DNA of 59,567 nucleotides from a virus (taxonomy: Duplodnaviria; Caudoviricetes), in IMG/VR virus record IMGVR_UViG_3300030059_001596, positions 1 through 59,567 of that record. One strand, given 5' to 3'. The position numbers and the translations under genes are program-made. The notes beneath the pieces were generated by a model. That model was not told the DNA's origin and searched no databases. It was given only the letters and a program-made list of their open reading frames with translations. Numbering within the stretch: position 1 is the stretch's first letter; each line of letters opens with the position of its first letter. Of this stretch, positions 1 to 59,567 are shown one piece after another.

Positions 1-535
1 TCTTGCTTTTATCCGCTCTCTTGAACGCGCTCTCCTTAGCTCCGGCAATAGTTCTCGTTAAAGTTTCTTTTCTTTTTTCTAAACGATCTGTAGCTTTCTT
101 CTCTTTCTTCTTACCCTTACCCTTATTATACTCTTTATACCAATCTGTAGTTGCAGATATCTTGAGCTTTTTCCGAGTTGCCTCAACTTTAGACTTAGCT
201 TTTTCTTTAGCCTTAGCGGATTTTTTAGTTCCCTTAGCTTTATCAGCGCGAGTCTTCTCAGCAGCTTTCACCGTTTGCTTGTTAACTTTATTAGCTAACC
301 TTCCAGTTTTCTTACTGCCTTTATCTGCTTTCTTTTTAGCAATTTTTGCGCGAGTCTTCTTTTCAGCTTTAGCAAGCTTTTCTTTGCGCTCTTTGGCTTT
401 CTTCTCCGCCTTAGCCTTCTTCTCTTTGGTTACACGATCCGCTTTCTGTTTGGCAATAGAAGAACGACGAGAAGCAACAGAGTCGGCTTGCGCGCGTATT
501 TTTTTACCTTGTGTAGTAACTGAAGAGGTAGCCAT
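1..535 (-). CDS. Lys/Arg/Ala-rich basic protein, truncated at left window edge
   Basis: ATG at 535 read by hand: MATSSVTTQGKKIRAQADSVASRRSSIAKQKADRVTKEKKAKAEKKAKERKEK...; runs off position 1; TATCTTTG promoter box at 564-571 upstream. The + strand 3..563 ORF is its shadow. Confidence 0.8.
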   Translation of the reverse strand, partial: MATSSVTTQGKKIRAQADSVASRRSSIAKQKADRVTKEKKAKAEKKAKERKEKLAKAEKKTRAKIAKKKADKGSKKTGRLANKVNKQTVKAAEKTRADKAKGTKKSAKAKEKAKSKVEATRKKLKISATTDWYKEYNKGKGKKKEKKATDRLEKRKETLTRTIAGAKESAFKRADKSK

Positions 536-552
536 TATCTATTATTTTGTTT

Positions 553-571
553 TAACTTTGTAGCAAAGATA
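553..571. promoter_or_regulatory. Pair of oppositely oriented Bacteroidota sigma-A -7 boxes
   Basis: TAACTTTG on + (553-560) before ORF 580; TATCTTTG on - (571-564) before ORF 535; both match TAnnTTTG. Confidence 0.7.
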
Positions 572-579
572 CAACTTAA

Positions 580-1014
580 ATGAAAACAAATTATATGAAA
601 TACTGGAGAGTCATCCGGTATTGGGCCAAAGCGAAATATAGCGTAGGCACCCCAGATATAGAAATGCTCCTGTTCCTATATAGCGAAGGGATATTTAATA
701 AGACGAAGTTTAAAGAGTTCGAGCAGTGTATGTCCTGGGACGACGGTAGATTCCACAGCCTACTCAAAGAAGGATGGCTGCAGGTCTTTAGGAAGAACAC
801 AGGGAAACAAACAACACTATACCGCCTGTCACACAAAGGGAGAAGCCTCGTGATAAATATATATAAGAAACTTAACGGAGAAGAGATAGGGGTATCCCCA
901 CAGCTGAACCCGCTCTTTAGAAAGGACGCGTCCTATATGGATAAGGTGTACAGGAATATGATAGTAGAGATGAACGACTTTACAAAACAACAACGACGTC
1001 TCGCTCAACAATAA
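580..1014 (+). CDS. Hypothetical protein, possible winged-helix DNA-binding protein
   Basis: 144 aa with its own promoter; LLKEGWLQVF...TLYRLSHKGR resembles a MarR-like wing. Confidence 0.55.
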   Translation: MKTNYMKYWRVIRYWAKAKYSVGTPDIEMLLFLYSEGIFNKTKFKEFEQCMSWDDGRFHSLLKEGWLQVFRKNTGKQTTLYRLSHKGRSLVINIYKKLNGEEIGVSPQLNPLFRKDASYMDKVYRNMIVEMNDFTKQQRRLAQQ

Positions 1015-1237
1015 CAGTGTATGGTTTCTCGTTAACGAACATACTGTGCCCGGCAGATTTATCATAGTAGATAAAGTCTCCCGCAGATATAGATTTAACT
1101 TCGGTTCCAGGCTTTACAACCTTTCCCTTTTGATATCTAAATCCAGAGGCGTCTTCCTGAGAAAGTAAGAGGCCAGACTCAGTCTTTAAAGTCTGCTCGA
1201 TTTTTTCTATCACTATATATTTACCAATCGGTTTCAT
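980..1237 (-). CDS. groES: Co-chaperonin GroES (Cpn10)
   Basis: MKPIGKYIVI...KTESGLLL...GKVVKPG...GDFIYY...ERDV matches the Cpn10 pattern; lies next to groEL. Confidence 0.9.
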   Translation of the reverse strand: MKPIGKYIVIEKIEQTLKTESGLLLSQEDASGFRYQKGKVVKPGTEVKSISAGDFIYYDKSAGHSMFVNEKPYTVIVERDVVVVL

Positions 1238-1373
1238 CGTACTTGTCTATTATTAAAGCTATGTTAACAAAAGGGAGGTATAGAACGTGAGACGTTACAT
1301 CCTCTAAATCGTAGGAGCGTATCCCAAATAAAACCCCCCAGTAGAATCCTATATTTATTTCCCAGGAACTCAT
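1221..1373 (-). CDS. 50-aa hydrophobic protein between groEL and groES (not in ORF track)
   Basis: MSSWEINIGFYWGVLFGIRSYDLEDVTSHVLYLPFVNIALIIDKYDETDW*; ATGA overlap with the groEL stop; fills the gap exactly. Confidence 0.65.
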   Translation of the reverse strand: MSSWEINIGFYWGVLFGIRSYDLEDVTSHVLYLPFVNIALIIDKYDETDW

Positions 1374-2965
1374 ACTCGAGCGTGAGTGATGATAGCATTT
1401 GTACTAAGGATAGTAGTGGCTACACTCACCGCATTGATTAAAGCATTCTTGGTAACCTTAAGTGGATCGATAACACCCATCTTGTACATGTCCCCGTACT
1501 TCTCGTTCTTAACATCGAACCCATGGGTGTCGTCTATAAGATCGTCGTTGTCCATGATGCTCTCTCCGTCCAACCCCGCGTTCTCCATGATCTGAAGTAA
1601 AGGGGATTTAAAAGCAAAATGTAAAATACGTAACGCTATGTCATGTTCTATATGATCGTTCATGTCTTCCGAAAGGTCAGGAGCCAAACGCCATAAGGCT
1701 AACCCGCCACCCGGAAGGATGCCTTCCTGAAGGGCGCTGCGTACCGCGCAGACAGAGTCATCGACTCTGTCAAATTTTTCCTTCTGCTCGATGTCACTAT
1801 CCCCACCAACATAGATGCACCCTATGCCGCCAGCTAAACTGGCGATGCGTGTGTTGATGAAGTCGCGCTCACCCTTGTTCTTAGTTCTCACCTGCTGCTC
1901 ACGTAATTCCTCTACGCGAGTCTTGCACTCCTCATTGACCTCAGAGCCAGTAATGATGACAGTAGAGTCTTTGCCCGCCACAACTTTTTCAGCATGACCT
2001 AAATCTTTAGGAAGGATAAGACTTAAGTCGTCGCCCGTCTTCTCAGAGAAGTACGTAGCCCCAACAGCCAAAGCAATATCCTGCATGAGCTCGTGCTGCT
2101 TGTATCCGAAGTTGGGAGGAGGAACGTTGCAAAACTTTAATCCGTTCTTAACAACATTGGCCGCCAAAGTGTTTACCATATTCCCGCTGCAGCTCCCTAT
2201 GATTAAAAGCTTCTCTCCATTTTGTATAACGTCCTTCAAGACATTCTCGATCTGCATGATGTTGTTTATCTCAGAATCGCAAACTAAAATCTTTACGTCA
2301 TCCAAAATACACTCATCCTTCTTGTGGTTGTTGATAAACAAAGGAGAGCTATACCCACGGTCAACCTTGATGCCCGTAGTGATATCAGCGTAGGTCTCTG
2401 CCGTCTGGGAGCGCTCAACCGTAACAATGCCATCCAACCCAACCTCGTTATACGTGTCCGTGATAAGCTTGCCTAAAACCTTATCGCTGTTGGCAGAGAT
2501 AGTAGCGACATCCAAAAGACGCTTGCCCGTAACCTTACGAGAACGCTTCTCTAATTTCTTAATGACCTCGTCCACCTTCTCTCGGATAATACGGATGACC
2601 TCCGTAGCATTTACATCGCCGCTCATGTGCTCTATGCCAGAACGAACTAAAGCTTCCGTAAGAACAATAGCCGTGGTGGTTCCATCACCAGCAATGGAAG
2701 CCGTCTTACTCGCAGCTTCCTTTACCATACGTACAGCTATGTTCTCAACGGGATCGTATAGATCAATACTCCTCGCTACAGTGACACCATCCTTGGTGAC
2801 AGTTAATCCGCCAAGGTGGTTTGTAGATTCAATGATGACAGTCTTGCCTCGTGGGCCCAGCGTACTCTTAACTGCTTTAGAGATTGCAGTGATCCCGCTG
2901 ATAAGTTTTGCCCTGCCCTCTTCGTCGAAGGAAAGGTCTTTAGCAATGTAACCTTGCTCTTGCAT
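1370..2965 (-). CDS. groEL: Chaperonin GroEL (Cpn60)
   Basis: TLGPRG, TKDGVTVA, GDGTTTA, DRGYSSP, PGGG and GVIDPLKV motifs; 531 aa; no GGM tail. Confidence 0.97.
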   Translation of the reverse strand: MQEQGYIAKDLSFDEEGRAKLISGITAISKAVKSTLGPRGKTVIIESTNHLGGLTVTKDGVTVARSIDLYDPVENIAVRMVKEAASKTASIAGDGTTTAIVLTEALVRSGIEHMSGDVNATEVIRIIREKVDEVIKKLEKRSRKVTGKRLLDVATISANSDKVLGKLITDTYNEVGLDGIVTVERSQTAETYADITTGIKVDRGYSSPLFINNHKKDECILDDVKILVCDSEINNIMQIENVLKDVIQNGEKLLIIGSCSGNMVNTLAANVVKNGLKFCNVPPPNFGYKQHELMQDIALAVGATYFSEKTGDDLSLILPKDLGHAEKVVAGKDSTVIITGSEVNEECKTRVEELREQQVRTKNKGERDFINTRIASLAGGIGCIYVGGDSDIEQKEKFDRVDDSVCAVRSALQEGILPGGGLALWRLAPDLSEDMNDHIEHDIALRILHFAFKSPLLQIMENAGLDGESIMDNDDLIDDTHGFDVKNEKYGDMYKMGVIDPLKVTKNALINAVSVATTILSTNAIITHARV

Positions 2966-2991
2966 TTGAAATTAAATTAAAGTTTACTTGG

Positions 2992-2999
2992 CAAATATA
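2992..2999 (-). promoter_or_regulatory. Bacteroidota -7 promoter box for groEL operon
   Basis: TATATTTG 26 nt upstream of the groEL ATG. Confidence 0.65.
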
Positions 3000-3010
3000 T
3001 AACAAATACT

Positions 3011-3121
3011 TTATGCCAAAACATATAGCATAGAAAAAGTTAACAACGTGTAGGCGATAACTACAATGTTTAATCTGGCGTTCTCGTCCATGGATCTGTA
3101 ACGGTAAATAATCTTCTTCAT
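3011..3121 (-). CDS. 36-aa single-TM peptide (not in ORF track)
   Basis: MKKIIYRYRSMDENARLNIVVIAYTLLTFSMLYVLA*; variant promoter box TATCTTCG at 3141-3148. Confidence 0.45.
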   Translation of the reverse strand: MKKIIYRYRSMDENARLNIVVIAYTLLTFSMLYVLA

Positions 3122-3164
3122 CTTGAAATTAATTGGGGCGCGAAGATACTATATAAATTCTAAA

Positions 3165-3368
3165 AACAAATGTTATTGTGTTAAACTTTCTTTCCGATGA
3201 ACTACTATATATATTTTACTACTTCTCTTTTCTTTTTTTTATTTATTTTATTTACTTTAAATTTAACATTTTAACATTAAAAGAAGTAAGAGACTAAGAA
3301 CTAAGAACTTAAGAGAAAAAAGATTAACATGAGATTAACATGAGAATGGTTTAAACTAACATTTTAAG
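3165..3368. repeat. AT-rich iteron-like element (TTAACAT repeats), copy 1
   Basis: ATGTTA/GTGTTAA, a pyrimidine tract, TTAACATTTTAACATTAAA (3263-3281), then GATTAACATGA x2 and CTAACAT. Confidence 0.55.
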
Positions 3369-3370
3369 GT

Positions 3371-3397
3371 AAAAAAAGGGAACCCGATAAGATTCCC
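3371..3397 (-). terminator. Intrinsic terminator
   Basis: GGGAATC-TTATCG-GGTTCCC followed by T7, downstream of ORF 3425-3625. Confidence 0.8.
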
Positions 3398-3424
3398 CTC
3401 TAATAATTCTGTTGGTATGGTAGA

Positions 3425-3625
3425 CTAAAACTCTAACTCGTTAAACTTTTTCTTGTTCTCGGCCAACTGAATGCCCTCTGCAATTTGGTTTATCTTTCTG
3501 TCGTTAGTAATGGATCTCTTAATGCGAGCAGCTTGAGCAATCCCACTTTCACCTGGTGCGCGAGAGTTAATTAAACGTCCGCCCTCTACATATAAGCCGT
3601 CTACGAAATCTGATATCTTTTTCAT
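3425..3625 (-). CDS. Hypothetical protein (66 aa)
   Basis: Start reassigned to ATG 3625 because a TATCTTTG box lies at 3641-3648; has its own terminator. Confidence 0.7.
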   Translation of the reverse strand: MKKISDFVDGLYVEGGRLINSRAPGESGIAQAARIKRSITNDRKINQIAEGIQLAENKKKFNELEF

Positions 3626-3783
3626 GGTAGTTATTTTTGACAAAGATACAAAAAAATTTTAGATGTCCAGGGGTTGAGGGTTATTATAGGTCACACACGA
3701 CATATCGGCTGGAGGAAACTGATTTTTTTTAGAGGGGGGGGTGATGTTTTCAAAATTTCCTTTGAGATGTTTCAGCTTTTCTA

Positions 3784-3826
3784 CTCGGCTCGGCTCGGCT
3801 CGGCTTGGCTCGGCTCTCATGCTCGG
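3784..3826 (+). repeat. (CTCGG)n pentamer tandem repeat in non-coding strand-switch region
   Basis: CTCGG x4, CTTGG, CTCGG (3784-3813) plus one more copy at 3822-3826. Confidence 0.9.
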
Positions 3827-4054
3827 CTCTCTCCCTTCCTCGTTCCGTTCTGCGTAGTGATATGCTCCCTTTGTACGTCTCTCCTCTCTTCCTTCCCCCA
3901 TATAGAGAAGGAATAACCTTGTTGAGAGAGAGAGAGACAAGGGTTAAAACCCCAACGAACACAGCTATCCACAAACATTTCACATATTTCTTCAATTATT
4001 TTCCTCAGCGTGTGCGGTAGTTGTAGAGCATTTATGCACATTTTATGCTATACC

Positions 4055-4087
4055 TTGTCGAAGTACGGAAAGTATACACTATCTTTG
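4055..4087 (+). promoter_or_regulatory. Early promoter (Bacteroidota sigma-A type)
   Basis: TTG at 4055-4057 and TATCTTTG at 4080-4087, immediately before the early ORF array. Confidence 0.7.
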
Positions 4088-4131
4088 CTAAAGTAATAAC
4101 GAAACAATACTAATTTAATACCCAAATCAAT

Positions 4132-4203
4132 ATGCCTATCTTCCTTATCATCATCACAGTCTTCACAGTCATCTCTTTCACTATCTCATTCATCACCGAC
4201 TAA
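4132..4203 (+). CDS. 23-aa hydrophobic peptide (first early gene)
   Basis: MPIFLIIITVFTVISFTISFITD*; leader AATCAAT-ATG shared with the next ORF. Confidence 0.5.
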   Translation: MPIFLIIITVFTVISFTISFITD

Positions 4204-4213
4204 TCTAATCAAT

Positions 4214-4327
4214 ATGTTTGCAACCACAGTTATCACAATCGTTTTAATCGCTATCTCTACAATGATAGCACTACAGTTAATTGCTGACTACAAGACACGT
4301 TCATTCGCTAAGCACACAACTAAGTAA
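4214..4327 (+). CDS. 37-aa single-TM peptide
   Basis: MFATTVITIVLIAISTMIALQLIADYKTRSFAKHTTK*; same AATCAATATG leader. Confidence 0.55.
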   Translation: MFATTVITIVLIAISTMIALQLIADYKTRSFAKHTTK

Positions 4328-4329
4328 CT

Positions 4330-4557
4330 ATGACTATTAACACAACCACATCAGAAGCGACTCAGGACAACGGTAATATCTACAAGCACGTAAACACTCA
4401 GACATTCAACGAGGTGTCTCACAAATCAAAAAACGAGTACTTTATAAACGGTAAGCAAGTCCGCAACCACGATAGATACATAGTTGAATCGACATTAGAC
4501 AATACGCACCCAAGAAACACAAAGACTACCTATACCACAAACCAATCTAACCTTTAA
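4330..4557 (+). CDS. Hypothetical early protein
   Basis: 75 aa, tightly packed in the early array. Confidence 0.6.
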   Translation: MTINTTTSEATQDNGNIYKHVNTQTFNEVSHKSKNEYFINGKQVRNHDRYIVESTLDNTHPRNTKTTYTTNQSNL

Positions 4558-4568
4558 TACCTATTACT

Positions 4569-4853
4569 ATGAACAATAACACACAAGACCAAAACGAAGC
4601 AGTGATTAACCACCTACAGTCTAAAATCGCAGAGTTGAAAGCTGAGGCTAAGCTACAAGCTAACCTATTAACCGACCTATCAGAGAAGGCTTACAGCAAG
4701 GTTATAAAGAGCGTATATACTGTATGGGTGGGAGGTTGTGAGGTTAACGAAGATTATCTAACCTTAAGAGACGCTAAGGATATGGAGGCAGAGTATTTGA
4801 ATGATGGATACGATGATGTCGTTATTGAGGAGTTAGTCCTATCTACCAAGTAA
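4569..4853 (+). CDS. Hypothetical early protein (coiled-coil plus small acidic domain)
   Basis: 94 aa; its TAA stop lies inside stem I of hammerhead 1. Confidence 0.75.
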   Translation: MNNNTQDQNEAVINHLQSKIAELKAEAKLQANLLTDLSEKAYSKVIKSVYTVWVGGCEVNEDYLTLRDAKDMEAEYLNDGYDDVVIEELVLSTK

Positions 4854-4899
4854 CACTGACGAGACCTTGATGGTCGAAACGTCGCGAGACGTCTGTTAC
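4850..4899 (+). ncRNA. Type I hammerhead ribozyme, copy 1
   Basis: Stem I GUAACA/UGUUAC; core CUGACGA; stem II GACC-UUGAU-GGUC; GAAA; stem III ACGUC-GCGA-GACGU; GUC cleavage triplet, cut after C4893. Confidence 0.93.
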
Positions 4900-4925
4900 A
4901 AATTTATTCACTAATACACAATACC

Positions 4926-5216
4926 ATGAACGATTCAGTACTATATCTAAAACAGGTAGTTACAATCAAAGACCTTCAGCTCGAGAACGCAAGACTACAG
5001 CTACAAATTGAAGAGTTGAATGAGACAATCGGAGGTCTTAACGACAAGCTATTTCATCTTGACAATGGTTGGAACAAATCTATCGATGCTCACGAGGTTA
5101 CTAAGCAACGTCTACTCAAGTACGAGAACGAGGTAGGCACACCTCACAACAAAGGAATATCCGACCATCGACTCGGTGGAGCGCATAAGTTTTATGACGA
5201 TTTCCAGAGCGAGTAA
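4926..5216 (+). CDS. Hypothetical coiled-coil protein bracketed by two hammerheads
   Basis: 96 aa, heptad-rich N-half; TAA stop inside stem I of hammerhead 2. Confidence 0.75.
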   Translation: MNDSVLYLKQVVTIKDLQLENARLQLQIEELNETIGGLNDKLFHLDNGWNKSIDAHEVTKQRLLKYENEVGTPHNKGISDHRLGGAHKFYDDFQSE

Positions 5217-5262
5217 CACTGACGAGACCTTGATGGTCGAAACGTCGCGAGACGTCTGTTAC
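5213..5262 (+). ncRNA. Type I hammerhead ribozyme, copy 2
   Basis: Identical to copy 1 (52-bp direct repeat 4849-4900 / 5212-5263); cut after C5256. Confidence 0.93.
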
Positions 5263-5286
5263 ATTTATTCACCAATCTAATTTAAG

Positions 5287-5484
5287 ATGACGTTACAAGA
5301 CAAAATTCACCACACCGAACAGATGGCTAATGCTATCCAACGCAGAGAGGACTTCTACACTCTTGAGACCGACAAGGTCAGACACATCGAGTTGCCTACA
5401 CCACAAGTTGCTGGTACGATGACACAACAACGCACGTATGCGATGGGCAAAGCTATGGACATCATTGAAAGCATAGCGCGATGA
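5287..5484 (+). CDS. Hypothetical early protein
   Basis: 65 aa; preceded by the repeated TTATTCACCAATCTAATTTAAG leader. Confidence 0.7.
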   Translation: MTLQDKIHHTEQMANAIQRREDFYTLETDKVRHIELPTPQVAGTMTQQRTYAMGKAMDIIESIAR

Positions 5485-5738
5485 ATAAGGCACAAAATAT
5501 AATGCGTAAGATATACGACACATACGCTAAGTATGGAGTATACGCTCAGGGGAAGCAAATAGCTGACAACTACCACGACCATATGCTCCACTCATACGAA
5601 CGCGCTCAGAGCCTATATGCAGAGGCTGACGAGTATCCGATGGACGAGGTCTTGGAAGCGTTAAACGATGAACTTAAATATATCAATCACTTCAAGAAGA
5701 TTCACGTTCTCCTCGCAACCATTCCCTCACTCGTATAA
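5481..5738 (+). CDS. Hypothetical early protein
   Basis: 85 aa; ATGA overlap with the previous gene. Confidence 0.7.
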   Translation: MNKAQNIMRKIYDTYAKYGVYAQGKQIADNYHDHMLHSYERAQSLYAEADEYPMDEVLEALNDELKYINHFKKIHVLLATIPSLV

Positions 5739-5744
5739 CTAACA

Positions 5745-5791
5745 AGCGGAGGTAGTGCGTACCTCGAGATGATTCGCCTCGTCTCTCCGCT
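5745..5791 (+). ncRNA. Candidate three-way-junction structured RNA
   Basis: P1 AGCGGA/UCCGCU; P2 GGUA-GUGCG-UACC; P3 GAGAUGA-UUCGCC-UCGUCUC; intergenic and GC-rich against an AT-rich context. Confidence 0.55.
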
Positions 5792-5817
5792 CTAATTATT
5801 CACTAATCTAATTTAAG

Positions 5818-5964
5818 ATGATAACATACGACATATCAATCAAACGTGGCAATCGCTACGTGTTCCAAACCAAGACGTTCACCAGTGAACTACACTTTTC
5901 ACAATGGTACGACAAGGTGAGCGCATCAGGAGATAAAATAATCGACACAATTAAGAAAGCATGA
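5818..5964 (+). CDS. 48-aa hypothetical protein (not in ORF track)
   Basis: MITYDISIKRGNRYVFQTKTFTSELHFSQWYDKVSASGDKIIDTIKKA*; repeated leader; ATGA overlap with 5961. Confidence 0.7.
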   Translation: MITYDISIKRGNRYVFQTKTFTSELHFSQWYDKVSASGDKIIDTIKKA

Positions 5965-6359
5965 CAACATTTGAAAACGACATCAGATTAGCGTACATCA
6001 GTACGTTATTAAACGGAAGGTATACACTCCTTCAAGATGGTACAGAAAACCCTACCATCGGTTTCATCGTAGGTGGTGCAACCAAGAGTGAAACTATGGT
6101 GCTCCATGCAGACGTAGAGGTAGCCGAGCAATACGCAGAGTTTCAGAAACTATGGTTGAGATACTCTATGAAAGTGATTCAGTACAACGATTGGGAAGGT
6201 AGACGTTTGTCGGGAGTAGGAACGTGGATACATGAAGGTAAGATAGTCTTTGATATCGTACAACATTTTCATAGGCTTGACGAAGCTACGCAACAAGCCA
6301 ATCAACGCAAAGAAATTGCGATATGGGATTGTAAAAACCAAAAAGAGATAACACTATGA
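5961..6359 (+). CDS. Hypothetical early protein
   Basis: 132 aa; GVGTW...VFDI...NQRKEIAIWD pattern; overlapped starts and stops. Confidence 0.75.
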   Translation: MTTFENDIRLAYISTLLNGRYTLLQDGTENPTIGFIVGGATKSETMVLHADVEVAEQYAEFQKLWLRYSMKVIQYNDWEGRRLSGVGTWIHEGKIVFDIVQHFHRLDEATQQANQRKEIAIWDCKNQKEITL

Positions 6360-6619
6360 AATACGCACGTAAATGCTCGATAACGAGCGAAGGAATGAAC
6401 GAAGGTTGGTTGCAAGGCGATGGGGAGCAATACTTCAAGTATGAGAAGGATGTGATTGCTTGGCTACGAGAGGTTGAGTTCGGTACATACGATAGTCAAA
6501 GCGATGACCTAATGCTTGAAGAGGCAGTCGAACAAGATGTCCTTTATTGGACTGTATGGGAGGATGAAAGCGAACACCAATACGAAGAAATTAACGGAAA
6601 GCTAATTGAAATACAATGA
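6356..6619 (+). CDS. Acidic hypothetical protein
   Basis: 87 aa, D/E- and aromatic-rich; ATGA overlaps. Confidence 0.75.
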   Translation: MKYARKCSITSEGMNEGWLQGDGEQYFKYEKDVIAWLREVEFGTYDSQSDDLMLEEAVEQDVLYWTVWEDESEHQYEEINGKLIEIQ

Positions 6620-6927
6620 ATATAACAAATCAAATTATAGCCTATGAGATGGGCAAGTTAAACGATGTTGACTGTTTAGAGTTATTCTCTGAGTTAATCC
6701 GATCGGGCATGGCTTGGAATCTACAAGGTCATTATGGAAGGACTGCTACGTCTTATATAAACGAAGGATATATAGATGGAGATGGTGAAATAATCCACGA
6801 CATAGTAGGTGATGACAAACCCATGTGTGCTAATTGTGGAGAGTATGAAGTAGAGGTTGAAGGTCAGCCTTGCTCTAAAGAATGTCGCGATGAGTACATC
6901 GCTGATTGGCTAACTGAAAAAGAATAA
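6616..6927 (+). CDS. Phage protein with C-terminal Cys4 Zn-ribbon-like motif
   Basis: AWNLQGHYGRTA motif; CANC...CSKEC. Confidence 0.75.
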   Translation: MNITNQIIAYEMGKLNDVDCLELFSELIRSGMAWNLQGHYGRTATSYINEGYIDGDGEIIHDIVGDDKPMCANCGEYEVEVEGQPCSKECRDEYIADWLTEKE

Positions 6928-6931
6928 TAAA

Positions 6932-7063
6932 ATGAAAGAACAAATCAAAGGGTTAATTGAGTACGCCAAAAACCCAAAGTACTCAGAAGAGGGAGAGAAC
7001 TATTTATCTGATGGACAGATGTTAGATATTATCCTCGAACAGTTAGAAAAACTAATCAAATGA
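6932..7063 (+). CDS. 43-aa hypothetical protein (not in ORF track)
   Basis: MKEQIKGLIEYAKNPKYSEEGENYLSDGQMLDIILEQLEKLIK*; fills the gap. Confidence 0.65.
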   Translation: MKEQIKGLIEYAKNPKYSEEGENYLSDGQMLDIILEQLEKLIK

Positions 7064-7074
7064 AATAAGAAAAC

Positions 7075-7275
7075 ATGACTAAGAAAGCAATTAAATATGC
7101 GATGAAGAATTTACTTATAATCGAAAACGATAACGATGTAACGTTCCATGAGAAGATAGACCAATTAGGTATATACGTGGAGTTTAGGAGTGGTAGAAAC
7201 GTCAGCATATCGGACGATGAAATCTACTACCAAGCAGAGGAATATTTAGACAACGAAAAAAGAGAATTAAGATGA
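7075..7275 (+). CDS. Acidic hypothetical protein
   Basis: 66 aa in the early array. Confidence 0.7.
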   Translation: MTKKAIKYAMKNLLIIENDNDVTFHEKIDQLGIYVEFRSGRNVSISDDEIYYQAEEYLDNEKRELR

Positions 7276-7493
7276 CTGATAAAATATACATAGACAACTC
7301 ACAATTCATGGAGTTAGTGAGCGACTTAGCTACTCAGATAGTTGAGAAGGCATTTGGTGATGACACTTACATCCTCATTAAGTATGGCGAAACAGCGTTC
7401 AGTGAAGATGCACAAGACTACTACAACGATAAGTACGATGAATACGAGATAATGTTTAATACAATAGCAAATATATATAGCAATAATGAATAA
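7272..7493 (+). CDS. Very acidic hypothetical protein
   Basis: 73 aa, D/E/Y-rich; ATGA overlap. Confidence 0.7.
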   Translation: MTDKIYIDNSQFMELVSDLATQIVEKAFGDDTYILIKYGETAFSEDAQDYYNDKYDEYEIMFNTIANIYSNNE

Positions 7494-7656
7494 GGAATTG
7501 AATGAGTCGATAGAGGTGGTAGGAGGTTACGTATATCTACACAGCGTAGATGAGTGCGGAGATTGTGTGAAATCATTGGGATTAATTACTGAAATGTCCG
7601 ACCAAGAGATAGAGTATTACGAACTATTTCCATATTTTAAAACAAAAACAAAATGA
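7486..7656 (+). CDS. 56-aa acidic hypothetical protein (not in ORF track)
   Basis: MNKELNESIEVVGGYVYLHSVDECGDCVKSLGLITEMSDQEIEYYELFPYFKTKTK*; ATGA overlap with 7653. Confidence 0.65.
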   Translation: MNKELNESIEVVGGYVYLHSVDECGDCVKSLGLITEMSDQEIEYYELFPYFKTKTK

Positions 7657-7937
7657 ATAGAGAAATATACAATACAGTGCTTATCCATACAGCGAGATCA
7701 TGGGAAAGAGTACGTTTGGAACAACCAAACGAAGAGATGCCTTACGACAATATCGAGTCGGTATATGAGATAGAGTGCATCGCTACAACCATATACAATG
7801 ACAAGGTTATTCAGGGGTTCATTAAAGGCGAAGGATGTCACAGTGCATATTGGTTTCACAATACTAAGGAAGGTATGAGTGATACCTACATAGAGAGCAG
7901 AGCAGTTGACCTTATTAAAAAAGAAATATTAAATTAA
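7653..7937 (+). CDS. Hypothetical protein
   Basis: 94 aa in the early array. Confidence 0.7.
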   Translation: MNREIYNTVLIHTARSWERVRLEQPNEEMPYDNIESVYEIECIATTIYNDKVIQGFIKGEGCHSAYWFHNTKEGMSDTYIESRAVDLIKKEILN

Positions 7938-7938
7938 A

Positions 7939-8286
7939 ATGAAATACGAAACAACAAACAAATTAATAGCAGAATTTATGGGGTATCAAGTAGTCGATAG
8001 CCCTAAAGTAATTAATGGGGAGAATTTCTTTGAGTATTTAGATAAAAATGGCGTGTATACTTATTGCGAGTCTTTATTGAGATATAATGACAAATGGGAT
8101 TGGTTGATGCCAGTAGTAGGTGAGATAGAGAGCAGAGGATATTGGTTCAATAGGATTATTGGAGATGTAACTATCGTGGACGATAACGGAGTTATAGTAA
8201 TTAGCACTCCTTACTCAGTCGGAGGGCATGACATGTATTACAAAGCAGTAGTAGAATTTATTAAAACATACAACGATGAACAATAA
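7939..8286 (+). CDS. Phage protein of NKLIAEFMG/WDWLMPVV family, paralog 1
   Basis: Shares three blocks with the next gene. Confidence 0.8.
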   Translation: MKYETTNKLIAEFMGYQVVDSPKVINGENFFEYLDKNGVYTYCESLLRYNDKWDWLMPVVGEIESRGYWFNRIIGDVTIVDDNGVIVISTPYSVGGHDMYYKAVVEFIKTYNDEQ

Positions 8287-8575
8287 CAAACTAATAGCAG
8301 AATTTATGGGGATGGATTCATTCAAGGATTCATTAGCCTCACTACATCAAGGAAAGATAAACGTAGATGTAGATGTGTATGAACAAGCACAATACCATAC
8401 CTCATGGGATTGGTTGATGCCAGTAGTACAGAAGATATTTGGACTTGCGGTAGCAGATGAGAACATAGAATTGTTTTATGATGTTCAAACCCATATACCC
8501 GATAAGACCGCAACATACAATGCAGTAGTAGAATTTATTAAAACATACAACGATGGACAAAGAGAAAACAATTAA
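8276..8575 (+). CDS. Phage protein of NKLIAEFMG/WDWLMPVV family, paralog 2
   Basis: NKLIAEFMG, WDWLMPVV and AVVEFIKTYND identical to paralog 1. Confidence 0.8.
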   Translation: MNNNKLIAEFMGMDSFKDSLASLHQGKINVDVDVYEQAQYHTSWDWLMPVVQKIFGLAVADENIELFYDVQTHIPDKTATYNAVVEFIKTYNDGQRENN

Positions 8576-8753
8576 GAACCAAGCTAAGGTTATTAAGGAA
8601 CTTTGGAGCGAACTACAAGCGTTAAAAAGGGTGCTTATAGACGATCATCCATTAACATGGCGTGAAATAAACATGAACAAAACTTGCGAGGGGTATACTA
8701 ATTATGTATCTTGCGAGTTCAAACAATACTTAAATGAAAAAAGAAATATTTAA
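8553..8753 (+). CDS. Hypothetical protein
   Basis: 66 aa, overlapping its neighbours. Confidence 0.6.
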   Translation: MDKEKTIKNQAKVIKELWSELQALKRVLIDDHPLTWREINMNKTCEGYTNYVSCEFKQYLNEKRNI

Positions 8754-9027
8754 TAGATATGCTATCGCGGTAGCTAAAGAGTTTCACCTTAGTGTAGATG
8801 AAATGTTCGAAGGCTCAAGAGCGAGGGAGTGTGTAGACGCAAGGTTTTTATTGTATTATTTGTGCATGGAAAGACCTATACGCACCTCATATATACAGAG
8901 ATACCTTAAAGAAAAAGGGTTGGATATATGTCACTCTACTATCCTTCATGGATATAAAAAAGCTAAGGCTTTGGTAGAGTCTGATCCCGACTATAAAAAT
9001 TTAGCGAAACAAATTTCTCGTGTATAG
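8734..9027 (+). CDS. DnaA C-terminal-like HTH protein
   Basis: SRARECVDARFLLYYL...HSTILHGYKK resembles DnaA domain IV (R...ARQIAMYL...DHSTVIHA). Confidence 0.75.
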   Translation: MKKEIFNRYAIAVAKEFHLSVDEMFEGSRARECVDARFLLYYLCMERPIRTSYIQRYLKEKGLDICHSTILHGYKKAKALVESDPDYKNLAKQISRV

Positions 9028-9424
9028 CTATGCTGACCTTTACCATCAAGCTATAAAAGATAGAGGATCTTGTTACAGAAGGGATAACAACAAAGAGTCC
9101 TTGCTTTCCTACGGCATGATGCTTCATAAGTATAAAGACCTTATCACTATTCTAAATACAACTAAGACTGGGGGATATTATGTTGACGCTACTTCCGAAG
9201 AGTTAGAATATCTCTTCACTCATGGGTGGAAGAAGGGTGTGCTTATGATAGCCATAAATAACTACACGAGGAAATTAGATGTCATCGAGTTCAAAATACA
9301 GAACGAGATGAACACTCGTAAGAACGATAAGTTTATTCGCGGGTTAAAAAACTCACGAGATAAACTACTACTAAAATATACTAAACGCAAATCAGAATTA
9401 AAATTAATTAAAGATGAAAAATAA
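9020..9424 (+). CDS. Hypothetical protein
   Basis: 134 aa, GTG start, basic C-terminal coiled-coil. Confidence 0.65.
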   Translation: MYSYADLYHQAIKDRGSCYRRDNNKESLLSYGMMLHKYKDLITILNTTKTGGYYVDATSEELEYLFTHGWKKGVLMIAINNYTRKLDVIEFKIQNEMNTRKNDKFIRGLKNSRDKLLLKYTKRKSELKLIKDEK

Positions 9425-10013
9425 TATTTACAAACAACTATCCTCTATTGATATCAAAGGTAAAGTAGAGAAGAAAGGTAAGCACGACTATATGTCTTGG
9501 GCTACCGCATGGCATTTAATCAAGAGTGAATACCCTGAAGCACAGCGTAAGGTATACGAGTGTGAAGAGACTGGGTTAAACTTCTTTACCGATGGAAGAA
9601 CGGCATACGTAAAGGTCGGCATCATTATCGAGGGCGTGGAACATGTAGACTACCTACCCGTTATGGACTTTAGAAACAAGTCTATCCTCTTGGATAAGGT
9701 TACCTCTATGGACATCAACACTACGATACAGAGGTCTACCGCTAAAGCTATAGCCATGCATGGTTTAGGATTAAGTTTATGGATCGGTGAGGACTTGAAC
9801 AAAGTTATCTCTGAGCCTATGTCTACTCCAAAAAAGGTGGAGAAAACACCCCCTTTAAACTTAGTTTTGGATATAGGTGATGAGAATTGGGCGAAAGTTC
9901 TTAAGTTTGTAGGCGCTAATAAAGAGCTTGGGTTACCAAAAATCGTCAAGACTTTAGAGCAGAAGTATAGCATCAAGGCTATGGTAAAAAAGGAATTAAG
10001 TAAGCACGTATGA
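9414..10013 (+). CDS. Single-strand annealing protein, Sak/Rad52-like (DUF1071-type)
   Basis: LSSIDI..KVEKKG...YMSWATAW, LPVMDFRN, INTTIQRSTAKAIAMHGLGLSLW.GEDL. Confidence 0.85.
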   Translation: MKNNIYKQLSSIDIKGKVEKKGKHDYMSWATAWHLIKSEYPEAQRKVYECEETGLNFFTDGRTAYVKVGIIIEGVEHVDYLPVMDFRNKSILLDKVTSMDINTTIQRSTAKAIAMHGLGLSLWIGEDLNKVISEPMSTPKKVEKTPPLNLVLDIGDENWAKVLKFVGANKELGLPKIVKTLEQKYSIKAMVKKELSKHV

Positions 10014-10750
10014 TGAAAGAGATCCTTGCAAAGCTACAGATAGATGAGCATTATTATGGAGAGTTCGGTCAGCAATGGCTATCCAACTCCAATATATATA
10101 CTCTTCTAAACGAGCCACACCTCTTTGGTAAATCTAAAGAGATGACTAAAGCTATGCTTATTGGGAGGTACTTCCATACAGCCATGCTTGAGCCTGAGAA
10201 GTTATCTTCCTCTGAGTTCACCTCTATAGACTCTGGCAGTCGCAACACTAAGATATATAAAGATGCTCTCAACGAAGAGGGCGCGGGTATACGTATGCTT
10301 ACTAAAGAAAAGGAAGCTACGGACTGCGCTATCTCTAAGATGAAAAGCAATTTAGATTTCTATGATGCGATATACCAAGAGGAGAATACGTTTGAAGTTC
10401 CAGCGGTGACTGAGATTATGGGGTTGAAGTGGAAGGGTAAGGCAGACATTGTTACGCCTGATATCCTCATCGATCTCAAGACCACCTCAAATATCCGAGA
10501 CTTCAAATACTCAGCACGTAAATACAACTACGATAGCCAAGCGTATATCTATCAGCAGTTGTTTGATAAACCTTTGGTGTTCTATGTGGTAGACAAACTC
10601 AGCCTTCAGTTAGGCATCTTCTATCCTTCAGATAACTTCCTCGCCAATGGTAGGGATAAGATTGAGAGAGCTATGGAGGTATACAAGACGTACTTCGCTG
10701 AGGGTTCAACAATAAGTATCGATGATTACATTCATAAAGAAACTCTTTAA
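10010..10750 (+). CDS. PD-(D/E)XK exonuclease, RecE/ExoVIII-like
   Basis: LSNSNI, GRYFHTAMLEPEK, KGKADI...IDLKTT, YDSQAYIY; follows the SSAP. Confidence 0.85.
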   Translation: MMKEILAKLQIDEHYYGEFGQQWLSNSNIYTLLNEPHLFGKSKEMTKAMLIGRYFHTAMLEPEKLSSSEFTSIDSGSRNTKIYKDALNEEGAGIRMLTKEKEATDCAISKMKSNLDFYDAIYQEENTFEVPAVTEIMGLKWKGKADIVTPDILIDLKTTSNIRDFKYSARKYNYDSQAYIYQQLFDKPLVFYVVDKLSLQLGIFYPSDNFLANGRDKIERAMEVYKTYFAEGSTISIDDYIHKETL

Positions 10751-10876
10751 GAGTAAAAACAATAGTGTAGTGTGGTTGAAAGTTCCAACCAACCTTACTA
10801 CACAAGCCGAAAGAGATCGACTCATGGAGGCTACTACAGATAAGTTGGAGCAAATAATTTATAAATCATTTTAATT

Positions 10877-11137
10877 ATGGCAGACGAAAAAATTTATGTC
10901 GGCAATGGTGTCTCTAAGTTTGATGGAGACATAGTAGAGTTTAGTGTAGACCTAAGCAACCCAGGAATCAAAGAACATATGTTCGAGATAGAGGGTAAGA
11001 GTTATATCAAACTCAAGGTGTGCGCTAAGAAAGATGGCGTTGATCAGTATGGTAAGAGCCATTACGTTATGATCGATACTTGGAAGCCAGAAGCTAAGAA
11101 GGAATCTCCAGCTGAGGCGGAGAGTATGCCTTTCTAA
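10877..11137 (+). CDS. Putative single-stranded DNA-binding protein
   Basis: Small beta-rich protein with acidic tail ending PF; lies in the recombination module. Confidence 0.6.
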   Translation: MADEKIYVGNGVSKFDGDIVEFSVDLSNPGIKEHMFEIEGKSYIKLKVCAKKDGVDQYGKSHYVMIDTWKPEAKKESPAEAESMPF

Positions 11138-11157
11138 AGCATAGGACAAGGATAAGG

Positions 11158-11184
11158 AAGGGGACTTCGCGTCCCCTTTTCTTT
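11158..11184 (+). terminator. Intrinsic terminator
   Basis: AAGGGGAC-TTCGC-GTCCCCTT then TTCTTT; stem extendable by ATAGGA/TCCTAT. Confidence 0.85.
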
Positions 11185-11193
11185 CTCCTATCC

Positions 11194-11368
11194 AATGTTA
11201 TAATGGTAAACTACTATCCCTCTTCTACTTCTTATATAAAAAAATCAAATCTATCTCTTCTCTTTTCTCTTTACCCTTACTTTTATATTAACATTTTAAC
11301 ATTAAATAATATAAAGAACTAATAGTTAGAGAGTTAAGTAAAATTAAATTAACATTAAATCAACATAG
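11194..11368. repeat. AT-rich iteron-like element, copy 2; candidate replication origin
   Basis: ATGTTA/ATGGTAA, a pyrimidine tract, TTAACATTTTAACATTAAA (11288-11306), further TTAACAT/TCAACAT; directly upstream of the primase-helicase. Confidence 0.6.
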
Positions 11369-11371
11369 AGT

Positions 11372-13783
11372 ATGTCAAAAGTTACCATATTCAAAGACAT
11401 TAAGGATACAGAGCAGCCTTTCTACCGAGAGGCAGTCGTTATCCTAAGCAGAATTAAAGAAGGATCAAGTAAAGACTTGGTTAAAAAGATCCGACAAGAG
11501 AAAGATAAGTCGGCAAGGAATTTATTAAAGCAGTCTCTTCCCGCTATATGTTTCAGCGGGATGTTCACCAAGAGAACGGACTCTGCTATATCAGAACACA
11601 GTGGTTTAATATGTCTTGACTTTGATGGGTACAAGACTAATAAAGATATGCTCCAAGAGAAGGAGAGGTTGTCTAAGGACAAGCACGTATACTCTGTATT
11701 TATTTCTCCAAGCGGCAATGGGTTAAAGGCATTGGTAAAAATACCAACAGAGGTTGATGACCATAAAAAATACTTTAACTCTTTAGAGGTTCACTTTAAT
11801 AGCCCAAACTTTGATAAGACTTCAAAGAATATCTCGAGGGTTTGTTATGAATCTTACGATCCCCTCATTTATATCAACGAGCTATCCAGTGTATGGGAAA
11901 AGATTGAGGACGTTGAATACCAGGAGGTAGTAAAGTATAAAGACCGCCCGACTATACCTATCACTAACGAGAATAAAATTGTCGAGATCCTTCTCAAGTG
12001 GTGGGATAAAAAGTATGGGATGACAGATGGTGAGCGTAACAACAACGTGTACATATTAGCTTCGGCATTCAATGACTTCGGGGTGAATCAAAACTTAGCC
12101 GAGTACGTCATGGGCAACTATTCTTCTGAAGATTTCCCTTTGGATGAGATCGTTAGAACCATATCGTCTGCGTACTCTCATAAACAAAACTTCGGCACTA
12201 AGTATTACGAGGATGAGGACAAGGTCAACCACATAAAACAAAAGTTTCGTCAAGGTGTAAGCAAGAAAGAATTGAAAGAGCAGTTGGAGAAGGAGGATAT
12301 ATTGGTTGATGATCTCGAGGGGGTTCTTCTTAGGATAGAGGATGAGAACGCTAAGCAAAAGTTCTGGACCAAGTCAGAGAAGGGTGCTATAAGAATTATA
12401 CATATAGAATTTAAAAAATTCTTAGAGGAGAATGGGTTCTATAAATTCAACCCCGAAGGGAGTAAGAACTATGTCTTTGTAAAGGTCACCAATAACCTTA
12501 TCGACCATACTTCAGAGAAAGAAATAAAAGATTTTATCCTAAGCTATTTGTTAGAGGGAGATGACACCAGTATATACAATCACTTCGCTGACCAGACTCG
12601 GTACTTCAGGGAGGAGTTTCTTACACTACTCTCTTCCATAGACGTCTTCTTTATTGAGGATACTCTCGACTCTTCTTATCTTTATTACAGAAATTGTGCT
12701 GTTAAAATTACTAAAGATGAGGTAAGCCCTATAGACTATATAGATTTAGGGGGGTACGTATGGAAGGACCATGTCATAGACAGAAACTTTACCATATGCG
12801 ATGTGGTTACTTGTGATTTCCAAACCTTTGTAAGCAACGTCTCGGGAGGTGATGATAAGAGGACTCGTTCTTTTTTCTCTACCATAGGGTACTTACTTCA
12901 TGGATACAAGAACCTCTCCTACTGTCCAGCTGTTATCCTAAACGATGAGGTTATCTCTGAGAACGGAGATCCCGAGGGAGGAACGGGTAAGGGGTTGTTA
13001 ATGAAGGGCATCTCGGAGATGAAGAAGCTGGTGGTGATAGATGGAAAGTCTTTTGATTTCTCTAAGTCTTTTGCCTACCAATTGGTCTCTGCTGATACCC
13101 AGATACTCTGCTTCGATGACGTCAAGAAATTCTTTGACTTCGAGAGGTTGTTCAGTGTGGTTACGGAAGGTTTAACTTTAGAAAAGAAGAACAAGGACGC
13201 CATCAAGATTCCGTTTAGTAAATCACCGAAGGTAGCTATCACTACCAACTATATAATTAAAGGAAGCGGAAACTCTTTTCAGCGCAGGAAGTGGGAGTTA
13301 GAACTCTCACAGCACTACACTAAAGAGTTCACCCCTTTGGTGGAGTTTGGAAAACATTTCTTTGGAGAGTGGGATGATAACGAGTGGTGCCAGTTCGATA
13401 ACTTTATGATCAGCTGCCTTCAGTTATACTTAGAGAAAGGTTTATTAAAGAGTGAGTTTAAAAATAAAGAATACAAAACATTCTTGCATGCGACTTCAAC
13501 TGATTTCGTAGAGTGGTGTGATATTAAAGACGACTCCAATCAGTTCCTGGTTATGGAGGAGAACATCCACGTAAACCAGTTGTTTTATAACTTCATAGAG
13601 GAGTACCCCGACTACGGGCCTCGGTCTAAGATGACTATCTCTCGCCAACATTTCTTTAAAAACTTAGTGGCCTACAGTGTATATAAGTTTAGATGTAAAC
13701 CTTTAAACGGGAGGGATCAAATAGGTAAATGGATCCAGTTTGTAAACGCAAGTCACTATCTTGAGCAAGGGAAACTACTATGA
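11372..13783 (+). CDS. Primase-helicase (BT4734/VirE-N-like primase domain, PriCT, P-loop helicase)
   Basis: HSGLICLDFD, FISPSGNGLK, GERNN, Walker A GGTGKG, Walker B ILCFDD, AITTN. Confidence 0.88.
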   Translation: MSKVTIFKDIKDTEQPFYREAVVILSRIKEGSSKDLVKKIRQEKDKSARNLLKQSLPAICFSGMFTKRTDSAISEHSGLICLDFDGYKTNKDMLQEKERLSKDKHVYSVFISPSGNGLKALVKIPTEVDDHKKYFNSLEVHFNSPNFDKTSKNISRVCYESYDPLIYINELSSVWEKIEDVEYQEVVKYKDRPTIPITNENKIVEILLKWWDKKYGMTDGERNNNVYILASAFNDFGVNQNLAEYVMGNYSSEDFPLDEIVRTISSAYSHKQNFGTKYYEDEDKVNHIKQKFRQGVSKKELKEQLEKEDILVDDLEGVLLRIEDENAKQKFWTKSEKGAIRIIHIEFKKFLEENGFYKFNPEGSKNYVFVKVTNNLIDHTSEKEIKDFILSYLLEGDDTSIYNHFADQTRYFREEFLTLLSSIDVFFIEDTLDSSYLYYRNCAVKITKDEVSPIDYIDLGGYVWKDHVIDRNFTICDVVTCDFQTFVSNVSGGDDKRTRSFFSTIGYLLHGYKNLSYCPAVILNDEVISENGDPEGGTGKGLLMKGISEMKKLVVIDGKSFDFSKSFAYQLVSADTQILCFDDVKKFFDFERLFSVVTEGLTLEKKNKDAIKIPFSKSPKVAITTNYIIKGSGNSFQRRKWELELSQHYTKEFTPLVEFGKHFFGEWDDNEWCQFDNFMISCLQLYLEKGLLKSEFKNKEYKTFLHATSTDFVEWCDIKDDSNQFLVMEENIHVNQLFYNFIEEYPDYGPRSKMTISRQHFFKNLVAYSVYKFRCKPLNGRDQIGKWIQFVNASHYLEQGKLL

Positions 13784-15012
13784 TGAAATTTAGGGATTAT
13801 CAAACGGATATCATAGAGAAAGCCTCTAAGATTATCTCACGCCATCGCTTTGTATACTTAGCCATGGAGGTGCGTACAGGTAAGACGCTTACGAGTTTAG
13901 GTATAGCGGAGAGGATAGGCATGACTAAGGTTTTATTTATCACGAAGAAGAAGGCTATATCCAGCATCGAGCATGACTATGCGCTTCTCAATCCTTCGTA
14001 TGAATTAACTGTTATAAACTATGAGTCTTTACATAAACTTCCTACCAGGGGGTGGGATCTTATTGTTGCTGACGAGGCTCACGGCATGGGGGCGTTCCCT
14101 AAACCGAGTGGTAGAGCCAAGAGGTTTAAGGAGTTTGTCTTCCACTCCAACCCCTATGTAATCTTCCTCAGCGGCACTCCTACCCCTGAAGCGTACTCAC
14201 AGATGTACCACCAGGTATACTCTATCCCTAACAACCCCTTCCGTAGGCATAAAAGTTTCTATAAGTTTGCCCATGAGTATGTGCATGTAACGAAACTTAA
14301 GGTGGGGGGGATGTTTATCAATGACTACTCGCGTGGCTCTGAACAGATTATCGAAGAGATGAAACCATATACCATACGCTTTACTCAAAAGGACGCGGGG
14401 TTTGTCGTTGATACCCAGGAGCACATCCTGGAGGTGGATATGGCTGACTCTACCAAAGCGATTATAAAGAGACTTAAAAAAGATTTGGTAGTGCAGGGTA
14501 AGGATGAGGTCATCTTGGCTGACACAGCCGTTAAACTGATGACTAAGGTGCATCAGCTATGCAGTGGCACCGTAAAGTTTGAGAGCGGTAACTCTAAAGT
14601 ATTAGATCTTACCAAGGCTAAGTTTATAAAGAAGCATTTCAAGGGTAAGAAGATAGGGGTTTTCTATAAATTCAAGGAAGAGCTCAACGCTTTGAAGGAA
14701 GTCTTTGGTGATGACCTATGTACAGAGTTGCCTGACTTCGCGGACTCGGATAAACACATAGCCTTACAAATTGTAAGTGGGCGCGAGGGTATCTCATTGC
14801 GTCAGGCTGACGCTTTGGTATACTACAACATAGACTTCTCAGCGACAAGCTATTGGCAGTCAAGAGATCGTATGACCACCAAGGATAGATTAAAGAATGA
14901 TGTGTACTGGATCTTCAGTAAAACAGGTATAGAGCACGAGATATATAAGGCTGTCATAAAGAAAAAAGACTACACTCTCAACCATTTCAAGAGAGATTTA
15001 TTAACTTTGTAA
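13780..15012 (+). CDS. SF2 (SNF2-like) helicase
   Basis: FRDYQ, VRTGKT, VADEAH, LSGTP, GREGISL, QSRDR. Confidence 0.9.
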   Translation: MMKFRDYQTDIIEKASKIISRHRFVYLAMEVRTGKTLTSLGIAERIGMTKVLFITKKKAISSIEHDYALLNPSYELTVINYESLHKLPTRGWDLIVADEAHGMGAFPKPSGRAKRFKEFVFHSNPYVIFLSGTPTPEAYSQMYHQVYSIPNNPFRRHKSFYKFAHEYVHVTKLKVGGMFINDYSRGSEQIIEEMKPYTIRFTQKDAGFVVDTQEHILEVDMADSTKAIIKRLKKDLVVQGKDEVILADTAVKLMTKVHQLCSGTVKFESGNSKVLDLTKAKFIKKHFKGKKIGVFYKFKEELNALKEVFGDDLCTELPDFADSDKHIALQIVSGREGISLRQADALVYYNIDFSATSYWQSRDRMTTKDRLKNDVYWIFSKTGIEHEIYKAVIKKKDYTLNHFKRDLLTL

Positions 15013-15014
15013 TA

Positions 15015-15254
15015 ATGACGGAACAACAAATCCAATCCAAGCGCATCAAAGAATTAGAAGCTGAAGGATATTATGTAATTAAATTAATTAAAACAAATAA
15101 GAATGGGATACCGGATCTGGTAGCTATACCTCCTAACTGCGGAGTACTATTCTCCGAAGTAAAAAGACCTAAAGGTAAGCTGTCGAAGTTACAAGAATAT
15201 AGATTACAAGAATTAGAAGCACATGGAGTTAACACAGAAGTATATAGAGGTTAA
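15015..15254 (+). CDS. VRR-NUC family nuclease
   Basis: EQQIQ...GIPDL...FSEVKRPKGKLSKLQ; TAACTTTG box at 15002-15009. Confidence 0.88.
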   Translation: MTEQQIQSKRIKELEAEGYYVIKLIKTNKNGIPDLVAIPPNCGVLFSEVKRPKGKLSKLQEYRLQELEAHGVNTEVYRG

Positions 15255-15597
15255 AGAGTTCGATGTGTCGGATACTTTTTTTGACAGGCTACATGATATG
15301 GGCTTGGAGGAAGCTGTTATTATTTCTAAAGCTATATCGGAAGGCTATATAGAACTGCCTGACGACGAGAAAATTTCTTACACTATCGGCGGGGTGGCGC
15401 AGTTTCCAGATGAGGAAGATATTCCTTTCTCTTTAAAGTTTATTAAAATAGAACACGATGCAGTACTCCTTTCGGACATACAGCTTATCAGTATTGACGA
15501 GTACCTGGATCTCATTAACTTAAATTTATACCTTAAAAAATATGATGAACACACAACGAGTGTCTCTCCTAAAGGAGATAGTAAACCAAGCGTTTGA
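15223..15597 (+). CDS. Acidic hypothetical protein
   Basis: 124 aa; start uncertain. Confidence 0.65.
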   Translation: MELTQKYIEVKEFDVSDTFFDRLHDMGLEEAVIISKAISEGYIELPDDEKISYTIGGVAQFPDEEDIPFSLKFIKIEHDAVLLSDIQLISIDEYLDLINLNLYLKKYDEHTTSVSPKGDSKPSV

Positions 15598-16063
15598 TTT
15601 AAACGTAGACCACAGGTCACGCAAAACAGAATACATTACCGCGAGAGCTATATGTTATAAGATTCTTAAGGACCAATGTGATATGACCTATTCTTTTATA
15701 GGTAGGCAGTTTAATAAAAACCACGCCACGATCTTGCACAGTATTGAAGAGTTCCCTTGGATGGCGAAGGCAGATAAAGATATGGAGAAAACCTATCGAA
15801 AAATCTTAGACAAATGGCTTAGCAAATCTTCTGAGTTCACAGATGTTAACCCTAACTTGTTAAAAAAAGATCTGAGAAAGTTGGAGGAGCAGAATAATCT
15901 TCTTAATTTGGCACTTCTGGAGGTTAAAGACCAGGTCGATGCGTTAAGTAAAGACAACAAAAGGTATCTGTCTTTAATTAAAAAGGTTGAGAAATCTATG
16001 CCTGAAGATAGATTAAAGAGAATGGAAAAAAAAATATACGATATTATAAATGGTTTCATCTGA
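15542..16063 (+). CDS. DnaA C-terminal-like HTH protein with coiled-coil
   Basis: SRKTEYITARAICYKIL...SFIGRQFNKNHATILHS. Confidence 0.78.
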   Translation: MMNTQRVSLLKEIVNQAFDLNVDHRSRKTEYITARAICYKILKDQCDMTYSFIGRQFNKNHATILHSIEEFPWMAKADKDMEKTYRKILDKWLSKSSEFTDVNPNLLKKDLRKLEEQNNLLNLALLEVKDQVDALSKDNKRYLSLIKKVEKSMPEDRLKRMEKKIYDIINGFI

Positions 16064-16301
16064 TTTTAAATACACCGTCTCCGATGTGGAGAAGATAGTA
16101 GACTACTCTACTTGGAGTCTAAAGAAAAAGATAGACACCTTGTTGCATATTGATTGTATTATGTATGCCAACTTGGGTACTGACTCCTCTAAGACAGAAC
16201 GAATGGATACCAAACGTCACTCTCGATTTATCTATAGGGCTATAAAAAAGTTAGATGAAACTTTAGGACGATCTCTTTTAATCTCTGAAGATCAAACGTA
16301 A
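16050..16301 (+). CDS. Hypothetical phage protein
   Basis: 83 aa; KIDTLLHID..MYANLGTDS..SRFIYRAIK. Confidence 0.7.
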   Translation: MVSSDFKYTVSDVEKIVDYSTWSLKKKIDTLLHIDCIMYANLGTDSSKTERMDTKRHSRFIYRAIKKLDETLGRSLLISEDQT

Positions 16302-16489
16302 TGCCGATTAAACCACACAATGAAGTCAGTATACAGCACATTAACTATGTGTCCAATCTGGTACATGATTGTGCTGATACTTTATACGAAGCCCTTATGG
16401 ATCGAGAGTATGACGAAGTTAAGGAGGAGGCTCAGGAACTTATAAAAGTTTTAGCTGACCTTTTAGTTTCCTTATCCGAAGAAACCTAA
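16301..16489 (+). CDS. Hypothetical protein
   Basis: 62 aa; TAATG overlap. Confidence 0.7.
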   Translation: MPIKPHNEVSIQHINYVSNLVHDCADTLYEALMDREYDEVKEEAQELIKVLADLLVSLSEET

Positions 16490-16490
16490 C

Positions 16491-16564
16491 GGTCTCGTAG
16501 CTCAACTGGATAGAGCACCTCCCTTCTAAGGAGGCGGTTTGGGGTTCGAGTCCCTGCGGGATCA
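16491..16564 (+). tRNA. tRNA-Arg (anticodon UCU)
   Basis: Acceptor GGTCTCG/CGGGATC-A; D-arm GCTC-AACTGGATA-GAGC; anticodon arm CCTCC-CTTCTAA-GGAGG; T-loop GTTCGAGTC; CCA not encoded (CAA follows). Confidence 0.93.
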
Positions 16565-16577
16565 CAACTAATCACCC

Positions 16578-16934
16578 ATGGCTTATAAAAATAAAGAAGA
16601 CCAAGCGGCATGTGCTAAAAGGTACTACGAGGATAATAAGGAAAGGATGAAGGCTGCCGCTAAGGAGCGTAATATCCTTACGAGAAAGAGAAATAGAAAG
16701 TATATAGCAAATATAAAAAGCCACGCGCAGTGTGTAGACTGCGGGGAGAAAAACCCTGTGGTCTTAGACTTCGATCATGTTCGGGGAGAGAAGCTTGGCG
16801 ACGTTTCTAATATGGTGAACCAGAGCTATTGTATAGAGGCTTTGGAGAAAGAAATAGACAAGTGTGAGATCAGGTGCTCCAACTGTCACCGCATCGTAAC
16901 ACATAAAAGAAGAATCAAATGCAAAGACCAATAG
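16578..16934 (+). CDS. HNH endonuclease-like protein
   Basis: CVDCG...LDFDHV...CEIRCSNCHR. Confidence 0.85.
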   Translation: MAYKNKEDQAACAKRYYEDNKERMKAAAKERNILTRKRNRKYIANIKSHAQCVDCGEKNPVVLDFDHVRGEKLGDVSNMVNQSYCIEALEKEIDKCEIRCSNCHRIVTHKRRIKCKDQ

Positions 16935-17239
16935 CTAAAGAATTAAATAAGTTTGCACAGGAGATAGCCAGGCGCTACTCATGTACAGATCGGGAGGGTA
17001 ATGTGAACAAGGAGGCTTTTCATGTCCAGGACGTAATCCCTATGTCGGACCATACGGCTGTCATAAACTTTGTTAAGAGCAATGGGAAGATAGGCGTAGC
17101 CTTCTGCTACTATATCAACAGGGGAGCATCCAAGGGATGGAAGTACTTCTTCCCCACCGACTCTCATGTCAGTGGGTTCCAAGCATTCTTTATATACAAG
17201 ACCGAAGCGGAGCGTAAGAACTACGACAAGAACTTTTAA
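16919..17239 (+). CDS. Hypothetical phage protein
   Basis: 106 aa; last + strand gene; stop overlaps the convergent late-gene stop (TTAA). Confidence 0.75.
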   Translation: MQRPIAKELNKFAQEIARRYSCTDREGNVNKEAFHVQDVIPMSDHTAVINFVKSNGKIGVAFCYYINRGASKGWKYFFPTDSHVSGFQAFFIYKTEAERKNYDKNF

Positions 17240-20200
17240 TCACGATTGTTACGTGCGTCTCGTTCTTTTTTCTTTTTTTCCTCCTCTAATTTTTTCTTGT
17301 CTACTATGGTTTGTCTTTCAGCATCCCTTTCTTCTCTCGTTTTAGGGGCTGACTGTGTGTCCCTTTCATTACCTTCTATTACGTAATCGCTGTAGTTAAG
17401 CAGTCTCAATATAACTTCTTGTGTGTCAGAAGCGCTGGATGCTTTCTCAATATTTTTATAGAAGCGAGTGATATTATACAGAGGTATTGCCCCTGCTAAA
17501 GCAAGCTCACCTATACGCGTAGTCATGCGTATGAAAGCTTCTTCTTTTTTCTCAGGATCTTTTAAACTATTCCACTTAAGGTACTGCTCATTGATCTCTC
17601 CAAACGCATCGAATACAGGTAGAGTCCCTACATCTTTTCCATAAATCCTTCCTGCTAACGTGTTAGATAGTCCTTGTAAGATATCTCCTATTATGAAGAG
17701 AGAGTTGAAGTTCCCTAATATAGCTGCCCTGGCTATATCTTTATTGTCTTCCTCGTCCCATCCCGCGAGACCCATACCTGCTGCTACAAACTGGAATCCC
17801 ACAGGCATCATCACATGGTACATCAAGAATTTATTTAAACCACCCGAAAACTGCTTAAGGTTTTTATCTCTAAACCCTCTACGCATATTGCGGAGCCCAG
17901 ACATTTCTTTTCTAAGGTACTGCTTCTGAGAAGTCTTAAACATATTAAGCGCTCTATTAAACGGAGAGCTTGACTGGAAGTAATCTTTATCTGTCACATC
18001 CATAGACTGCTGAGTAGACTTTGTGTCTGTCTCAAACTTACGCACTGCATACTCTATAGCTTCTTGGGGGGTAGCTTGCGGGTTCTCTCGCATAAACTCA
18101 GCCTTATAGTAGGAGTAGTTAGGCATACCTCCTAAGTATATAGCGGTTATATCACCCGCCTTTACAAATCCCATCATCAAGTTGGTAAAGAAACTCCCCG
18201 CTCCTTTAGTGAACACCCCTGACGCTGGGTCACTTCCGTCTAATCCTTTAGCGCTGTATGCTTCTATAGACTGACGTATATCTGTAGACAATCTATCTTG
18301 TAAGTATACAGAGTTCTCACGTATCTCGTTAAAGACTTTTAAAAACTCTGTTTTATTCTTAACTGCGTAGTAAAGGTAGTTACCCGCTCCAATATCTAAA
18401 GCGTATGTAGGTATAGAAGTCAACTGCTTGATAGCAATGTTAGGAGATATACCTAACCTTGTCGTCGCAAACAAGTTGTTCATAGAGTTAACGAAATCAT
18501 TACCTCTCTCTGTTTGTAACCCACGGTTAGCGATGTTCTTTATGGCATGGTCTATCATATCCATAGTCACCTCCCCCTTAGCATTGGTGATAGCCTTACG
18601 CATGAGTGGATTGGTGAAGAGTTTATTTATGTCCCTAATTGTAGGACCCACGTTAGCAAACCACTGCATGTCTTGAGAGTAAGTTACTAAAGCATTCATC
18701 ATATCTACAGGCATGATAGGCTTTGATCTCGCCTGTCTCATCTTAGTAGACGGTGCGGCTATTTGACTATTCGCTTGAGGCGATCTCCCTTTCTCTCCTA
18801 AAAGATCTAACGGTTGGATAACCTCTCCCTCTCTATACATTCTCCCTCCATAGTTTTCATTCCAAGGTAAATCCGTGCGGTATATATTTTTATATGCCTC
18901 ATTAATTTCAGGATACATAGAGGGGTAGAACTCATTCATCTGCCACTCAGCCATAGCTACCACATCTTCCCCTGCCCACTCCACCAACTCATCCATCGTC
19001 TTCTTATAGTCTTCCCCTAAAAGAGACTTCATATTCTCAAAGGCGGGCACGTTAGCTGGGTCTTTCCTCTGCATATACAGATACCCCACTTGGTTCTTAC
19101 TTAGAGTAATAGCTTTCTCTCCCTTTACTTTTTGTAAATTTTTCTTATTTTTTCTGGTCGGGTTAGCATCATACTGATCCTGTGCTTTTTTTACAGCTTC
19201 AGGGTTAGTGTATATCCCCTCTACTACTTGCTTAACAGAGTTGTCTTTATTTATTTTACGCCACTTCTTCCCATAGATCTCCTTCATCTTCCCACTCACC
19301 GCCTTCTTCGTCTCCATCATACGCTTCTTATATCCACGTATGCCTTCATTCAAACCTTCATACACCAGCTTACGGGCGTTACCCCCAAGCAATACCCCTG
19401 GAGCTTCGGCTATCCTTTCCATAAGCCCCTCTATCGTTTCTGACTTTACAAATATGTTCTTAGAGATTAAGCTTTTAATAAACTTCACCACCTTATTATC
19501 ATTGGCTTTCGTCGCTGCCTCACTACGCTTTAGGTCATCTGTAGCCTCGTTGATTTCGTTAACCACATCGGGATCATTAACATCTACATCCCTGCCCGTG
19601 ACATCTTTAAATACTTTTGCAAACTGCTCATTGTATTTAGCGTGAGCGGCTTGCAGTTCCTCTTTAAACATCTCTCTACCCTCACCTATAATCCCGCTTA
19701 ACATTTCTTCTGCCCTACTTAACGACTCCACCTTGATAACATTAGTGTCATCCATAAGTTTAGAGTTATTGATAGACATAACGATCATTAAGTCTACCAT
19801 ATCGTTTCTGTCTTGATCCGTCTGGTCTACCTTTTCCGACAGCGCGTTAAACATTTCATTAAGAGATTGATTACTCTTTACTATATCATCTGCCGTAGCC
19901 GCATCATCTGTTACCACTTCTTTTATAGCAGCCAGTCTCTTGCGTGTTTCGTTATCTATCTTGACCCCCTTCAACCTTCCCGACTGTACCACCTCATACT
20001 TCCCGTTGAGTATAGACTCTATCTTAGAGTCTAAAGCTTTTACCTGGCGCTTAGTTACTATATCTACCACCTCATCCATTAGGTTGGCTATATTTTTCTT
20101 GTCAGCTTTTGTTACCTTTCCTAATAGATTCATTAGCTCTGACTTAGAATAGGTCGACCCTTTAATCGTAGGCAAAGCCTGGCGTATAAAGTTTCTTAGG

Positions 20201-23200
20201 TCCCGCTTCACTGCTTGCAGATCCATCCCGCCTCTCCTTCTCTCCATCATCTTCTGCCTCATCTCTCTTATTCGAGTGTTCATCCCCTTGGTAGGGTTCA
20301 CTCCTAAAGCTTTTTGCATATCGATAATCATCTGAGTCTGCTGGTCTGTCTCCTGCTTCCTCTTCCCACTCTCGGCTATATACTCTGGCTGCTTCTCTAA
20401 GAACTCTATCGTCTGGTCCATTATCTCTCTATCTGAAATCCTGTTACCTTCTTTCCTTTTATTGTTCTTGGCATTCAACTTATTCATAAACTTCTCTACC
20501 CGCGCAAAGAGTTTCACCCCTACCCTGGCACCACCTTCTATATTCCCAAAACTTACAGGCATCTGACGGAACATATCCGCATCGATAGCCATCATCTTAT
20601 TCACCTCCTTCACCTTTTCCTTCTTCACTCTCACGAGGTAGTCCTTAATCATTGCGTCGGTGAAGTTATTCTCCCTTCCGAACTTAATGATATCCTCAGT
20701 AGTATTCGTTGGGTTGAAGACCTGTGTCTTCGTTTGCGACTGTAGAGGGTTTATCTTTCCTCGACTTCCGCTGAAGTAGTACCCCCCTCCTTTTGCTTTC
20801 TTTACTGTTATCCCCAGCTTCTTTGCCGCAGTCTGTAGTGGACCTAAGTTTATATTGTTAGGCATGAATCCACTCCACTCACTCATGTTATTCCTTCTCG
20901 CTAAGTCTTTTATTTTCGAAGCACGATCATCGATGGCCTGGGTCTTTATACCTTCAGTCTGCCCTTGGAACTTTCCCTCTACTACAGACACGTTACGTAC
21001 TGCGTATGGCTTACCTGACTTCTGCACTAAAGCTTTTCCTCCAGCCTCTCTGTTTTTAGGAAGGTGTAGGATAGGTTTACTCCCATCCTTTAACTTTACA
21101 TGCCATGGGTAGCTCTTGTGATCTCCTTTTACAACCTCTACTTCTCCGTCTACTTCTATAACAGCATATACATCTCCTGTCTTTAATCCTTTAGTCAACT
21201 TCTCCGCAGCAACTCCCGCCACTAAATCTACTAAGCTCTGAGATTTAGGAGTTTTGGTAGCCCCTACACTTTTGCTTGGATCTCCACCTAAGAACTGAAC
21301 CACTTTAGGGCGCGACTCTTTTGGTAAAGACTTAGCTATTTCTCCGACTATAGCCTCTACTATATTACCTCTCTTTTCAAAAGTCGTAGTCGAAGGGTCT
21401 GAGAAATACTCGTTTACATCGGCCTTTAATTTTTTAGAACTCCCACGTAAATCAATCTCTCCACCCGCTCTCTTCACCGCCGAAGAAACCGCGGCTCTAA
21501 AGTTAGACGGAGAAACCAATCCCTCGTCCAACATAGAATCTAATATAGCTAAGGTAGAGTTTACTCCTGCAGCGCTACTTACTAATTTCTTATCGGCGCC
21601 TTTCGTTAAAGTGAGGTATCCTTTCCCTTTATTTTCTTTTGACGCTCGGTTAATACCCCTTGCTATCTGCTCCGCTGTTGATTTCTTTCCCGCCGCCCAG
21701 ACTTCACCATATTTAGTTACGAAGAACACACCGCCCCCCCCTTCAAATATAGGTTTACCGTTTAAACTTATCTCTCCCACGAGCATATCGTCTGGAGAAG
21801 TAATAACTGTGTCGTTACCTTTCAAGAAAGAAACATCATCAGGCTCCGTAATAAGCCCTTCTTTAATCATCTGAGCTACCTTCTCCTGCTGAGTATATGA
21901 CACTTCAAAAGCTCCTATAGCCTGTGTCTTTAATGCGCTGGCTGGTTCACTCACTTTCTGTCCTCCCTCTATCTCTGTAACAGCCTGCGTCTTTACTCCG
22001 TCCGACTCCACCAACTTAATAAGCATACCCGCTGGCCCTGAGTTTAAATTCGATAAGGCTTGCGAAGGAGCAAACGTTTCCTTACCTGTGCCCTGCTTCT
22101 TTCCGTAATCCCAAGAATTAGGATCTCTTTTTTGCAGTGCGTTTATTGCAGACGCTATATTTTGTGGAACAATACCTCCCATACCTGTATCAACAGTGTG
22201 ACCGTCATTAAGCTTATTTATGAATTTAGAAAATACCTCGTTGTTGTTAACGTTTTTATATTCCCCTCCTAAATAATCTGCTTTGAGTACCGTAAATCCT
22301 ACCCCCCATTTTGTCCCTGGGAGATCTTGAACCATTACCTCCACAAATTTTTTCTCTCCCATGTCCTCTCTTAAGACCTCGTGGCTTGGGGTAATTTCAA
22401 AAGTAAACTTCTGTCCAACCAAATCATTAATGTTCTTTCCCTGTAAACTTGGTGAAGTTCTTGCTGCCATTTCAGCATCACGCGCTCCAGGCTTATCGCT
22501 ATTGTTGTATTGGGCTACGTTCTCTGGATCAATTGCTGTGTCTGACACAACAGGCTTGGACTCCGCCTGCGGTGTTGGCGCAGACTCTCTTGCAGGCGTA
22601 GGTTTTCTTACAGGTGCAGGTTTGTCTACAATTTTTCTACCTATCGCCCCATCAAAAGTTTCAATAACCCCGTCATCTTCCAGCTGGTCAATCACTTGCC
22701 CCCCTTCTTTATAGTTTAACCCGAACTTTTTTCGTATCTGTGATAAAGTTATTCTCTTTTCTTTAAGCTTTGAAACAAAGTCTTTTACTTTTTGAAGGAC
22801 AGCTTTAGCTTTTGGTTCAAGAACTTGTCGCTCTGTAAACTGCGCATCACGCTCAGCTTGAACCCTCTCTTCTGTCCCCAGAATAGCCACATCCGTCTCT
22901 GTAATCTCCTGACCTTCAGTTACTTTCTCAGCTATTGTGTTTAGTAAATCTACTACATCACGATCTGCCTGAGCCAAGACCTCTTGCGGAGAGAAGCCAA
23001 AGATCTGAGCTATCTTAGCTAACCATTGCTTAACAGCAGTTTGCTGAGGAACCTCTAACTTAGAATACGTCTGAGATAAAAACCCTACAAACTCCGCTAA
23101 GAACTCTTCGTCCTGTACGATGGCTTTGTCTCCATCAAATATCTGAGCATACTTTTCTAATTCTAACACCTGATCTGGCGTTAGGTTGGTGCTTTTATCT

Positions 23201-25842
23201 ATCCCTTCTCTTAGAGATTTAATCAAAGCTTTGGTAGCAACCTGGATATTTGCCTCACTTCCAAACCTATCCTTTAAGATAGCGTGGAATACTTCGTGAC
23301 CTATAGTTCTGCCCGTAGCTTTGGGCATATTTATATGTATAGTATTTGTGTTAGGATTGAAACCTCCACGAGTATCCTGCACCTCTCCTGTATTAGGATC
23401 TATAGGTGCAACATGGTCTTTGTAAGTCACATCGCTCCTATGCATAACTATCTTTAGCTTCGGGAACAACCTCTTCACAGACTTTAAAGCTTTATCAACT
23501 CTTTCCATCAACATCTCTTCATGTTGCTGAGGAGTTTCATTAGGGTTCTCTCTACTGAAATTTTCCGATCCGTAATGCGAATCTGTTTCCGTCTGATCTA
23601 CTACCGTAAGGTTTTCGTTTACCTCTACACCAGGTTGCGCTGGAGCCATAACAGGGTCCCCTGCTTCATCAATATCTGACACCACTTCTACGGAAGTTTC
23701 TTCCGCGCCCTCCGTTACATTACGACCACGAGTTCCGTCGCCTAAGTTTACAGGGCTATCGGTTAGCCCCGCTAAAAGATCCTCAAGGTCTGCTGCACCT
23801 TGCTCTATTTCCTCCTGCGTTGCCTCTGCAGAAACTTCGGCTTCGCCTTCACTTTCAACGGCAACTCCCCCGGTGGCGTCTCCATCTCCCACAGCTGAGC
23901 CATCTTCGGTTTGTTCTTGTACATCCACTTCCGTTGCGCTTGACTCTTGAATGGCATCTTGTTTTTCTTTTAGTAGTTCTTGTCTTACTGATTCTATTTC
24001 TTCTGATGTTGTAATATCTCCCGATCTTCCATCCTCCTCTTGACGCCTTCCTATCTCATTAAAAACCTCCGCCTCTGTCACCTCTACAACAGTATCTACT
24101 GCAGGCTCTTGTCTCCTACTGTATATCTCATCCAGCTTCGCCTCTATGTCTTTCTTTCTATTCTTCTTCGCTCGAGTTAAACCGCCGCTTACCTTATCTA
24201 ACTCTGTCTCTAACTCAATAGCCGCTTCAGCATCTTCTACCGAGAGACCCTCTAAATCTTCACCAAGCTGTTCCATCTTGGCTTTCTTCTGCTTTAAAAC
24301 ATCCTTCCTATCCTCCGCCATTCCCTTCAATACCTCATCTCCTTTTATCTTTAACTTCATCCCAGCAAACGTAGCATCATCGGTCTCCTCGATAATCTTT
24401 ACCATCTGCTCAAACGTTACAGGAGCGTTATCGGGACCCATAGTATACTTACCGCTTCCTGCCATATTACGTAGCATAGTAATAGCAGACCCAGGTCCAC
24501 CACCTACTATCTCAAACCCTATCTCTGCCGCATCCATCTCTTGCCCTACCAGAGCTCTGGCTGCCGCCTCCCCTACACCGCCACCCAAACCTTCTACCAC
24601 TGTAGACGCTGCTGTTGCTGCTAAGTTCGCTCTTTTTGCTGTCTTCCCTGCTTTTATTGCTGCCCCTCCTACCCCTTTAAAAACTTTACTTGCAACACCC
24701 GCAGTTATCCCATCTATAATTCCTATTGCTGCCCCTCTTCCTGCCGACCTGGTGCGTATATTAAACATAGCATCCTCATCCTGTAGTATCTTACCTACGT
24801 TTTTCTCGTTAAATTCTAACCCCCTTTCAGAAAGTTCTTCTTGAAGAAACTCCGAGAAAGAAAGACCCGCCTCTAACGTAGCTCCCGCACCACCTAAAGC
24901 TCCCGCTATAGCACCACCTGCTGTAGTAAATACACCCAGTGGTCCCGCGCTAAAACCCGTCGACCCTACCGCTGCTCCACCCGCCGCTCCAACTCCAGCT
25001 CCCGCGGCTACTGCAGGGTTTACCATCTGAGCTACACTCGTTACGGCTATCTCTGTAATTGAAGTAGGCGCTGCCATAATTCCTTTTATAAAACCCCATG
25101 CTCCTCCCCCCGCTGCACTATAAGCTTTGTTAAAAGCTTTCATTTCGTCCGAAGGACCTGTTGCGCTTAACTGCTCATTTACTCTTACAAAATCTGCTAT
25201 ATCTTGTTTAGAAGCCGACGCCCCTTTAAGGGATAATTCTAAAGCTTCGTCTACAGTATTACCTGTTTCATATCCTTTCGCTCCGGCTCTCCATAGGTCT
25301 CCAAAGAAATCCGTTACCTCATTCTTTCCTACTACTCTTTCAAGCATGGTATCTTTCTCTCCTGTCATTATAGGAGGCAGCCCTTCATCACGACGCTTCC
25401 TGTTTTTTGCTGCTATATCTCTGTCTGATTCCTCTATAGCCCCCTGCTGTCCTCTACGTCTCCGTCCTGCTTCGAACTGTGTTACATCATCTCCTCCAAA
25501 CTCATCTGGCACCTGACCTATTATGGTCTCCAGGTCTCCCTCTAACGCAGCGTCAACTTCTTCCTGAGAAATATCCGAAGATCCAGGATCTTGGACCATT
25601 GGAGTATCGGATTCCAACTGCTCTTCTGGAGAAGTAAGTTGAGAATCGTCTTTTTTTTTTAAGCCATAAGCCGCCTCGAAATCTTCAAGGGTGTCCACGT
25701 TATATGTAGGCTTTACAACCTCTTCAAAAAATAGACCACGCTTCCTCTCATCTGAAAGGTACGCTGTAAATTCCTCAATCGTTCCCACCTCGTAGTCACG
25801 AGATACAGCTTCCCAAAGCTGTTTAATTGCCTCTGTATTCAT
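17236..25842 (-). CDS. Giant internal virion/ejection polyvalent protein (2868 aa)
   Basis: Last gene of the late module; Gly/Ala hydrophobic N-region, zincin motif GHEVFH...DEEFLAE, FtsK-gamma-like segment, helical C-terminal region. Confidence 0.75.
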   Translation of the reverse strand: MNTEAIKQLWEAVSRDYEVGTIEEFTAYLSDERKRGLFFEEVVKPTYNVDTLEDFEAAYGLKKKDDSQLTSPEEQLESDTPMVQDPGSSDISQEEVDAALEGDLETIIGQVPDEFGGDDVTQFEAGRRRRGQQGAIEESDRDIAAKNRKRRDEGLPPIMTGEKDTMLERVVGKNEVTDFFGDLWRAGAKGYETGNTVDEALELSLKGASASKQDIADFVRVNEQLSATGPSDEMKAFNKAYSAAGGGAWGFIKGIMAAPTSITEIAVTSVAQMVNPAVAAGAGVGAAGGAAVGSTGFSAGPLGVFTTAGGAIAGALGGAGATLEAGLSFSEFLQEELSERGLEFNEKNVGKILQDEDAMFNIRTRSAGRGAAIGIIDGITAGVASKVFKGVGGAAIKAGKTAKRANLAATAASTVVEGLGGGVGEAAARALVGQEMDAAEIGFEIVGGGPGSAITMLRNMAGSGKYTMGPDNAPVTFEQMVKIIEETDDATFAGMKLKIKGDEVLKGMAEDRKDVLKQKKAKMEQLGEDLEGLSVEDAEAAIELETELDKVSGGLTRAKKNRKKDIEAKLDEIYSRRQEPAVDTVVEVTEAEVFNEIGRRQEEDGRSGDITTSEEIESVRQELLKEKQDAIQESSATEVDVQEQTEDGSAVGDGDATGGVAVESEGEAEVSAEATQEEIEQGAADLEDLLAGLTDSPVNLGDGTRGRNVTEGAEETSVEVVSDIDEAGDPVMAPAQPGVEVNENLTVVDQTETDSHYGSENFSRENPNETPQQHEEMLMERVDKALKSVKRLFPKLKIVMHRSDVTYKDHVAPIDPNTGEVQDTRGGFNPNTNTIHINMPKATGRTIGHEVFHAILKDRFGSEANIQVATKALIKSLREGIDKSTNLTPDQVLELEKYAQIFDGDKAIVQDEEFLAEFVGFLSQTYSKLEVPQQTAVKQWLAKIAQIFGFSPQEVLAQADRDVVDLLNTIAEKVTEGQEITETDVAILGTEERVQAERDAQFTERQVLEPKAKAVLQKVKDFVSKLKEKRITLSQIRKKFGLNYKEGGQVIDQLEDDGVIETFDGAIGRKIVDKPAPVRKPTPARESAPTPQAESKPVVSDTAIDPENVAQYNNSDKPGARDAEMAARTSPSLQGKNINDLVGQKFTFEITPSHEVLREDMGEKKFVEVMVQDLPGTKWGVGFTVLKADYLGGEYKNVNNNEVFSKFINKLNDGHTVDTGMGGIVPQNIASAINALQKRDPNSWDYGKKQGTGKETFAPSQALSNLNSGPAGMLIKLVESDGVKTQAVTEIEGGQKVSEPASALKTQAIGAFEVSYTQQEKVAQMIKEGLITEPDDVSFLKGNDTVITSPDDMLVGEISLNGKPIFEGGGGVFFVTKYGEVWAAGKKSTAEQIARGINRASKENKGKGYLTLTKGADKKLVSSAAGVNSTLAILDSMLDEGLVSPSNFRAAVSSAVKRAGGEIDLRGSSKKLKADVNEYFSDPSTTTFEKRGNIVEAIVGEIAKSLPKESRPKVVQFLGGDPSKSVGATKTPKSQSLVDLVAGVAAEKLTKGLKTGDVYAVIEVDGEVEVVKGDHKSYPWHVKLKDGSKPILHLPKNREAGGKALVQKSGKPYAVRNVSVVEGKFQGQTEGIKTQAIDDRASKIKDLARRNNMSEWSGFMPNNINLGPLQTAAKKLGITVKKAKGGGYYFSGSRGKINPLQSQTKTQVFNPTNTTEDIIKFGRENNFTDAMIKDYLVRVKKEKVKEVNKMMAIDADMFRQMPVSFGNIEGGARVGVKLFARVEKFMNKLNAKNNKRKEGNRISDREIMDQTIEFLEKQPEYIAESGKRKQETDQQTQMIIDMQKALGVNPTKGMNTRIREMRQKMMERRRGGMDLQAVKRDLRNFIRQALPTIKGSTYSKSELMNLLGKVTKADKKNIANLMDEVVDIVTKRQVKALDSKIESILNGKYEVVQSGRLKGVKIDNETRKRLAAIKEVVTDDAATADDIVKSNQSLNEMFNALSEKVDQTDQDRNDMVDLMIVMSINNSKLMDDTNVIKVESLSRAEEMLSGIIGEGREMFKEELQAAHAKYNEQFAKVFKDVTGRDVDVNDPDVVNEINEATDDLKRSEAATKANDNKVVKFIKSLISKNIFVKSETIEGLMERIAEAPGVLLGGNARKLVYEGLNEGIRGYKKRMMETKKAVSGKMKEIYGKKWRKINKDNSVKQVVEGIYTNPEAVKKAQDQYDANPTRKNKKNLQKVKGEKAITLSKNQVGYLYMQRKDPANVPAFENMKSLLGEDYKKTMDELVEWAGEDVVAMAEWQMNEFYPSMYPEINEAYKNIYRTDLPWNENYGGRMYREGEVIQPLDLLGEKGRSPQANSQIAAPSTKMRQARSKPIMPVDMMNALVTYSQDMQWFANVGPTIRDINKLFTNPLMRKAITNAKGEVTMDMIDHAIKNIANRGLQTERGNDFVNSMNNLFATTRLGISPNIAIKQLTSIPTYALDIGAGNYLYYAVKNKTEFLKVFNEIRENSVYLQDRLSTDIRQSIEAYSAKGLDGSDPASGVFTKGAGSFFTNLMMGFVKAGDITAIYLGGMPNYSYYKAEFMRENPQATPQEAIEYAVRKFETDTKSTQQSMDVTDKDYFQSSSPFNRALNMFKTSQKQYLRKEMSGLRNMRRGFRDKNLKQFSGGLNKFLMYHVMMPVGFQFVAAGMGLAGWDEEDNKDIARAAILGNFNSLFIIGDILQGLSNTLAGRIYGKDVGTLPVFDAFGEINEQYLKWNSLKDPEKKEEAFIRMTTRIGELALAGAIPLYNITRFYKNIEKASSASDTQEVILRLLNYSDYVIEGNERDTQSAPKTREERDAERQTIVDKKKLEEEKKKKERDARNNRD

Positions 25843-25856
25843 GTCCTAAATTGTTG

Positions 25857-27836
25857 TTATGTTCCCGGTAATGGTTGACGAGTTACGACTTCTTCTTCTA
25901 CTTCTTCTACGCCTCCTCCACTGGTTCCAAACCGCGATTCTTCTAATCTCGCGCGTTCTTCATTAGCTATATCCTTTATGATGTCATATTGGAAAATAGT
26001 CTTATCGTCAGTCCATTCAGCACCTCCTTTGTAATCTGGGATCTTCCCTGTAGTTTTACCTATTCTAATCACCATGTCTCCCGGCTCGTATGAAACCCCA
26101 TCGATTGTTGTTGTTTCTGTCGGGAACTCGAGTCTTATACCTCCATCACCCTGACCTGTATCCGTAGACATTACATCATCGTACATCTCACTTGGAAGTA
26201 TCGCTTGGATAACATTCTCATATACTTCTTTGATCTGAACCTGTGGATCATTAAGATTATTAATGTCACCACCAAGCTCTGCCTGAATATAACTCAACGG
26301 AGTTTGCTCACTCCCCCCTAATGAACGCGAAGCTGCCGCATCAATCGTTGGGTAATCCTCCAGCGATCCAGTTCCTCCCGCGGCACCTTTCCCGAAGTCG
26401 TCGTTAGACATGTCTATATCGTAGGCGTCCAAAGCAACATTCCACGGTGATCCTTTCGGGGTAGCCCCTCCATACAGCGCTCTCATAGCTTGAGTGGTAC
26501 TCATTCCTTTTATATTAATAGGTTTAGATGTTTTATCAGCTCGTCTTATTATAAAGGATGTTACATTTCCCTCATCATCGACCTCCCTGTCTATTGTTTC
26601 AATACGAGAATCTCCTTCAGCTAAGTTTTTATTAACCTCATTAACAAGGTTCTGCGCCCCTGATGAAGCTCCCGCTTCACCTAATATAATAAAGTCTCTT
26701 AAAGAGTTCATATATCCGTGAGCTATATCTATCTCTCTGGTCTGACCTGCCTCCAGATTGGACTGCTTCTGCTCAGTGAATCCTTTAACCTTCTTTATTT
26801 TTTGGTCTATCTGAGACTCTAAAGCTAACCTTGCCGCCTCTTCAATTCGAGCTATCTGCTCTGGACTATAGTCAACCTTTAAGTCGCCCGACCCACTTGG
26901 GTCAGGGATTAATCTTACTCTATCAGGATCTTCAGCCAACTCCTCGTCTGTCCAATCTTGCTTATAGGCTTCAGCCGTAAACCCAAGTTTATCTTGAGCT
27001 ATGCTGGCCATCTTGCCAGTGGTAGAGGTAAGAGTTTTTACCAGCCCCGTCATCATTTCTTCACTCTGATCCAACTGCCTCCAATCTTCTATACTACGTA
27101 CAGCTTGGTTATCTAATAAAGTAGAGCTGATAACTTCAGCTAAAGATCCCACTTCTGCCTGAGCCATTTCAGTTGTACTGGTGTAGTCCGTTCTATTTGT
27201 AGCCCTTACACCTATGCTTCCTAAACTGGCTTGGTTAGCTGGGTTGTTAGCATCGTAAGGCTCTCCTGTCTTAGGGTCATTACCTACTCTTACATACGCA
27301 AGCTCTCCCGTGGCAGCATTGCCAGAAAGATTCCAATTTTTCAAGACCCCAAGCCCTGCTACACTTCCGTTAATAGCTTGCTCCAGCGTAGTAGATTCGT
27401 TCTCCTCCGCTCTTCTGTTATTCTCATTAAAATCTGCCTCAAAACTCCCCAAGTTTTTTTTAAGAAAAGTAAAGCTATCGCTTACCCTTTGCTGATACCT
27501 TTGGTTTTCGCCTGGAGTAACAAGACCTCTGCGTACAAGATCCATCTGCACAGACAGGGCGTTCTTAGCCCACTCACTGCCCTCTAACACAGACTCGTTC
27601 AGAGTTTTATTATTGTACTGATCGAACTCTCCAGCGCGGTTCATCTCCTCGATGTTCGCCTTCTCTATCTCCGACTTCTGAGTTTCCCTGTCGTCACGTA
27701 CAGTGTTAATAGTGTCCGTTAAGTTCTTACTTATAGTACCCCAATCGACCTGCGTTTTCGCCAGGTCTCTCTCTTCTCTATATACGTACTTGTCGGTATC
27801 TAATACCTTACTCGATATACTAAAATCTTTTGCCAT
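25857..27836 (-). CDS. Putative internal virion/ejection protein
   Basis: 659 aa, between the small ejection protein and the giant protein; podovirus-like synteny. Confidence 0.6.
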   Translation of the reverse strand: MAKDFSISSKVLDTDKYVYREERDLAKTQVDWGTISKNLTDTINTVRDDRETQKSEIEKANIEEMNRAGEFDQYNNKTLNESVLEGSEWAKNALSVQMDLVRRGLVTPGENQRYQQRVSDSFTFLKKNLGSFEADFNENNRRAEENESTTLEQAINGSVAGLGVLKNWNLSGNAATGELAYVRVGNDPKTGEPYDANNPANQASLGSIGVRATNRTDYTSTTEMAQAEVGSLAEVISSTLLDNQAVRSIEDWRQLDQSEEMMTGLVKTLTSTTGKMASIAQDKLGFTAEAYKQDWTDEELAEDPDRVRLIPDPSGSGDLKVDYSPEQIARIEEAARLALESQIDQKIKKVKGFTEQKQSNLEAGQTREIDIAHGYMNSLRDFIILGEAGASSGAQNLVNEVNKNLAEGDSRIETIDREVDDEGNVTSFIIRRADKTSKPINIKGMSTTQAMRALYGGATPKGSPWNVALDAYDIDMSNDDFGKGAAGGTGSLEDYPTIDAAASRSLGGSEQTPLSYIQAELGGDINNLNDPQVQIKEVYENVIQAILPSEMYDDVMSTDTGQGDGGIRLEFPTETTTIDGVSYEPGDMVIRIGKTTGKIPDYKGGAEWTDDKTIFQYDIIKDIANEERARLEESRFGTSGGGVEEVEEEVVTRQPLPGT

Positions 27837-27838
27837 TA

Positions 27839-28591
27839 TTAGTTAAATATTGAGAAGTCAAAATCCTTAAAGTCATCTCTAACCCCTTGACGATATTGTT
27901 GGCCGGTAATTTCTACCCCTGAAATTTTATCCATAAGAGCCATTCTTTGTTCATAATTCAGGTTAGAAGGATCTATTCCCATACCTTCCAAAAACTTATT
28001 GTTACCCACCAAACCTTGAGCCCTCTTATCGTTCATGCTCCTGCCATATAGTGGGGCCATATCTCCTACTCCTTGAGCTACTTGACCTATACCTTGGAAG
28101 CCAGCCTCTATACCCCTGCGCCTTTGCTCTGCTGCCTCACGAGATTTCTGGTCCTGCATCTTAGCCTCACCCACATCCATAGAAATAAGCTGCTGCTTCT
28201 GCTGCTCTTTTGCGTCAGCCTTCATCTTCTCTAAACCAAACATCTCATCAGACATATTCATACGTGTAGCTTGAGCCTCCTGGTTCTGTTGCGCCCCTAC
28301 CCTACCTACACCAGCCGCTAACGACCTTGAGTCACCCTCTTGTAAAGCCTCGATAGCTTGTCTATCCGCCGCTAAGTTAGCTTCGAACTCTGCTTCGAAA
28401 GATTCTAAGCCTAAGCTTAACTCTCCGTATTCATTCTGTTCCGCTCTCTTCCGAGCGTTCATCATCATACGCTTCGCTTCGTTGTCAGCATTTTGCTGAG
28501 CTGTGCGGGCCGAACCTGCGTCAGTGAAGCCCTTTATAGAGGTAGCTATACCAGATCCTATTCCTATTACTGCCGATGTTGTTACTGCCAT
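27839..28591 (-). CDS. Putative ejection/pilot protein
   Basis: Gly/Ala hydrophobic N-terminus followed by Q/A/E-rich helices, typical of podovirus small ejection proteins. Confidence 0.65.
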   Translation of the reverse strand: MAVTTSAVIGIGSGIATSIKGFTDAGSARTAQQNADNEAKRMMMNARKRAEQNEYGELSLGLESFEAEFEANLAADRQAIEALQEGDSRSLAAGVGRVGAQQNQEAQATRMNMSDEMFGLEKMKADAKEQQKQQLISMDVGEAKMQDQKSREAAEQRRRGIEAGFQGIGQVAQGVGDMAPLYGRSMNDKRAQGLVGNNKFLEGMGIDPSNLNYEQRMALMDKISGVEITGQQYRQGVRDDFKDFDFSIFN

Positions 28592-28592
28592 A

Positions 28593-29003
28593 TCAAATAT
28601 GTTTAATCATTTCCGTAGAGTAAGAGGAAGCTTCAGTAAATCCCATCTTTACGTATGTGTTTATTAGTGGTTTATTCTTTATTAACGCGTATATAAATTT
28701 ATTGCCTAAATCTTTAGCCAACCTCTCCACTGTTTGAACCAGAAGTTCGAGAGCTCTCTTCCTTCCTTCCCTATTTTTGTAGTGGATGTTAGATATTATC
28801 CAGTCACACCATACAGCTTTAGAGTTAGTTCTATACATAAAGCCAGCACAAACAGGAACTCCGTCATCGTAGACGATAAAACCTCCCACCCCGTCGTCAG
28901 GTAAAAAGTCTTTAGAAGGTGGTGTCCACCTCCAATCTTTCCACCATTGGCATAAGATGTTTTCATAATCCCCTTCTTGTAATGGCTCTATACTTAATTG
29001 CAT
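28593..29003 (-). CDS. GNAT-fold protein
   Basis: GFIVY..PVCAGF...WIISN...YVKMGF; position between tail and ejection genes; TATCTTTG at 29009-29016. Confidence 0.65.
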   Translation of the reverse strand: MQLSIEPLQEGDYENILCQWWKDWRWTPPSKDFLPDDGVGGFIVYDDGVPVCAGFMYRTNSKAVWCDWIISNIHYKNREGRKRALELLVQTVERLAKDLGNKFIYALIKNKPLINTYVKMGFTEASSYSTEMIKHI

Positions 29004-29023
29004 TCATGCAAAGATAGCACAAA

Positions 29024-29872
29024 TTATGGATAACTCTTCATGACACTGCTTCCTACTGCAAATAATTCTACAGCTGCGGTGTTTACATTTTCTAATTTAA
29101 ACTGCATAAAGTATCCTCGAGCTCCATGTGATTCCGCTACCACATCTTTAAAGTAAAAGATAAAGTCTCCTATCGCAGGAGATATCCCTGTATCCCCAGT
29201 GCCTGGCTCAGGAATGGTTGGGTCTATGCTTAAAGTATTTGCATTAAAAACACCACCTATATTATTCACTTCGGTAACCTGACCTACATATATAGGAGCT
29301 CCCGTAGCTACAGGAGGGCTGCCCGTTAAGGGCGTAGAGTATATATAATCTCCTACACTAACAATAGAACCTACCGCCACCGTAAATATAATAATTGTTA
29401 CAGCGGGAGATCCATATACCTGATCGGCACTACCTATTCCATTTACACTCCTGTCTTTGTAGTCTCGAGTACCTTCGTTCTCTCGCAAGAATGTAAACCA
29501 CTCTCCTTCTTTTTGCTCAAAATATGTTGCCAACATAGAGCCAGACCCCAAGTCCGTAATCAAACTTGTGCAAGCCCACCTGTCGTCGCTTTCGTATGAC
29601 ATAGTCTTGAAGAGCTTAATCGTCTTAGGCTCAATGTTTAATACGGCGGTAAGGGTAGAGTTATATTGAACTCCGTAGTAGTTATTCCTGGTTTCGTTTA
29701 CATTATGACGGTATAAATTTCCGCCGCTAATAGTTCCGTCTTCATTTTCCGCAGGACCAAAGCTATAGAAATACCCATTCATACCAATCATATAGTTAGG
29801 TAGGTAAGAGTAGAAAGACGGCCATCCCTTAGAGTCTTGAGAGTACGATAATGTAGCTTCTTTATCTGCCAT
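29024..29872 (-). CDS. Tail structural protein (resembles C-terminal part of muzzle/stabilisation proteins)
   Basis: TLSYS...GWPSFYSY.P...GNLYRHN...YYGVQY...KEGEWF...RGYFM...ELFAV. Confidence 0.65.
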   Translation of the reverse strand: MADKEATLSYSQDSKGWPSFYSYLPNYMIGMNGYFYSFGPAENEDGTISGGNLYRHNVNETRNNYYGVQYNSTLTAVLNIEPKTIKLFKTMSYESDDRWACTSLITDLGSGSMLATYFEQKEGEWFTFLRENEGTRDYKDRSVNGIGSADQVYGSPAVTIIIFTVAVGSIVSVGDYIYSTPLTGSPPVATGAPIYVGQVTEVNNIGGVFNANTLSIDPTIPEPGTGDTGISPAIGDFIFYFKDVVAESHGARGYFMQFKLENVNTAAVELFAVGSSVMKSYP

Positions 29873-29883
29873 AGTATTTTATA

Positions 29884-30843
29884 TTAACAAGTTCCTGCAC
29901 ATGCAGCGCTGATATTAGTAATTGTTCCGTTAGCGTCAACGGTAACACATTTTGTTACACCGTCTCCATCTTCAACAGGGTATACCCCTGCAGACACGGG
30001 TGTCTCTCCTGTGTAATTTTCAAACGCCCAGTCATTAATACCCAACATAGTATTTGTTCCATCACCCCCTGGCGCCACCGAACATGTGTACATAACTTTA
30101 CTTAAAGGAGAGCAAGCGCTTCCTGAAACACGATTGTATGGGAATGGGTTAAGAGATTTAGGGCAATAAGCCACCATATTCCATACCGTAGAATTTCCCG
30201 GTCCATATATAGTTATCGCTACTGTTTGGACGGACGGATCGGTTTTCGGAATGACCATATATGCTCTATCCAGCACATTATATCCCGTAGGTGTTAATGA
30301 AACGTCAGTAGCAGGAACGGTGGGGATAGACTCCGTCCCATTAGCAATAAAGACGCCAAGACTATCGTTCCATAGATAACTTATAGCTGTAACGAAAGGT
30401 CCCGCGGGCGATCCATTAACTATAGGCGGAGTCAGCAGCCCCCCAGTGGAAATAGATCCTATATATCCTTGTCTATACCCGTGAGGACGAGAAGAATACT
30501 CTGAAGCAGAGAGGCCATTATAGCTCCATGTCAACATATCCGGGAAATTTTGAGGATCAAATGCTATTACCACCGCTCCCACAGCACTCCCTACATCGTA
30601 GTTAACGTGATAAACTCCCTGCCCTGCATTAGCATTAACCGGACCGTCACAGTCTGCAAATCCTGCACCACACTCAGGGCAAGCTTGACAGGGACCTAAG
30701 ACGCCGCTAAGCTTCTGGCGATACACGCCGCCTACCTGATACCACCCATCAGCTGATGGTATAGATAAAGAAGAGTCGGTCCATATATCTGTTGCGTCAC
30801 AGAATACTGTACTGTCGTAATAAAAAGTTGAAGGAGTTGGCAT
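29884..30843 (-). CDS. Cys-containing tail-associated protein
   Basis: 319 aa, beta-rich; ADGWY...CQACPEC; C-terminus similar to that of the upstream gene. Confidence 0.6.
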   Translation of the reverse strand: MPTPSTFYYDSTVFCDATDIWTDSSLSIPSADGWYQVGGVYRQKLSGVLGPCQACPECGAGFADCDGPVNANAGQGVYHVNYDVGSAVGAVVIAFDPQNFPDMLTWSYNGLSASEYSSRPHGYRQGYIGSISTGGLLTPPIVNGSPAGPFVTAISYLWNDSLGVFIANGTESIPTVPATDVSLTPTGYNVLDRAYMVIPKTDPSVQTVAITIYGPGNSTVWNMVAYCPKSLNPFPYNRVSGSACSPLSKVMYTCSVAPGGDGTNTMLGINDWAFENYTGETPVSAGVYPVEDGDGVTKCVTVDANGTITNISAACAGTC

Positions 30844-30854
30844 GATTTAATTTT

Positions 30855-33800
30855 TTAACATGTTCCTGAATTTGTAACTATACCTCCTGGCCCTACCTGA
30901 ATCCAGTTCTTAGGTGTGGCGGCGGAAGGTTGAGAGGGGTCTACTACATAGAACCCTGGAGTTCCAAGACCCACTGATGGCTGACAAGAGACGTTACCTG
31001 CAGCATACACAATATCTCCTATAACAGGTATCGGTCCCGCTCCCGTAAATGATATTTGGTTGCTTCCAAAACTATTTGTATCCACCGCACATGCCGAAGG
31101 TTGACTCGACTGCACTGGGCTAAACCAACATCTATTGCAAGCTGTCGTACAATTACAACACGCGTCATCAGCGCTTACAGCACTATAACACAACTGGTCT
31201 TCTGTGACATCTCTGAAATCCCAAACCAGGTATAGATAATCGTTGGCTCCAGGCATAGCGAAAGCTGTTTCTGTAGCTTGGAAGATAGGAGTTGAAGGGT
31301 TTGTTATAGGAACTATCTCACTTGCCGCAGCCAGTAAAGACGTTATGTCCGCTACGGTATTGGTATACAGAGTGTTACTTGACAGTATTCTAAACTTATG
31401 CAGAGTAGGGTTGAAAGAAAAATCATCCGGCGGAATTTGTGTAGTCCGAAGAGTTATATTTGATCCGTCGTATGGGAATATCCCTTGCGATACATTTCCC
31501 GTCTGTTCAAGATAAGCTGACGTAGCTGCCCCTCCTATCATAATAACAGGTGTAGAAGATATCGGACTGGTTGTCACGCCATCACTCCAATCAAAACCAT
31601 AATGTATAGATTCGTTTATATAGTTATTACCGTTTACTACAACTTGAATTAACGTCACGTTATCTTGAGGAGGACACCCAGGAGTTAAGCTGTAAGAAGC
31701 GGGCACATTTCCTGGCAAACCAGCGCTATAAGGCGCTATACTAAACGTTGCTGTTGTTGGGTTAGAAGACGTTTTATTAAAAGACAAAGTTCCGTTAGTA
31801 CTTACCACCCCTGTGCTATAAGTCACCCCGTTCCAAGTGACGCTTATAATAATAGACCCCTGAGTTATACTGTATGGAATATCTATTTGACCAATTAAAG
31901 AGCCAAAGTTAACGGTATAGTTTAACGTTTGGTCGGCAGCATTTTGACTTGCCTCTTGCCCGCACGGAAACTCTACCAATGGCATAGGTATCTGAATACT
32001 ATTCATCCCCAGTACATATTCATTCATATAAGGGTCGTACCCTCCTAACTTTTGAGTAGTAATTTGAGCGGTAAATTGATCCCTAAAATAAGACCGCATC
32101 CCCATTTGAGAAATTACCTGTAGTTGATCAGACCCTCTACTGGCTCCCGTTAAAGACAGAACCGCACTTCTCTTAGCGTCAGTGAAGTACATGCTGTGTC
32201 CCCACTGAACAAAACTTTCTGGGTTAAAACTTATTCCATACTCCTCTATGCGAGCTATCTGCGTTCCTAAAACTTCAGGCACAGAAGCTATAGCCCCTCC
32301 TCCTGTAGAGTCTGTAATAACATTCTTGCTTGATAGGACATATGAAATCCTGTCTTCTTGCAGTACCAGTATATCTGTCTCACGAGAATGTAAAACCTGT
32401 ATAGGACCAAAATTAGTTTCTAAGTCTTTATAATTTACCAGTCCTAAATTAAACTCGTTTAAATTATTAAAGTTTGACCCATTGCTAAAGACTCCACTGT
32501 ATGTCATACCCGCAAACCTATCCGCCTCGCTAAAGGTTTGGTTAGACTCTGCCATAACTCTGTCCCCCAATAAGAAAAACTTTCCGTCAATACGGTCTTC
32601 TATTCTAAAACTCTCTACCCCATTACCAAACACGTAGCAGTTATAAAAATCTAACGTTGTAATAAGAGGCAAAGCAGAGGATTGGCTTTGACCACCTGCG
32701 ACTACAGAGTATGGCCCGTTAGGGGCCGCCCACTCTTGTGCCGCCAAATGATAAGAGTTACCGTCTGTAAGAGAAGTGTAGCACGGAGTCATATCTGAAG
32801 CGTCGTAGAATAAATTTGGGTCTACAGCTGCGGGCTCAGTTTCAAAACAGAATGTTCCTGAAGAATAATTAATAGTTACTTCCAAACGGGTGACAGATTC
32901 TTTCTCCTGAAAGACCAGCTGTGTACACGTAGGGATACCTGATTTATTCTTTATGCGAAAATTTCCCGCCCCGTCATCTGTAACATATACTTTAGAAGTA
33001 AAACAATCTACGGGAACTACTTCTGTATTGTTGTATTCACCGGAGTCAAACTCTAAGGACATTTCCCCCACGTTTTGGGTAGCTTGATCTGTTGTACATA
33101 ACTGCGGAAACCCTAACTGTATTAAACACACCCGTATATTTGCATATGTTTCATTAACAAGTTGGTCCCCACTATCCCAGATAATAACTTTGTCTGAACA
33201 TTGATTGTTATTTGTACCTGTACGGCTATTATGTACACGCACCCTAACAGTACTTCCCGCAGGAACCTCCCCTGATATCGGCGGAGAAGTGGCTGGAACT
33301 AAATCATTAATGTCATTACAGTTTTCTACCTGTCCGTTTGTATTGGTTACGGTGTCATTAGAAGATATGTTAGTTTGAGCGTTATTCCCTTCAGTAGCCC
33401 ACCCACTGGCCTTTAGCCTCATGTATATACCCGCTGGGTTGGTGGAGTTTATCTGCTGAGAGTATATAGCTTCTTTATCTAAAACTTCTGCTGTAAGGAA
33501 AGCCCCTACCGCTCCATTAGCGTCTCGCTTTACTGTAAGCACATCCCCTACTGAGACTATGTTTTGACTATCCCCCTCCAGCCTAAACCAATAGCTTTCT
33601 GAATCGGCAATAAAAGGTTCAGGTCCCACGTCGGATCCATCCTGTTTAAACACCATAGTGCTCCATATGGTATTGTATAGCCCCTGCGTAGGTTTTAATA
33701 CAAATTTATAGAACTTAGCCCAATAAGGAGCTAAGTTTTGTAATTGAACCTGTATCTTGTTTTGAAAAATAGAAGTGCTGGCGGGAAAAAATATACTGTT

Positions 33801-35750
33801 GTTTTGGCTTGTCAATACCGTAGAGGACCTACCGTATTCATCCATATACACTACCCCCACTTCATAATCTCTATGGCTATGTAGGCTCCCGCTGGTCGGT
33901 AAAGTTTGCATAAACCCACCTGAGCTTCCTAAATTAAAAGCCAAGTACTCATACTGAATAGTTTCTGTAGGAGTAGAGTTAAAGTAGTATGTAGCCGCAG
34001 GAACCTGCAATGTAAACGTAGAACCAGCTACCGTAAGATCAAAACTTTGTTGAGTACATACGGGAGCGAGGGGAGGGAAAGGCGTCATCCCCGTTACAGC
34101 GCATGGGTTTGAGATAGCTGTATCTACCAGCAGTAAATAATCCGATCCATTTTGCCAAGCATATGGAAGAGAGTTGTTAAACACATCTGTTAACGTAGTC
34201 CCTAAACTTGTAGGGTTTACTGTAGGAGGGTATAAGGGTGGTACAGGAGTTGTATATGGGATTAGCTGGAGAAAGGTGTTGTCTGATCCCACAGCTGCGG
34301 CAAACTCTTGAGACGAAAGCATTTGATTGACAGACGTATATGTCTGACTGGCCACAAAAGTAAGCGTCACTCCAAACGAAGGGATAACAGTTGCAGCGGG
34401 CTGTTGAGCGCTTCCGCTTCTCGCACTCTGTACGTTTTGTAAAGCCAATTGAAAACGAAATGTAGTTCCCGCAACAATGTCTTCTGTAATAGAAGAGAGA
34501 TCAAACCCTATAGTAGCGTCAGATATTACCGTTGCTGGAGCTGCTGGATCTATACTATAAGTTCCTGGCGACCCCGCTGGCGTGGGGAAATCAGATACTC
34601 CTAACTCTTGAGAGTCGGCGTTAAGCCAGTAGTCCATCTGAATAAGGTCTCCATCTTCCCTATTAGTGATGTCATACTGATCAACATAGTTACCATACAT
34701 TAATCTATTGCCTTGAATAGTTTGAGCTTTTGCTATTCGAGGAACATTGTCGTAGAGCCTAAGCAACTCATCAGACCCCAGCAAAGTAAGTATCTTACTA
34801 TTGTCAAATTGCTGAGAAAAATAGGAGTCGTCAGGGATACCTAAGTCTTGCTTGTTATATGTTTTTACAATAAAAATATTATTGCTCGTAGTGTCTTTAT
34901 ATAGAAGCTGTATCTCCTTTACTCTTCGTGATCCTGTAGAAAAATAGACCTGCGCGGTATTAAACCTATTTACCATTCCAACGTTTTTAAACGTCTCATT
35001 GCTGAAAGCAAAAGTTTTAGGTTCAAAAGCGGGGTTGCTAAACAAAGAGGTGGCGCTATACCCCTCATCTAAATATCTATATCGATATGCAAATCTTAAA
35101 AACCGCATCTCTAAATAATCACCTTGAAAATCTACTTGATTAGACATCTCTACAAAAGGAGAGCGCAAGGGGTTGTTTAAAGTGACAGTACTTACATCCT
35201 CAAACCCAGGGGGTTTAACAATAACACTGATGTCCTCCTCTTCAATTCCGTCAGTTAGACCTGTTGGTACAGGGTAGTTTCTGGTTACGTTAATATATCT
35301 CGGAGGGTTAAGGTCGTCGGTAAAGAATAAAAGATTCTCAATTTTATTTACCGCGTTGATAAGGTATGTAGGGTTGAAGTTTAAAACACTGGTGCTAACA
35401 ACATGATACAATAACGTGTTGGTGTTAGTATTATATGATAGTATCATATCTACCTCCACTTGCCCTGTTGCAGGGTCGCCTGGATCGTAAACAAACCAAT
35501 AGATAGTTTCCGCCATGCCATCTTCAAACGCTCCTATACACCGCGCGTTAGCCGATAGAGGATTTCCGTTGTACTCAATATTGGGAGTAAGGTTGGTGTT
35601 ACCCTTAGAGTTTTCTACCGCCCCGATCTCTGTGGATTCGGTAGAACCCAAGCGTACATTTAATGCATCTACATATTCGCCTACAGGAACTAAGCGTTCG
35701 TCGACGCTTTTGTTCATTCTACCAGCAATAAAGTTAGTTTGTATCAGCAT
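30855..35750 (-). CDS. Tail muzzle/stabilisation protein (1631 aa)
   Basis: F..GRMNKSVDERLVP.GEY.DALN, LFFTDDLNPPR, RFAYRYRY.D, GNRLMYGNY, YGIS.NPESF, LGGYDPY. Confidence 0.75.
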   Translation of the reverse strand: MLIQTNFIAGRMNKSVDERLVPVGEYVDALNVRLGSTESTEIGAVENSKGNTNLTPNIEYNGNPLSANARCIGAFEDGMAETIYWFVYDPGDPATGQVEVDMILSYNTNTNTLLYHVVSTSVLNFNPTYLINAVNKIENLLFFTDDLNPPRYINVTRNYPVPTGLTDGIEEEDISVIVKPPGFEDVSTVTLNNPLRSPFVEMSNQVDFQGDYLEMRFLRFAYRYRYLDEGYSATSLFSNPAFEPKTFAFSNETFKNVGMVNRFNTAQVYFSTGSRRVKEIQLLYKDTTSNNIFIVKTYNKQDLGIPDDSYFSQQFDNSKILTLLGSDELLRLYDNVPRIAKAQTIQGNRLMYGNYVDQYDITNREDGDLIQMDYWLNADSQELGVSDFPTPAGSPGTYSIDPAAPATVISDATIGFDLSSITEDIVAGTTFRFQLALQNVQSARSGSAQQPAATVIPSFGVTLTFVASQTYTSVNQMLSSQEFAAAVGSDNTFLQLIPYTTPVPPLYPPTVNPTSLGTTLTDVFNNSLPYAWQNGSDYLLLVDTAISNPCAVTGMTPFPPLAPVCTQQSFDLTVAGSTFTLQVPAATYYFNSTPTETIQYEYLAFNLGSSGGFMQTLPTSGSLHSHRDYEVGVVYMDEYGRSSTVLTSQNNSIFFPASTSIFQNKIQVQLQNLAPYWAKFYKFVLKPTQGLYNTIWSTMVFKQDGSDVGPEPFIADSESYWFRLEGDSQNIVSVGDVLTVKRDANGAVGAFLTAEVLDKEAIYSQQINSTNPAGIYMRLKASGWATEGNNAQTNISSNDTVTNTNGQVENCNDINDLVPATSPPISGEVPAGSTVRVRVHNSRTGTNNNQCSDKVIIWDSGDQLVNETYANIRVCLIQLGFPQLCTTDQATQNVGEMSLEFDSGEYNNTEVVPVDCFTSKVYVTDDGAGNFRIKNKSGIPTCTQLVFQEKESVTRLEVTINYSSGTFCFETEPAAVDPNLFYDASDMTPCYTSLTDGNSYHLAAQEWAAPNGPYSVVAGGQSQSSALPLITTLDFYNCYVFGNGVESFRIEDRIDGKFFLLGDRVMAESNQTFSEADRFAGMTYSGVFSNGSNFNNLNEFNLGLVNYKDLETNFGPIQVLHSRETDILVLQEDRISYVLSSKNVITDSTGGGAIASVPEVLGTQIARIEEYGISFNPESFVQWGHSMYFTDAKRSAVLSLTGASRGSDQLQVISQMGMRSYFRDQFTAQITTQKLGGYDPYMNEYVLGMNSIQIPMPLVEFPCGQEASQNAADQTLNYTVNFGSLIGQIDIPYSITQGSIIISVTWNGVTYSTGVVSTNGTLSFNKTSSNPTTATFSIAPYSAGLPGNVPASYSLTPGCPPQDNVTLIQVVVNGNNYINESIHYGFDWSDGVTTSPISSTPVIMIGGAATSAYLEQTGNVSQGIFPYDGSNITLRTTQIPPDDFSFNPTLHKFRILSSNTLYTNTVADITSLLAAASEIVPITNPSTPIFQATETAFAMPGANDYLYLVWDFRDVTEDQLCYSAVSADDACCNCTTACNRCWFSPVQSSQPSACAVDTNSFGSNQISFTGAGPIPVIGDIVYAAGNVSCQPSVGLGTPGFYVVDPSQPSAATPKNWIQVGPGGIVTNSGTC

Positions 35751-35751
35751 A

Positions 35752-36675
35752 TTACTTTATCCATTTAGCCTGCCCCCTCATATTCATAAGGAGTCTGCCA
35801 GGGTGCATGTTACTTAATCTAAGTTTAGCGTTACGAAGTAAAGACGATTTGTCTTTCCGTGCTCTATTAATAATATACTCCTGCGCGGACAGTCTATTGT
35901 TTAAAATAGAATACTTAATGGCTGCATAGATATAATCTTCAAATAATTTATTCACACTTACCTTAGAGTCTTTCCCCTTTTCCATCCCGTCAGAGATATA
36001 TTCTAACACCACTGACTGCGACGCCATGCCTGAACTAAAGTTTATTACTCCCGATCTTTTATTGATATTAAAAGTAGGGTTGCTGTTGGCCGTTTCCGTG
36101 TTTAAACCAAACCTTGCTCCAACCTGGTAATCGAAATACCAAGCCCCATCACACTGATAACCCATCGCCCCATTGTACGGGCTGCCTGCGTTTAAATATA
36201 TGCTTTGTTTCTGCCCCGTAATTCTGTCTATATCTAACTGAGAGTCATTAGGCTTAAGAATATCTCCATACGCATCAAATAAAACCCTGTACTGATTGTC
36301 TTGAAGGTATGCTCCACTCCAGTTGGTTTGTATATTTTCCGTAAGAGGTCTTAAGACTCCGTTCTGGTACAAAGAAATCCTCACCCAATTTACATAGTCG
36401 GGAGGCAAAACAAAACGCAACTGATCGTTTACTTGTAGCTGAAGGATTTTTATCTCCTTCATGGCGTCATAGTTTAATTCTTGTATAGCTCTCTTAGCAA
36501 AGAATAAAACTTGATACCTACTGATATTATTTATAAGCTCATTGTTTCCCTGATACATCAACATAAAGTTGTTGACAATATCGTCTAATGTGACATACTG
36601 ATAAGACCCCCAGTTCTCATCTTGTGGAGAGACTTGGTTATTTTCGTAGTATTCGTAATCTGTTATATACGCCAT
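35752..36675 (-). CDS. Tail ring/tubular protein
   Basis: LPPDYVNWVRI, VVLEYISDG; position in the tail module. Confidence 0.65.
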   Translation of the reverse strand: MAYITDYEYYENNQVSPQDENWGSYQYVTLDDIVNNFMLMYQGNNELINNISRYQVLFFAKRAIQELNYDAMKEIKILQLQVNDQLRFVLPPDYVNWVRISLYQNGVLRPLTENIQTNWSGAYLQDNQYRVLFDAYGDILKPNDSQLDIDRITGQKQSIYLNAGSPYNGAMGYQCDGAWYFDYQVGARFGLNTETANSNPTFNINKRSGVINFSSGMASQSVVLEYISDGMEKGKDSKVSVNKLFEDYIYAAIKYSILNNRLSAQEYIINRARKDKSSLLRNAKLRLSNMHPGRLLMNMRGQAKWIK

Positions 36676-36680
36676 AATCT

Positions 36681-37751
36681 TTAGCTTGTTTCTTGAGTAT
36701 CTACCTGTTCTTCAGTTTGACCAAACTGTACTACTTCAGCTTCCCTTATCTCTATGCCTACGTACTGACATATCTTAGCCACTAACGCGGGCTCGTCCGA
36801 GAGGGGTAGCTCAAAATCTTGGTAGTCACTCTGCGATTGATCGAACAAAGGCTCTCCCCCTAACAACGTAGCGAAAGTCCAGTTTGGATCAAAAGGGTAC
36901 CTGATGTACTGAGCTTTAACATCACATGGGCCCATCCCATCACCTATAGTATATGGGTCATTTAAACCATCCCAGGTGGTTGGGTATACAGAAATTAAAT
37001 TCCCGTCCAAAACATAGCATGGATACTGTGGTGTAGGGTAAGTGAGGTTGCTGCTGGTAAGATTAAATATCTTTCTTTGGCTTACCCTCTCTACCTCTAC
37101 AATATTATTAGCGTCATATATAGCATACGTTTCACCTCCTAACCCCGCTGGGTCTACAAACAAAGTAGCTGAGCATGTTATAATCGAGCCTGCTGGTGCC
37201 GCAGTGTTATCGATATTCTGCACCCACCCTTGCAACCCAGGTGCCCCTGTAGCGGGATATGGAGCCGCTCCTGTAGCGCTGGTGTTTATTACAATATCTC
37301 CTGGCTGCACCCCTAAAGTAAAAAAGTCTACAGTATTATCAATTAAAAGAGTGGTGGAAGCAATAGAGCTGCTGGTAGTTCCGCTTGCTCTTCTGGTAGG
37401 ATATCTATAAAGTTTATTTATGAGATAGTAGTCTGAAGGTAGCTGATATACCGCCGACCCTGATAGCCCTGAAGGCACGTTAGGCACACTCAAAGGACTG
37501 AGCTGGGCTAAGAAGGTTTGCATAGAGAAGGAGTCTATAACTTCTTCTAAACCTTTTACTATATCTGCATAACCTGTACCCGACGATCTCGCGTTCTCTC
37601 TATTTATCCAGTTGTTGTACTGATAAAAGTAATCCTCAAACATATCCATCTGCGCCTGCTTAGCGTAGAGGTTGAAATCTTGTGGCGAGATATATCCGTA
37701 GTTATTTTTGTTAGCTATAGCCAACACCGTATTGCGTACCGAATTTATCAT
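36681..37751 (-). CDS. Head-tail adaptor/ring protein with inserted domain
   Basis: NKNNYGYISPQDFN, LPSDYY, YIRYP..PNW, DFELP; TATCTTTG box at 37766-37773. Confidence 0.65.
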   Translation of the reverse strand: MINSVRNTVLAIANKNNYGYISPQDFNLYAKQAQMDMFEDYFYQYNNWINRENARSSGTGYADIVKGLEEVIDSFSMQTFLAQLSPLSVPNVPSGLSGSAVYQLPSDYYLINKLYRYPTRRASGTTSSSIASTTLLIDNTVDFFTLGVQPGDIVINTSATGAAPYPATGAPGLQGWVQNIDNTAAPAGSIITCSATLFVDPAGLGGETYAIYDANNIVEVERVSQRKIFNLTSSNLTYPTPQYPCYVLDGNLISVYPTTWDGLNDPYTIGDGMGPCDVKAQYIRYPFDPNWTFATLLGGEPLFDQSQSDYQDFELPLSDEPALVAKICQYVGIEIREAEVVQFGQTEEQVDTQETS

Positions 37752-37777
37752 AAAAAAACTTTTTACAAAGATAGCAC

Positions 37778-37806
37778 AAAAAAAAGGGTCCCATTTTTTG
37801 GAACCC
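37778..37806 (-). terminator. Intrinsic terminator
   Basis: GGGTTCCA-AAAAA-TGGGACCC then T8; immediately followed by a TATCTTTG promoter box. Confidence 0.8.
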
Positions 37807-37830
37807 CTTTCTAATAGTGTGTGTTAACCT

Positions 37831-38124
37831 TTAGCCCAATGAGTAAGTTGCAATCTCTACAGGAGGAATAAGCAGAGGCGCCACATTCGTAGCCGGAGTG
37901 CTTAAAAGTTTCTGCAGCTCATCCACTAAAAACGCCTCCATCTTTAAAGGAGAGCTGGCATCATCCGCATGTAAGAGTCTCACCTCATCCCCAGTGTTTT
38001 CTGATTTGTAAAAAATCCTCGTCTCAGTACTTGATTCTCTGTTAGTCCCCACAACTCCGGTGGCGGATAAAAGTAACGGAGCTTTACTCCCTCCTTCCAT
38101 CTGTAAATAAAAAAACTTTTTCAT
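37831..38124 (-). CDS. Small putative virion protein, MEKF-family member 5 (divergent)
   Basis: 97 aa; N-terminus MKKFF; similar size and layout to the 39647 gene. Confidence 0.6.
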   Translation of the reverse strand: MKKFFYLQMEGGSKAPLLLSATGVVGTNRESSTETRIFYKSENTGDEVRLLHADDASSPLKMEAFLVDELQKLLSTPATNVAPLLIPPVEIATYSLG

Positions 38125-38444
38125 GTCGTTTGTGGTGATACATCAGTTAAAGGAATTGGAATACGCTTCGTTATATCAAAATACGGATCAGTATAAGTGC
38201 CTCTTGCCATAGCCTCTATAATTAATTTCTGTATAACATCTACCATGCTTCCATCTACAAAGACATTATTTGCGCTCCACAAAGGGTCTGCTGAAAAATC
38301 TAATTGTATAATGTCAAACCCTCCTGTTGGTCCGATGTTAATCTTTATTTGCGAATCATTTTCACCCCTCATAACCATAAAGTCATGAATAGGAAAAATC
38401 TTTTTCGTTCCGTCTGTTATGGTTACTGTTAAATATTTTACCAT
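38121..38444 (-). CDS. Small putative virion protein, MEKF-family member 4 (divergent)
   Basis: Start reassigned to ATG 38444 (MVKYLTVTI), right after the upstream stop. Confidence 0.6.
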   Translation of the reverse strand: MVKYLTVTITDGTKKIFPIHDFMVMRGENDSQIKINIGPTGGFDIIQLDFSADPLWSANNVFVDGSMVDVIQKLIIEAMARGTYTDPYFDITKRIPIPLTDVSPQTT

Positions 38445-38446
38445 GG

Positions 38447-39268
38447 TTATTGTATTCTTAAAAAGAAGTAGTCTCTCCCCCCTAACCACGTCGCGTTTGT
38501 TGCAGCATCAGCAGCGTTTAAAAGCCCTGGAAAATCATACGTTACAGCTGGCCATGCAGTTTGTAAAGAAGCTGTTACAGCGTCTTGCATTGCTGCTCTC
38601 ATATCTGAATTAGCTCCAACCGTAGAAGAATATGCGTAATCAACTTTCATTACCGCTGTTCCTGTTGGCTCATATGTAGTGTTAACTATAGAGGTGTCAG
38701 CTGATGCATTTGAAATATCTGCAACATCCGCCGATCTCATTATAACATCGTGATCGTCAGCGCCTGAAGCATATACTAAGTAAGTATCGCCGCCTGCAAA
38801 AGTATCAGTATCTACAGTTAATGTAGTGGGTGTTACCGCAGTAACTTTAGCCGTAACAGCTGCTGTTATATCTAAAGCGTAGTCCCCAATTTTTACTCCA
38901 GCAGCAATGAAATCTACTGTAGTGTCAATTAGTTGAAACGCCCCAGTTCCGTCTGCAGTACCTGCCTGTCTAACAGTATACTCTGGCATATAGATAAAAT
39001 ATGCAGTTGCATCTGGAATACCTGTTCCAGTATCAACGCCTATAGATTCAAGGGCTAATACAGTATCGGAAGTAACGGCTGTTACAAGGTACTTCCTTGC
39101 TGTCGCTCTATCCCATACAATAGCATGAGGCAACACAAGTCGTGTAAAAAAAGTACCTACTGTAGTATCCGTTAGTGTTAAACCAGCGTCGCCATTCGCT
39201 GTCGAGGTTCCTGTCTTAACGACATTAAGCTCTTTAAAGTTTATAAATTTTTCCATGTTTGAAAGCAT
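38447..39268 (-). CDS. Putative virion protein, MEKF-family member 3 with two inserted domains
   Basis: MEKFINF...AVTASLQTAW, with a duplicated internal domain. Confidence 0.7.
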   Translation of the reverse strand: MLSNMEKFINFKELNVVKTGTSTANGDAGLTLTDTTVGTFFTRLVLPHAIVWDRATARKYLVTAVTSDTVLALESIGVDTGTGIPDATAYFIYMPEYTVRQAGTADGTGAFQLIDTTVDFIAAGVKIGDYALDITAAVTAKVTAVTPTTLTVDTDTFAGGDTYLVYASGADDHDVIMRSADVADISNASADTSIVNTTYEPTGTAVMKVDYAYSSTVGANSDMRAAMQDAVTASLQTAWPAVTYDFPGLLNAADAATNATWLGGRDYFFLRIQ

Positions 39269-39269
39269 A

Positions 39270-39620
39270 TTAAGCTATTGCTATTGCTGAAAGCGGGTTA
39301 ACATTTAAGAATGACCCAGCTTCAGTGGCCGTATTTACGGCTGGTCCTGCGACCATTCCTTTTGGAGCGTAGTATTCTGTTACCGCAGTCCATCCCGACT
39401 TTAAAGCTTCCATCGCAGCTGTCTGCACCGCCTCCTGAAGAATTGGAGAAGCATAAGCTGTTGGCCATGTTAAGGTAGTAACCTTACCGCCAACATACTT
39501 GATAGTAGCCGTTGTTGTTGTAGGCTGTCCTATACTTAGGATCCCTGTAATCGAAACCAATTGGTCTTGACTGTTTGTAGCGTTCCCGTCTAATACGGGG
39601 ATACTGAGAAATTTTTCCAT
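39270..39620 (-). CDS. Putative virion protein, MEKF-family member 2
   Basis: MEKFLSIPV...QLVSIT...GKVTTLT...ALKSGWT...AIAIA. Confidence 0.75.
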   Translation of the reverse strand: MEKFLSIPVLDGNATNSQDQLVSITGILSIGQPTTTTATIKYVGGKVTTLTWPTAYASPILQEAVQTAAMEALKSGWTAVTEYYAPKGMVAGPAVNTATEAGSFLNVNPLSAIAIA

Positions 39621-39646
39621 AATAAAAATATTTTATGTGTTAATAG

Positions 39647-39940
39647 TTAAGCAATAGTAATATCGCTTACTGCGTATACTGGGATTGCTGAAAAAGAAGG
39701 GTTCGTCCAAGAAGTTTGCAAAGCGGCTACAGCGCTTGACTGTATAAACTGTCTAAACTGATTTCCAGAGTTTGTGCCAGAGGCTGCTCCTACAGAAGCG
39801 TGAGTAATAGTAACTACCTTTCCGCTTCCATAAGTTAAAGAAGTTGAAGTAGTGGACTCCCACTCAATAAGTTTTACATCGGTAACAGGAACCAGTTGGT
39901 TTCCTTCTGAAGTTACAGGGATGCTTAAAAATTTTTCCAT
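39647..39940 (-). CDS. Putative virion protein, MEKF-family member 1
   Basis: MEKFLSIPV...QLVPVT...GKVVTIT...ALQTSWT...DITIA; TATCTTTG at 39971-39978. Confidence 0.75.
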   Translation of the reverse strand: MEKFLSIPVTSEGNQLVPVTDVKLIEWESTTSTSLTYGSGKVVTITHASVGAASGTNSGNQFRQFIQSSAVAALQTSWTNPSFSAIPVYAVSDITIA

Positions 39941-39981
39941 AATAAAAATAATTTATGTGTTAATACGGTACAAAGATACAC

Positions 39982-40010
39982 AAAAAAAAGGGCCCCGATT
40001 TGGAGCCCTT
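39982..40010 (-). terminator. Intrinsic terminator
   Basis: GGGCTCC-AAATC-GGGGCCC then T8; followed by a promoter box. Confidence 0.8.
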
Positions 40011-40022
40011 CTTTAAAGTCGT

Positions 40023-40184
40023 TTACTTCTTCCTTCGATCTGGAATTAAGTATCCTATAAGGTTATCTATCCAACCGAATATCTGGTTGTCTTTTTCTGT
40101 AGGAGTAAGGTTTACTACTACTTTTGCCAGGGCCATTACTGCGATTAGCAATTCAGACCAGTTTTCTACGATAAAATCCATCAT
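40023..40184 (-). CDS. 53-aa membrane peptide (holin-like), paralog A (not in ORF track)
   Basis: MMDFIVENWSELLIAVMALAKVVVNLTPTEKDNQIFGWIDNLIGYLIPDRRKK*. Confidence 0.75.
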   Translation of the reverse strand: MMDFIVENWSELLIAVMALAKVVVNLTPTEKDNQIFGWIDNLIGYLIPDRRKK

Positions 40185-40193
40185 GGTTTTTGT

Positions 40194-40940
40194 TTATTTA
40201 TTTAGTAACTTAGAAAGTCCTTGGTATACATCTATGCCGTCATCCGTCTTTAAGTAAGACCCCACTACGTGGTAAGGGTCTTCTCCGAAAGGAACGGTAA
40301 GCATTTTCTTTTTATTCCCTTTAAGGTTAAAGTATACATCCTTATTGTTATTGCGTAAAGATAAAAGCTTCTCATCGAAGAACTGTCTTACCTCATCGCC
40401 AAATTCTAAATCAGGATCGTTTACTACCTCCATAAAATCTTCGGGGTTGTATTTAGCAAACAGTAAGATATCTCTTTTTAACTCAGGGGTACTTAACCTA
40501 TCTACCGAACCGCCAAGAAGGATTCTACTTACAGATAGAAGCTTCTCGAAAGAAAGTTCTTTAGCTACAATCTGTGCGTTTAATTCCATCTCTAATATCT
40601 CCACATCTTCGGATGCGTCTCTTTCATTATCCACCTCCTCGAAGACTCTGTCTCTGCTGGGGTGGTAGTATAAAAACTGCTGTAATACTTGGTTGGCTTT
40701 TTCCACTACTAACATACCATCCTCAAAGACGATGGGTTCTAAGATAGCACTTCCATCCTGTTCATCCACAAAGGGAGACTTTTGATTCCTTGCATAGCGA
40801 AGGGGGCGGTTGACGCCTGTCTCTTCGTCGAAGTAAAGTAAGGGGGACCTGCTGCTGTTATGTGAAGCCAACATATAGTTTAAAGGCGCAGAGTCATTTT
40901 TCAGTCTGTACGCCTTAGAGGTAAATATTTCTTTTTTCAT
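40194..40940 (-). CDS. Phage protein downstream of MCP
   Basis: 248 aa; LRYARNQKSPFVDEQ motif. Confidence 0.75.
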   Translation of the reverse strand: MKKEIFTSKAYRLKNDSAPLNYMLASHNSSRSPLLYFDEETGVNRPLRYARNQKSPFVDEQDGSAILEPIVFEDGMLVVEKANQVLQQFLYYHPSRDRVFEEVDNERDASEDVEILEMELNAQIVAKELSFEKLLSVSRILLGGSVDRLSTPELKRDILLFAKYNPEDFMEVVNDPDLEFGDEVRQFFDEKLLSLRNNNKDVYFNLKGNKKKMLTVPFGEDPYHVVGSYLKTDDGIDVYQGLSKLLNK

Positions 40941-40964
40941 TTTATTAAAATTTAATTCGAATTT

Positions 40965-40997
40965 AAAAAAATAGGGGAGGAGGGATTCCCCTCCCCC
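40965..40997 (-). terminator. Intrinsic terminator after MCP
   Basis: GGGGAGG/CCTCCCC stem followed by TATTTTTTT. Confidence 0.75.
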
Positions 40998-41014
40998 ATT
41001 TCCATCATTTTATA

Positions 41015-42475
41015 TTATGCGTTCTGGAATAAGAAGAAGTTGTTTGCACCTAAAGTACATACACATCTCTCACTCAAGAAGTTAACCTCCATAGCATCCA
41101 AAGAAGATGTTCTCGCTCCACCAGCAGAACCAGTGAGCCAAGTCTTGTATCTTCTATCTTCTGTCTCAGAAGCTCTGTATCTAACGTGTAAGAATGGACG
41201 CTTAGCGTTCTTTCCTAAGATTTGGTCATATACAGTAGTAGAACCAGCAGGGACTAATAGTCCGTTGATAGCTCCTCCTGTTAGATCTCCTCTCATAGTA
41301 GCATCGTTAAGGTATTTCCAATCTGTCTTGTAGAAGTCATATCCTCTACGGAAGCCAGTGAAACCTAAGTTAAGAGCCATCTCTTGATCGTTATCGAAGA
41401 GTCCGTATGAAGTACCACCCGCTCCGTAAGAGTTTTGTGCAGCTAACATATCGTCCATATCGAAAGAGAACTGACGGTTTACAAAGAGAGCATTCTCCTC
41501 GATAGAACCTTGCTTATCTAACCTCTGGATTACAGCATCGAAGTCAGCTAACGCAACTGGGTTACCCCCGCCGTATACGTTTCCACGAGTTCCTACTGAG
41601 TAGAAGACTCCGTCAGAACCAGCGTTAACTATACCTGCTCCACCAGCTGCAGTAGAAAGCGCCGCCTCAGCACCAGAACCGTTTGCCGCTGGTACAGCCT
41701 CCACCATAGCAGTCTCCAAGTAATCTTCGAAACGAAGTCTTGTGTCGTGCTCAGACTTTAGGTACCATAGGTATCCGTTAGCTCCGTCTTCAGAAGTGAT
41801 TTCAATCCATCCAATCTGAGCCATATCAGAACCAGATACTTCGTACTTGTCCTTAATGATAATAGGCTTGTTTTGGAAGATGAAGTCGTCAGACTCTAAA
41901 GAATCATCCATTCCAGATGTTCCTTTCTTAAACTCAGAACCGTAGATAAAGATAGTCATCGTAGAAGCTGCAGCATAACCTGCCTGTGTTGCTTCGTAGT
42001 AAGCTACGGTAATAGTGTTTGAAGTTGGTACAGCAGTAACAACAGCTTTGTTACTAAAGTTAGAGGTTGGAGAGTTGTCAGAGATCATAATCGTTTGACC
42101 GATTCTGATAGCAACATTACCTCCTGCTGAGATAGTCGTACCCCCACCTGGGACAGCTGGGTTAAGGTTGTCGTTAATAGTTAACGTCTGTACAGTCTCA
42201 GCTCCTGTGTAGCTTCCTAAAGTTACGTTAGTGTATTTAATATGCAGTCTTCCTTGCTCTGCCCATTTGATCATGTCAGAGTTAGAAGGCATTTCCGCTC
42301 CTACCATTCTTAGGAATGAAGAGATTGATCTATTACCGTAACGCTCGAACTCTTTCTCATAAGTATCTGGAAGATACTGATTGAGGAAATCGAAGTTGGT
42401 AATATAGTTTGTAGGAAGTGCAACTCGTTCCGCAGATGGGATTAAGTTGATTCCTGGTGATGTATTTACACTCAT
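41015..42475 (-). CDS. Major capsid protein
   Basis: 486 aa after portal and scaffold, followed by a terminator; FLNQYLPD.YE.EFERYGNR, WAEQGRLH, LNLGFTGFRRGYDF. Confidence 0.85.
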   Translation of the reverse strand: MSVNTSPGINLIPSAERVALPTNYITNFDFLNQYLPDTYEKEFERYGNRSISSFLRMVGAEMPSNSDMIKWAEQGRLHIKYTNVTLGSYTGAETVQTLTINDNLNPAVPGGGTTISAGGNVAIRIGQTIMISDNSPTSNFSNKAVVTAVPTSNTITVAYYEATQAGYAAASTMTIFIYGSEFKKGTSGMDDSLESDDFIFQNKPIIIKDKYEVSGSDMAQIGWIEITSEDGANGYLWYLKSEHDTRLRFEDYLETAMVEAVPAANGSGAEAALSTAAGGAGIVNAGSDGVFYSVGTRGNVYGGGNPVALADFDAVIQRLDKQGSIEENALFVNRQFSFDMDDMLAAQNSYGAGGTSYGLFDNDQEMALNLGFTGFRRGYDFYKTDWKYLNDATMRGDLTGGAINGLLVPAGSTTVYDQILGKNAKRPFLHVRYRASETEDRRYKTWLTGSAGGARTSSLDAMEVNFLSERCVCTLGANNFFLFQNA

Positions 42476-42496
42476 ATTTTCTTAATTTTTAAATTG

Positions 42497-43621
42497 TTAA
42501 ACTCTTTTTACACTTTTAATTTTGAGTCCTCTTCCGCTCGATGTATCTCCAACAGGTCTGATCTTAAGACCGTCCTTGCTGAAAGACTGAGGGGTCTGAC
42601 GAACCATATCGATGTTCTTTGATTTTTTAGAAACATCATCAATAGTCTCAGCCTTACCCTGCTCATAGAAAAATTTGGCGAACTTCTCAGGATTCATTGC
42701 AATAGACATTGCTCTGTGGTATCCCTCTGCGTCTTTCATCATGCCGCTTTCAGAATCTAAATAAGGTTTGATAAAATTATTTACATCCTTCTGCTTGTTC
42801 ATCAGTTCTGACGCATCACCAGGTTTGTAGGTATATGACTTGTCGTTTACCGAAACCTCAAAACCTTTGAAGTCATCGTTGAAAACGTTACCCGTTTTCT
42901 CAACAAACCAACTGTACCTCTTCTTCATTTCCTCTTCACGAGTAGTGGAATCCTCTACGTAGCTCTTATAGCGATTGAACTCTTCTGTCTGATCTTCTGA
43001 ACTAAGACTCCCGCTTGACTCAAGGGGAGTTTTGTATTGTTCTTTCTGCTCAGTGAAGAATTTCTTCGCTTTTACAAGCTCTCGTTTTTGTGCTAACTTT
43101 CTTTTCTTTATATCCTTATCCTCATCCAGGTCTTCGTCGTATCCAAACTTATCTTCTATGAGATCTTGAATATCAATTTCGTCCAACCCTTCTTCGGTTT
43201 GGGAGTAATAATTAGACAACACTTCCGTGGGTTCCATTTCGTCGTAATCCTGTTGCAGTTTTACGAAGTCACTTATCCCTCTTCCTGTTTCCTTTTTATA
43301 TTTAAAGAACGCTGACACATCCTCTGGTAAATCTTCATTTGCTTCTTGCGTTGCAAACAACTCATCAACAGAGTTTATTTCTTTATTATATCTATCCTTA
43401 ATATACTTAAGAATATCTTCATCTTTTAACTCACCCGTCTCTTGAACCTCTGCAGGGGCAACTTCTTCTTCTGCGACTACATCTACCTTTTCAGGTTCCG
43501 AATTACTTTCTTTCGCAGAGAATTGCTCCTCATGGGTTTTTAAAAGTTGCTCTTCTACTTCCGCTGTAGATTTTTCCTCTACATCTGCGACGGCTTTTAC
43601 TACAAATTTTGACTGTTCCAT
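42497..43621 (-). CDS. Capsid scaffolding protein
   Basis: Very acidic helical 374-aa protein between portal and MCP. Confidence 0.7.
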   Translation of the reverse strand: MEQSKFVVKAVADVEEKSTAEVEEQLLKTHEEQFSAKESNSEPEKVDVVAEEEVAPAEVQETGELKDEDILKYIKDRYNKEINSVDELFATQEANEDLPEDVSAFFKYKKETGRGISDFVKLQQDYDEMEPTEVLSNYYSQTEEGLDEIDIQDLIEDKFGYDEDLDEDKDIKKRKLAQKRELVKAKKFFTEQKEQYKTPLESSGSLSSEDQTEEFNRYKSYVEDSTTREEEMKKRYSWFVEKTGNVFNDDFKGFEVSVNDKSYTYKPGDASELMNKQKDVNNFIKPYLDSESGMMKDAEGYHRAMSIAMNPEKFAKFFYEQGKAETIDDVSKKSKNIDMVRQTPQSFSKDGLKIRPVGDTSSGRGLKIKSVKRV

Positions 43622-43651
43622 TTAATTTAATTTTTTGTAAAGTTAATACTA

Positions 43652-46087
43652 TTATCTTGGGTTAAACTCAGCGAGATCGAAGCCATCTAAACTATCCTCA
43701 TTGGATTCAAAGTTTATAGGCGGTAAGTTATTCTTCCTCTGCTGGATTAATTTCGATTGTTCGGTATTGGCTTGACTGATACGTTCTGACTTAGCATCTT
43801 CACGCTGTGTCTCTCGAGAGTCAACCTGTTGCTGTTGGGCTCCCGCTAAAGACATCTGCATCTGGAACTCCAACTGCATAAGCTGTTGCTTAAGCATAGC
43901 CTCGTTCTTTTGCCTCTCAATATCAAATCCTACCTCGGCCTGCTTGATTTGCATCTTAGCCTGGACCTCGGCTTGGATCTTTTGCATAGCTGCTTGAGCT
44001 GCCATTTGTTGAGACTGCTGCTGCATCTGGCCTTGCATCTGTTGTTTCTGAGCTTCCATTTGCTGCTCCTGCTGTTGCTTCTGTTTCCTCTTAACTTTTA
44101 ATAGCTGGTTAGCCATCTTAAGGTTTCGTATCTCACGGATATCTATAGCATCTTCTAAGTTTATATCTCCCTGAGATAAAGCCATCTGAATATTTTGTTC
44201 GAGCAATTGTTTTTGCTCTTCGTCTGGAGACATCTCTATAAAGATTCCAAAGTCGTATATATACAAGTTAGATATCTCTTCTAAGATTCCTAAGTTATAC
44301 TTTCCTATTTGCATAGCAAACTCGTCCCTAAACTCTGCGTACTCCAAAACATCTGCACAACGAAGCGACAGCGCTTCGGCAATAGTCTTTGTGATAAACA
44401 AACTCGACTGAAGGATATGTCGCGTAGCGGTGTTAGAATTTAAAGCAGCCAACTTTTGAACCCCGACTAAAGAGTTTGGATCTGGTGTAGAGCCATCACG
44501 AGCTTCATTCAGTCCGGTTACCTGCCTTATCATATCTAAGTAATGGTTATAGTTGCCTATAAGCATCTGCATCTTACTTGCTCCGCTACTGGCGGTAAGC
44601 TGAGTAATAGGAACCTTAGCGTTGTTATACTCCCCGTCTTGAGTATAGCTTCTCCCTACTACACTACCCGTTTGGAAGTATAGACGCAAAGCATCTTCAG
44701 GAGTGTACGCACTACCTGTGCCCAAGTCCACCTCGTTTAATCCGTCTGCGTCTATAAAGACTCCGTCTGGAACGACACGAGAAACTACTTGTTGGATCTT
44801 TAGGTGTGTCATCTGGATAAGGTCCGCAAAAGGAATCATCCTTCTCACTAAAGACTCTACCACCCCCTTATACATCCTTGGGGCAGAAGCCACATAGTTA
44901 GCCATAGCAAATTGGTTTGCGGAGTTAGGTCGGACCATGTTTTTCTGCATATCCCATTGGATAATAATGTTTGTTCCCATTACCATAACACCCTCATACC
45001 ATACATCAATTCTTTTCTCTACCCTTTCGAACTCTCCCTCGTCCATCATCTCCTGTGGAGGGTCAAACTGGTCATCCTTCTCAACAGTTTTAAAACTGCC
45101 GTCACTCATTTTTTTCTTCTTGTACACAAAACTGTTTGTCGTCTTGTAGTTGAAGTAAAGGAGAGTACATGTGTCACGAGCAAACATACTGTTCTCATAC
45201 ATAGCCGCTACGTTATAATAGTCGTACCACGACTGGCTATACTTAGAGATCTCTTCTAAATCACCCTCGTTTAAATCAGGGTTGATCTTTAACACCTCCG
45301 TAATAGGAATAGTCTTCAACTCCCCCCAATAGAAGCAGTCCTTAAAGTATGGGTCTTCCGTATAGCTATATACCACATTAGCAGGGTCTACATACTCTAC
45401 TCGAACTCCGTCTCCCTTCTGGAAAGTATGCTTACATATACCTATGCCCAGGACAGTCATATCATAGTCCACCCTTTTTCGGATATCGCTATAGTGACTT
45501 TCGTCTAACATAGTATTTATAGCAACTTCGTTAGCAATCTCTACAGCAGGTTTGTAATTCAACTGCATGTAAAGCTCCATCTCGATATCGCTTTCTGGAA
45601 GCTGGTCTGGGTTGACTTCAAATGCGTCTACTCCAAAGTCTGCTTTTATCTGGCGGAATAGATCTTGAGAGATCATATTTCTTTCCACCATCTCTTGAAA
45701 CTGGTTTCTTTTCTCTGCCGAGAGAGAGTCCTGTGCATAACACTTAACGTCAAACAACCTGTCTGACATTCCGTTTACTACTATGTCTACAAACTTAGGT
45801 ATAATAGGAATAGGGGTCCAATCTAAATTTAGATACGACAAGTCTCCATCTATAGCTAATTCGTTTTTATATTTTCCAACGGACTGTTCACCCCTGGCAT
45901 ATAGCCTTAGTCTATGAAACTCTTGAAATTGACTATAGAATCTACACGATAGCCCATCCCTTCTAAACCACTCGTATTGTATAGCCTGTCCTACTTGAAG
46001 GCCAAACTCTTTTTTTGCTTTATCGGAATCAGATACAAACTGATTCGGAAAGACTGCTGAATTTATCTCTACTTGAAGTCCTTTCAT
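43652..46087 (-). CDS. Portal protein
   Basis: 811 aa directly after terminase; IIPKFVDIVVNG, TGLNEARDG, Q-rich C-terminal barrel helix. Confidence 0.88.
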   Translation of the reverse strand: MKGLQVEINSAVFPNQFVSDSDKAKKEFGLQVGQAIQYEWFRRDGLSCRFYSQFQEFHRLRLYARGEQSVGKYKNELAIDGDLSYLNLDWTPIPIIPKFVDIVVNGMSDRLFDVKCYAQDSLSAEKRNQFQEMVERNMISQDLFRQIKADFGVDAFEVNPDQLPESDIEMELYMQLNYKPAVEIANEVAINTMLDESHYSDIRKRVDYDMTVLGIGICKHTFQKGDGVRVEYVDPANVVYSYTEDPYFKDCFYWGELKTIPITEVLKINPDLNEGDLEEISKYSQSWYDYYNVAAMYENSMFARDTCTLLYFNYKTTNSFVYKKKKMSDGSFKTVEKDDQFDPPQEMMDEGEFERVEKRIDVWYEGVMVMGTNIIIQWDMQKNMVRPNSANQFAMANYVASAPRMYKGVVESLVRRMIPFADLIQMTHLKIQQVVSRVVPDGVFIDADGLNEVDLGTGSAYTPEDALRLYFQTGSVVGRSYTQDGEYNNAKVPITQLTASSGASKMQMLIGNYNHYLDMIRQVTGLNEARDGSTPDPNSLVGVQKLAALNSNTATRHILQSSLFITKTIAEALSLRCADVLEYAEFRDEFAMQIGKYNLGILEEISNLYIYDFGIFIEMSPDEEQKQLLEQNIQMALSQGDINLEDAIDIREIRNLKMANQLLKVKRKQKQQQEQQMEAQKQQMQGQMQQQSQQMAAQAAMQKIQAEVQAKMQIKQAEVGFDIERQKNEAMLKQQLMQLEFQMQMSLAGAQQQQVDSRETQREDAKSERISQANTEQSKLIQQRKNNLPPINFESNEDSLDGFDLAEFNPR

Positions 46088-48330
46088 TTAACTATCTGAC
46101 TTGTTGCGCTGTTGTTATTATACCGTGCAAAGTTAACACTTATTTTCGTAGTTTGTTTAGAAGGTGTATATAAGTGTTTTTGGTTAGCCATAATAGCTAA
46201 CCCAGTGCTAATAGACGCATCAAACTTAGTACGGTTATTTATATCAAACTTTGCCCAGTCCTCTAAGGTCCGCCTAAAATACATAACCCCCATATCCTCA
46301 GCGTCTCTAAAGTCCCCGTTTAAATCTATACCTATATACTTTTCTATATATGATTCTATAGCAGAGGCATGGGATTGCTTTACGTCTTCCGAAGTGTTGG
46401 GTATACCTCCTAACTCCTTCTCGGTTTTTGAAAGTTTATTGTATATTTTATCTGGTCTATTCATCGAGAATCCTCTATATCCCCTGTTCTTTAAATGATA
46501 CAAAAGTCTTGGTTTATTGTTCTCACATAGTATAGGCATCCCGTAGAATACACAAGCCATTAGAACTTCTTCGAAAAATATCTCCGCCGTTTGAGGGCGG
46601 GCTATATACTCTAAGAAAAATTCATTCGCAGGGGCCTCATCCATATTAAACTTCGTAAGACCATGAAGAGAACCATTTGATCCTTTACCTACTACCACTC
46701 CAGATATATCATATGAGTCACACCCAAACGTTCCGAGGTGTTCGTTGCCAGGATACTTCCTTCCGTTTCTCACTTCTACTCTGTTCTGCATATGTGGAGG
46801 AGGAGTCCAGCTAACCAAAAACCTCCCCCTCTTGTCGGGCGACCATATGACTTTAGAATCCTTTATACCATCCTTCCATCTAAACGATCCTCGAGTAACG
46901 TGATGGTCCATTATAAGAGAGTCGTTATAATCTATTTGCTGATATATCTTTGTTAGGTTGAATAAGGATTGCTTACTCTCGTCTCTAAAGGCATGCGACT
47001 CCGTGCGGGGAAACTGTCTATAGAACTCATTCAAAGCGTCAGGATCCTGAGTCAAAGAGTCTACCTCATTCTTCCAGTAGTCTATAGCTCCCAGAGTTAT
47101 ATCTTCCCCATCGATTCCTATCACGGGCTTACCCGGAGTACTAAATACAGGCATTCCGAATATATCTATATACCCCTCGAAGTTCCACTCCATAGGAATA
47201 AACAAACAATACAGTCCACTCTTGGTCTGTCCGTTTGCGTTTCTTTTCGTCGGAAGAGAGTCCTCGTACAAAGCTTTAAAGTTTCTACCACCTTTATCTA
47301 AAGCGTTAGACGTAGAGCCCATCATACATTTCCCGATAACCTTACTCCCTAATCGAAGACATGTCTTAGTGACACGCCAGTTGTTTAGGATATTGTCTGG
47401 CTTCTCCCATTTTCCGCTCTCATCGTGTAGCAGAAGCTGTAGCTTCTCTCCGTCATAGCTATTGTCTCCAGTATTCTTCCAGTCTATCGTCGTGTCCAGT
47501 CCTTCCAGCTCCTCGTCCGCGAGGTGGTACATGTTTTTCTTTGTAATCTTCGAAGCAGGAACACGATAAGCCAGCTCTGTTTTAGGCTTATCCATTCCAT
47601 CCTGTATCGGACGAAAGAAGAATGGATAGTTGTTAGAGATAGGGACAACCTTATCGGTAAACATTTTTTTAGCATCTGATCCTGTCTTTGAAAGTATTCC
47701 TATCCTGGAGTCTTTAGTTATAGTAGCTTGATTTACACCTTCGCAAGAACTCATAAAGGAGAATCCTGAACGACGTATCTTAAGGTAGCACATCCCAAAG
47801 CTACGCTTATCTGCTTTGCACGCCTCCCAAAATATATAAAAGATCCTGTTAGCTTCACGAAAGTCGGGGTTACCTACGTCTATCTTGGTCCACTGCAGAT
47901 ACATATAGTGTGTGCCCGTTAGGTATACAGGAGAACCGTTATTCATAAACCAATGCCCCTGTTCCCTCCTGTCAAACTCTTGCTCGACATAGTCTACCCA
48001 CTCGGCTTTAAATGTGTCTGGCGTTTCGTGCCACTGGAAGATAGACTTAATCCTCTTTAGTTCTTTTGCAATAGGTGTTGCTTCCCAATATTGATCCTCT
48101 TTTTTACCCGACCTTTTAAATACATCCTTAGAAATTTTAGGGAGACCTATATATAAACCATTGATATAATATACCTCGCCTATAGTTCCGTCACGAGAAA
48201 TAATTATTACGTCATACTTGTCGTTATATCCGTATAGCCAAGTCCGAGCCTTGTTCTTAGAAGCAAGGACAGACTTAGGTATATGGCTATGCATAACCTT
48301 ATATAAACTATTTTGATCGTGACTCTGCAA
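46084..48330 (-). CDS. terL: Terminase large subunit
   Basis: KIRRSGFS (Walker A-like), LLLHDESGK (Walker B), MGST, GCDSYD nuclease motif. Confidence 0.9.
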   Translation of the reverse strand: MQSHDQNSLYKVMHSHIPKSVLASKNKARTWLYGYNDKYDVIIISRDGTIGEVYYINGLYIGLPKISKDVFKRSGKKEDQYWEATPIAKELKRIKSIFQWHETPDTFKAEWVDYVEQEFDRREQGHWFMNNGSPVYLTGTHYMYLQWTKIDVGNPDFREANRIFYIFWEACKADKRSFGMCYLKIRRSGFSFMSSCEGVNQATITKDSRIGILSKTGSDAKKMFTDKVVPISNNYPFFFRPIQDGMDKPKTELAYRVPASKITKKNMYHLADEELEGLDTTIDWKNTGDNSYDGEKLQLLLHDESGKWEKPDNILNNWRVTKTCLRLGSKVIGKCMMGSTSNALDKGGRNFKALYEDSLPTKRNANGQTKSGLYCLFIPMEWNFEGYIDIFGMPVFSTPGKPVIGIDGEDITLGAIDYWKNEVDSLTQDPDALNEFYRQFPRTESHAFRDESKQSLFNLTKIYQQIDYNDSLIMDHHVTRGSFRWKDGIKDSKVIWSPDKRGRFLVSWTPPPHMQNRVEVRNGRKYPGNEHLGTFGCDSYDISGVVVGKGSNGSLHGLTKFNMDEAPANEFFLEYIARPQTAEIFFEEVLMACVFYGMPILCENNKPRLLYHLKNRGYRGFSMNRPDKIYNKLSKTEKELGGIPNTSEDVKQSHASAIESYIEKYIGIDLNGDFRDAEDMGVMYFRRTLEDWAKFDINNRTKFDASISTGLAIMANQKHLYTPSKQTTKISVNFARYNNNSATSQIVK

Positions 48331-48586
48331 ATCCTTTCGGTGTATTGTTTTTCTTTTCTACGACAGTTCCATCCAATATAGCTCGTTCCTCTTCAATACG
48401 TTTAAGTATCTCAAAGGCGTCAAATATAGCGAGCTTCTTAGTTGCAGCGGCATTCTTTAACCTATCCGCAGCCAACTCATCCTCGGTATCATACTTTATA
48501 ATATCTTCCTTCGCTACCTTAACTAACTGTTTAACAGCTTGTTCTCCAGCCAAGATGATGCTTAGCTTAAGTTCCTTGATGTCCAT
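48308..48586 (-). CDS. Putative terminase small subunit
   Basis: 92-aa helical protein immediately upstream of terL; call is positional. Confidence 0.5.
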   Translation of the reverse strand: MDIKELKLSIILAGEQAVKQLVKVAKEDIIKYDTEDELAADRLKNAAATKKLAIFDAFEILKRIEEERAILDGTVVEKKNNTPKGFAESRSK

Positions 48587-48770
48587 CTTGCTCAGCTTTT
48601 TCTTTTAATAAAGCCAAAGCCTCGTCATACCCTGGCATAAGTTTTAACAACTCTAAGGTGCCTATAGCTAACTCTCGTGTTTGTTTCTCCTCCAGAATTA
48701 ACTTCTTTAAATTCTCCGTTACGTCTTCACTCCTACTTTTTAGTAGAGATATATTTTTCTGTACTCCCAT
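48567..48770 (-). CDS. Hypothetical coiled-coil protein
   Basis: 67 aa. Confidence 0.6.
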   Translation of the reverse strand: MGVQKNISLLKSRSEDVTENLKKLILEEKQTRELAIGTLELLKLMPGYDEALALLKEKAEQDGHQGT

Positions 48771-48773
48771 GAT

Positions 48774-49349
48774 TTAATTTTTATATTTATAAAACATTAC
48801 ATATACTTGTCTACCTTCTTTCCAGGAGGTGTTTGGATATTTACTATGGAAATAACTGGACGGGTATGAAACCATTCGGTTTTGCTCATACCCCACCACG
48901 GAACTTAACCTCCACATATCTAAGAGCTCTGAGTCCACTTTTATCATCTGGTCATACTCTGCGTCCGTTATATCTTTTGGGAGCTCTCTACCGTACCTAT
49001 GGTGCTCCCAGAGCGCCGTGCCGTGTAGCTCCTCCCTTTCACGAGGAGACATGTATAGAACTAAAGCCCTATCTGGGCGCTGTCCGTTTATATTTAAGTC
49101 AGAATGAATACGCCATGTGACGTCTAACTCATCTGTAGATTGCCTAAAGAAAGACAAGATGCTTTCCATCTCCCTTCCTTCATTCTCCTCCAGCTTGTTT
49201 AAGATATATTTAGTAAAGCTTTCTGGAGATTCTTTTATATAAAAGTCTTTCCCCCCTGACTCTACCTTCTCAAACTCCCCCTCGTTTAAATAGTCCGTAG
49301 CGAGATTAAAAAGATCTTGATCAATAATGTCGTCAACTATATATATCAT
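48774..49349 (-). CDS. 2OG-Fe(II) oxygenase-like protein
   Basis: HxD (RIHSD), ALVLYMS...GTALW, NRMVSYPSSYFHS, conserved R (GRQV). Confidence 0.75.
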   Translation of the reverse strand: MIYIVDDIIDQDLFNLATDYLNEGEFEKVESGGKDFYIKESPESFTKYILNKLEENEGREMESILSFFRQSTDELDVTWRIHSDLNINGQRPDRALVLYMSPREREELHGTALWEHHRYGRELPKDITDAEYDQMIKVDSELLDMWRLSSVVGYEQNRMVSYPSSYFHSKYPNTSWKEGRQVYVMFYKYKN

Positions 49350-49906
49350 AATATCATCGTGATGTTATTGGTAAACATACGATACAGTTTCTCACCATCC
49401 ACCGTAAATGGGTACTCACTTTCAGGTTCGAAAGAAACTTCATCCCCTTCCTTCACTCCTAAAGCCTCGAGCTCATCGTTGATATACTTTACTATTCCTA
49501 CTAAAGGCTCCTCTCCACGTTTGTATACCAATGACTCCCTGGCTTTTACGGGTTCTATGAAACAATACTTCCCGTATGCCCTCCATTTATCTTTTGATTT
49601 ATAAAGGAAGAACTGGTCTGGATCGATAAGGAATAGGTCGTCTTTGAAGAAGCTTTTCCCACTCTTCTCTCTACCCCTCATATCGTAGTAGTACTTGAAT
49701 ACGTTGTGGTGAACGAGAAGGGTGTCACCCTTCTTTATAGGTCCGCAGTAGTTGATGGGGGTTTCCTCTACTACCGCAAAGCGGTTAGAAGAAACGTGAT
49801 CCTCTTTAGATACGCTGGTGACTAAATCAATGCCACCTACTTTTTTAATATTATCGTATCTCCTCTCGTTATATGCTTTTACAAGAAAGCTAAAGGGAGA
49901 CTTCAT
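49346..49906 (-). CDS. Protein with two GroES-like repeats
   Basis: AVVEETP...IKKGDTLLVHH and YCFIEPV...GIVKY...GVKEGDEVSF...YPFTVDGEKLYRM. Confidence 0.6.
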   Translation of the reverse strand: MKSPFSFLVKAYNERRYDNIKKVGGIDLVTSVSKEDHVSSNRFAVVEETPINYCGPIKKGDTLLVHHNVFKYYYDMRGREKSGKSFFKDDLFLIDPDQFFLYKSKDKWRAYGKYCFIEPVKARESLVYKRGEEPLVGIVKYINDELEALGVKEGDEVSFEPESEYPFTVDGEKLYRMFTNNITMIL

Positions 49907-50124
49907 TAGAAGTTTATATTAAACTCCAAAGAAATAGGAAGCGTTTTTCGAAACTCTTTCCAGAGATAGACCTCCTCGGCCTTCTGGATCCAGATCCTAT
50001 ACGCTTCGTCGTTGTCTTGTATAAGATGTATCTTATGGCTTCCACCCAAGACATCCTGACCTACTATGTAATGCATCGCGCCAGACTTATAGTCTGCGCC
50101 GATTGATATTTTTCTAATGTCCAT
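49906..50124 (-). CDS. Hypothetical phage protein
   Basis: 72 aa; IRKISIGADYK..AMHY.VGQ. Confidence 0.75.
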   Translation of the reverse strand: MDIRKISIGADYKSGAMHYIVGQDVLGGSHKIHLIQDNDEAYRIWIQKAEEVYLWKEFRKTLPISLEFNINF

Positions 50125-50142
50125 TTCATTTAATTTAAAGTT

Positions 50143-52035
50143 TTAAGCTACCATCTCATATCTTACCGTAAGGTTTAATAGGAAGTCGTTTGCAACTAAT
50201 GTGGCATCTTGTCTTACCGTTATAAAAAAAGCTTCGCCTAACTGTAATTTTTGTGATGCCGTTCCCGTAAAAGTAAGGCTGCCGCACGCAAGGGTACCCG
50301 CTACTGAGACTACAGCAGCAGTTCCAGCAAGAGAGTATGTACCCGTTGTGCACACAGATGTTTTCCAGAACTCTAAGGTCCAAGTATGCCCCGCCAGCTC
50401 TGGAAGATATTGAAAGTAAACATCGCAACACTTCATAGCCGGAGTAGCGGTTAAACATCCACTGTTTACAGGGTTAAATAAAAAACAACCCGCCACATGT
50501 TTCCCATCAGTCATCGATCCACCTATAGCTGTTGGAGATGAAGCTCCCAAATCCGTTGAGAATGTTGTTCTGTCGTTCGTTGAGGGGACGTCATTAAGAG
50601 CTAAGGTCATATAGTGGTTAGCTGTAACAGCTGTCTTAGCCTGAGTAAACATAAAAGTCTGCAACCCTCCGAAGCCTGAAGACCCTCCAGCGGCGACCCA
50701 GGTGCCGTCCGCTCTTAAGAAATCTGTAGCACCTGTAGCCCCGGAAGCATCCGGAACGTGCCCCACTCTGTTCCCGCCTCCAAAAGCATTAGACTGAACC
50801 TGAACCGCTCCTGTAGTAGGCGTAACTTTTAAAGCGTCTGTTGGCCCTGAAGACGCTGCTGAAGCGAGCACACTCACGGAGCTTACCGCTCCCGTAGGGG
50901 TTGCCCACGTTCCGTCTCCACGCAAGAAGGTAGAAGCCGTTCCTAAATCTGGAACACATCCGATATTAGACCCTCCACTATATATGTTTTGTCTTATTTG
51001 TACAGCGCCTGTGTTAGGAGATATTGTTATTGGAGTAGCTGGAGAAGAAGCGACTACGGGAGTAGAAGCATTAACACTCGACACCCCAATCGTTGAAAGG
51101 TCTGCCCACGATATCCCTGTAGCGGTAGAGGTAAGGACTTGTCCTGAAGTACCTGTACCTACTCCATCGCTAAGGCTTCCTGTAAGATTGACCCCTGCTA
51201 AGCCCGTTGTAGCTCCATTGGCGCTAAATGTATTGTTCCCGCTAAACACATTTGTTCCTTCCGACTGTATAGAAGAGTCCACAGAAAAAGTAGTATTAGA
51301 TACCCCACTAAAAGACATTCCTATTGCTGTAGCTGTATTACCCGCAGTAAGGACCTCCTGTAATGTAGGCATAGAAGCTGTTGGGATTCCTGTAGACCAC
51401 TCTATGCCCGTTCCTGCAGCGTTAACCGTAAGTATTTGTCCCGCTGATCCTGAAGCGCTGTTGTAATCGTTAATAACAGCTGTAGCTCCGAAGTTTAAAA
51501 CCGAGGTCCCTCCAGAAAGGTTTATGTTTCCTGACGTTGTAATGTCGCTGTCTACAGCTAAAGTAATATCAGACGTTCCTGTAAAAGCAAGAGAGGTCCC
51601 GGCCCCTGACATAGAGATATTTCCGGTGCTATTAATATCGCCCCCGTTCATTACGATATTATCCGTCGTAGTATTGCCCGCAGTCGTCACCTCTTGAAGA
51701 GTGTTGCTTGCAATTACTGAGGTGTCTACCCATTCAATGCCCGTTCCTGTAGAGCTTAAGACTTGGCCTGCCGTACCCGTAGAAGCCGAAGCAGTAATAG
51801 TAGTGGGCTCCACTGTGCCAGCCACTGTTATATTACCCGTAAGGTTTATATTTTGTGTGGCTACATTACCCGTATCTAAAACAGATTGAAGACCCTGAAT
51901 ACCACCCGCAGCAGTAAGCGTACTGATACTAAACGATACCGTTCTATTATCGTCGCTTGTATCTGTTCCAATAATAAAGTCATCCGCCGAGGGAGCCGTT
52001 AAGGGATATACGGTAGTGTTTTCAATCTTAGCCAT
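50143..52035 (-). CDS. Tail fibre-like protein
   Basis: G/T/S-rich; repeats LQ.V...GN (x3), GQ(V/I)L....G(I).W (x3), FLR.DGTW (x2). Confidence 0.75.
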   Translation of the reverse strand: MAKIENTTVYPLTAPSADDFIIGTDTSDDNRTVSFSISTLTAAGGIQGLQSVLDTGNVATQNINLTGNITVAGTVEPTTITASASTGTAGQVLSSTGTGIEWVDTSVIASNTLQEVTTAGNTTTDNIVMNGGDINSTGNISMSGAGTSLAFTGTSDITLAVDSDITTSGNINLSGGTSVLNFGATAVINDYNSASGSAGQILTVNAAGTGIEWSTGIPTASMPTLQEVLTAGNTATAIGMSFSGVSNTTFSVDSSIQSEGTNVFSGNNTFSANGATTGLAGVNLTGSLSDGVGTGTSGQVLTSTATGISWADLSTIGVSSVNASTPVVASSPATPITISPNTGAVQIRQNIYSGGSNIGCVPDLGTASTFLRGDGTWATPTGAVSSVSVLASAASSGPTDALKVTPTTGAVQVQSNAFGGGNRVGHVPDASGATGATDFLRADGTWVAAGGSSGFGGLQTFMFTQAKTAVTANHYMTLALNDVPSTNDRTTFSTDLGASSPTAIGGSMTDGKHVAGCFLFNPVNSGCLTATPAMKCCDVYFQYLPELAGHTWTLEFWKTSVCTTGTYSLAGTAAVVSVAGTLACGSLTFTGTASQKLQLGEAFFITVRQDATLVANDFLLNLTVRYEMVA

Positions 52036-52261
52036 TTTCTTTATCTTTAACTTCTCCTGTTTCTAAATTTATAACAGCGTTCTCTCCATATGTTTCCATC
52101 AACCCTTTCTCGGCTTTTTGAAACTGGAGTTTAATTTCTTGTACTCTTAGAACCAATCCATGTTCTTGCAGAGTAACATCCCCTAACTGAGTTTTAATTT
52201 TATTAAACTCCGCATTAAGGTCTTGCAACTGCTTTAACTCTTCGTCTTTTACTTTTTTCAT
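52028..52261 (-). CDS. Small coiled-coil protein (possible fibre chaperone)
   Basis: 77 aa ending YG....INLETGE; TATCTTTG at 52289-52296. Confidence 0.6.
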   Translation of the reverse strand: MKKVKDEELKQLQDLNAEFNKIKTQLGDVTLQEHGLVLRVQEIKLQFQKAEKGLMETYGENAVINLETGEVKDKENG

Positions 52262-52307
52262 ATTAATAGATTTAATTTATTGTTAAGGCAAAGATAAGAA
52301 AATAACT

Positions 52308-52715
52308 TTACTTATTATCCTTACTGCTGCCCCCAAAAAAAAAGTCTACTATAGTATTTACTTTTGCGGACATAGCTCCGAATATAGTTGAGATAAATCC
52401 TATCTCATATTCCGAAAGAACTACGTCATGTAAAACAAAATACTTAAACATAACATATGACAAAACAAAGTATGCAGCCGTAAAAATAGTCGCAAGAATT
52501 TTTTGAATAAGACTGTCATCTTTATAAAGGGACCGGGCGTCTTTACGATCCTCCACCTCTTTATTAAAAGCCTCCCGCTCCGCTTCCAGTAATATTTTTT
52601 TTAACTCTAATTTAATCTGCTCCTTCTCCTCTTTAGTCGTGATAACCTCGTCGAGGATACCTTCAGCATTCTCTACGATCTTTCCAAACAACCCTCCTAA
52701 AAAATTAGGCATCAT
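52308..52715 (-). CDS. Holin-like membrane protein
   Basis: Amphipathic N-terminus, DRKDAR, two TM segments, FFFGGS; adjacent to the lysin candidate. Confidence 0.7.
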   Translation of the reverse strand: MMPNFLGGLFGKIVENAEGILDEVITTKEEKEQIKLELKKILLEAEREAFNKEVEDRKDARSLYKDDSLIQKILATIFTAAYFVLSYVMFKYFVLHDVVLSEYEIGFISTIFGAMSAKVNTIVDFFFGGSSKDNK

Positions 52716-53175
52716 AGTCAGTGTATTTAATAGTAACCTCCTCCCCTCTTTCTAAAGCTTCAGCTATATCAGGATACACCCTCATATACGCAAGAGTAGA
52801 CCTACCTATAAAACCGTCTTTTTTTACAAGGTTGTTTTCCTGCGTATCGCCCAAGAGAAGACATCCAGCAGTATCTTCGTCAGTATTACCGCAATGAATA
52901 AGAATATATTTAAAATTAGGTACATCCAATACGTGAAGCATCCCCATATGAATGTCAGCGAACCTCTTAGAATACCTGGCGTCAAGGCCGCCCACAGTTC
53001 TAAGACCGAGGCAATACTCGCCGGAAGGTATACAAGTCTCTCCCCAAACTTTTTCTTTTCTGCTTTCATCTTCGAGCGTGTAGCATAGAAATTTTCTTTT
53101 ATTGTTAGATATATCAAATAGAAGGCCAGAAGTAGAATCCGACTGGGAACTAAAACGTAGTACCTCTAATTTCAT
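52705..53175 (-). CDS. DUF5675-type protein, candidate endolysin/peptidase
   Basis: CYTLED, ETCIPSGEY, ILIHCGN...DTAGCLLLG; flanked by holin-like genes. Confidence 0.75.
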   Translation of the reverse strand: MKLEVLRFSSQSDSTSGLLFDISNNKRKFLCYTLEDESRKEKVWGETCIPSGEYCLGLRTVGGLDARYSKRFADIHMGMLHVLDVPNFKYILIHCGNTDEDTAGCLLLGDTQENNLVKKDGFIGRSTLAYMRVYPDIAEALERGEEVTIKYTDYDA

Positions 53176-53333
53176 TACACCTTTTTAAGTTTATATATTC
53201 TATATAACGTATACCCTATAGCCAACAACATAGAGACAAGTTGCAGGATCTCATTACATTGAGTTAAGCTAATTCCCAAAGCGCCGCCATTGGCGCCTAT
53301 AACCGTTAATGTATCTTTAATTTCTGTTGGCAT
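53175..53333 (-). CDS. Small holin-like peptide
   Basis: MPTEIKDTLTVIGANGGALGISL...LQLVSMLLAIGYTLYRIYKLKKV; start probably 53333. Confidence 0.6.
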   Translation of the reverse strand: MPTEIKDTLTVIGANGGALGISLTQCNEILQLVSMLLAIGYTLYRIYKLKKV

Positions 53334-53414
53334 TATTCCTGTATGTATATATATATAAACTCCCCGCTCCAAGTTGCATTCGTTTTCCAGTGCTTCATAG
53401 TCATAAAGATAAGG

Positions 53415-53678
53415 TTAACGTCGCGGAACTGGACCGCGAGATATGTATTCGTCTCCCGGAGTTCTAACTTTAGTTCGCATCTCGCCGAGAGTCTTTATTG
53501 TAAGGCCACGAATACGCGAGATACTCGAAGGCGTTCGGCCCACCCACTTAACTAAACATGCATTGCTGGTATCATCCCATCGGGCGGAGTCCCAGTCCGT
53601 AGTTATAAACTGAGTAAAGTCTATAGTTCTTGCTTGAGCAAGAGTTAAGGACGCGTATTTTCTATCTGCTATAGCCAT
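53415..53678 (-). CDS. Hypothetical protein following LamG gene
   Basis: 87 aa; IDFTQ...LVKWVG.TPS. Confidence 0.65.
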   Translation of the reverse strand: MAIADRKYASLTLAQARTIDFTQFITTDWDSARWDDTSNACLVKWVGRTPSSISRIRGLTIKTLGEMRTKVRTPGDEYISRGPVPRR

Positions 53679-54823
53679 TATGTCGGTACGTCGGTTGAAA
53701 GATTTGAGCTATCCATATTTTGCCACGTAATATAATTTGATGCGTCAAGTATATTATAAGAAATTGCGTTCCACCCAGCGTCACCAGTCATACTGTACCA
53801 GGTAACTACGTTTGCCGTGGACACTTGTGTGCAAATTATATCTGTTATAGACATGTCTACACTACCAACTTTGTTAAAAATAAGATCAGCTGATGTGGCA
53901 GTAAAGGTCATAGTATAAGTTCCTACAGTGTTAGTTAGCGAAGTCCCGCCACTGAAACTAAGAGTCATAGAGGCTCCTGCGGTAGCGGCAGTTACAGTAT
54001 ATGTTACGGTAGTAGCCGCTCCAATCTCCAGCACTCCATTCTGTCTAAAGAAGCAAGTACCCGTTCCTGAAGGAGATTCCATTCTCACTGAGGTAGGCCC
54101 AAAAGTTATAACGTTTGCTCCCGAAACCCCGAAAACCCAATAAAGATCAGAAGGTGTAGCTGCAAAGTTTCCATTTTGGATATGGTTGTTATCAAAGGGA
54201 AGGGCGTTTAAACAATCTTGTGCCCCCGACATATTGGTGTATATAGCCTGGACTTCGGATGGTAATAACGCATCATCCCATATAGAGAACTCAGTAACAA
54301 GCCCTTCGAAATAACCGCCGCCGGATTGAGCAAGGAAAAAAGAAGTGGCAGAAACAGGGAAGCCCCTTGTTATAGCGCTAAAGTCTGTCGTGGTTGTATT
54401 TACTGCGTTGATATACCACTTCCAGTCGCCTGAACGATCTGCAGTTAAAGCGATATGAGTCCATGTATCGTTAGGAATAGTTGTTATGTTAGGAAAAATT
54501 AAGTCCGTAACAGTGGCATCCGTAGAAGAAGCCGTGAGTACCCCAGATGCATCAAATTCAATATTAAGAGGGGCGATCACGTTATCGCCTGACTCCCAGA
54601 TAGACATCCCTACTCCGCCTCCCGTTATATCTGGAACTTTTATCCAGAAAGAGATACTAAAGTCTAAACCGCTTAACCCGAGTGCTCCGGTAATTAAACC
54701 GTAGTCAGAAACTCCATCTAACTCTAAAGAATTAGAAGTAGGGCAATCAGCTACTGGAGCAGCGGGAACACGGAAGTTTTGGAAAACCTCCCCAGCAATT
54801 CCCATTCCTATCCCGGTTGGCAT
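53678..54823 (-). CDS. LamG/concanavalin A-like lectin domain virion protein
   Basis: SLELDGVSDY, FSISFWIK, WTHIALT, WYIN, FEGLVTEFSIWDDAL...EV.AIY. Confidence 0.8.
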   Translation of the reverse strand: MPTGIGMGIAGEVFQNFRVPAAPVADCPTSNSLELDGVSDYGLITGALGLSGLDFSISFWIKVPDITGGGVGMSIWESGDNVIAPLNIEFDASGVLTASSTDATVTDLIFPNITTIPNDTWTHIALTADRSGDWKWYINAVNTTTTDFSAITRGFPVSATSFFLAQSGGGYFEGLVTEFSIWDDALLPSEVQAIYTNMSGAQDCLNALPFDNNHIQNGNFAATPSDLYWVFGVSGANVITFGPTSVRMESPSGTGTCFFRQNGVLEIGAATTVTYTVTAATAGASMTLSFSGGTSLTNTVGTYTMTFTATSADLIFNKVGSVDMSITDIICTQVSTANVVTWYSMTGDAGWNAISYNILDASNYITWQNMDSSNLSTDVPT

Positions 54824-55309
54824 TTAAAATAAAGCTATAATATCCGTGGCAGTAGTCGAAGCACCAACCTTAGTAACTAAGACAGGTAAGAAAGCACTGT
54901 TAGGGATGTTTTTAAATGTAAGTGTTGGAGTACCTGAAGAGTCTCTTTGACTCGCCATCTGTACCACAAGGTCTCCTGTTGTTCCGACATACAGAGTAGC
55001 TGCCTTAGTAGCTGCGTTATATATGGTGTAATTTTCTGCGGCAGCAAATATATTTGCGCTGAGAGAAAGTGTAGTAGCACTATCTACACCTGTAACAAAA
55101 GCACTTGTGCTATCTGTTGTGTTGTATACGATAGCGTTTAGTTGAATCCCCATAGCGGTAAAATCTACGCCCGTGTTCACCAGTTTATTTGCAACAGCGG
55201 TACCTACAGTGGTTCCACTCGTAGCCAGTGTGGCTGGATCTGGGATAGGGACAGTGTTACTCGGTATAACTGCTAACCCCTCACTGACTTGTAATCTTTG
55301 ATATGCCAT
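54824..55309 (-). CDS. Small virion protein with inserted domain
   Basis: AVIPSNT...LYVGTTGDL.V...TFKNIP...FLPV.V.KV...TTATDIIALF, interrupted by a ~65-aa insert. Confidence 0.7.
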   Translation of the reverse strand: MAYQRLQVSEGLAVIPSNTVPIPDPATLATSGTTVGTAVANKLVNTGVDFTAMGIQLNAIVYNTTDSTSAFVTGVDSATTLSLSANIFAAAENYTIYNAATKAATLYVGTTGDLVVQMASQRDSSGTPTLTFKNIPNSAFLPVLVTKVGASTTATDIIALF

Positions 55310-55321
55310 TTTGTTTTATTA

Positions 55322-55921
55322 TTAAAAAGTAACTAAAGGAGCTCTCACCCATGTGTTTGCAGCAGTACAAAGATACACATATGCATCTGAACCATCTAAC
55401 GCCCAACGTATCTCACCTAAAGTACCTGTATCTGAAGCGCTTGACGGTTTTACATTCAAGGCAGCTAAGTCCATTTGTCCCGTTACTTTTATACCCTTTG
55501 CGGTAGTAGTTAGTCTTTCAACCCCTGCATCAGAGTATAAAGTTATTGAGGTGGCATCAGAAGAAAGTTTTAAATCCCCCGATATTTTCAGCTCAAAAGT
55601 TGATGATGTGGGGAACCCCATAGAGGTAGTAGTGTCGGTAGAGTTTAAAACCAGAGATGGGATTTCTAAGTTATTTGATGCGTCTACAGAAAAAGGAGAA
55701 TCCCCAATAGCTTCTGCTGCTGTGAAGACAGGTAAAAAATCTAATGTTCCAGAACCCGTAATAGTTCCAGCCCCCGATGGGACGGTGTTTATGATATCCT
55801 GCATAGTATAAGCCTCCCTTAAAGAGTTGGCTTGAAGGGACCCTTTGTTAGTTGTGCTCGGTCCTCCTGTAGCGGGGCTTTCTGTAGTGTGGAATTTTTG
55901 TCCTAATGGTATAGTTGCCAT
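55322..55921 (-). CDS. Short fibre/spike-like protein, paralog 2
   Basis: Shares MATIPLGQ.F...NKGSLQANSLREA.TMQDIINTVPSG and a GEIR(W/Y)..Y.(Y/F)L....N.W.R C-terminus with the next gene. Confidence 0.7.
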   Translation of the reverse strand: MATIPLGQKFHTTESPATGGPSTTNKGSLQANSLREAYTMQDIINTVPSGAGTITGSGTLDFLPVFTAAEAIGDSPFSVDASNNLEIPSLVLNSTDTTTSMGFPTSSTFELKISGDLKLSSDATSITLYSDAGVERLTTTAKGIKVTGQMDLAALNVKPSSASDTGTLGEIRWALDGSDAYVYLCTAANTWVRAPLVTF

Positions 55922-55934
55922 AATTTTTATTTTT

Positions 55935-56564
55935 TTAAACCCAAGTTTCTAATAGTAAACGTTTCCAATTTCCTGAAGGAAAAGTATTTGTAGTGGGGGA
56001 AAGGAATATATATGATGAACCTCCAGATTGAGCATAACGGATCTCTCCTTCGACTCCAGTTCCTGCAGAACCAAATGAGGGAGGATTATTTAAAGCTGCA
56101 AGGTCTGCCTGTCCATTAACGACTACTCCAATGGAGTTCGGCCCAGGGGGTAAACCTTTGTGGGTTCTAAGTCGCTCCAGTGGTGCCGCCCCGTGATATA
56201 AAGTAGTGTCAGTTGGAGACGTTTGCAAATGCACGGCGGCACTGGATGCCAGTTTAAAATTACTGGCGGAATCAAAGCCAAAGGTTTGAGTTCCAGAACT
56301 ATGATTAAAAGCTTTTTGTAAAGTCATATCGGCGCCTGAGACACCCATGACAGAGTTTTGAATTGAGGTTGAACTTGGATTAAACTCTGGAACTTTTCCA
56401 ACAGACCCAGAACCTGTAACAGTTCCTCCCGATGGGACGGTGTTTATAATATCCTGCATAGTAAAAGCCTCCCTCAAAGAGTTGGCTTGAAGGGACCCTT
56501 TGTTGATAGTATCAACAACAGGAGCTACCGTGCGGAACATTTGTCCTAATGGAATAGTTGCCAT
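55935..56564 (-). CDS. Short fibre/spike-like protein, paralog 1
   Basis: As above; 77-bp near-identical DNA segment 55773-55849 / 56428-56504. Confidence 0.7.
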   Translation of the reverse strand: MATIPLGQMFRTVAPVVDTINKGSLQANSLREAFTMQDIINTVPSGGTVTGSGSVGKVPEFNPSSTSIQNSVMGVSGADMTLQKAFNHSSGTQTFGFDSASNFKLASSAAVHLQTSPTDTTLYHGAAPLERLRTHKGLPPGPNSIGVVVNGQADLAALNNPPSFGSAGTGVEGEIRYAQSGGSSYIFLSPTTNTFPSGNWKRLLLETWV

Positions 56565-56570
56565 TTTGTT

Positions 56571-56750
56571 TTATTTTTGGTAGGGAAATACCCTGTTTAA
56601 AGTATCCTTTCTTTTGTTACATCCGCAGTCAGACCCTGTAGCTTTAGCTACCGTATCGACTACTTTTTTTATCCCTGTTTTAGTAGTAAACTTTTCGAAG
56701 GTGTCTCCAAACCCCCTCGACGGTATATCACTTACTCTTGTCCGCTTCAT
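56571..56750 (-). CDS. 59-aa basic protein with CGC motif (not in ORF track)
   Basis: MKRTRVSDIPSRGFGDTFEKFTTKTGIKKVVDTVAKATGSDCGCNKRKDTLNRVFPYQK*; TAATG overlap. Confidence 0.75.
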   Translation of the reverse strand: MKRTRVSDIPSRGFGDTFEKFTTKTGIKKVVDTVAKATGSDCGCNKRKDTLNRVFPYQK

Positions 56751-56947
56751 TATCTTTTACAGCCAAAGTTGTTTGCGTAGTTAGCCATCTCTACTACCGA
56801 CTTAGAATACTTTTTAGTATTCTTCATCACAGCAGCAGCTCCGCTACACGCATCCTTGAATCCATTCTTCTGAGCCCAAGCGGTAAACTTACCTTCATTA
56901 GACTTTTTAATGGCAGGGAACTTTCCCTTTTTGGTTCGGCCAGCCAT
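56750..56947 (-). CDS. Small basic protein
   Basis: 65 aa; IKKSNEGKFTAWA...ANYANN. Confidence 0.75.
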   Translation of the reverse strand: MAGRTKKGKFPAIKKSNEGKFTAWAQKNGFKDACSGAAAVMKNTKKYSKSVVEMANYANNFGCKR

Positions 56948-57105
56948 TACTTCCTTCTGTCTCCAGTGATTGAAGTAATCAACACGTCCATCCAGCCAAA
57001 AATTTTATTGTCAGTTTTTGTAGGCGTGAGATTCACGATTACTTTTGCGAAGGCCATAAGTGCGATTAGCAATACTGCCCAGTTTTCTGTTATAAAATCT
57101 ATCAT
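56947..57105 (-). CDS. 52-aa membrane peptide (holin-like), paralog B (not in ORF track)
   Basis: MIDFITENWAVLLIALMAFAKVIVNLTPTKTDNKIFGWMDVLITSITGDRRK*; TAATG overlap. Confidence 0.75.
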   Translation of the reverse strand: MIDFITENWAVLLIALMAFAKVIVNLTPTKTDNKIFGWMDVLITSITGDRRK

Positions 57106-57106
57106 G

Positions 57107-57298
57107 TTATTTTCCCTTGGGAGTTTTTAAATTGTTGTTGTGGTAAGGCATAGAGTGATCTGCTGAGTATTTTCTTTTCCCAGAAGATCTTTCCATTCCT
57201 TCCGACTCGTGTCTACGAGACTTTAAAGACTGAGTCTTCTTTCCGTTCCTTGAACCTAAAGACTCATCGAGTCTTGAATTGTATCCTTGCTTTTTCAT
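57107..57298 (-). CDS. Small basic protein
   Basis: 63 aa; KQGYNSRLDESLG...KSRRHESEGME. Confidence 0.7.
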   Translation of the reverse strand: MKKQGYNSRLDESLGSRNGKKTQSLKSRRHESEGMERSSGKRKYSADHSMPYHNNNLKTPKGK

Positions 57299-57300
57299 AA

Positions 57301-57471
57301 TTAGTAACTTGAAGTCATTTTTTTTTCCATGCCGTAACCCGGGTTGTTCTTTACAGACCCGTTCATGCTTTTTGCAAACTCACCCGCCTGAGCTTTACCC
57401 ATTGCATTGTATGGGAAAGTTTTCTTTTTCATTTTTCCTGTGTCTCCACATTTGTAACTTACTGTAGGCAT
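57301..57471 (-). CDS. 56-aa basic protein (not in ORF track)
   Basis: MPTVSYKCGDTGKMKKKTFPYNAMGKAQAGEFAKSMNGSVKNNPGYGMEKKMTSSY*; TATATTTG box at 57487-57494. Confidence 0.7.
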   Translation of the reverse strand: MPTVSYKCGDTGKMKKKTFPYNAMGKAQAGEFAKSMNGSVKNNPGYGMEKKMTSSY

Positions 57472-57512
57472 GATGATTTATTTTTACAAATATAAGTATT
57501 ATTAATTTAAGG

Positions 57513-57686
57513 CTAACCACTGCACGACTCGCACCCTTCAGGGCTCTCAATATTGCACGCCGTCTCTCCTGATTTAATCTTATCCTCACGTTCTTTAAGG
57601 ACCTTCGGGTCTAAAAAAGATATATCTATACACTGACAATTTCCTCCCGCTCCGCAGATGCAGGCGTCTTTATTGTTGTCGTTCAT
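57513..57686 (-). CDS. 57-aa Cys-rich peptide (not in ORF track)
   Basis: MNDNNKDACICGAGGNCQCIDISFLDPKVLKEREDKIKSGETACNIESPEGCESCSG*; 7 Cys. Confidence 0.7.
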   Translation of the reverse strand: MNDNNKDACICGAGGNCQCIDISFLDPKVLKEREDKIKSGETACNIESPEGCESCSG

Positions 57687-57688
57687 AG

Positions 57689-57952
57689 TTACTTACTCTT
57701 TGGAAGCGGGGTGTCTCGACCAAAAGCATTGGGGACCATGTCCTGATTCTTAATTCTTCGGCTAAGACTTTTAACTTTAGTCTTACGTATCTTATTTACG
57801 ACGCTGTTTGTGTTCTTCCTGTTGCCCGTAACTTTATTTACCCCACCAATTTTTGATTTAATCTTAGCACGTTTTTTTCTTAGCCTAACTTCTTTTTTCC
57901 CTATACTATATCCTGATGCGATACGCGTGGGATCGTTTTTTTTAATTGCCAT
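57689..57952 (-). CDS. Lys/Arg-rich basic protein
   Basis: 87 aa, low complexity, strongly basic. Confidence 0.75.
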   Translation of the reverse strand: MAIKKNDPTRIASGYSIGKKEVRLRKKRAKIKSKIGGVNKVTGNRKNTNSVVNKIRKTKVKSLSRRIKNQDMVPNAFGRDTPLPKSK

Positions 57953-57954
57953 GG

Positions 57955-58467
57955 TTATTTTTTTACTGTTCTATTGTGTTTACGATCAGATCTTTTCTTT
58001 TGACGATCTGCTTTCTTTTTGTCTTTCTTTGCCCACCTTGCGCCAGCTTTAGCAGCTCGCTTTCCCGTTACCACAGTTTCCCTTGTTGTGCCACGCTTAT
58101 TTGTTCTTTGCTTTGAAGCAACAGTCTTACCAGCATCCTTATCCGTATGAACAAATGTCTTGCGAATATTTGTCTTTCCTCTCTTGTTAGTATTACTCGT
58201 GGTGGTAGACGAAGCCGACGCATGCTTACTGTCTGATGACTGCTTGTTCCGAAACTGTTGTGAGAAATTATTTTTCGTTCTCTTTCCCGTCCTACCTCGA
58301 GAAGACTGAGTGGTAGAATTAGTCGTAGTAGACTTAACCGTCGTAGGGGCGGCGGTTTTTTTTGCGTCTGCAGCTTTTTGAGCAGCAGTTCGGGTGTCAG
58401 CAATTAATTTGCCTGGGCCCATTTTCGCCCTTTTTTTTGCAGTTGTCTTAGACCTTGTTCTGGGCAT
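57955..58467 (-). CDS. Lys/Arg/Thr/Ser-rich basic protein
   Basis: 170 aa, low complexity, strongly basic. Confidence 0.75.
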   Translation of the reverse strand: MPRTRSKTTAKKRAKMGPGKLIADTRTAAQKAADAKKTAAPTTVKSTTTNSTTQSSRGRTGKRTKNNFSQQFRNKQSSDSKHASASSTTTSNTNKRGKTNIRKTFVHTDKDAGKTVASKQRTNKRGTTRETVVTGKRAAKAGARWAKKDKKKADRQKKRSDRKHNRTVKK

Positions 58468-58469
58468 AG

Positions 58470-58871
58470 TTACTTCTTTTTCTTTTTAGTAAACGTATCC
58501 ATATATGACATAGATGGGGACATAATTTTATTCCCTCCAGCTTTTTTGCCTAATCTATTAAGTTTATTTGTAGCACGCTTAACGTTACTCGTGGTTGATT
58601 TAGAATTTGCCTTTACAGATTTATATGCTGCGCTTGCTTTCCTTGCACGATTTGTAACACGACCCGACTTCTTGAAAGCTTTAGTCACCTTCTTCTTTGC
58701 ACGAGTGGCAACACGAGCTTTAGTTTTGACAATCTTCTTGTCAATTTTAGCCACCTTCTTGTTCATTTTTTTAACCGTCTTCCCTCCATATCCCTGGCGG
58801 TTTATCTTATCGTTTCCTTTTTCCGAAACTTTAAGTTTTCTTTTCTTTAATCTTTCTACTCTGGTAGGCAT
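58470..58871 (-). CDS. Lys/Arg-rich basic protein (MPTRVERL paralog)
   Basis: 133 aa; shares MPTRVERL.KRK and KKIVKTKARVA.RA with the next gene. Confidence 0.8.
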   Translation of the reverse strand: MPTRVERLKKRKLKVSEKGNDKINRQGYGGKTVKKMNKKVAKIDKKIVKTKARVATRAKKKVTKAFKKSGRVTNRARKASAAYKSVKANSKSTTSNVKRATNKLNRLGKKAGGNKIMSPSMSYMDTFTKKKKK

Positions 58872-58898
58872 GACGTTTATTTTTATATACTAATTAGT

Positions 58899-59357
58899 TT
58901 ATCTTCTCTTTCCAGTCTTAATTACTGGAGCAGGGCCTCCCGCTTTAACAATCTTCTTGGAAATCTTTTTAAGTTTTTTCCCAATCGCAAATCCAGCCCT
59001 CATGTTTTTATTAATCTGACGCTTATCAATACGTGCAGCCTTTTTTGTTTTACCCTTAGCAACAGCAGCCTTGATCTTAGCGTTAGATTTAGCCTGTGAT
59101 TTACCACGTGTCCCCTTATTTATAACACGGGCTTTTCTTTCCTGTAACTTTTCTACTTTCTTAACGGCACGCTTTGCAACACGAGCTTTAGTTTTGACAA
59201 TCTTCTTTTTGATCCTACCTAACTTATTGTCTGCTCGTTGAGCCACAAACAATTTTTTAATGGGTTTGCCTGCAGCCTTAGCTTTAGCCATTTTAGGCAA
59301 AGCTTTTTTTCTAACTTTAGCTTTCCTTTTTTCTAATCTTTCTACTCTGGTAGGCAT
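58899..59357 (-). CDS. Lys/Arg/Ala-rich basic protein (MPTRVERL paralog)
   Basis: 152 aa; hand count ~58 K+R versus 6 D+E. Confidence 0.8.
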   Translation of the reverse strand: MPTRVERLEKRKAKVRKKALPKMAKAKAAGKPIKKLFVAQRADNKLGRIKKKIVKTKARVAKRAVKKVEKLQERKARVINKGTRGKSQAKSNAKIKAAVAKGKTKKAARIDKRQINKNMRAGFAIGKKLKKISKKIVKAGGPAPVIKTGKRR

Positions 59358-59362
59358 GATGT

Positions 59363-59567
59363 TTATTTTTTTCTTGGCTTGAAGGTGCCTTTCTTTTTAT
59401 CTTTAGCTTGAACGAATTTCACAGGTGGCATAGCAATCGCACGCTTTTTCATTTTCCCTGCCTGTTTAACTTTAAATGCCGCCAGTGCAGCGGCAGAAGG
59501 AACAGCTTTTTTAGCCTTACGCATTGTAACACGAGTATCTTTTTTAACGGCACGCTTTGCACCACGA
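59363..59567 (-). CDS. 3' end of a Lys/Ala-rich basic protein, truncated at right window edge
   Basis: RGAKRAVKKDTRVTMRKAKKAVPSAAALAAFKVKQAGKMKKRAIAMPPVKFVQAKDKKKGTFKPRKK*. Confidence 0.75.
   Translation of the reverse strand, partial: RGAKRAVKKDTRVTMRKAKKAVPSAAALAAFKVKQAGKMKKRAIAMPPVKFVQAKDKKKGTFKPRKK

What the first reader, a model, noticed from the sequence alone, without database searches (positions are those of the whole stretch)
4849..5263. Twin identical hammerhead ribozymes bracket one early gene: candidate self-excising, self-circularising phage mRNA
Seen: an exact 52-bp direct repeat (4849-4900, 5212-5263) folds into a complete type I hammerhead (CUGACGA core, GAAA, GUC site, three perfect stems, GCGA tetraloop). 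Cutting after 4893 and 5256 would release a 363-nt RNA (4894-5256) holding the leader, the whole 96-aa ORF and its stop. Its 5' end (UGUUAC from copy 1) and 3' end (GUAACA...GUC from copy 2) re-form an intact hammerhead across the junction. Established: tandem hammerheads produce circular RNAs in viroids and retrozymes, and single hammerheads are known between small phage genes. Inference: the phage excises, and possibly circularises, a monocistronic mRNA from its early polycistron, by self-ligation or a host RtcB-type ligase.
Basis: partly seen in the sequence, partly recalled or inferred. Interest (0 to 1): 0.9.

Follow-up and report, generated by a model that had tools for sequence, protein, structure and literature searches.

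The report
Twin hammerhead ribozymes flanking a phage gene
Two identical self-cutting RNA motifs (hammerhead ribozymes) sit on either side of one small gene in an uncultured marine phage and most likely chop a long early message into single-gene pieces, a layout known in phages since 2011; nothing found here shows that the released piece closes into a circle.

Summary
An exact 52-nt direct repeat (4849-4900, 5212-5263) encodes two complete type I hammerheads on the + strand. They bracket one 96-aa ORF, and each upstream stop codon lies inside stem I.

Rfam scores both copies below its gathering cut-off (29.1 vs 34 bits). A family model then found 37 copies in 20 viral records, and 11 more in 7 metagenome loci. 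All 433 pair cells form standard pairs, and 10 of 15 pairs show compensatory changes.

Two or three hammerheads clustered within 0.24-1.6 kb are usual in this family (13 of 20 records). Clustered hammerheads flanking single genes in prophages were described by Perreault et al. 2011. They also raised circular products and report not detecting them. This scan has reached the same verdict on other DNA.

The circle idea stays untested: no RNA run is listed, the phage encodes no RNA ligase, and no frame is open around a circle.

Two results are new. The exact identity of the two copies is specific to this window, because orthologous copies in the nearest relatives differ. The ribozymes are also recombination mosaics with an almost invariant stem I, which suggests that "ribozyme + leader" modules also act as joints for gene-cassette shuffling.

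Verdict: a new member of a known kind, of modest interest.

The parts
4850..4899 (+). Hammerhead ribozyme copy 1 (type I); predicted cleavage after 4893; lies within the exact repeat 4849-4900
   Evidence: RF00163, 29.1 bits, model 1-45; MFE is the 3-way junction; R1, 79.6 bits; family covariation. In the 551-nt context fold its helices have P about 0.56-0.88.
5213..5262 (+). Hammerhead ribozyme copy 2, identical to copy 1; predicted cleavage after 5256; lies within the exact repeat 5212-5263
   Evidence: It is positionally orthologous to the hammerhead upstream of the MTLQDK gene in L006/L007, which differs from it in N7, loops II and III and H17. Equilibrium folds predict it is sequestered by ORF sequence (P 0.0-0.03). 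That is a thermodynamic prediction only.
4569..4853 (+). Upstream ORF (94 aa, no family); its TAA stop 4851-4853 lies in stem I of copy 1
   Evidence: It is not a paralogue of the 96-aa ORF.
4900..4925 (+). Leader 1 (26 nt, A/U-rich, no Shine-Dalgarno) between copy 1 and the ATG
   Evidence: (family D2). The same leader type follows hammerheads in L006, L007, L028, L029, L032 and L034.
4926..5216 (+). Bracketed ORF (96 aa); member of a small conserved phage protein family; predicted as one long helix (3-69) plus a conserved, low-confidence tail; its TAA stop 5214-5216 lies in stem I of copy 2
   Evidence: 15 homologues, 40-94% identity; alignment A3; AlphaFold mean pLDDT 78. No significant Pfam or PHROG match.
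5263..5286 (+). Leader 2 (24 nt) between copy 2 and the next ATG
   Evidence: (D2: 96% identical to 5796-5821).
5287..5484 (+). Downstream ORF (65 aa, MTLQDK...); the only neighbour conserved in the nearest relatives
   Evidence: 56% aa identity to the L006/L007 ORF that follows their third hammerhead; the same gene appears in L031, L032 and L033.
5745..5821 (+). A third 'structure + leader' module in the same slot: a compact three-way junction (5745-5793) that is not a hammerhead, then a leader 96% identical to leader 2
Evidence: MFE -19.7, z -2.68; no Rfam match at E<=10; element identical in L006 and L007, while the one flanking protein compared is 56% identical.

Best explanation
The two elements are genuine type I hammerhead ribozymes. 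They belong to a family common in uncultured marine phages, probably of Flavobacteriia. Each one is the first half of an intergenic module: the upstream gene's stop codon sits in or next to stem I, then comes the ribozyme, then a 16-38 nt leader and the next start codon. Inferred mechanism: the array of small + strand genes from 4214 onward is made as one transcript. Each hammerhead folds once the terminating ribosome has left stem I, and cuts after C17. The 96-aa gene is thereby released as a linear 363-nt single-gene mRNA. Its 5' end is a hydroxyl followed by a short unstructured leader. Its 3' end carries a 2',3'-cyclic phosphate capped by hairpins II and III. This uncouples the gene's stability and translation from its neighbours. 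The exact identity of the two copies is not a functional requirement. It is the trace of recent recombination between modules. Across relatives the ribozymes are mosaics of stem II and stem III types, and the gene content between modules differs. So the modules probably double as homology joints for cassette shuffling. That would also explain why stem I stays almost invariant: it is the only helix whose two strands lie on opposite sides of a breakpoint in the core.
For: Identity as hammerheads: (433 of 433 pair cells paired; 10 of 15 pairs compensatory; 0 of 500 shuffles reach this). Module layout: in 29 of 33 hammerheads an ORF ends between -6 and +10 of the ribozyme start, 20 of them with the stop inside stem I, and a start codon follows after 16-38 nt (some rows are duplicate sequences from L006/L007/L021 and L017/L019). 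Clustering: 13 of 20 viral records hold 2-3 copies. In the near-complete relatives every copy lies in one cluster: G001, 57.9 kb, 3 copies within 20553-21484; G004, 41.7 kb, 2 copies within 9853-10435. One transcript: tight co-directional ORFs, and no + strand sigma-70-like promoter or terminator-like site between 4214 and 6500. Early-region context: primase, SNF2 helicase, Sak annealing protein and PDDEXK nuclease lie downstream on the same strand. Precedent: tandem prophage hammerheads cleave in vitro, and one set cleaves in E. coli (PMC3088659, passages). Processing of polycistronic RNAs is the function suggested in review (PMC6765202, passages). Recent recombination: the orthologous copies in L006/L007 differ from each other. 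The leaders after the two window copies are only 69% alike, and the flanking ORFs are unrelated. Mosaicism: among 15 distinct close-group hammerheads, three quartets show all four stem II x stem III combinations, and half-compensated hybrids exist (L033 ACC/GGA; X1 variant 5227 A>T). Cassette flux: contigs from 3 runs in 2 studies join 4935 to about 5738, and gene order between modules differs in L028-L034. All 7 metagenome loci encoding a homologue of the 96-aa gene carry hammerheads of this family, and L032 has the same twin bracket.
Against: No cleavage, transcript or RNA end was observed, and no RNA run is listed. The Rfam score is below the gathering cut-off. Stem I is only 6 bp (duplex -4.1 kcal/mol), and no stem I/loop II tertiary contact was identified, so activity at physiological Mg2+ is unproven. 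Equilibrium folds predict copy 2 is largely sequestered by ORF sequence at about 5163-5176 (P 0.0-0.03 with most upstream lengths). If that holds in vivo, only copy 1 would cut efficiently. Punctuation alone does not explain why whole genomes hold only one tight cluster of 2-3 ribozymes. The promoter scan does not cover Bacteroidota-type promoters, so an internal promoter is not excluded. The four-gamete pattern could in principle arise from recurrent compensatory mutation. The covariation alignment was fitted to the model.
Confidence: 0.62

Rival explanations
1. Circular mRNA. After both cuts, the 363-nt RNA's 5' UGUUAC pairs with the GUAACA of copy 2. The nick is then sealed by reverse hammerhead catalysis or by a host RtcB-type ligase, giving an exonuclease-resistant circular message.
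For: End compatibility holds by sequence. The end-to-end hammerhead costs only +1.8 kcal/mol and has P about 0.19 in the ensemble. Stem I is end-compatible in 15 of 19 consecutive pairs across the family although stems II and III differ. Of 11 hammerheads in loci ascertained by protein rather than by ribozyme pattern, 10 have the same stem I. Ribozymes occur as tight clusters rather than throughout operons. Hammerhead-bounded RNAs do circularise in viroids and retrozymes (PMC7761336 and PMC6765202, passages).
Against: No RNA data exist for this DNA. Perreault et al. looked for circular or spliced products from clustered prophage hammerheads and report none (PMC3088659; data not shown there). 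The phage has no RNA ligase. The MFE of the excised RNA leaves the 5' end unpaired. Where stem I differs within a contig it covaries in cis but loses cross-copy fit (L009 5/6 and 5/6, L013 4/6, L004 5/6), so selection acts on cis folding. Seven of 20 records show a single copy, three of them at the edge of the DNA held. Stem I invariance has another explanation, tolerance of chimeras. No frame is open around the circle.
Confidence: 0.1
2. Translation-gated switch. Because the stop codon lies inside stem I, a terminating or stalled ribosome prevents ribozyme folding. Cleavage then reports whether the upstream gene is being translated, and it tunes expression of the downstream gene rather than simply punctuating the transcript.
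For: The stop codon overlaps stem I in 20 of 33 hammerheads and lies within -6 to +10 in 29 of 33. This includes unrelated high-GC phages (L003, L004). Copy 2 is predicted to be trapped by a segment inside the translated ORF, and ribosomes would unwind that segment.
Against: The overlap may only reflect genome compaction. Nine of the 29 stops fall just outside stem I. The competitor pairing is a 7-nt complement, about what chance gives in 363 nt (my estimate), and the long folds have z-scores near 0. No expression data exist.
Confidence: 0.15
3. The repeat matters mainly as DNA. The 52-bp identical copies are homology arms left by, or used for, insertion and deletion of the 363-bp cassette through the phage's own recombinase. 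The ribozyme activity of one or both copies is incidental or decaying.
For: The phage encodes a Sak annealing protein and a PDDEXK nuclease. Cassette content differs between strains at these modules. Mismatched hybrids exist (L033; X1 variant), and L030 has a copy lacking a complementary stem I 3' strand. PeSL cassettes of T4-type phages are a precedent (PMC2839356, abstract).
Against: Full covariation in all three helices across the family shows selection on RNA structure, not just DNA homology. The hammerhead is better conserved than the flanking protein (about 88% nt identity by my count for window copy 2 against the L006 copy, versus 56% aa). This reading complements RNA processing rather than excluding it.
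Confidence: 0.1
4. Assembly artefact: the duplication was created by the assembler.
For: Identical 52-nt repeats exceed common k-mer sizes, and unitigs break at them.
Against: A unitig spans copy 1, the ORF and a slightly different copy 2. Error-free unitigs tie each copy to its own flank in two studies. The same twin layout surrounds a 40%-identical homologue in L032.
Confidence: 0.02

Closest known systems
Clustered hammerhead ribozymes flanking single genes or short gene blocks in prophages (Perreault et al. 2011, PMC3088659; passages read)
   Same: Several hammerheads lie on one strand in a phage genome and bracket one or a few small genes of varied identity. The proposed role is processing of a long transcript into gene-length mRNAs. 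The circle or splice idea has already been raised.
   Different: This case is an uncultured, probably Flavobacteriia-infecting lytic-type phage rather than a prophage. The two copies are exactly identical. The family has an almost invariant stem I, and the stop codon is embedded in it. I could not see that paper's supplementary figures, or its 'data not shown' on circles.
Hammerhead-bounded circular RNAs: Avsunviroidae, plant virus satellites, retrozymes (PMC7761336 and PMC6765202; passages read)
   Same: Direct-repeat hammerheads define a unit whose 5'-OH and 2',3'-cyclic phosphate ends can be juxtaposed by re-forming the ribozyme.
   Different: Those units are replicons or retroelements, mostly non-coding, with a known host ligase. 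Here the unit is a protein-coding segment of a dsDNA phage operon. There is no evidence of a circle, no reverse transcriptase or RNA ligase in the genome, and non-identical ribozymes in relatives.
PeSL regulatory cassettes of T4-type phages (Arbiol et al. 2010, PMC2839356, abstract read; Comeau et al. 2014, PMC4122927, search listing only)
   Same: A short repeated intergenic regulatory module sits between small non-essential early genes in a hypervariable region. Recombination between copies inserts, deletes and swaps gene cassettes.
   Different: PeSLs are a promoter plus a terminator stem-loop. Here the module is a self-cleaving ribozyme plus a translation leader, with no promoter- or terminator-like signal. 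Recombination here is inferred from mosaics and contig joints, not shown experimentally.
Synthetic ribozyme insulators and ribozyme-assisted circular RNA expression (RiboJ; Tornado) - recalled, not from any call
   Same: A self-cleaving ribozyme placed upstream of a gene standardises its 5' leader. Flanking ribozymes generate ends that RtcB can join.
   Different: Those are engineered devices. Tornado adds a designed ligation stem, which is absent here beyond the 6-bp stem I.

Membership tests
Hammerhead ribozyme, type I (Rfam RF00163) | Conserved catalytic core: C3 U4 G5 A6 N7 G8 A9, G12 A13 A14, the A15.1-U16.1 and G10.1-C11.1 pairs, and H17 not G | tested here: met
   Read directly and from the Rfam alignment. 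The G10.1-C11.1, A15.1-U16.1 and C15.2-G16.2 pairs are invariant in 31 of 31 distinct family members. The numbering is recalled.
Hammerhead ribozyme, type I (Rfam RF00163) | Three helices around the core, with stem I open (5' and 3' ends in stem I) | tested here: met
   MFE fold. Covariation in all three helices: 4 of 6, 3 of 4 and 3 of 5 pairs show double-sided changes, and 100% of cells are paired.
Hammerhead ribozyme, type I (Rfam RF00163) | Score at or above Rfam's curated gathering threshold (34 bits) | tested here: not met
   29.1 bits. This is a curated cut-off, not a structural requirement. The longer stem III and the different stem I sequence cost score.
Hammerhead ribozyme, type I (Rfam RF00163) | Self-cleavage after H17 | not testable with these tools
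   No RNA run is listed. An in vitro transcription assay is needed.
Hammerhead ribozyme, type I (Rfam RF00163) | Tertiary contact between stem I and loop II that gives activity at low Mg2+ | tested here: inconclusive
   Stem I is a plain 6-bp helix without a bulge. An A flanks it on both sides in 28 of 28 low-GC copies, and loop II is a U-rich 5-mer. No covarying loop-flank pairing was found by eye.
Clustered phage hammerheads that punctuate operons (Perreault 2011) | Two or more hammerheads on one strand flanking one or a few genes in a phage genome | tested here: met
   The same holds in 13 of 20 related viral records.
Clustered phage hammerheads that punctuate operons (Perreault 2011) | All copies lie within one primary transcript | tested here: inconclusive
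   No + strand sigma-70-like promoter or terminator-like site between 4214 and 6500. A recalled Bacteroidota-type promoter motif has no + strand match there. There are no transcript data.
Hammerhead-derived circular RNA (viroid or retrozyme-like) | Ends of the excised unit can re-form the ribozyme | tested here: met
   Identical copies; +1.8 kcal/mol over the MFE; P about 0.19. It is not the MFE.
Hammerhead-derived circular RNA (viroid or retrozyme-like) | Back-joined (5256 to 4894) junction present in RNA but not in DNA | not testable with these tools
   No RNA holder is listed. Only DNA contigs could be laid.
Hammerhead-derived circular RNA (viroid or retrozyme-like) | A ligase (or efficient self-ligation) is available | tested here: inconclusive
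   The phage lacks RtcB, Rnl1/Rnl2-type and 2H-family (PF13563) enzymes. The host is unknown. RtcB is present in the Bacteroides control genome.
PeSL-like mobile regulatory cassette | Repeated intergenic module at the borders of variable gene cassettes, with recombinant junctions inside the module | tested here: met
   Three four-gamete quartets between stem II and stem III types, plus hybrid copies. Contig joints 4935 to about 5738 in 3 runs. Shuffled gene orders.
PeSL-like mobile regulatory cassette | Module made of an early promoter plus a terminator stem-loop | tested here: not met
   No promoter- or terminator-like site at the modules. The module is a ribozyme plus a leader. So it may work like a PeSL in evolution, but it is not a member.

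The most novel reading that the evidence does not exclude
In this phage family the near-invariant stem I (GUAACA/UGUUAC), shared by ribozymes whose stems II and III differ, exists so that every segment excised between two neighbouring hammerheads has mutually compatible ends. The released single-gene messages, here the 363-nt RNA 4894-5256, would then be closed into translatable circular mRNAs by reverse ribozyme catalysis or by host RtcB. This would be a natural bacterial-virus counterpart of engineered ribozyme-assisted circular RNA.
Probability: 0.1. Interest if true: 0.8.

Novelty: new member of a known kind. Interest (0 to 1): 0.3.

Why it matters
As it stands, this is one more well-documented case of a layout known since 2011, and its function is still undefined (PMC6765202). 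The family found here adds three things that could make the question easier to test. First, it gives a large, covariation-supported set of marine phage hammerheads with a fixed module grammar: stop codon in stem I, ribozyme, short leader, start codon. Second, it gives evidence that recombination breakpoints fall inside the ribozyme and that stem I is held constant. That suggests a ribozyme design that tolerates chimeras, with the modules doubling as joints for gene-cassette shuffling. One literature search found nothing on this idea. Third, a cultured Flavobacterium phage (MT497078.1) carries a candidate copy and could serve as an experimental system. If circles were ever shown, it would be the first natural circular mRNA of a phage.

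Tried and rejected
Rfam at gathering thresholds listed only a tRNA; the hammerheads appear only in the E-value mode.

blastn of 4200-6400 against the named phage collection found no match.

A protein-pattern search for the 96-aa ORF in viral contigs found nothing, either with the single sequence or with the family alignment. The metagenome scan then gave 7 loci.

Sequencing runs: no RNA holder is listed, so expression, RNA ends and circle junctions could not be examined.

I first considered the 'goes back' joints 5131->4848 and 5170->4848 as possible circle or tandem-duplication junctions. I rejected this. They are DNA contigs of variant strains (an 11-letter replacement; other differences) in which a variant ORF end is followed by a hammerhead, and identical copies let the aligner place it on copy 1.

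I did not use depth differences between the ORF and its flanks as haplotype frequencies, because the tool warns that contig depths cannot rank parts of a gene.

A contig that runs from a hammerhead and a copy-1-type leader into an MTLQD-type gene (X4, loose end at 4915) cannot show loss of the cassette, because the unitig starts inside the shared ribozyme.

Rolling-circle translation (363 = 3 x 121) is rejected: the three frames have 2, 6 and 8 stops.

Paralogy of the 94-aa and 96-aa ORFs is rejected.

No phage-encoded RtcB, RNA_ligase, RNA_lig_T4_1 or 2_5_RNA_ligase2 was found.

Function of the bracketed genes: 20 ORFs from 8 loci gave no Pfam hit above the curated cut-off, and the window's small ORFs gave no informative PHROG. 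The 96-aa protein folds as one long helix, and Atlas neighbours are unnamed viral proteins. I did not run fold search, because a single helix gives meaningless matches.

The predicted sequestering of copy 2 is kept only as a caveat. It depends on the fragment chosen (P 0.5-0.78 with 20, 40 or 150 nt upstream, about 0 with the other lengths), and the long folds have z-scores near 0.

A recalled Bacteroidota promoter motif gave 4 matches in the window, none on the + strand near the array.

The third structured element: an exact 21-mer search found only L006 and L007, so no covariation test was possible.

The nearest named relative (MW202828.1) and Maribacter phage Panino have no copy of the family.

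I did not open supplements. Figures S1-S3 of PMC3088659 and its 'data not shown' on circular products may bear on the circle question, and I did not see them.

Papers on circular RNA from phage hammerheads: searches listed none reporting detection, judged from titles and abstract starts only.

Full report
OBSERVATION. The window is a complete 59,567-nt IMG/VR virus record (CheckV 100%). Positions 4849-4900 and 5212-5263 are an exact 52-nt direct repeat. Read directly, each copy has stem I GUAACA/UGUUAC, core CUGACGA, stem II GACC/GGUC (loop UUGAU), GAA, stem III ACGUC/GACGU (loop GCGA) and C17. Cleavage would fall after 4893 and 5256. The 52-mer's minimum-energy fold is this junction. Its z-score is only -1.47, so folding energy alone proves little. 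Rfam's default thresholds miss both copies. In E-value mode both match Hammerhead_1 end to end at 29.1 bits against a gathering score of 34 (E 2.9e-4 in 4 kb; E 1e-6 in the whole record, which holds exactly two matches). ORF 4569-4853 (94 aa) ends with its TAA in stem I of copy 1. ORF 4926-5216 (96 aa) ends with its TAA in stem I of copy 2.

IS IT A REAL RIBOZYME FAMILY? Pattern scans of the viral contig collection gave 2 high-GC contigs with the same core and stem II/III. They also gave 18 loci from 17 contigs with the same stem I and core. I built a covariance model from four 50-nt versions. It found 37 copies in the window plus 20 loci. On the resulting alignment (31 distinct rows), 433 of 433 pair cells are standard pairs, and 10 of 15 pairs show changes on both sides. 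No shuffle out of 500 reaches these values, and sliding the partners drops pairing to 24-46%. The alignment was fitted to the model, which favours it. My independent rule-based scanner gives the same picture. The pairs that never vary are the ones canonically conserved in hammerheads, as I recall them. I conclude these are genuine type I hammerheads despite the sub-threshold Rfam score.

THE LAYOUT IS THE FAMILY NORM. Thirteen of 20 viral records hold 2-3 copies. Of the 7 single-copy records, 3 have the copy at the edge of the DNA held. Whole-record searches of five relatives found all copies in one tight cluster: 3 within 20553-21484 of a 57.9-kb, 94%-complete genome, and 2 within 9853-10435 of a 41.7-kb, 100%-complete genome. 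Across 19 consecutive pairs in 15 loci, cleavage-to-cleavage distances are 238-1603 nt, enclosing one to about five small ORFs. In 29 of 33 hammerheads an ORF ends between -6 and +10 of the ribozyme start, 20 of them with the stop inside stem I. The next ATG follows after 16-38 nt (duplicates from L006/L007/L021 and L017/L019 are counted). The window's module is therefore the standard one.

CONTEXT. The + strand block from 4214 to about 17.2 kb starts with tightly packed small ORFs. It continues into a BT4734-like primase, an SNF2 helicase, a Sak annealing protein, a PDDEXK nuclease and a DnaA-C-like protein. The best named relatives of the primase are Flavobacterium, Polaribacter, Cellulophaga and Maribacter phages. 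The leaders of the window's close group lack a Shine-Dalgarno sequence. The DNA holders are marine water and sediment metagenomes. A Flavobacteriia host and an early-region position are both inferences. No + strand sigma-70-like promoter or terminator-like site lies between 4214 and 6500. That fits one transcript, but the scan does not cover other promoter types.

THE CARGO. The 96-aa ORF has no Pfam or PHROG family. It does have 15 homologues at 40-94% identity in the large protein collection, with a conserved C-terminal half. AlphaFold gives one long helix (residues 3-69) and a low-confidence conserved tail. It is not a paralogue of the 94-aa neighbour. All 7 metagenome loci that encode a homologue also carry hammerheads of this family (11 copies). 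In L032 two non-identical copies bracket a 40%-identical homologue, 352 nt apart. Bracketed ORFs from the other loci also have no known family.

WHY ARE THE TWO COPIES IDENTICAL? The only neighbour conserved in the nearest relatives (L006/L021 and L007) is the gene after copy 2 (56% aa identity). There the positionally orthologous hammerheads differ from each other in stems II and III with compensation, and in N7 and H17. Of the 19 consecutive pairs, only the window's pair is identical. The leaders after the two window copies are 69% alike. Identity is therefore a recent, local event.

In the close group (18 hammerheads in 10 sources, 15 distinct; L030 left out because my pattern requires both stem I strands), stem II and stem III types occur in all four combinations for three pairs of types. 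Half-compensated hybrids also exist (L033; the X1 variant 5227 A>T). This indicates recombination inside the 50-nt ribozyme, although recurrent compensatory mutation is not formally excluded.

Contigs of runs X1, X3 and X4 (two studies) join 4935 to about 5738 with unknown content between. Gene order between modules differs among L028-L034. The phage has its own annealing protein and nuclease. The closest precedent is the PeSL cassette of T4-type phages (PMC2839356, abstract). The module here has no promoter or terminator, so it resembles a PeSL in evolutionary role only.

STEM I. Stem I is GUAACA/UGUUAC in 10 of 11 hammerheads from loci ascertained by protein. It is the same in 7 of 10 distinct second copies in loci ascertained by pattern. 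The three exceptions covary in cis (GCAACA/UGUUGC, GCAAAA/UUUUGC, GUGAAA/UUUCAC). An A flanks the helix on both sides in 28 of 28 low-GC copies. Two explanations fit. Under the first, chimeric ribozymes made by recombination in the core work only if all copies share stem I, because it is the one helix whose strands lie on opposite sides of the breakpoint. Under the second, cross-copy end compatibility is needed for ligation. The observed mosaics favour the first. So does the loss of cross-copy fit wherever stem I varies (4 of 19 pairs).

THE CIRCLE HYPOTHESIS. By sequence the ends can re-form a hammerhead. Enforcing this costs +1.8 kcal/mol (-74.2 versus -76.0), and the end-to-end stem I has P about 0.19. 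The bare 6-bp duplex is worth -4.1 kcal/mol. In the MFE the 5' end is unpaired. The phage has no RNA ligase of four families. No frame is open around a circle. No RNA run is listed, so the decisive junction test could not be made. Perreault et al. 2011 raised exactly this possibility for clustered prophage hammerheads and state that they detected neither circular nor spliced products (data not shown there, supplements not seen by me). Two literature searches listed no later report of such circles from phage hammerheads (titles and abstract starts only). I put the circle at about 0.1.

A CAVEAT ON COPY 2. In equilibrium folds of the precursor, copy 1 forms (P about 0.56-0.88). The identical copy 2 is mostly paired with ORF sequence around 5163-5176 (P 0.0-0.03). 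The effect appears with 60-100, 200 and 300 nt of upstream sequence, but not with 20, 40 or 150 nt. The complement is only 7 nt plus a few more, about chance level by my estimate. Translation would unwind it, and co-transcriptional folding is not modelled. I report it as a testable asymmetry, not as a result.

COMPARISON AND VERDICT. This is a new member of a known kind: clustered phage hammerheads flanking a gene (PMC3088659). The suggested function is processing of polycistronic RNA into units of different stability or translatability. That function remains unproven in the field (PMC6765202). Earlier follow-ups in this scan reached the same verdict on other DNA. The added value here is the family-level evidence: covariation, module grammar, intra-ribozyme recombination, invariant stem I and a candidate cultured system. 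Interest 0.3.

Noticed in passing
window 5745-5793 (leader 5796-5821); L006 1229-1277; L007 about 50-100 (-): A compact three-way-junction RNA occupies the same slot as the hammerheads: just after a stop codon and before the shared leader. It is 100% identical in L006 and L007, although the one flanking protein compared is 56% identical. It has no hammerhead core, no U-tract and no Rfam match at E<=10. It could be another processing or stabilising element, or an undescribed ribozyme.
   Followed up: partly
all low-GC family members (table); window 4849 and 4900, 5212 and 5263: An unpaired A directly flanks stem I on both sides in 28 of 28 low-GC copies. The two high-GC contigs have T on both sides. 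This conservation goes beyond what pairing or stop codons need. It may reflect a tertiary contact.
   Followed up: no
window 5163-5176 versus 5219-5238: A segment inside the 96-aa ORF is complementary to the core and stem II of copy 2. In equilibrium folds it traps copy 2 but not the identical copy 1. This may be chance, or it may couple cleavage to translation.
   Followed up: partly
MT497078.1 27095-27152 (-) (L026 1501-1558): The cultured Flavobacterium phage vB_FspP_elemoE_10-3D has one candidate hammerhead of this family (27.2 bits; stem II imperfect). It lies in an intergenic gap of a small-gene array. The record annotates a 35-aa ORF on the opposite strand over it, which is probably spurious.
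   Followed up: partly
L015 1669-1753; L014 7002-7082; L018 2211-2291; L005 95-175: These family members are 81-85 nt long because an extra hairpin of about 30 nt extends stem II.
   Followed up: no
L030 1154-1201: This hammerhead has an intact core and intact stems II and III, but no complementary stem I 3' strand. It lies 11 nt from the contig end. It is either a decayed or recombinant copy, or a contig-end artefact.
   Followed up: no
window 2966-4213: A 1.2-kb stretch without convincing genes lies between the divergent chaperonin-like gene (1370-2965, -) and the first + strand ORF. It holds all the + strand promoter-like sites of the scanned region and low-complexity repeats.
   Followed up: no
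window 1370-2965 (-) and 16491-16564 (+): The phage encodes a 531-aa GroEL-like chaperonin (my reading of the translation; not searched) and one tRNA (Rfam, 60.1 bits).
   Followed up: no
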